From IMG/VR virus record IMGVR_UViG_3300029892_000002: a stretch of 20,564 bases of DNA; one strand, 5' to 3'. The notes beneath the pieces were generated by a model that made no database searches, was not told the origin of the DNA, and saw nothing but the letters and a program-made list of their open reading frames with translations. Within the stretch, counting starts at the first letter, position 1. The number at the start of each line of letters is the position of its first letter. Positions 1 to 20,564 of the stretch are shown here, one piece after another. This stretch comes from a virus. A program made the position numbers and the translations under genes.

Positions 1-171
1 GACACCAGGCTCAGGGTGGAAGTTGGTCATGGTTCTGAGGGCTTCATCCCTGATGTTCTGAGCGGCGTTCAGATCTCTGTCATGGGTCTGGCCGCAGTGC
101 GGGCAGGACCACTCGCGCTCGGATAGCTTGAGTTTACGGTCCAGGCGCTGCTTGGTATGGTTGCAGATATG
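1..171 (-). pseudogene. tnpB: C-terminal remnant of TnpB (zinc finger plus RuvC-III)
   Basis: Minus-strand translation [46 protein letters not shown] contains the L-S-x-R-x-W-x-C-P-x-C-G and H-D-R-D-x-N-A-A-x-N-I signatures of the TnpB C-terminus. The N-terminal part of the protein is absent. Confidence 0.88.
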
Positions 172-220
172 GAGTCGCTTATATCCACGCCCTGAAGGAC
201 GTGGTTTTACGCTCATTGTG
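1..220 (-). mobile_element. Internally deleted (non-autonomous) IS200/IS605-family element, IS609-like; runs off the left edge
   Basis: Subterminal hairpin CCACGTCC-TTCA-GGGCGTGG (minus strand, 204-185) in the context CTTATATCCACGCCCTGAAGGACGTGGTTTTACGC, typical of IS605-group left ends. TTAT lies immediately outside it (224-221), the target tetranucleotide known for IS609. tnpB 3' codons follow directly. Bases 1-120 are about 60% GC (73/120), against an AT-rich phage background. Confidence 0.8.
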
Positions 221-390
221 ATAACTCTCAGGTGCAATACATTCGCCAAATACTTCTCCATTGCTCTCTGGCTGATCAATTCCAGAAAGCAACAGGCAAG
301 TATTTCACTCACTTCCTGTAGTGTCATCCAGGCGATCTTCACAAAGGCCGAATTAACACGATTCGTTGTGGTCTTAACATAGAATACCAC
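1..390 (-). CDS. Possible chimeric ORF (phage-derived N-terminus, IS left end, TnpB C-terminus); partial
   Basis: A stop-free frame of 130 codons runs from GTG 390 (in-frame ATGs at 327, 261, 216) to the window edge. It is missing from the ORF track because it has no stop in the window. Confidence 0.35.
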
Positions 391-451
391 ACCTTTTTAT
401 AGGGTTCGACGATTGCCTTTTCTAGTAAAAGCAGGGGTCGCCTATCTCACA

Positions 452-723
452 TAAAATCAGCCGAAGCTGTCGTCAACTATGAGAAGATCAACGATACTTT
501 AATCAAGGTAGTATAACCACCTCATTAGAGGTTACTTGTTTCCTCTAGCTCACTTTATATAACTCTATAAGTGTTTGTCTTTTGCCAAGATAACAAAAGC
601 TACAGTTCCTTATAGCTGAGCAGGTTTAGACTTAACTTAAGTCTCTCATATTACCTACCGGTTAGTTGGACCGGATTATGTCTACATGAGACATGCGGTA
701 AAGATAACTATTGCTAGTTGTCT
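452..723 (-). ncRNA. Candidate structured non-coding RNA (about 270 nt)
   Basis: No ORF in the track. It lies directly downstream of the promoter-like motif at 721-760 and contains at least seven local stems, a GCAA tetraloop (714-711), a cUUCGg hairpin (469-458) followed by AUUUU, and a 7-bp long-range helix (478-484/644-650). Confidence 0.45.
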
Positions 724-760
724 CACTTAATATATATGTGATCATATTTTTTTCAGATAA
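721..760 (-). promoter_or_regulatory. Putative phage (early-type) promoter, copy 1
   Basis: 32/40 ungapped identity to 13292-13331. Minus-strand core CACATATATATTAAGTGAGA resembles the TATATTAC early-promoter element of phiKZ. Intergenic, just downstream of the polymerase stop codon. Confidence 0.65.
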
Positions 761-804
761 GGTCTCCGATGTCATTCATGTCGTATGTATATATACGAAA
801 TCTC

Positions 805-2925
805 TCATGTATAATTAGATACCAAACTACCAGATTTAACAAAGAATCCAAGTGACTCAAGAATGATGCGATATACCAATGTAAGGTCTATGGCTATTTT
901 CTCAATATCCATGATGGATCTGATTTCCTGAGGAACACCATGTGATTGAACATACTCGGATGGTAGGTATATGGTATTCAGATCATTCTTTTTCTTTCTT
1001 ACTAACCACTCAACCATGGCTTCTCTCATCTTTACATTAGGAAGAGAATCCACCCATTCTTTCAGAACTGTTCTGTTCCTGAGTTTGGTTGGTATGATGA
1101 GAGTTCCAAATGGTGGTGGGTTAATAGGACCATATGCATGTTGATATACTTCTAACCAGAGTTTGTAGTGCTGATATGGTGATTCGTCTTCTGGTAGTGA
1201 GTATGCGCTAGCATCTTTGATCTTGGATTGTTTTAGGTATTTCGACTCACCAGACCTAAGCGATTCCATGACACTGCGCTCAATGTCTTGAACTCGCTTG
1301 ATATATTTCAGTAACTCTAGCGGTTGGTTCTGACTTACTGTTGTAAGTATCTCAGTAATCATCGCATGAGCTCCTTTGATTAAGTCAGGAGGAGCTGCTG
1401 AGTTCTTGAGATGAACACCTTTGATCTCAAGACTGGGATTAGCAAAGACGTTACCTTCTTGCACCACAGTCCATGCTGCATAGTGTTTAGCAACGTTAGT
1501 TGGCATGTGAACTGTCCAGAGAAACTCATTCTTCATAGCTAGATCATGAAGCATTTCTCTTGGAACATTGATGTTAGCTGAAAGAATAGCTAATAGATGA
1601 GATACTGCTTGTGTTGCTATGAAAGCCACAGCACCACAGACGGCAAAGGTTTCTTCACTGAAATTGATCTTACCAAAATACCATAACATCCAGTCATCGG
1701 TAGAGAAACAGGTAGAATCCGTATCGGATAATACCACCGACCTACGCATCATGGAACGGATGAACGCATGACTGGCTGGAACCATCTTGGTTAGGAAAAA
1801 CGCTTTGATGAATAAGTCATAGTCCTTGAGAACTTGTGCTATGTTCTCAGATGTAAGTACCAGCATACAGACTGTCTCATAAGGCATCTTGGCATAATCT
1901 TTACCTTTACCTCTGAGATCATTATAACCAATTTGATGAGCGTAGTTTAAGATTTGTTCATCGATGGACCAGATCTTATCTAGAGCATTTTCAACATGCC
2001 CGGTGCACTTCTTACTGAGTCTATTAATGAACTCCAACATGAAGTCATTATTAAGTACACGTATGCGATATAGGTCACCTATGTAGCAGAAGGCTGCTCT
2101 TTCTATATCGTCCATCTTTTCCACATAAGCTTGGATGCGCTCCATAGCTAGTGGGTTCTGGAAATAGAACCTAGTGGAGTATTCTATACAATCCATAACT
2201 TCCTGTACTGTAGGAATATGGAGTTTATAATGCTCTATGGCTTGTTTGATTTCATCTCTATCTATCTCTGTGCAATAACAATTGAGATTATAGAGAACGA
2301 TATCCTCGTTATAGTAATGACGATTACCCATCACTACACGTTCATTGGAGGCGTTGCCAAAAGAACTCACAGATCTAATCGTAGAGGTAAGTGAACTATG
2401 AGCAGTTGGGTTATAAAATACCGAACCCTTACTACCAAATGCTCCAGACATACTGTTGTTATAGTTCTTCATGTTCTTCTGTTCATTGTCCTTCATGATG
2501 AACAGATCATTATTACCGGCTGCTTTAGCTTTGAATCCTTCTTTTTTAGCTTGGCTTCTGCGTTTCTTATTACCTTCTACGAATCCAACTAGCTTAGATG
2601 GTATCTGGGTTGGGTTCTTATAGCAAGTAAAGGTTGGAGCCAGGATAAGATCTCTCTTAACCAAGGTATCTATATATCTAGATAGAGAGATATGATCAAC
2701 TAATCTATCGCCATTATCACCACGATGAAAGAACTTCACAACTGGGTTTTTGATACCAGATTGCTTACTAGTGATCACATGCCTTACGAATTCTTTACAT
2801 TGGTCGATGGGATCACCGGACATCTTACTGATATACATAGCAGCCTGTTCAAGATAATGATTGATAGGCTGTATGTCTCTTTGGTAGTATTCTTTTTCCC
2901 TAAGAAATAGCTGTTGCTCTGACAT
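805..2925 (-). CDS. phiKZ-type family B DNA polymerase, catalytic (palm/thumb) subunit, gp050-like
   Basis: 706 aa. Motif B variant KNYNNSMSG and motif C VVLSDTDS, followed by K-H-Y-A and LEIKGVHLK. No exonuclease motifs, consistent with the split polymerase of phiKZ-like phages. Syntenic with phuZ. Confidence 0.9.
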   Translation of the reverse strand: MSEQQLFLREKEYYQRDIQPINHYLEQAAMYISKMSGDPIDQCKEFVRHVITSKQSGIKNPVVKFFHRGDNGDRLVDHISLSRYIDTLVKRDLILAPTFTCYKNPTQIPSKLVGFVEGNKKRRSQAKKEGFKAKAAGNNDLFIMKDNEQKNMKNYNNSMSGAFGSKGSVFYNPTAHSSLTSTIRSVSSFGNASNERVVMGNRHYYNEDIVLYNLNCYCTEIDRDEIKQAIEHYKLHIPTVQEVMDCIEYSTRFYFQNPLAMERIQAYVEKMDDIERAAFCYIGDLYRIRVLNNDFMLEFINRLSKKCTGHVENALDKIWSIDEQILNYAHQIGYNDLRGKGKDYAKMPYETVCMLVLTSENIAQVLKDYDLFIKAFFLTKMVPASHAFIRSMMRRSVVLSDTDSTCFSTDDWMLWYFGKINFSEETFAVCGAVAFIATQAVSHLLAILSANINVPREMLHDLAMKNEFLWTVHMPTNVAKHYAAWTVVQEGNVFANPSLEIKGVHLKNSAAPPDLIKGAHAMITEILTTVSQNQPLELLKYIKRVQDIERSVMESLRSGESKYLKQSKIKDASAYSLPEDESPYQHYKLWLEVYQHAYGPINPPPFGTLIIPTKLRNRTVLKEWVDSLPNVKMREAMVEWLVRKKKNDLNTIYLPSEYVQSHGVPQEIRSIMDIEKIAIDLTLVYRIILESLGFFVKSGSLVSNYT

Positions 2926-3182
2926 TATCTATCCATCCCAGCCATGAACTTTCTCAATATATCCTCAACAGTAGAAACAGGAGCAGGTCTAAATTCAGCT
3001 ACATCTGTATGCTCTACATCAACCAAACCAACATCCTTGTATAGACACAAACAATCACCTAGATCGTTACGCTCAAGTACTGGTAGTTCTTTGCCGGCTA
3101 TATCTTCTATTTTACCGTGGTGAAATATAGTTTCAGTTGGTTTGTCGACTATTCTACACCAGCCAATTATTCTACCGATCAT
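2925..3182 (-). CDS. Hypothetical protein (85 aa, MIGRIIGW...)
   Basis: ATG at 3182 is preceded by AAAGGA. The stop overlaps the polymerase start (TAATG). The longer 187-aa track version crosses a terminator and an opposite-strand gene. Confidence 0.7.
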   Translation of the reverse strand: MIGRIIGWCRIVDKPTETIFHHGKIEDIAGKELPVLERNDLGDCLCLYKDVGLVDVEHTDVAEFRPAPVSTVEDILRKFMAGMDR

Positions 3183-3224
3183 TTTCTTGTCCTTTCTTCT
3201 TAACCAATCGATGTGATTAGTGGC

Positions 3225-3259
3225 AAAAAAAGAACCCACCCCGCTTTTGCGAGGTGGGT
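3225..3259 (-). terminator. Intrinsic terminator
   Basis: Minus strand ACCCACCTCGC-AAAA-GCGGGGTGGGT (11 bp, one G-U) followed by TCTTTTTTT. Confidence 0.8.
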
Positions 3260-3280
3260 CTAAGCCTAACAAGGGAGACG

Positions 3281-3532
3281 ATGAAACAGAAAGACTTCCT
3301 GGTTTATGGCCAGGAAGTAAAATCGGATGCAATCGCGAGATACATCCGGAGGAGAAGCCGGTTAGGGAGGGGAAGGAGCAAAGCGAAGGATGCGATGTAT
3401 ATCGACCTGACTGTCGATGATTGTCCTCAACACACACAGGAGACGATAGTGGTGAGGTATCGGTTGCTTGATGGGCCGCAGTACCCAAAGCTAATCGCTT
3501 CGATCGCCAGATGGAGGGCTTGCCTCAGATAG
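3281..3532 (+). CDS. Small basic hypothetical protein (83 aa, MKQKDFLVYG...), antisense to its neighbours
   Basis: AAGGGAG precedes ATG 3281. Fills the gap between two minus-strand genes, has an Arg/Lys-rich patch RYIRRRSRLGRGRSKAK, and is GC-richer than its flanks. Confidence 0.55.
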   Translation: MKQKDFLVYGQEVKSDAIARYIRRRSRLGRGRSKAKDAMYIDLTVDDCPQHTQETIVVRYRLLDGPQYPKLIASIARWRACLR

Positions 3533-3561
3533 CTCCTTCCCCAAACCAATCATACAACAGA

Positions 3562-3957
3562 CTAAGGATTCATCTGCTGCATGGTAAATTTATATCCCAT
3601 AGAATTCAGTACATCGCGAATTTTATTCATGTCGGTATCATCAATATCAAAAACCGAAACAGACAGGTTGATAGACTCAACTTCGACTATGGAATTCTCA
3701 ATGATCCATGGGTATGCTAAAACGGACTTGATTCCAGCTGACGACTCAAAAAGTAAGTATGTATAATCAGCTGTTCTATCAGGAGTTCCTGCTGGTAGTA
3801 ATGGGAAGATTTGCCGTTGCAGAACATCCACATTACTATGCTGTTTGGCAGTGTTATAACCAACTATACCTATTACCCGCATTTGTTTAAATGCATCGCT
3901 AAACAATGCAGGTGCATAGGTTGTGAAGTTATATAACCGGTTCAGATTGAAGAGCAT
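3562..3957 (-). CDS. Conserved phiKZ-like hypothetical protein (gp049-like position, upstream of the polymerase)
   Basis: 131 aa. YNFTTYAPALF...LPAGTPD...YLLF...YPWI pattern and position match, from memory, the small conserved gene that precedes the polymerase in this phage group. Confidence 0.7.
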   Translation of the reverse strand: MLFNLNRLYNFTTYAPALFSDAFKQMRVIGIVGYNTAKQHSNVDVLQRQIFPLLPAGTPDRTADYTYLLFESSAGIKSVLAYPWIIENSIVEVESINLSVSVFDIDDTDMNKIRDVLNSMGYKFTMQQMNP

Positions 3958-4408
3958 GTTGTGCCACTCCCAGGATTAAGAAATCAACAGCTATACGTTC
4001 AGGATAAACCTGACGTCCATCCAGGAGATTATACTCCCTTAGTCGCTGCCAGATGTTATATGCCAATTCACTCATGACCGATTTCAAAACCTGGTATAAT
4101 GGATCCCTAAGATTGTCTGTAAGTAAACCAAGCTCAGGGTTTCCACATTTCCACATTCTGTTTACATCAGGATAATTAGTCATGTTAGTCCAAAAGATGT
4201 TCAGATCAGCATCTATTATCTCAAATATCTGATACAACATTTCTTGATATATCAGACCAACACCATGTCCAAGCTCACTGGGAGTGAAGCGAGCTTGGAC
4301 TTCTGGACTATTCGTTAGTTTATTGAAAAGGTACGGTGCAAAATCAGCTATAGAGATGACTACAGCTTTTCTCTCATAGCTTTGATTATGAGATTGGTAC
4401 TGCATCAA
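3929..4408 (-). CDS. Hypothetical protein (159 aa)
   Basis: ORF overlaps both neighbours in a co-oriented operon. Confidence 0.8.
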   Translation of the reverse strand: MMQYQSHNQSYERKAVVISIADFAPYLFNKLTNSPEVQARFTPSELGHGVGLIYQEMLYQIFEIIDADLNIFWTNMTNYPDVNRMWKCGNPELGLLTDNLRDPLYQVLKSVMSELAYNIWQRLREYNLLDGRQVYPERIAVDFLILGVAQHALQSEPVI

Positions 4409-4826
4409 GATCCTCCGGACATCTGATATGCATCAGAACCAACCCATGGTTAACTATCGTGGCATGGTTATAGAACTGGAGTTCGTCTGGATTCGATTTG
4501 AACATATCGCAAATATGGTCAATGATGTCAGACATTTCCTTACCTGCTTTTCTAAGGATAAATCTTTCATCGATCTCAGACTCATCACCGGAGTCTGGTT
4601 TCAAAAGACCCATTTTGCTATAACTGTGTAGTTCATCAAATATGCTAGCCAATGCCAGGATTGGATCTTTCAACATATCCAAAAGGATACTAGCAAACGC
4701 GTCAGTAGAACCAGGCTCAATACAAACACCATTGGTAGTGATGCTGTAATAGATAGTATCCCTGATGTCAAATGGAAGTCTTATGATAACCACGCGATAG
4801 AACTCTGGTTTAAAAGTTGGTTCCAT
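4386..4826 (-). CDS. Hypothetical protein (146 aa)
   Basis: AAGGAG ribosome-binding site upstream; operon packing. Confidence 0.8.
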   Translation of the reverse strand: MEPTFKPEFYRVVIIRLPFDIRDTIYYSITTNGVCIEPGSTDAFASILLDMLKDPILALASIFDELHSYSKMGLLKPDSGDESEIDERFILRKAGKEMSDIIDHICDMFKSNPDELQFYNHATIVNHGLVLMHIRCPEDLDAVPIS

Positions 4827-4838
4827 GTTCTTGTCTCC

Positions 4839-5228
4839 TTAATATTCTTGCTGTCTCTCTACTAGGTCTCCAGTGTAATAGAACGCTACTATCCATGGGC
4901 CTAGGAATTTACTGAATACATACAATTCTTGATGACGGTATACTTTACCAAAAAACTTATCCATGTAGTGATCTAAAACAGACCTTACATCCTCAATGGT
5001 TATCTCAAGGGCCTGAAGATCGTATTCCGAAAGATTACTCAACTCCATGACTTTCTCAAGCCTTTCCCATACTTCTGTATCGTAAGGACCATAGGGATAG
5101 GTCATGACGATGGTATCAACAACCGTCTTATATGCTTCATTTGTAAACCTGGTGGCTGGTTGGTATTCTTTCAGTGGACTATAATCAATAACAACCAGTT
5201 TAGGGAAATTAGTCGTCGTATGATTCAC
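4839..5228 (-). CDS. Hypothetical protein (129 aa)
   Basis: GTG start after GAAGGA; overlaps the end of the upstream gene. Confidence 0.8.
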   Translation of the reverse strand: MNHTTTNFPKLVVIDYSPLKEYQPATRFTNEAYKTVVDTIVMTYPYGPYDTEVWERLEKVMELSNLSEYDLQALEITIEDVRSVLDHYMDKFFGKVYRHQELYVFSKFLGPWIVAFYYTGDLVERQQEY

Positions 5229-5892
5229 ATCCTTCCCTCTGAATTCTATACCAGTCGAATACTCTATAGTCTATCAATTTCTCAATAACTATAGATGTAC
5301 CGACTAGTTTCATATCGTAAAGATGCCATGTATCTCTGCCAACAAATTCACGGAGAGCCAGATATAAACTATCTAGCGCACACTCAATAGTATCAGACAC
5401 CTCTACTGTGTGATACTGTTCATCTAAACAATCTTCTATCGTTGGAAATCTACCAACGTGATAACTGTTTACTGGAGCCAATCCGCGAATAGTAGCAACC
5501 ACAAAAGCAAATATAAGCTTAACGGCAGAGATGTTGTATGGCGGTTGTTTTCTTAGAAGCTTCTTGTACTTCTTGATGACAGTATGCTGGATAATCCTCT
5601 TAGGATATTTTTCATGAACGACCGGGTGATCTATATCCAAAAGAGCATCTAGGCTAGTTATGGCCAGTAACTCATCACCATATCTACCAGCAGGATAATA
5701 AACACCAGCTGGTAAGAATGGCTTAACAGACCATGGAAGATAAAGTCCTTCTTCAGGAGTTACGACCTTATTGAGCAGACCATCCCCCATGAGAAAATCA
5801 GCATATTTATCTGCATCTAGAACCAAAACTCCAGTTGGTGTTAAGAGTTCATTCTCAGGAACTGGTTCGTAATATGGACTGTTATCTTTCAC
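5209..5892 (-). CDS. Conserved phiKZ-like hypothetical protein (about 227 aa; possibly gp042-like)
   Basis: The likely start is GTG 5892, just after the DHH stop (5894-5896), with GAGGT upstream. C-terminus FVGRDTWHLYDMKLVGTSIVIEKLIDYR. The gp042 label rests on position only. Confidence 0.75.
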   Translation of the reverse strand: MKDNSPYYEPVPENELLTPTGVLVLDADKYADFLMGDGLLNKVVTPEEGLYLPWSVKPFLPAGVYYPAGRYGDELLAITSLDALLDIDHPVVHEKYPKRIIQHTVIKKYKKLLRKQPPYNISAVKLIFAFVVATIRGLAPVNSYHVGRFPTIEDCLDEQYHTVEVSDTIECALDSLYLALREFVGRDTWHLYDMKLVGTSIVIEKLIDYRVFDWYRIQREGCESYDD

Positions 5893-5893
5893 T

Positions 5894-6826
5894 CTACACC
5901 TCTTCTTGAGAAAGGGCCTTGATGATCTTTTCAATAGGTACTACGCAACTTGCTGCTGTTTTATGGCCACCACCACCAAAAGCTTTAGCTATAGAAGAAA
6001 CATCATATTCATTACTTCTAAAAGCAAGCTTGGCACTACCATTTTTCTTTAAATGCCAAATGACGCCAAATGTCCCTGACTTTTTAGCCAAAGCTTCACC
6101 AATTTCGTTTGGATAGCAATTAGAATTAACCATCAGACCGACATGAGGATAGATTTTATCGCCATCAGTAACTACAAACGTCACTTCTTTAGCGCTAGCA
6201 CAAGCTTTTTCAACAATGGCTTTTTGAGCACGAAGTATATGCACTCCTTGTTCTATCAACCCGTCTACCTTGCTATCACTAAACCCACCATCAGCATCAC
6301 AAAGCAATAGATCAAGATATTCAAAAGACCACGGTTGATAGCTTCTCATCACTGCATTAAAGCTATCTGTACCTGGATATTTCTTTATCCATCGATCGTA
6401 GTCATCTACCAGTTTAACAAACAAATGCTGTTCTTCACCATGGAAAAAATATTCCCATGTAAGCATGGCTCCTGATTTATTGTCGTTTAGCCTAATAGTG
6501 ACTGGATCAAGAATGCTACCATTTTGCTCTAAAACCATGCCTTGAGTATATCCACCACAATAATCTTCAAAGCATGTTTTGTGATGATCTAGCCAGACCA
6601 CACTTTCGGCTAGACAGAATAGTTCCTTCATCACCTTGACTGGAAAACTAAAATCCAGGATATAAACCTGTCTTCCAGGAGCTTTATCAAGAACTTCTCT
6701 AGCAAAATTTGGTTTATAGTAGTCACCTGGAAGATATTCAGCATCATCGCCCAATACCTTCCAAGCTAAGAACCCACTAATGATACCGTCAACACAATTG
6801 TCGTGATAGATTACAAGAGGTTTCAT
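5894..6826 (-). CDS. DHH/DHHA1 family phosphoesterase (NrnA/nanoRNase-like)
   Basis: Motifs YHDNCVDG (I), ILDFS (II), WLDHHKT (DHH), SGAMLTW and DDYDRW, plus C-terminal DHHA1 AFRS...FGGGGHKTAAS. Confidence 0.92.
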   Translation of the reverse strand: MKPLVIYHDNCVDGIISGFLAWKVLGDDAEYLPGDYYKPNFAREVLDKAPGRQVYILDFSFPVKVMKELFCLAESVVWLDHHKTCFEDYCGGYTQGMVLEQNGSILDPVTIRLNDNKSGAMLTWEYFFHGEEQHLFVKLVDDYDRWIKKYPGTDSFNAVMRSYQPWSFEYLDLLLCDADGGFSDSKVDGLIEQGVHILRAQKAIVEKACASAKEVTFVVTDGDKIYPHVGLMVNSNCYPNEIGEALAKKSGTFGVIWHLKKNGSAKLAFRSNEYDVSSIAKAFGGGGHKTAASCVVPIEKIIKALSQEEV

Positions 6827-7218
6827 TAAAATCTCCTTGAATGCTGTTTGTGATGGTATCTAGCTACACAGACTATCATACCAGATCTAGTAGCCATATA
6901 GTCGATCCTGTCTATCCTACTTACATCGACACCAGACCCTTTGAAGATCCTAATCATCAACGGAAGAAGTTGATATTTTAAATCATCATAGAACGCATAT
7001 AGGGTCTCTTCGAAGAGTGGTTTAATTGGTGGACGGATATAACGACCAGTTAGTTCATATAACACATCTGAGAACAACTGAGTAATGATCATAGCTGTAT
7101 AGTCTTCGATCATGTTTGGACGAAAGTAATGCACGTCCAATAATAAAGGCAACCTCTCGTCGAGATACGCCCATACTTCATTGATGTTGACTATGTAGAG
7201 CGTCTCTACTGGTTTCAC
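6826..7218 (-). CDS. Hypothetical protein (130 aa)
   Basis: GTG start after GAGGGG; TAATG coupling to the DHH gene. Confidence 0.78.
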   Translation of the reverse strand: MKPVETLYIVNINEVWAYLDERLPLLLDVHYFRPNMIEDYTAMIITQLFSDVLYELTGRYIRPPIKPLFEETLYAFYDDLKYQLLPLMIRIFKGSGVDVSRIDRIDYMATRSGMIVCVARYHHKQHSRRF

Positions 7219-7340
7219 GGCAAATCCCCTCTAGGCCACCTTATAGCCTTATCCTTGAGTTTTTTTAAGAAAAACGATACAGGCATCGTCCTAAGGAAAG
7301 ATCGTTTGATACGGGTCGTTTTGGTGGGGTTTACGATACA

Positions 7341-7604
7341 TTATGTCTTCCTTTGATACCAGTGTTCATTAGGGATTTCTCCAACATAAACATTCGTGAT
7401 ATACCAGTTTGGAGGATTAATGTTCTTTATGCTAATGTCTCCAATTACAATATGGTCACCACCATAGGTCTTTAATAGAGCAATCTTTAAAGGACCGTGT
7501 GAGCGCGCATTTGTCTTCGACATATATGTGTTATTATGAGCATGTGTTGCTATTGGTAAATTTGGAAGTTTTAGTAGAATTTTCGCTAAATCGTGGCTAT
7601 TCAT
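7341..7604 (-). CDS. Hypothetical protein (87 aa)
   Basis: GGAG ribosome-binding site upstream of the ATG; fills the gap downstream of phuZ. Confidence 0.7.
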   Translation of the reverse strand: MNSHDLAKILLKLPNLPIATHAHNNTYMSKTNARSHGPLKIALLKTYGGDHIVIGDISIKNINPPNWYITNVYVGEIPNEHWYQRKT

Positions 7605-7627
7605 AATAACTCCATTAAGTTAAATAG

Positions 7628-7661
7628 ATCATCCATGGTCCGTAAATGGACCATGGATGAT
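7628..7661 (-). terminator. Hairpin downstream of phuZ (probable terminator)
   Basis: Perfect 14-bp inverted repeat ATCATCCATGGTCC / GGACCATGGATGAT with a 6-nt loop, 10 nt after the phuZ stop. Confidence 0.7.
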
Positions 7662-7671
7662 GTTATTGAAA

Positions 7672-8637
7672 TTAAAGCACAAGACCTTCTTTAGTAGTTT
7701 GAATGGAGTTATCGACGATGGAACGATGAACGAACGCAGAGCGCGTGTCATCGGCTTCACGCAGACGAGCATCCAAACGGTGAGCGATCTCAGCAAAAGC
7801 ATTAGCCACCAAGACCATGTGAATCGGCATGTTAAAGGTAGTGTTCTGCTTAACAACACTAGGCAAAAATCCAACTGCCTGATATTCGATCGGATGTTTG
7901 ATATCAGCAGACTTATCCTCATCGGTAAGAGTAACTACACCAATGATAGCCTCGTCCTTATTGAGAGTGATTTCATGACCGTCAAAGAAATCAAGCTTAA
8001 CCATGGACGGTTTATAAGACGTGACCTTGGGATAGTTCAAGAAATGTTGAAGGTCAGCAGTATCAAGCTCGCGATGCTTACCAGAGAAGAACAGCGAGGT
8101 CATGATGACATGCATGCGAACTTGCTGATCAACACTACCACGAGGGTTACTTGCTGAGTTTTCGAAATACGTAACAGCGATCGGCACACCAGTTGAATCA
8201 CTGATAGCTGCATAAGACTTGAGAGTCTTAAGAGTGTTTTCGATCTCGATACGAGAACCAGTCGAACCGATCAGAGTAACGGTAAGAGGACGACCCTTCT
8301 TAACCAACTCACTAACAAGAACGGGTGCGATCACAGAACCAGATCCACCAGAAGCAGAGTGAATAACGTTGATGATATCAGGGGTCCCGATCTTTTGTAC
8401 GAGTTCCTTAGCCCGCTCAGAAATTTGTTCGTAGTTGACAGCACGGAGTTTACCAGAACCATCCATGCCATCAAAGAGATAAACCTTACTTGGATCGAGT
8501 TTATCTGTAAGATTGCTACGAGAAGTATCAACAGTGAAGACATCGATTTCTGCGTAACCGGCTTCACCAGTGTTGACAAAATGCTGGGCCAGGTTGATGC
8601 CTGCTCCACCACAGCCAACTACACACATAGTGCTCAT
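7672..8637 (-). CDS. phuZ: PhuZ phage tubulin
   Basis: 321 aa. T1 loop GCGGAGIN, VDTSRSN, DGSGK, tubulin signature SASGGSGSVIAP, T7 loop ELDTAD, and a PhuZ-like C-terminal tail ending EGLVL. Confidence 0.95.
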   Translation of the reverse strand: MSTMCVVGCGGAGINLAQHFVNTGEAGYAEIDVFTVDTSRSNLTDKLDPSKVYLFDGMDGSGKLRAVNYEQISERAKELVQKIGTPDIINVIHSASGGSGSVIAPVLVSELVKKGRPLTVTLIGSTGSRIEIENTLKTLKSYAAISDSTGVPIAVTYFENSASNPRGSVDQQVRMHVIMTSLFFSGKHRELDTADLQHFLNYPKVTSYKPSMVKLDFFDGHEITLNKDEAIIGVVTLTDEDKSADIKHPIEYQAVGFLPSVVKQNTTFNMPIHMVLVANAFAEIAHRLDARLREADDTRSAFVHRSIVDNSIQTTKEGLVL

Positions 8638-8652
8638 ATTTTCTACCCTTTC

Positions 8653-9132
8653 CTAAGTTAGACTCACTAATTTTTGAAGCTGTTTCCAGCGACTTACTAC
8701 CTTCTCGCTGTATCCTTTCGTCCCTCCGCCATTATAGCAAGTTAGAGCTTTGGTGATATTACGCTTCTTCTTGAAGCATTCAAAATATACCATAGCTCCA
8801 ACTTCTGCATTGACGTGAGGATCCATTACATTTCGCCCTTTGATTTTAGCTCTGTGCCAGTATGGTACTACTTGCATAAGACCAACTGAACCAGATTTGT
8901 TTTTAAGGTTAGGGCGATAACGCGTCTCCTGTTCCATGATGGCTAACAACAAGTAAGGATCGATGAGAGTTGTTGGTATGTTTTTTACCACATCTACTAT
9001 CACCATAGCCTGGTCTTGTGTTAACTTCATGTAATTTTGAAGATATTCATCCAGAGACATTTTATTTCCTGAGTATGTCAATGGAGAGAGCGTCAGTAAT
9101 ATGACGAAGATAAGCTTGTGGATAAAGTGCAT
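8653..9132 (-). CDS. SLT-domain lytic transglycosylase with N-terminal signal peptide or anchor
   Basis: Catalytic AIMEQETRY, GLMQV and ALTCYNGG motifs. The likely start is ATG 9132 (MHFIHKLIFVILLTLSPLTYSG, hydrophobic leader) rather than 9216. Confidence 0.88.
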   Translation of the reverse strand: MHFIHKLIFVILLTLSPLTYSGNKMSLDEYLQNYMKLTQDQAMVIVDVVKNIPTTLIDPYLLLAIMEQETRYRPNLKNKSGSVGLMQVVPYWHRAKIKGRNVMDPHVNAEVGAMVYFECFKKKRNITKALTCYNGGGTKGYSEKVVSRWKQLQKLVSLT

Positions 9133-9338
9133 TGGATTTCCTATTCCCAAGTTGAAGAAAAGGTTGTTGCTATAGAGAACTCCTTTTAAGGAAGGTTTGG
9201 ATATTCTTGATACCACCAGCGTTTCCTGTTAGGGAAGCGTTGGTGATATCTCCACAGAATGCCAATCGGTAAGTTTTTTCTAAATACCAATTAGCCAGAT
9301 ACTACACGTATTAAATATATACCCATATAGGTTTCTAT

Positions 9339-9376
9339 TAAGCAAGAAAAAACATCTAATCATATATAGCGAATGA
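9339..9376 (+). promoter_or_regulatory. Degenerate third copy of the promoter-like motif
   Basis: CATATATA-N5-TGA (9361-9376) has the same spacing as copies 1 and 2, and an upstream A-tract as in copy 1. Confidence 0.4.
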
Positions 9377-9445
9377 ACACTGCCGAAACCGCATGGTATA
9401 TGTACTAAAGGCTATACTCGATCTTTTATTGCTATTGGTTAGGAT

Positions 9446-9476
9446 ACTTAAGATAGTCTTCTTGACTATCTTAAGT
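9446..9476. repeat. 13-bp perfect inverted repeat
   Basis: ACTTAAGATAGTC-TTCTT-GACTATCTTAAGT, imperfectly extendable outward. Confidence 0.9.
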
Positions 9477-9522
9477 TCATCCTTAGCCTATTAGGTATAT
9501 ATTAACTCGCTCATTCCTAGGT

Positions 9523-9558
9523 TAGACTATATGTTAGCTCAAACTAACATATAGTCTA
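9523..9558. repeat. 15-bp perfect inverted repeat
   Basis: TAGACTATATGTTAG-CTCAAA-CTAACATATAGTCTA. Confidence 0.9.
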
Positions 9559-9666
9559 TGACCATGGTTATGTACGACATATCATCATTGACATACCCGT
9601 GTAGGTAAAATATTTCCAAACCCTTATCATATTTTGGAACTAGTAGATTATCGAGCGCAGGAAGGA

Positions 9667-9697
9667 ACGGAGTCGAAGACGGAGTGGATGACGGAGT
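9667..9697 (+). repeat. ACGGAGT x3 with an exact 12-nt period
   Basis: Copies at 9667-9673, 9679-9685 and 9691-9697. Confidence 0.9.
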
Positions 9698-9871
9698 GAG
9701 CTAGCTTATCTTTATCTTTAGATCTAGCCAATGTTAAGCCTAATAGGAAGCCATGGATATGGTGCCTTGGCACCATGGTTATAATAATATGGTGTGTACG
9801 TCATTTCTATAAATACAATAATATCCGTGGTTATACAAGAAGAATAGCAGTAACCAGTACTACCAAATAGT

Positions 9872-9908
9872 CCATCGATGCCGGCTCTTGGTGAGCTAGC
9901 ATCGATGG
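9872..9908. repeat. Inverted repeat/hairpin upstream of the 9961 gene
   Basis: CCATCGATGC (9872-9881) / GCATCGATGG (9899-9908), with an inner GCTC/GAGC pair. Confidence 0.8.
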
Positions 9909-9960
9909 TTAAATACCTGAGTGTGTCGAGATCATCTGGACACTATAGATGGAGGCTAAC

Positions 9961-10500
9961 ATGCCTGTTTTTGATCTGAATAAATACCAAGACGACGATA
10001 AGCTTAAGGACAATGCCGTTGCTGCTACTAATGACCAGTTGCAACAACAATCCCAACAAGAAACAAACACTAATGCTAATAATGACATTGAGGAGGCTGG
10101 TGTGATCATATCTGGTCCGTTGTCTAAGGTTTATGCTGAAGCTCTTCATAAGGTATTTGAAGGTAGCAAAGTAGCTGCTATTGAATCTACCAGTCAAATG
10201 GCTGGTATGATCTTGTACATGGGAGGTAAGTTAGCTGGTGGTGAAATTGAAAGCCAGCCTGCTGTTGTCTATGTTGATGATGGTAAGAACATGGATGAAA
10301 ATACCAACCAGTCGTTTGATGGATTGAGACTGGCGTTGGATCAAAAAGGTAGGAAGTATGTTGTATTTGAAAACCTTGATGGTAGTTTGAATAATAAGAC
10401 GGGTTTAGTTGTAGAACATGCCATTAAGTATGCTGATAAGGTTTTCTATAGCAGGGAAGCTTTCATGAACTTTATTAAACCAAATGAGGATAAAGAGTAA
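9961..10500 (+). CDS. Hypothetical protein, possible virion head protein (about 179 aa)
   Basis: GGAGG at 9951-9955 favours ATG 9961. Acidic, Q/N-rich N-terminus and an A-I-E-S site resembling the S/A/G-X-E prohead-protease cleavage motif of phiKZ-like head proteins. Confidence 0.75.
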   Translation: MPVFDLNKYQDDDKLKDNAVAATNDQLQQQSQQETNTNANNDIEEAGVIISGPLSKVYAEALHKVFEGSKVAAIESTSQMAGMILYMGGKLAGGEIESQPAVVYVDDGKNMDENTNQSFDGLRLALDQKGRKYVVFENLDGSLNNKTGLVVEHAIKYADKVFYSREAFMNFIKPNEDKE

Positions 10501-10523
10501 CCACCGCAGTGGTTGTTTTGTTT
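10499..10523 (+). terminator. Possible weak intrinsic terminator
   Basis: AACCAC-CGCA-GTGGTT followed by GTTTTGTTT. Confidence 0.5.
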
Positions 10524-10543
10524 AAAACAGGAGATAGTTGGTC

Positions 10544-11461
10544 ATGGATGAAATAAGTAAAAAGAAGTTTATCCAGGAACATAAGTTTGAACGTGGGATG
10601 GCTTTGATACCTGGTATCGAAAATATCATTGCTGTAAGTAGTGGTAAGGGCGGGGTTGGTAAGAGCACTGTAGCTGTTAATCTAGCTTTGGCTTTGAGCA
10701 AGATGGGTAAGAGAGTTGGGATATTGGATGCCGACATCTATGGCCCGTCTGTTCCTAAGATGTTGAAGCTAGATGGAGCTCATCCTACTAGTAGTGATGG
10801 TATGCGATTAGACCCTCTTGAGTCATATGGACTGCAGGTGATGTCCATGGGACTGATGGTTGATGAGACTACTAGTATGAGCTGGCGTGGTCCTATGGTC
10901 ACTATGGTCCTTAAACAATTACTAACAGAAACCAATTGGAAAGATATAGATTTTCTAGTTGTAGATATGCCTCCCGGTACTGGTGATATCCCTATCACTA
11001 TGGCTAAACAAATGCCATTGACTGGTGTGGTGTTAGTTACCACACCTCAAGATATCGCTCTGATCGATGTTCTCAAAGGTATGAAAATGTATGAGAACAT
11101 GGGTGTGCCTATTTATGGTGTTGTTGAAAACATGAGTGTTCATGTTTGTACTGACTGTGGTAAGGTTGAGCATATCTTTGGTCAAGGAGCTAGTAAACGG
11201 CTCAAAGAAGAACATGGTGTTGAACTATTGAGCTCATTACCTTTACATATAAGTATATGTGAACAGACTGATAAAGGCAACCCTACTATGGTTGCTGAAC
11301 CAGATGGTGTTCATGCTCAGATGTATACGCTCATAGCCGAGCAAGTAGTGGATAAGACACCAGAAAAGGTTTTATCTCCTTTCTATCAGGATATGCTTGA
11401 TAGGATGTGTGCTGGTGTTGAGGATCAGGGATGTCAGGATATGAGTTCTGATGTTAGTTAA
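10544..11461 (+). CDS. apbC: Mrp/ApbC (NBP35 family) Fe-S cluster carrier P-loop ATPase
   Basis: IIAVSSGKGGVGKST deviant Walker A, GILDADIYGPS, WRGPM, VDMPPGTGD, VTTPQDIAL, and ENMS-x3-CTDCG cluster-binding CxxC. The start is ATG 10544 (AGGAG upstream) or TTG 10538. Confidence 0.95.
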   Translation: MDEISKKKFIQEHKFERGMALIPGIENIIAVSSGKGGVGKSTVAVNLALALSKMGKRVGILDADIYGPSVPKMLKLDGAHPTSSDGMRLDPLESYGLQVMSMGLMVDETTSMSWRGPMVTMVLKQLLTETNWKDIDFLVVDMPPGTGDIPITMAKQMPLTGVVLVTTPQDIALIDVLKGMKMYENMGVPIYGVVENMSVHVCTDCGKVEHIFGQGASKRLKEEHGVELLSSLPLHISICEQTDKGNPTMVAEPDGVHAQMYTLIAEQVVDKTPEKVLSPFYQDMLDRMCAGVEDQGCQDMSSDVS

Positions 11462-11478
11462 TACAAAAGGACGTTATC

Positions 11479-12711
11479 ATGGATGAGTTAACACTTAAGG
11501 AAGCTTTCGATGAATTGATGGGTAGCCAGAAATTCGATAGCCGTATGGCTAAAAAAGCTAAGCTGTTCCAGGTTCAGTTCGTTCATGATAACCATGACCA
11601 TCGTGCTTTCTTTGGTGGTAACTTGATCGGTGTACATCGCATCAGGTTTGTTTATAACGATTACACTCGTTATTTTAACGATGTGGTTGATGTAGATGAA
11701 GATGTGGTATTGAATCAAGTTAGAAGAGTTACCACTATCAACCATGACTTTAAGATCTCTGGCGATCCGATGAACTTGACTGTGATGTATCAAGTTCATA
11801 GGTTCATGACGAGTCCTTATTTGAATGAAAAAGCTAGGATAGATGCTTGTAGGGATGTAGTATTAGTATTCCTATATCGTAGTATAGCGGCTTTACTGGC
11901 TCATTATTTCAAATACCCTATCGATACTGAAACCGCTCAGGCTGTCTATGAACGATTAAGTGGTAGGTATTTGATTAAGAAACTTGGTACATGGCAGGCT
12001 GTGTTTAACTATAGGGCTGATGAGTTCATAGGTAAGGAATCAGTACACATCCAGGCAGTGATTAAATTCAATGACGATACTGCTATAGTAAATGCTATCA
12101 ATGATCTACAAGGCCGTATCAAGGATATGCTTAAGAACATTTATGCTGAGTTCATCCATGTACATGAACATGGTGGTAAGATAGGTAGTGGATCTGCTAC
12201 CATGATCGATGCAGATGGTGAAGAGATCGTTAAGGATAAAGTTCATGGACTGGAGTCATATCAGCACTACATCCTGAGTGTGGTTGGTGATAGGAATTCT
12301 TTTTATAAACAAGAGCTGGTTGATGTTGTGGCTAAAGTTATACCAACTGTCCATGGTAAAGCTTTTCCTCTAATACTTGACTGGATGACTAGTGAGTTGA
12401 ATTCAGACCATAGAGAACAGATCAGTAAGTTCATCGAACATGTTCTTAGTATGGCTTACAATTATCTCTTGGAGAATGAATATGTTCTTCATAGATCAAG
12501 GGATATCTTACTACTGACTAGTAAATTAAAGGGATTCATTCTGAGTTCTCGTAGTAATTCAGAGGAACTTGAGATATTCCGTAAGGAAGGTGATGCTATA
12601 GTTAAAGCATCATCCAAACAAAGTAATAACCAAACAGTGGCTGCTCTTAGGAATGGATTATTCTTATACATTTCCCTAAGAGCATTTACAAAACACGCAT
12701 ATGGTGGATAA
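11479..12711 (+). CDS. Conserved phiKZ-like protein, probably virion-associated (410 aa)
   Basis: Long ORF with an AAGGA ribosome-binding site. FFGGNLIGV and YF-x-YP...LSGRYLIKKLGTW recall a conserved jumbo-phage family found near terminase and phuZ. The function is not assignable from sequence. Confidence 0.65.
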   Translation: MDELTLKEAFDELMGSQKFDSRMAKKAKLFQVQFVHDNHDHRAFFGGNLIGVHRIRFVYNDYTRYFNDVVDVDEDVVLNQVRRVTTINHDFKISGDPMNLTVMYQVHRFMTSPYLNEKARIDACRDVVLVFLYRSIAALLAHYFKYPIDTETAQAVYERLSGRYLIKKLGTWQAVFNYRADEFIGKESVHIQAVIKFNDDTAIVNAINDLQGRIKDMLKNIYAEFIHVHEHGGKIGSGSATMIDADGEEIVKDKVHGLESYQHYILSVVGDRNSFYKQELVDVVAKVIPTVHGKAFPLILDWMTSELNSDHREQISKFIEHVLSMAYNYLLENEYVLHRSRDILLLTSKLKGFILSSRSNSEELEIFRKEGDAIVKASSKQSNNQTVAALRNGLFLYISLRAFTKHAYGG

Positions 12712-12755
12712 AAAAAATAACATCCCCGGAGCCTATGGTGGCTTCCGGGGATGTT
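12710..12755. terminator. Terminator between convergent genes
   Basis: AACATCCCCGGA-GCC loop GGC-T-TCCGGGGATGTT. The A-run at 12710-12717 gives a U-tail for the minus-strand transcript. Confidence 0.8.
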
Positions 12756-12756
12756 G

Positions 12757-13104
12757 TCAGTTGATCGAGACCGACTGTTGCTGTCGGCCAAGTTCACCGT
12801 ACTTCAGGTACTTGGTGGCTCGGCCGTTCTCAATCGCAACGAAGCGTTGCATCATGGCCTTCTTGGAAACCTCTTCGAATGAGAGATTGCAATCATCCAG
12901 CGAAGGTACCACAGAGAATACGTATCCAGCCAGTAAAGCACCAGTGAAATCGCGGACATCCTTCACTTCAACGACACTGATGCCGCACGACGGTATGATC
13001 GTCAGTGTGTCGAGGAATGCTACCAACGACCCTTTGATGAGGTCGTCCGAGTTGGCAATAATACTCCCAACGACCTGCTGGAACACCAATTCTTTTGTTT
13101 CCAT
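12757..13104 (-). CDS. Hypothetical protein (115 aa), probable early gene
   Basis: AAGGAG ribosome-binding site. Lies between promoter-like motif copy 2 and a terminator, and is GC-richer than the core genes. Confidence 0.75.
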   Translation of the reverse strand: METKELVFQQVVGSIIANSDDLIKGSLVAFLDTLTIIPSCGISVVEVKDVRDFTGALLAGYVFSVVPSLDDCNLSFEEVSKKAMMQRFVAIENGRATKYLKYGELGRQQQSVSIN

Positions 13105-13291
13105 TTACATCTCCTTGTAGTTGATTTAATCTAACACGCTACTCGCCGTGTGTTATGGCGGCATTATTTTACTCCCGCTTGCCAGCGCTATCCGTCATCC
13201 GAGCTTTTGAAGTCCCTTAGCAAGGAATAATTCGAATCTCACCATAGCGTAAAGAACAAGATATTTCCTCCTAAACAAATCGAGCTGGCTA

Positions 13292-13331
13292 TCTCAAGTA
13301 GTATATATGTGACCATGGTTATGTCAGATAA
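13292..13331 (-). promoter_or_regulatory. Putative phage (early-type) promoter, copy 2
   Basis: 32/40 identity to 721-760. Minus-strand core CACATATATACTACTTGAGA (TATACTAC, compared with phiKZ early TATATTAC). Confidence 0.68.
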
Positions 13332-13372
13332 AACATCTCCTGGAAGCCTGTGATTGCTTCCAGGAGATGTTT
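13331..13372 (-). terminator. Hairpin terminator after the terminase gene
   Basis: Perfect 17-bp inverted repeat AAACATCTCCTGGAAGC / GCTTCCAGGAGATGTTT with an 8-nt loop, 5 nt after the terL stop. Confidence 0.8.
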
Positions 13373-13377
13373 AATGA

Positions 13378-15546
13378 TCATCGATACATACGGGATCTTT
13401 GACGAAGACTACGTTCTTTTTGTACTTGACGGATCATATCGTCGACAGACATCGCTGAATTACCATATGACGTCATTTCATTGAATAGATTCTTGAGACG
13501 ATTTTCTAGTTTATAAGCTATGAAATCATCACGTTCTTTTTTGATCTCTTCTGAGATTCTATCTATCTCAGCTTGGATGTATTGCTGGTATTGATTGTCA
13601 TAGGCATTACCAGATGAAACTTCATGAGCTCTGGTAGTTGACATGGATAGTATAACAGCTGAATTGATACCATAGTGGTCTAATTTACGACCATGGATCA
13701 TTAGCCAGTAAGATAAGAGCCATGAGATCGCCATGTCATCATGCCCTCCCTGAGGATGATCGACACGACCGTTCTTTATCATTAAGCTGAGTATTTGGTC
13801 GATGGTCTTTTTGTCATGGATGGTATCGCCAGTATATTTAACAGCACTTGTTAGTGTTGTGCTGTATAACTCGCTACGACTAGTTAGACCACTACCAGAG
13901 GTGACAAAACCAAAAGACTTCTTATACTCAACGTATAGACTATCACCACGCACATGCATGGGTTTAGCTATGCGGTTATAAGCATCTTTATCTTCATGTG
14001 AGTTTTGGACTATGGTATTGTAGATCCGTTTAAATGGATCCATACCAACAGCCGGCATCTTAATCAATAGATAGTCTATGATAGTAATGGCTGATGATTT
14101 ACGTTCTGGTATGAGTGTAACGTTTTGGTATGTATGAAGGAAGTTAACCAACCAATCAGCAAACAAGATTAGATTGGTTTCGTTATACGTACCAGCAGCT
14201 ACAACAGCACCAGTTTCGATATCCCTTATCAACATACCAATATCATCACCACCAGCTGCATCAGATGTATCAAGAGCCATGATGAACTTACCATGATTCA
14301 TCCTAGCTTCTAGATGTTGTTCCGGTATATACCATCTGACGATATATGCACCAGGTTTCATGATGACTTGATGGTAAGTAGACTGTTCTGAGGCTCTCAT
14401 CCTAGCAGCTTCTTGTGCTGTGAATGGTGACAAGATAGAACCAGATGTCCATACACCAAAGAAGTCTCTATCAGCATCTTCACCTTTAACGTTAGCATCT
14501 TCGATGGATCTAGCCAACCATTCATCGGTTTTACCTAGCTGCTTGTGTGTAAATGAGGCATATACTCGCAACACACCTTTACCACGATGTTCGGATAAAT
14601 TAGCACGAGCGTTAGCTGATGAGTTTTTTCTGATGATGTCTTCTAACTCTTCATGGTTCTCAGCATCTAACATATGTTCTGTCCAGATAGCTGATTCTTG
14701 GATCATGTTATAAACATAACCGCCTTCCGGATCATCTTTCTTACCAGCAGTTGTGGTTAGGATGGTGCCGTATGGTTGATGGTTTTGTTTGGCTAGCTCT
14801 CTTGCAGCAGTACCAGCAGCTAGTGCAGATGGAAGGATGATAGCGATGTTATCAATAAATGCAGCTTCGTCTATCTGGAAGATAGGAGATGTTAGACCAC
14901 GACCGATCTTGTAAGCTGCTTTAGGTGATTTATTTGGAACATGTGCACGTATTTCATTGGTGAGTGCTTTAATGGTCATCATTTCAGTGTTTGCAATGTC
15001 ATTGCGTGTTCTGAAATTCAAATACCATGGTAATAAATCCTGCATCTCTTTAAGACGAGCTAGGTTGTTAGTCCTAAGTGTGTCGTCTTTAGTGATGATG
15101 TTTACCTGAGTGTTAGTAGTTCCACCATTCATGTTGTAGATGTGTAGACAATCACAACCGACTGATTTACCAGTCTGACGGATCTGTTCTAGTATAGTAA
15201 AAATATGGTTGAAGAATAGCCAATATAGAGCTATGTTACCGCGATGAGCCTTAAACTCAGAAGGTATGGGAGAACCAACCATCGGTATCCTGATAACTTC
15301 TCTAAAGAAATACCATGGATTTTCAGATATCTCTATAGCTATCATAGCCATTTGTTTCTCAGTAAGATCTTCAGAGTGAGGATCTATACCTTGTAGTTCT
15401 GGGTTATGTAAAGCTAATAAGAATGAATTATTGGATATTCCGAGATCTCTGTATAAGGCAGCTAGCCTTAGAAATGTTTGGTTTTTTGTTCTGACATCTA
15501 TGATGCTACCTGGATAGGCTGCCCAGTCTTTTTTAAACAAAATCAT
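13378..15546 (-). CDS. terL: Terminase large subunit (phiKZ gp025-like)
   Basis: 722 aa. NPWYFFRE, Walker A IRQTGKS, Walker B IFQIDEAAF, motif III LTTTAG, nuclease IMALDTS...PERKS...HDDMAISW. Confidence 0.95.
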   Translation of the reverse strand: MILFKKDWAAYPGSIIDVRTKNQTFLRLAALYRDLGISNNSFLLALHNPELQGIDPHSEDLTEKQMAMIAIEISENPWYFFREVIRIPMVGSPIPSEFKAHRGNIALYWLFFNHIFTILEQIRQTGKSVGCDCLHIYNMNGGTTNTQVNIITKDDTLRTNNLARLKEMQDLLPWYLNFRTRNDIANTEMMTIKALTNEIRAHVPNKSPKAAYKIGRGLTSPIFQIDEAAFIDNIAIILPSALAAGTAARELAKQNHQPYGTILTTTAGKKDDPEGGYVYNMIQESAIWTEHMLDAENHEELEDIIRKNSSANARANLSEHRGKGVLRVYASFTHKQLGKTDEWLARSIEDANVKGEDADRDFFGVWTSGSILSPFTAQEAARMRASEQSTYHQVIMKPGAYIVRWYIPEQHLEARMNHGKFIMALDTSDAAGGDDIGMLIRDIETGAVVAAGTYNETNLILFADWLVNFLHTYQNVTLIPERKSSAITIIDYLLIKMPAVGMDPFKRIYNTIVQNSHEDKDAYNRIAKPMHVRGDSLYVEYKKSFGFVTSGSGLTSRSELYSTTLTSAVKYTGDTIHDKKTIDQILSLMIKNGRVDHPQGGHDDMAISWLLSYWLMIHGRKLDHYGINSAVILSMSTTRAHEVSSGNAYDNQYQQYIQAEIDRISEEIKKERDDFIAYKLENRLKNLFNEMTSYGNSAMSVDDMIRQVQKERSLRQRSRMYR

Positions 15547-15608
15547 ACAAATCTCCTGACTAAATACCCACTTGGCATGTAGGTATTCAAGAAAAGTGCC
15601 CGAATCCT

Positions 15609-16001
15609 TTGGAAGCTAATTTCGGAGGTCTTGCAATTATGGGCATGATTACCCGTTTGTTTAAATGGCTGCTTGTGAAAGCAAAATGCGAGTTCATTTG
15701 TAGCGATATGGCAGATAATTTTACTCCATTTCGTGTTATGGAGACTCGCATCGATGAAGGTAGGTCTCTTACCTTCAGCATTATGAAAGATCGTCGCAAG
15801 AGACCATTGTTAACTTTCAGCAAGACCTTTCTAGTCAAGGCTGAAATCCATCATGATTTACCAGATAGATTAAAAGAATACAACGACATTCAACTACTGA
15901 CTGTCGATGTCTTGTTTGCTTCTGTGTTTACTGACGAAGTAGTATCAGATGTATTGCTTAATCACTATCTGGATAAAATCATTAGTGATCTAAAGGAATA
16001 G
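15609..16001 (+). CDS. Hypothetical protein antisense to the terminase/virion operon (start uncertain; ATG 15639, 15645 or 15707 possible)
   Basis: The only ORF that fills the gap; ends 8 nt before a 16-bp hairpin. Confidence 0.55.
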   Translation: MEANFGGLAIMGMITRLFKWLLVKAKCEFICSDMADNFTPFRVMETRIDEGRSLTFSIMKDRRKRPLLTFSKTFLVKAEIHHDLPDRLKEYNDIQLLTVDVLFASVFTDEVVSDVLLNHYLDKIISDLKE

Positions 16002-16009
16002 CAGCTTAG

Positions 16010-16045
16010 AGTACTCTAGACAGGCCTGAGCCTGTCTAGAGTACT
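16010..16045. terminator. Hairpin between convergent genes
   Basis: Perfect 16-bp inverted repeat AGTACTCTAGACAGGC-CTGA-GCCTGTCTAGAGTACT. Confidence 0.75.
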
Positions 16046-16050
16046 TGATA

Positions 16051-17721
16051 TTAGCTCTTTACTACCATGGCAGCTAAAGAAAGTATCATATCTCCAGATA
16101 CGGTTTCTTTAACGAACCTAATATACACTGTCTTATTAACAGGAATCTCAGTACCGATGTTCAGAACATCATTCCATTTATCGATACTATATCTAAGAGT
16201 GTAGCTACCATAGATAATATCGAAGTGAGTCGGTACAACTGGATTAACTTCTCTCTCAGGATTGACCAGAGGATAGGTTCTGTAATAGACCTTCTGCAAC
16301 CATTCCTCAGGATCAACTATGTTCGAGTGTATGGTGAATTGAGATTTGTTATTGAAATCCCTATCAATACGTAATCCTTGTCCATAGAGACCACGGTTAG
16401 CTACAACCTCTTGAGCTATCTCCCATGGAGTTTCATAAGCTTGAGGCTCACCACGTAGGACTATGTCGAGTACTTGTGTATGGATATATCCAAGATAAGC
16501 ACCAGAAATATCGCTGAGTGTAATTGATACAGCACGACGTTGGATAACACCATATCCAAGAGGATCAAAAGGACCAGTGTTATCAGCCCATCGAACGAAT
16601 GGTGTTACATCCTGCATCATGTTTCTATCGAGATTGAGCATGAACCAACGCATGCGATAACCTTGATATTGATCTATCCATTCAGGATAACCAAACAATT
16701 TAACTGTATATGAGTTATTGGCTTCTACAGAGATTAAGTTATAACCAGCAGTAATAAATTTACCATCTCCAGTTACAGCATTGTAGGTAGCCTCACCAGG
16801 AGTAAGACGATACGAGAGGACGATTTCTACCTTTTGTCCAACGATAGTAGATACATATTGATCAAGTCCGATGATGGAGAACTTACTACCATCGATGGGA
16901 AGATCCATAGTACTACCATCGCTATAGTGAACACGACCAAATAAATTCAGTCCAGTCAACGGGACATTGAGCGGGAACCTCAATACGTTATCTACAGCTG
17001 GAGATAGGAAATTACTCTCAAGTGTAACATGAGTGATATATTTCTCCTCAGCATATGCAGGACGTACAAACGAAGTGTTGACAACCAATAACTGCTGTCT
17101 AGCTACTACATGACCAACGTCATCATAGAAAACAGCAGTCACGGTTTCACCATCAGGCATCTGTACCATACAGTTACAGGTACGAGGTGCTCTAACAGCA
17201 TAGTTGTCATGGCTATTAAATGCTACGAGCTCAAGCTCTATGGTATTACCAGCAAAGTTACCTTGAGCGTCGTATTTCTGAGAAATGACATTACCGTTAT
17301 CACTGAGATCATTACCACGGAAGATCTTAAACGAGCTAACGGTAGAACCATATACACGACATCTCTTATCTATATCAAGAGTATGAGGTATCACACTGGT
17401 ATCTAGATAAGCACGATAGGTGTCGGTGCTCTTAACATCACCACCAAGGAGTTTATCCATGGTAGAGATAACATAGGAAACACCAGATGGTTTGATTTCC
17501 TTAAGAGTAGGAACCAGTGTAATCGGATCCAATGCTGTTACGATCCAAACTACATATTGATCAGCGTCGATCACCCAATCTCGAATTTTTGGGACATAGC
17601 GATTTTGACCCAAATCACCAGACCAAACTTCGGACTTTTCCCATATAGTCCATCGACCATTAGGATCGTAAACTGGAACGATATTATCAGTTCCGATGAT
17701 ACCAACAAGGTTATCAGGCAT
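16051..17721 (-). CDS. Virion structural protein (phiKZ gp026-like)
   Basis: 556 aa, beta-strand-rich. Size and position next to terL match the conserved gp25-26-27-28 block. Confidence 0.75.
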   Translation of the reverse strand: MPDNLVGIIGTDNIVPVYDPNGRWTIWEKSEVWSGDLGQNRYVPKIRDWVIDADQYVVWIVTALDPITLVPTLKEIKPSGVSYVISTMDKLLGGDVKSTDTYRAYLDTSVIPHTLDIDKRCRVYGSTVSSFKIFRGNDLSDNGNVISQKYDAQGNFAGNTIELELVAFNSHDNYAVRAPRTCNCMVQMPDGETVTAVFYDDVGHVVARQQLLVVNTSFVRPAYAEEKYITHVTLESNFLSPAVDNVLRFPLNVPLTGLNLFGRVHYSDGSTMDLPIDGSKFSIIGLDQYVSTIVGQKVEIVLSYRLTPGEATYNAVTGDGKFITAGYNLISVEANNSYTVKLFGYPEWIDQYQGYRMRWFMLNLDRNMMQDVTPFVRWADNTGPFDPLGYGVIQRRAVSITLSDISGAYLGYIHTQVLDIVLRGEPQAYETPWEIAQEVVANRGLYGQGLRIDRDFNNKSQFTIHSNIVDPEEWLQKVYYRTYPLVNPEREVNPVVPTHFDIIYGSYTLRYSIDKWNDVLNIGTEIPVNKTVYIRFVKETVSGDMILSLAAMVVKS

Positions 17722-17734
17722 ATGCTATTCCTCT

Positions 17735-20326
17735 TTAAGTTTCTATAGCCACGAAGCCAGACAGCTCAACAGGAGCGCTAGCATAAATCTTGATAACTTG
17801 CATGAGGAAGCGATATACATGCAAGGTTACCATCATTACATTGTAATGATGGTGCGGATGTATGATTACGAATCTGCTATCAGGAACATTTTCACTAGAG
17901 ATATTGTCATAAACAAGCCACGGCTCATAAGGAGCACATATATCCCTAACTTCATGATCTGACAGGTTACGAGTATATTGTTCAGGACTTATACCGCCAC
18001 TCTTAATAGCGAACAATATAGCAGATATGAACGGACTATAGGTAGCATACCTCTCTGGTATAGCAAATATACCATCACGAGTAGGTTGAGGTAATTTCAA
18101 TGACATGTAGTCACTAACTACCTTATTCATAAGAAGGGATTCTTCCCTGAACTCATAACTATCCTGATCGACTAGTTCTTTCATAGGAACAGCTATATCG
18201 CGGATCATATACGGCATGCCATTCCTAGCATCCAATATACTTATACCGCTATGTTCCTCAGAGAACTCAACCTCATCTCTGGTTTTCAAAGAACCATTCG
18301 TAACGATCCTCAGAACTTGGTCTTCTCTTACATCAAACTTGTTATTATTACTTAAGAAACCATGTTCGATGTAACCAATATCTTGAGGATGTTCCCATGT
18401 CTTACCGTCGACAGATAGGCCTCTGAACCGTATATGGATATCTTGCTCAGTATTAAAAGCAGGTTGGTTAAGAAAGCGTTTGCTATATATCACCAACCTA
18501 GGCATATCCAATCTATAGTCGATGTTTTCTATTAAACTATAGCCGTTCATGAAGACATCTAACTGTAACCAAGGTATCTCAAGATCAAGAACTTGAGCAC
18601 TACCAAGCGTGTTAGTTACTTCCGTTATATCAAAAGCAACAACACCATTACTAGCAGTTACAGTGAAGTCATAAGCCAGGAATGTTCTATCCGTACGAAC
18701 CATTAACAAAACGTTAGGTTCATCTGGTATATATGTTAGTACTCCATTTTCAATTGTATATAACTCATCCAAGCCAGTTATATCATCCCATGTAGCATGG
18801 GTGCCGTTGAAGAAATGAGTAACATAGATACGATAATTGCAATCGCTAGGTATGGAGATAGTCTTAGTGCCAAACAACTGCTCTGGTTGATATGTACCTC
18901 TACCTCTAATAACCTCCAACCTAACAGCACCAGCTGTATTGGCTATATATGCTTGACCATTTTCATGGTGATGCCAGCCTATCATTTTGCCATCAGAATC
19001 GTATTCATAGACAGTGCTGTTATTTTGCAATAAAGCTGGTAAATCGACATAATTACCATTAGGACCAGGTAAACTCTGTGGTGTATTGGCATAGTAAGTA
19101 CTGATGCTATTATAACCAAGAGCATCTATGACATTTTGCTTAGTAAATTGTCCATCCAGAGACGACATTACTTTAGCATAAGCGTCATTCTCAAGCACTT
19201 CACAGCGCCAGACATTGGTAGAGTCACCAGTACCCAATAATGATTCCATCACCCATTCTTCATTGAGTTTATACAACTCATGAAGTCTATGGTGTATATA
19301 GACAAGTGACCGATCATACCCACTATGTCTGATATACATCCTGAACTCATATTCTCTATAATCAGCCTCACCATTATCAATCAGGATATTTAAACCACCA
19401 GCCTGATTAACAACATCATCGACCGATACACCATAGTCACGATGAGTAACCATCCTCATAGCGCTAGGTCTGTGATGGTATTGGTAAATACCTTTATACC
19501 TATCACCATCCCTCTTAACGATGAAGCATTCGTTATCATCAAAGAATTCGATAGGTTCATTACTCTCAAATGGATAATGAATCAGAAACTTCCGACTATT
19601 ATCCAACTCACTTAAATATGTCCTGAGTTCATCTATCTTGAACGATACGATCCTCATCACAGATGGATCATACAAAAACTCAACATAGTCACCAGGCTGA
19701 GCAGTAATCAAATCAATACTCTCAACCAAATAACCATTGACATAACAGAAACAACCACCAGGTAGGTTCTTATACCCATCATAAGTAGTCTGAAAATCAA
19801 CGATAGCCTGGATAGAGTTAAGCCTATCACCAATGATAATCAGTTCATTAACCCCATCATACCTATCACTATTGTAATAGGTATTGCGATAAACCCTCAA
19901 ATAGAAATTACCATTCCTATAATCAACAGGAACCTTGTTAGTCTGTTTGATAGCAAGAACAAGGTTCCTTTCATCCATGTACATGAAGTAACATGTAAAT
20001 CCAGGAACCATCAAACCCCTGCTATCATAGACCATACAAGTAACGTCATTTACACCAACGCTCTCATATAAGCTCATCCACCTATCAGGTAACCAATCAG
20101 GCAAATCACGAGAGATATTGACAGTACTTGTAAGTATTTGACCAATCTGGAAAACGTGATATACCTCATTATTACTAGGTAAATCTATCACCCTGTCCAA
20201 TAATACCAAACGGTTAGTAGCCCCATATTCAGGAGTCATCCGTTTTGGTTTGATAGTATATTGACTATCTTGGCGAGGATTACACCAAATCCTCTCCAAT
20301 GCGAAATTAACCAGGCTATCGGCCAC
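17735..20326 (-). CDS. Virion structural protein (phiKZ gp027-like)
   Basis: About 863 aa. N-terminal IWCNPRQD and internal RMVTHRDY. Size and synteny match. The start is GTG 20326 or TTG 20332. Confidence 0.78.
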   Translation of the reverse strand: MADSLVNFALERIWCNPRQDSQYTIKPKRMTPEYGATNRLVLLDRVIDLPSNNEVYHVFQIGQILTSTVNISRDLPDWLPDRWMSLYESVGVNDVTCMVYDSRGLMVPGFTCYFMYMDERNLVLAIKQTNKVPVDYRNGNFYLRVYRNTYYNSDRYDGVNELIIIGDRLNSIQAIVDFQTTYDGYKNLPGGCFCYVNGYLVESIDLITAQPGDYVEFLYDPSVMRIVSFKIDELRTYLSELDNSRKFLIHYPFESNEPIEFFDDNECFIVKRDGDRYKGIYQYHHRPSAMRMVTHRDYGVSVDDVVNQAGGLNILIDNGEADYREYEFRMYIRHSGYDRSLVYIHHRLHELYKLNEEWVMESLLGTGDSTNVWRCEVLENDAYAKVMSSLDGQFTKQNVIDALGYNSISTYYANTPQSLPGPNGNYVDLPALLQNNSTVYEYDSDGKMIGWHHHENGQAYIANTAGAVRLEVIRGRGTYQPEQLFGTKTISIPSDCNYRIYVTHFFNGTHATWDDITGLDELYTIENGVLTYIPDEPNVLLMVRTDRTFLAYDFTVTASNGVVAFDITEVTNTLGSAQVLDLEIPWLQLDVFMNGYSLIENIDYRLDMPRLVIYSKRFLNQPAFNTEQDIHIRFRGLSVDGKTWEHPQDIGYIEHGFLSNNNKFDVREDQVLRIVTNGSLKTRDEVEFSEEHSGISILDARNGMPYMIRDIAVPMKELVDQDSYEFREESLLMNKVVSDYMSLKLPQPTRDGIFAIPERYATYSPFISAILFAIKSGGISPEQYTRNLSDHEVRDICAPYEPWLVYDNISSENVPDSRFVIIHPHHHYNVMMVTLHVYRFLMQVIKIYASAPVELSGFVAIET

Positions 20327-20328
20327 GA

Positions 20329-20564
20329 TCAATCATCCACAAAGTCACGAATCACCAATTCCTCAACACCAACATGCTGAGTAAATTGCTGAACATAGGA
20401 AGCATAGGCCTTAGTGAACCCATCCCCATTGCCATACTTAGCAATACGTTCACACACACGAGCGATCATGAAGTTCTTATAAGTACGCTCAGTCAACGCC
20501 ATATAGACGATAGCACACCAAGTAGGAGGATGCTCCAGCCCAACAGGTATGATATCACGGCTAT
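20329..20564 (-). CDS. C-terminal part of a virion protein (phiKZ gp028-like); partial
   Basis: Open frame SRDIIPVGLEHPPTWCAIVYMALTERTYKN...FVDD with TGA at 20331-20329, entering from the right edge. Confidence 0.72.
   Translation of the reverse strand, partial: SRDIIPVGLEHPPTWCAIVYMALTERTYKNFMIARVCERIAKYGNGDGFTKAYASYVQQFTQHVGVEELVIRDFVDD

Follow-up and report, generated by a model that had tools for sequence, protein, structure and literature searches.

Does the gene-free DNA beside the polymerase gene of this phage encode a structured RNA and, if so, how far does that RNA extend? The window, by which we mean the whole 20,564-nt stretch of viral DNA that was analyzed, is on the evidence of its sequence from a phiKZ-like (chimallivirus-type) jumbo phage. 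It carries a tubulin gene (7672-8637) and a divergent family B DNA polymerase of 706 aa (805-2925, minus strand; PF20286, E = 1.5e-211), the upstream neighbor of the candidate RNA; in relatives of this phage, chimallin is encoded a few kilobases downstream of the polymerase. An earlier note on the letters of this DNA had proposed a structured noncoding RNA of about 270 nt at 452-723, read from the minus strand and preceded by its own phage promoter.

Two Logan contigs repeat the window sequence exactly down to position 197, so the window is not an assembly artefact. Contigs L156 to L158 lie across the assembly break on the DUF7484 side (samples SRR5011275, SRR5011273, and SRR13164376), and both halves of the cassette described below were found in SRR5011275 and SRR5011273, joining the polymerase to DUF7484 in the same order as in relatives. 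Comparisons were made with a sibling phage (L006/L155, JGI 3300044603) and with two relatives, G001 and G002. Positions without a prefix refer to the window.

An accessory cassette between the polymerase and DUF7484

The candidate RNA lies in a cassette of 1.0 kb, not counting an insertion sequence (IS), that is situated between the polymerase and DUF7484 and has no counterpart in the sibling. The cassette consists, in order, of an early promoter motif, 594 ORF-free nucleotides (727-221 plus the 87 nt of L157:31-117), a small frameshifted ORF, and an intrinsic terminator, which is strong (L157:378-418). The sibling is 98.6% identical over the polymerase side, and there the terminator and DUF7484 follow directly after the polymerase; a 70-bp terminator segment occupies the place of the cassette. 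The left boundary is as follows:

805-815, minus strand: left cassette junction; identity to the sibling ends at 816, and the last three polymerase residues are altered

Homology to the sibling resumes at L157:436. The DUF7484 side has just 92% identity with the sibling, as would fit a recombinational exchange, and no repeat was found at the cassette junctions. Promoter-bearing accessory DNA swapped between close relatives is also seen in the PeSL cassettes of T4-type phages (PMC2839356); the present cassette differs in that its cargo is mostly noncoding, the sibling's terminator has been replaced, and the junctions are without a repeat.

The earlier note had suggested collecting the syntenic region from related phages to look for covariation, but at the related loci the region is absent. 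Neither in six relatives (56-67% identity in the polymerase) nor at about 70 loci of greater distance is there such a gap here, and a gap comparable in size right after the polymerase gene was seen at none of about 80 loci, two of them mis-parsed and three without a full gene (largest gap, 245 nt). As the candidate RNA is not syntenic in relatives, the proposed covariation test is without material; on the available genomes the region is strain-specific, known from one uncultured phage genome. Three relatives carry different, unrelated genes at the polymerase-DUF7484 junction (L001:5185-7302, L002:5169-5654, and L009:3701-3946), which marks this junction as an insertion hot spot in the clade.

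The noncoding nature of the region held up. There is no ORF in 452-723, nor is that stretch explained by a translated short ORF; across 507 nt no frame is open (7 to 15 stops per frame), and codon scores of the ORF-free region range from -0.08 to 0.04, versus about 0.1-0.3 in five of six control genes. The trailing ORF begins further on, where L157 has a Shine-Dalgarno sequence (106-110) and, after the 87 nt that follow the IS, a 50-codon ORF (118-270), with another frame open to 374. L157:118-374 is, from its sequence, a probable 85-aa gene in which the frame shifts by one base near codon 45; homology searches returned no homolog for either part.

An early promoter on the minus strand

Upstream of the candidate RNA is an AT-rich, clade-specific motif that is common to promoters ahead of G001 and G002 genes:

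728-760, minus strand: early promoter of the phage clade; TCTGA, about 14 nt, then the CATATATA box

The promoter motif copy that had been noticed at the start of the stretch is thus real, since the motif recurs in the window (at 13311) and in relatives (five copies in G001, several in G002), mostly at 45-100 nt from motif to start codon. The minus strand is upheld as the RNA strand. Of 13 such promoters in relatives, 10 have an ORF start within 100 nt; the promoter of the candidate RNA is separated from the first credible gene by 594 nt. Two apparent long leaders in G002 turned out to be coding. A 5' UTR in phiKZ usually measures 31-40 nt (PMC8244752), and the virion RNA polymerase of that phage reads AT-rich early promoters of this kind (PMC10914365, PMC13282480). 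By analogy, the candidate RNA would be transcribed early by the virion RNA polymerase, with a start that the promoter sequence would place near 727-722. The window holds a second early promoter copy (13105-13331), where a folded leader of about 190 nt precedes a 115-aa gene without a cluster partner, and the first transcribed bases of that cassette resemble 727-715.

An IS605 remnant within the ORF-free region

The ORF-free region is interrupted at TTAT (224-221) by an insertion with the hallmarks of IS200/IS605 elements, namely the target tetranucleotide, two end hairpins, TCAA, and tnpB sequence; among the cleavage motifs of IS605, TTAT and TCAA occur most often (PMC9956272). Its two parts are as follows:

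1-220, minus strand: left part of an IS200/IS605 element, internally deleted; left-end hairpin at 204-185, tnpB tail from 180
L157:1-30: IS605 right end; hairpin, then TCAA at 27-30

The tnpB tail is a zinc finger (PF07282, E = 4.6e-10), the left end and tnpB have matches in plasmids and phages, and L157:1-43 has a weak HgcC match in Rfam. The first TTAT (814-811) was rejected as a candidate left end because neither an end hairpin nor a matching guide follows that TTAT. The remnant as assembled contains no intact tnpA or tnpB, with no more than about 10 nt between the left-end hairpin and the start of the tnpB tail; as its sequence stands, it is non-autonomous, with tnpA and most of tnpB deleted. 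One short IS presumably joins the window to L157, its middle being unassembled.

Likeness to IS200/IS605 tnpB elements with omega RNA is confined to 1-220 and L157:1-30, making the element an insertion into the candidate RNA and not a part of it. As the RNA element can carry an IS, and a 98.6% identical sibling does without it, the element is dispensable. The remnant is positioned for transcription from the early promoter. If an omega RNA is still made, its guide would be the L157 flank, which together with TTAT matches the IS-free allele (the omega region is mostly unassembled), and with this guide an intact TnpB encoded at another place could cleave the IS-free copies that co-infecting phages carry. 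The sibling has a different, full-length tnpB element inserted in its chimallin leader (L006:10234-11424; L155:8012-9202), which the phage of the window lacks, as L156 aligns across that site.

Folding of the flagged 272 nt

All 11 stems listed for 452-723, and the final UUCG hairpin, are present in the sequence. The stems 598-604/611-617 and 579-587/591-599 have G-U pairs solely on the minus strand, and 702-710/715-723 pairs slightly better on the plus strand (with one G-U there), both as claimed. The folding of the stretch as a whole is unremarkable for this phage, with z-scores of -2.77 on the minus strand and -2.97 on the plus strand, hence no strand preference at 272 nt; 12 of 39 windows of this length elsewhere in the phage (31%) reach -2.77 or better on their best strand. 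The proposed architecture is not borne out: the stems within 702-723, 628-644, and 579-599 are the only likely ones in the ensemble (p 0.6-0.95). The stems 678-694, 656-660/696-700, and 519-532, the closing helices 548-552/617-621 and 478-484/644-650, and the suggested pseudoknot pairing 506-510/652-656 all have p ≤0.06 in every context tested, and the models leave 478-484/644-650 a place solely as a pairing that could survive as a loop-loop pseudoknot.

The boundary suggested at 452 fared no better, and on these models it is probably wrong. The UUCG hairpin there has p 0.57 within the 272 nt but 0.04-0.09 in contexts that extend downstream, only four U follow it, and the strongest local folding lies further downstream, at 160-390 (z -4 to -5, minus strand). 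The size of about 270 nt has likewise to be given up, since the ORF-free folded unit is about 594 nt long and runs on to 221 and beyond the IS605 remnant; for 727-221 alone, z is -3.9 on the minus strand versus -2.7 on the plus strand.

Predicted fold of the IS-free allele

The IS-free allele was reconstructed in silico by joining window 727-221 to L157:31-117, giving 594 nt. It has a z-score of -5.5 on the minus (promoter) strand versus -2.9 on the plus strand. Scores against dinucleotide shuffles are negative almost throughout the phage, with a mean of -2.9 for 594-nt windows; this AT-rich genome folds well everywhere, so that single-sequence z-scores overstate structure. One of 46 background strands reaches -5.5 or lower, which puts the IS-free fold in the top few percent but not off the scale. 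Pairs with p >0.8 number 96 on the minus strand, including 11 G-U, versus 63 on the plus strand, including 3 G-U. The predicted fold has five domains inside a closing helix, and its elements are the following:

702-726, minus strand: 5' hairpin with a GCAA tetraloop; p 0.83-0.96 in all contexts
663-696, minus strand: 5' strand of an end-closing rod; 696-685 pairs with L157:105-116, and 678-671 and 668-663 can pair with L157:84-92 and L157:65-70
619-659, minus strand: domain 659-653/625-619 enclosing hairpin 644-628; p 0.82 and 0.95
447-615, minus strand: central domains, 615-609/571-565 with hairpin 599-579, and 562-552/457-447; p 0.6-0.95
399-445, minus strand: stem-loop 445-437/410-399 with inner hairpin 433-414; p 0.85-0.96
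248-305, minus strand: long hairpin of 8 + 14 bp (22 bp); p 0.99, with G-U pairs and a local z of -4 to -5 on the minus strand
221-226, minus strand: 5' half of the 5' arm, including TTAT, in a 12-bp stem that spans the IS site; completed by L157:31-36 and L157:52-63

The helix 562-552/457-447 encloses hairpins 546-527 and 523-505. The loop at 649-645 is complementary to the loop at 483-479, the sole 5-bp Watson-Crick match among unpaired segments; the match is not significant alone, and in the model it is a possible pseudoknot. Within the end-closing rod, p is 0.94 and 0.87 for the outer 8 bp and 0.3-0.54 for the inner parts, and the energy of the duplex (-20.9 kcal/mol) is equalled by 0.26% of 2652 genomic 35-mers, the segments having been picked after inspection. 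The helix 696-685/L157:105-116 covers the Shine-Dalgarno sequence (AGGAG) of the trailing ORF and stops 2 nt before the start codon; the Shine-Dalgarno sequence is also paired locally when the 5' part is absent.

The stem across the IS site and the 5'-3' closing helix appear only after the join, as neither half alone shows them. In the IS-free allele, the 12-bp stem has p 0.98, and the chance of its six extra contiguous pairs is 0.25%; its local synergy is reached by 26 of 1000 shuffles, while over the full molecule the synergy of the two halves is borderline, being reached by 3 of 60 shuffles. At 9216-9949 there is another ORF-free stretch, about 730 nt in length, which has long hairpins with perfect stems and, at 9361 on the plus strand, a motif resembling a promoter; it reaches z of about -6 in a 272-nt window and has no sequence similarity to the candidate RNA.

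Searches for homologs and known RNA families

No homolog of the candidate RNA was found by blastn in 50,697 phages or in plasmids, nor in RaK2 and 50 contigs of related jumbo phages, many of them fragments, which were searched by blastn and with two covariance models, each built from a single sequence; such models are weak, though these do recover the window itself. An exact-pattern search of viral and genome contigs gave few matches, all by chance, and a 38-nt match to T5-like phages was discarded because it is antisense within a coding gene. With no homolog in the databases searched, there is no covariation support. A covariance-model scan of the window (E up to 10), with L157 scanned separately, gave no match to Rfam families including ROOL, GOLLD, OLE, HEARO, and RAGATH, in keeping with the novelty that the earlier note had proposed.

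The view that this is not a tRNA, tmRNA, group I intron, or HEARO element is likewise borne out by Rfam, ARAGORN, and core-motif searches, all negative. ARAGORN found no tRNA or tmRNA in the window or the IS-free cassette, and a tag motif is absent. In the candidate RNA no catalytic-RNA core motif was found: the group I intron Q, R, and S motifs are absent as exact motifs, and the RNA lies between genes, not inside one; group II domain 5 is absent, and the 5' end has merely a one-mismatch likeness to GUGYG; RNase P RNA CR-I and CR-V and the SRP RNA helix 8 motif are absent; and the exact hammerhead core CUGANGA is absent, with one-mismatch cores only, one of them before hairpin 523-505 without a following GAAA. 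Gene-free gaps with group I intron motifs occur in G002 (C1 11584-11858, 35504-35945, 55434-55793, and 86681-87004). Membership in the RaK2/121Q-type large RNA was rejected, as an HMM built from eight copies had no match and none of its four conserved motifs is present even when one substitution is allowed; there is a faint likeness at 627-599. Two single-sequence models of the candidate RNA also miss six RaK2/121Q-type members, and that RNA is multicopy, whereas the candidate was seen as a single copy.

Among known systems, ROOL and GOLLD are alike in being phage-encoded, several hundred nucleotides long, multidomain, and ORF-free. These large ornate RNAs form an RNA-only multimeric cage by cryo-EM (bioRxiv 10.1101/2024.12.08.627333, PMC12286853). 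Unlike them, the candidate has no covariance-model match and is known from one genome. They are often near tRNA islands, but neither the window nor the cassette has a tRNA; their pseudoknots have covariation, while the candidate has a predicted multidomain fold with one possible loop-loop helix and no homologs. The 5'-UTR-derived noncoding RNA candidates of phiKZ belong to the same phage group and likewise lie between a phage promoter and a gene (PMC10914365); those with stated sizes are about 90-200 nt, and the candidates are genus-conserved (PMC10914365), whereas the candidate RNA is about 590 nt and strain-specific.

Interpretation

We tentatively favor, with a probability of about 0.42, an early stand-alone RNA that folds as one end-closed unit, leaves the trailing ORF silent, and acts by binding protein, the present copy being probably damaged. 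The flagged stretch would be the 5' half of a single noncoding RNA of about 560-590 nt at the head of a 1.0-kb accessory cassette, which recombination would have put in place of the 70-bp terminator segment. The virion RNA polymerase would transcribe this RNA during the first minutes of infection; the transcript would fold as one multibranch unit, closed by pairing between its two ends, and the closing helix would cover the ribosome-binding site of the trailing ORF, so that the transcript would be largely untranslated and stable. It may then act in trans as a decoy or scaffold in host takeover, by analogy with large ornate phage RNAs only, and its mode would be protein binding rather than catalysis or antisense pairing. 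The copy that this phage carries is probably damaged, since the IS605 remnant splits the 12-bp stem and the trailing ORF looks frameshifted.

The same damage can be read differently. The IS insertion and the frameshifted ORF suggest relaxed selection, conservation of the region was not found in our searches, and the folding might reflect the general foldability of the genome, given the background mean z of -2.9 and the 31% of 272-nt windows that match the original score; the locus would then be nonfunctional or decaying cassette DNA made up of the remains of small early genes and terminator-like hairpins. We regard this as somewhat unlikely, because remains of genes sit poorly with 7 to 15 stops in every frame over 507 nt and with codon scores below those of five of six control genes, the strand asymmetry and G-U bias favor the promoter strand, and a stem re-forms precisely across the IS site.

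The position of the closing helix, over AGGAG and ending 2 nt before the start codon, also raises the question of whether the region is a long cis-acting leader that controls the trailing ORF (L157:118-270, or about 85 aa with readthrough of the frameshift) by fold-back pairing. Fold-back inhibition is known from type I toxin mRNAs. One promoter and one terminator are common to the RNA and the ORF, and the second early cassette of the window likewise has a long folded leader (about 190 nt). However, 594 nt far exceeds the need of such control, Rfam gives no riboswitch or T-box match, the ribosome-binding site is paired locally too, and the ORF is without a homolog, all of which make a leader unlikely.

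A discrete RNA of about 270 nt ending at the UUCG hairpin near 452 is very unlikely. With p 0.57 in the 272-nt context, the hairpin could form cotranscriptionally, and phiKZ makes many 5'-UTR-derived RNAs through premature termination (PMC10914365), but the hairpin, with its 4-bp stem and four U, is weak as a terminator and is outcompeted in longer contexts, and the downstream part folds more strongly; a strong terminator lies at L157:378-418. A self-splicing intron remnant, a composite of the IStron type formed with the IS, or some other known ribozyme, as the group I intron motifs in a relative and the abutting tnpB element might suggest, is highly improbable, given the empty Rfam result, the absence of exact matches to the Q, R, and S motifs of group I introns, domain 5 of group II introns, and the hammerhead core, an IS whose own left end and TTAT target lie within the RNA and not at its start, and the lack of any gene interrupted by the RNA.

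The stand-alone, end-closed RNA is a plausible new large phage RNA outside the catalogued families, on one sequence. That it might represent a new class, of large, end-closed, multidomain RNAs exchanged among nucleus-forming jumbo phages as accessory early cassettes and made within minutes of the start of infection so as to bind a host protein, such as a defense factor, and neutralize it, is distinctly doubtful. The sibling without the RNA and the IS-split allele offer natural comparisons. Few small RNAs are documented for phiKZ-like phages; if a folded RNA of 0.6 kb is indeed gained and lost as an early cassette, these phages would treat large RNAs as accessory genes, and its early timing, if true, would point to host takeover or counter-defense.

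Follow-up and report, generated by a model that had tools for sequence, protein, structure and literature searches.

A truncated ApbC/Mrp-class gene, probably for an auxiliary Fe-S cluster carrier, in an uncultured nucleus-forming jumbo phage

Proteins of the ApbC/Mrp class act as homodimers that take up and pass on a [4Fe-4S] cluster, and in vivo they require ATP hydrolysis. The cluster bridges the two subunits of the ApbC dimer and is ligated by a C-terminal CxxC motif (PMC8593673), and the Mrp/NBP35 class is further defined by a deviant Walker A motif, GKGGhGK[ST] (PMC6345978). Bacterial members include Salmonella enterica ApbC and E. coli Mrp (NF008669; 8zkc). An N-terminal PF01883 domain (FeS_assembly_P, DUF59-like) is typical of the proteobacterial proteins but not universal in the class. 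Naturally occurring Mrp proteins can lack it, as do 2ph1 and 3kb1, archaeal chains of 262 aa, and archaeal ApbC/Nbp35 homologues are reported to act like S. enterica ApbC (PMC2946596).

Fe-S biogenesis genes are also found in phages. The genes iscU, erpA, sufE and nifU are recognised phage auxiliary genes, and these and sufA-type genes occur as single biogenesis components that have been read as boosting cluster supply in infected cells (PMC9038755; PMC8940887). Their products do not belong to the ATP-dependent Mrp/NBP35 class but are scaffolds, A-type carriers or partners in sulfur transfer. Both the protein family with its chemistry and the presence of Fe-S auxiliary genes in phages are already established. 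The gene described here is another case of the phage habit of carrying Fe-S helper genes, and it adds the Mrp/ApbC class to the list of those carried. A literature search that was not exhaustive turned up no description of ApbC/Mrp from a nucleus-forming jumbo phage.

The window that we analysed is a stretch of 20,564 nucleotides from IMG/VR virus record IMGVR_UViG_3300029892_000002. Its source is an uncultured phiKZ-like (Chimalliviridae-type) nucleus-forming jumbo phage, and the 27-kb record also carries PhuZ, TerL, DNA polymerase and tail sheath genes. Phages of this kind keep their DNA metabolism apart from the host cytoplasm, and to our knowledge little has been learned about how cofactor-dependent enzymes are supplied in them; an ATP-dependent Fe-S carrier encoded by the phage itself offers a concrete way into that question. 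The neighbours of the ApbC gene are orf183, phrog_2921, SLT, PhuZ and TerL, arranged around it as follows.

7672..8637, minus strand: PhuZ tubulin gene (context), divergent from the orf183-ApbC-phrog_2921 block
9949..10500, plus strand: orf183, the conserved upstream partner, whose stop overlaps or abuts the phrog_2921 start in relatives
10499..10514, plus strand: small hairpin AACCACCGCAGTGGTT, then GTTTTGTTT, between the orf183 stop and the ApbC start
10529..10534, plus strand: Shine-Dalgarno-like AGGAGA, read from the sequence
10544..11461, plus strand: coding sequence of an ApbC/Mrp-type Fe-S carrier ATPase, N-terminally truncated, 305 aa (PF10609, NF008669, P0002)
11479..12711, plus strand: phrog_2921 gene (410 aa), the downstream neighbour of ApbC at a distance of 17 nt, conserved among chimalliviruses

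The reading frame at 10538-11461 on the plus strand is confirmed open. A TTG at 10538 would give 307 aa, compared with 305 aa from the ATG at 10544. The ATG appears to be the likelier start, since AGGAGA lies 10 nt before it and 305 aa is the length of an identical protein, P0002. We rejected the hairpin upstream of the gene as a terminator. It may be a weak terminator or an attenuator, or a scar left where the insert begins, but the evidence for any of these is weak because the fold is no more stable than that of shuffled sequence (z -0.25). Downstream, the cysteine-rich orf139 (12701-13120) looks like a wrong-frame ORF.

The protein belongs to the ApbC family. It scores 356.3 bits against the NCBIfam ApbC equivalog NF008669 (cut-off 348) and 322.6 bits against Pfam PF10609 (2e-96; cut-off 27.1). 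It is 54-61% identical to bacterial ApbC/Mrp proteins, with which it shares the P-loop core, the deviant Walker A motif, DMPPGTGD and CxxC. The nearest solved structure by sequence is 8zkc (1.7e-90). An AlphaFold2 model (mean pLDDT 78.7) predicts an ApbC fold, and its top Foldseek match is again ApbC 8zkc (E 1.6e-30, rmsd 1.7 A over 250 columns). The match to NF008669 spans only positions 100-350 of the 369 in the profile, and therefore about 90-100 N-terminal residues are missing. Indeed, PF01883 is present in full-length bacterial relatives but absent from our protein and from five short relatives, P0003-P0007. An earlier note, made from the letters of this DNA, had described an ApbC core with intact Walker A and CxxC motifs and a missing N-terminal domain, and both descriptions were borne out. 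The motifs, in 305-aa numbering, are these.

10643..10666, plus strand: residues 34-41, the deviant Walker A GKGGVGKS, unchanged in every aligned relative
10964..10987, plus strand: residues 141-148, DMPPGTGD (Walker B / switch II region) with IPIT directly after it, invariant in the alignments
11147..11158, plus strand: CxxC, here CTDC, residues 202-205, invariant in all aligned relatives
11258..11260, plus strand: Cys239, a clade-specific third cysteine, from alignments
11348..11458, plus strand: acidic C-terminal tail, residues 269-305, with Cys289 and Cys297, a low-confidence predicted helix

The earlier note had also singled out GTGDIPIT, where proteobacterial proteins have GTGDIQLT. The departure from proteobacteria is real, but GDIPIT is common in other Mrp lineages. 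A metagenome scan for DMPPGTGD[IV]PIT produced 54 loci, none of them a close relative: in long alignments their identity does not exceed 48%. The motif is thus not specific to the phage clade.

We think it likely that the gene encodes a working ApbC/Mrp-class ATPase that serves the phage as an auxiliary Fe-S cluster carrier, and the supply of Fe-S clusters is, of the roles put forward in the earlier note, the one that fits best. By analogy with the bacterial enzyme, the protein would dimerise, bind a labile [4Fe-4S] cluster through the CxxC pair of each subunit and, as an active ATPase, hand this cluster over to apo-proteins. During infection, the benefit to the phage would most likely be extra Fe-S delivery for enzymes on which it depends, whether host- or phage-encoded. 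The listing of Fe-S proteins proposed in the earlier note gave nothing convincing: a cysteine-motif scan of all ORFs in the 27-kb record, about 10% of the genome, showed no obvious client, and Radical_SAM and Cas4 family searches were negative in this record and its two closest large relatives.

Membership in the SIMIBI class raises a different reading, in which the protein is a MinD/ParA-like ATPase that positions the phage nucleus, PhuZ filaments or DNA. MinD, ParA and Soj share with it the fold and the dimer-type deviant Walker A motif, Foldseek also matches MinD, Soj and FleN (E 1e-12 to 1e-14), and PhuZ is 1.9 kb away. However, the models for these proteins score far below their cut-offs (minD_bact, 47.8 versus 212.9; PRK10818 MinD, 25.7 versus 508; ParA_partition, 42.8 versus 180; the MipZ type is also far under), while ApbC passes its own. 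The Mrp-specific CxxC is invariant in the phage clade, the tail is acidic, unlike the basic amphipathic helix that targets MinD to the membrane, and no MinE, MinC or ParB-like partner gene is found among the neighbours. Nor does closeness to PhuZ help, because it follows from the insertion site: relatives without ApbC have an identical PhuZ neighbourhood, with the same PhuZ / orf162 / phrog_2921 layout. The earlier note was right that a tubulin gene is near, but PhuZ lies on the opposite strand, and an SLT gene and a spacer of 730 bp come in between. We regard a positioning role, which that note had offered as its second option, as very unlikely.

The insertion itself is clean. In every relative examined, orf183 and phrog_2921 overlap or abut, and ApbC sits between them, preceded by a ribosome-binding site of its own and set close to the gene on either side. 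It is an accessory insertion into a pair of core genes and is probably transcribed together with both. That these flanking genes belong to the phage, as had been proposed, is confirmed by phrog_2921 and by orf183, whose positional counterpart in a related phage contig shares 37% identity with it. One of the pair is annotated as a virion/head protein in some phages. The region around ApbC has an additional SLT gene and a long spacer as well.

ApbC is not a standard or core gene of the phiKZ-like group, in agreement with the earlier note. A homologue is absent from all 290 cultured chimalliviruses (the records with phrog_2921), from all 66 IMG/VR chimallivirus loci within 5 kb of phrog_2921, and from both of the closest large contigs (61% and 75% complete). 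The gene is dispensable for this type of phage, since relatives manage without it.

Such rarity might point to a passenger with no phage role, picked up recently and neutrally and drifting to loss, or to an assembly artefact. ApbC is absent from all other chimalliviruses examined, and the extra SLT gene and long spacer in the same region add to the suspicion. Against this, the gene is fully adapted in composition. Its GC content is 41.6% (GC3, 34.6%), compared with a median of 64.7% for bacterial ApbC cores, and for synonymous-codon fit, scored against the other genes of the contig taken together, its value of -1.005 ranks with the best of them. In composition and codon use it resembles the phage and not bacterial ApbC, as the codon style had suggested from the start. 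The frame is intact, and of 91 columns conserved at 95% or more among 93 bacterial ApbC proteins, the protein retains 80. No acceleration of rate is seen: no member of its clade has a shorter terminal branch (0.22-0.23). The gene's own ribosome-binding site and its tight fit on both sides also speak against such an origin, and the identical protein P0002 (100%, 305 aa) is recorded on 4 contigs, the longest of 85 kb. Chimerism and relaxed selection, named in the earlier note as what might undo its claim, are largely refuted, and a passenger or artefact is highly improbable.

The five short proteins P0003-P0007 come from uncultured sources, are presumably phage-encoded, and form a tight clade with our protein. 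All six members of the clade keep Walker A, DMPPGTGD and CxxC unchanged, although the five are only 57-63% identical to the query, and this conservation indicates purifying selection.

This bears on the idea that the protein is a take-over or dominant-negative factor, which would form heterodimers with host ApbC, or compete for the clusters of host ISC/SUF scaffolds, and so divert or stop Fe-S delivery in the host. The core is that of a dimer-forming ATPase and is about 61% identical to betaproteobacterial ApbC, and the domain that is missing is thought to be accessory in the bacterial protein. But a simple poison subunit needs neither catalytic nor cluster-binding residues, and here both are under purifying selection; moreover, short Mrp proteins are normal and functional in other lineages. 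We consider interference with the host quite improbable.

The clade also shares derived residues. The substitutions R239C and G216A are fixed in six of six members and absent from bacteria and from other viral short forms. Bacterial ApbC proteins have a near-invariant Arg at position 239 (at least 95% of the 93 proteins, and the other viral short forms as well) and Gly at 216, where our protein has Cys239 and Ala216. In the AlphaFold2 model, Cys239 is placed at the start of a helix that follows strand 230-235 (307-aa numbering), and CxxC at the end of the preceding long strand. From these modelled positions, Cys239 and CxxC may lie on the same sheet edge. Loss of the N-terminal domain together with R239C could shift partner choice or cluster chemistry.

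Our protein also differs from its bacterial counterparts in its acidic 37-residue tail and in its setting, a lytic-type jumbo phage. The tail, with 8 D/E versus 3 K/R, is present as the earlier note had described it. Its two extra cysteines, Cys289 and Cys297, occur in the query alone and are not conserved in relatives, which makes them less special than was thought. A protein search with the tail only (residues 262-307) returned no match beyond the query protein itself.

With such a third cysteine and a unique tail altering cluster handling or targeting, the protein could be a specialised carrier or chaperone for one phage protein or compartment, for example an enzyme inside the phage nucleus. 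Fixation of R239C and G216A in the clade and loss of the N-terminal domain are in line with this, as are a possible shared sheet edge for Cys239 and CxxC and the insertion into a conserved, probably co-transcribed pair with a virion/head-annotated member in some phages. On the other hand, neither the available 27 kb nor the two family searches among relatives revealed a client, there is just one cysteine in phrog_2921 and no cysteine in orf183, and the tail is not conserved. We judge a dedicated client or compartment unlikely, and return to the auxiliary carrier of more general use.

T4-like and other large phages carry short ApbC genes too. A single-protein scan of IMG/VR with the query gave no match, and an alignment-based scan gave 78 loci, none above 56% identity. 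The short Mrp/ApbC proteins of uncultured T4-like and other large phages (IMG/VR L045-L070, L002, L048) resemble ours in lacking the N-terminal domain, in retaining Walker A and CxxC, and in having the isoleucine of GD-I-x-I-T. They differ in being only 42-56% identical to it, in keeping Arg at 239, and in their surroundings, a conserved gene cluster of their own, close to T4 neck and gp15 genes and free of chimallivirus markers. In the best tree found, all viral short forms and the query clade fall on one side of a branch (tree supports are SH-aLRT values from quick searches). These data suggest that truncated ApbC is a phage-borne lineage present in several kinds of large phage. The gene in our window would then come from a phage-borne lineage without PF01883, in which its own sub-clade gained a third conserved cysteine.

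We rejected naming a donor or host from the phylogeny. The LG+G4 tree puts the viral clade beside Alphaproteobacteria, and in the mixture-model tree the query clade falls outside Alpha+Beta+Gamma. Betaproteobacteria give the highest identities, but the clade is not nested among them, and an AU test that does not reject union with Betaproteobacteria (p 0.469) does not show this placement either. The hint at the host that the earlier note had expected from phylogeny is a weak one.

A bolder proposal is that phages maintain their own long-lived lineage of truncated ApbC that moves between unrelated families (T4-like myoviruses, other large phages and nucleus-forming jumbo phages), and that R239C, beside the cluster site, retunes the carrier in one sub-clade for a phage-specific job. 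Such a job could be the maturation of Fe-S proteins in, or destined for, the phage nucleus, which excludes host machinery. We hold this to be a long shot.

A survey of phage genomes for Mrp, suggested in the earlier note, showed that phage-borne Mrp is commoner than had been assumed, while the absence from the related chimalliviruses examined stands. Twenty-eight phage records match ApbC, and none of the 28 is a jumbo phage. The Escherichia phages Cyrano, PhiR41_1 and CMS-2020a, of about 108 kb, have an Mrp/ApbC gene in the phage record, as ours does. Their mrp, however, is full length (about 366 aa in the record), includes the N-terminal domain and is near-identical to the enterobacterial chromosomal gene. 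It adjoins metG, as on the host chromosome, and is therefore a recent capture of a host block.

The open reading frame at 10538-11461 (plus strand) is uninterrupted and genuine, and it encodes the ApbC core that an earlier note had read there. An AGGAGA box lies at 10529-10534; TTG 10538 is only 4 nt downstream of it, and ATG 10544 is 10 nt downstream. Initiation at ATG 10544 gives a 305-aa product, the exact length of P0002, a database protein identical to ours. Based on this spacing and the match in length, we took the ApbC gene as 10544-11461. The protein matches Pfam PF10609 (2e-96) and the NCBI ApbC equivalog NF008669 (356.3 bits; curated cut-off, 348), the latter only over profile positions 100-350 of 369. 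Indeed, the N-terminal domain is absent, as the note had claimed: PF01883, found there in full-length relatives, is missing, and in both the alignment and the structural model a short linker helix is all that is left upstream of the first strand. The Walker A and CxxC motifs described in that note are both in place.

10544-11461, plus strand: ApbC/Mrp coding sequence (open frame, ribosome-binding-site spacing, length of P0002)
Residues 34-41: deviant Walker A, GKGGVGKS, intact
Residues 141-148: DMPPGTGD, intact
Residues 202-205: CxxC (CTDC), intact

The best structural match of the AlphaFold2 model (mean pLDDT, 78.7) is ApbC 8zkc (E 1.6e-30, rmsd 1.7 Å, 54% identity), likewise the closest solved structure by sequence (1.7e-90). 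MinD, Soj, and FleN are much weaker structural matches.

The window corresponds to positions 1-20548 of an IMG/VR virus record of 27,448 bases, whose completeness is put at 10%. This record carries the following features.

Window 7672-8637, minus strand: PhuZ tubulin (phrog_4733)
Divergent family B DNA polymerase of phiKZ-like phages
Large terminase
DUF7193 / phrog_3184 and phrog_3430 virion proteins
Tail sheath, HNH endonuclease, and dCTP deaminase

Protein identity to the nearest cultured relatives, jumbo phages of Ralstonia, Burkholderia, and Xanthomonas, is only 33-38%. The ApbC gene has a GC content of 41.6% (GC3, 34.6%), and its synonymous-codon fit to the remaining contig genes taken together, -1.005 per codon, is on par with the best of them (range, -0.93 to -1.24). 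In 80 bacterial ApbC genes, the core region has a median GC of 64.7%. Furthermore, a protein identical to ours is recorded on four contigs, the longest of 85 kb. This phage-like composition and the four contigs make it unlikely that the gene is a contaminant, arose by chimerism, or was captured very recently from a GC-rich host, in agreement with the AT-rich, phage-like codon style noticed earlier. Elsewhere on the record (L080) and outside the window, the tail sheath gene (L080:1530-3650) and a virion structural gene (L080:5275-6153) have GC contents of 48.8% and 49.5% (GC3, 54% and 52%); the remaining contig, at about 39-41%, is clearly below them. Their raised GC may be a matter of codon bias in strongly expressed late genes.

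In a search of 5.8 billion proteins, the best matches after P0002 were five short proteins of 282-318 aa without PF01883, from Logan, ENA, and JGI assemblies. BLASTP identity to our protein is 59-68% within the aligned part, which covers 83-92% of the query; over the whole alignment it is 57-63%. The next tier, at about 60%, consists of full-length betaproteobacterial ApbC (Azovibrio, Denitratisoma, Georgfuchsia, Casimicrobiaceae, Burkholderiales). Our protein and the five short ones form a clade with 99% SH-aLRT in both the LG+G4 and mixture-model trees. Its derived residues include MSWRGPM where bacteria have MVWRGPM, GD(I/V)(P/S)IT for GDIQLT, VLKG for A.KG, G216A, and R239C, a third conserved cysteine at a position where at least 95% of 93 bacterial sequences keep Arg. 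By sequence, then, the phage protein is part of a conserved short-form clade with one extra cysteine, and the shared truncation and derived residues suggest that the five relatives are also of phage origin. Of 91 near-invariant bacterial columns, our protein keeps 80 and its clade mates 79-81, and its terminal branch is the shortest in the clade, which argues for purifying selection rather than decay. That the gene is a passenger or an artefact seems very improbable. Fixation of R239C and loss of the N-terminal domain would fit a carrier specialised for one phage client or compartment, a reading we regard as rather unlikely. The acidic tail is partly common to our protein and P0007, one of the five relatives (LSPFYQDML versus LEPYYQEML), and a tail search found it in no other protein on record. 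The two tail cysteines had been singled out as notable, but they are not conserved in relatives.

An alignment-based scan of IMG/VR returned 78 Mrp loci, in two groups. About half are full-length host-like genes on contigs from isolate genomes. The cultured case is the 108-kb Escherichia phage Cyrano, whose mrp still neighbours metG, as on the host chromosome. In Cyrano (OV696614.1, 89738-93029), the host-like metG, for methionyl-tRNA synthetase, and the full-length mrp are divergent, again as in the host; the record labels mrp "MinD," and some 30 isolate-genome contigs in IMG/VR, 50-114 kb long, have the same mrp. The other loci are short forms of 250-290 aa. One group of these lies within a gene cluster conserved among T4-like myoviruses, a few genes from those for the T4 neck protein and gp15, on contigs up to 329 kb; none of the chimallivirus markers tested was present on short-form contigs. 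In this cluster (L058:9079-11687, and likewise L045, L050, L055, L060, L061, L063, L067, and L070, all uncultured T4-like phages), the short Mrp gene always lies between two genes. The product of one is about 311 aa long and gives a weak heptosyltransferase-like match. The other encodes a 307- to 314-aa protein of no known family in which numerous His, Asp, and Arg positions are invariant; it has a G.PGS.RK motif and no conserved cysteine. A sulfotransferase gene is nearby.

The LG+G4 tree joined all viral short forms, including our clade, in one group (96% SH-aLRT), and a quick mixture-model search separated them. Since a mixture-model search holding them together was 30.9 log-likelihood units better than this free search (AU p 0.861), a single phage-borne group of truncated ApbC is the best topology in hand, with the caveat that these branches are the longest in the data set. 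When our clade was constrained to join Betaproteobacteria, the log-likelihood fell by only 1.3 units (p 0.469). The comparison with bacterial ApbC that the earlier note had called for thus recovered a clade and gave no nameable donor.

ApbC is a homodimer, and a single bridging [4Fe-4S] cluster is believed to be ligated by the CxxC motifs of its two subunits; ApbC passes clusters to apo-proteins, and its Walker A lysine is required in vivo, probably for cluster loading (PMC8593673). Archaeal homologues are reported to act like the Salmonella protein (PMC2946596), and solved archaeal Mrp-class chains matching ours are only 262 aa. The phage clade conserves every residue class that ApbC cluster chemistry needs. 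Single Fe-S biogenesis components are already known from phages: iscU and erpA (PMC9038755), and sufE and nifU (PMC8940887). From this conservation and these precedents, we consider it fairly probable that the protein is an auxiliary Fe-S carrier, which would boost or redirect cluster delivery in the infected cell. It would thereby add the ApbC/Mrp class to the known phage Fe-S auxiliary genes, in a nucleus-forming-type jumbo phage, a setting where an ApbC gene is rare. A take-over subunit that pairs with host ApbC or competes for clusters is, in our judgment, unlikely. We found no Fe-S protein in the available 27 kb, and the two closest relatives showed no radical-SAM or Cas4-type gene. The carrier's clients are as likely to be enzymes of the host as of the phage.

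Two contigs in IMG/VR, of 203 kb and 165 kb, share 57-60% identity with the window in phrog_2921, terminase, and other genes. Both have the layout of the window: PhuZ (minus), a 159- to 162-aa gene (plus), phrog_2921 (plus), and terminase (minus). The 162-aa gene is a homologue of orf183, the upstream neighbour of ApbC (9949-10500, plus strand; 37% identity, E 3e-30), and its stop codon overlaps the start codon of phrog_2921 (ATGA). In the window, orf183 and phrog_2921 (11479-12711, plus strand) are about 980 bases apart, and the interval holds a small hairpin, the ApbC gene with a ribosome-binding site before it, and a spacer of 17 nt. Neither contig has a PF10609 gene anywhere, and none of 66 IMG/VR chimallivirus-like loci located via phrog_2921 has an ApbC homologue within 5 kb; orf183 abuts phrog_2921 in all five where its homologue is recognisable. 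A tblastn search of 50,697 phage records matched 28, none a jumbo phage; phrog_2921 is present in 290. The gene is therefore not standard in the phiKZ group, in line with the earlier note. Because relatives keep the layout without ApbC and surveyed loci lack it, we read the gene as an accessory insert and its proximity to PhuZ as a by-product of the insertion site.

This bears on the other half of the original interpretation, a MinD-like ATPase repurposed for positioning PhuZ or the nucleus. The PhuZ neighbourhood is unchanged in relatives without ApbC, the scores for MinD and ParA models fall far short of their cut-offs, the tail is acidic with no membrane helix, no partner genes were found nearby, and the CxxC is invariant. 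We consider such a role highly improbable. The original observation is confirmed and its interpretation partly supported, in that the Fe-S carrier is favoured and positioning is not supported.

An SLT-domain gene and a 730-bp spacer in the same inter-block region as the insert are missing from the closest relative, so this region is variable among relatives. The SLT lytic transglycosylase-domain gene (8653-9216, minus strand) directly adjoins PhuZ; since L081, the closest relative, has no ORF of at least 80 aa there, it may be a second accessory gene. The AT-rich spacer (9217-9948), between the divergent SLT/PhuZ and orf183-ApbC-phrog_2921 blocks, contains three strong inverted repeats (9446-9476, 9523-9558, and 9872-9908) and is probably a divergent regulatory region. 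The starts of ApbC (10542-10556, TCATGGATGAAATAA) and phrog_2921 (11477-11491, TCATGGATGAGTTAA) are identical at 13 of 15 positions, bracketing the inserted gene, and MDE is the N terminus of both proteins. The match could be insertion microhomology or, given five other similar-sized repeats in the same 2.5 kb, chance. After phrog_2921, a Cys-, Ser-, and Thr-rich 139-aa ORF (12701-13120, plus strand) looks like a wrong-frame translation; it overlaps a 115-aa ORF (12757-13104, minus strand) with no Pfam match, and relatives have unrelated small genes at this position. In L082, a related phage contig (3300001594_000002; L082:2211-4882), PhuZ is split, with 1.7 kb between the stretches that match residues 1-98 and 99-321. 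The interruption, which holds a 411-aa ORF with NUMOD4, HNH_3, and NUMOD1 domains, resembles an intron carrying a homing endonuclease, or a similar insert.
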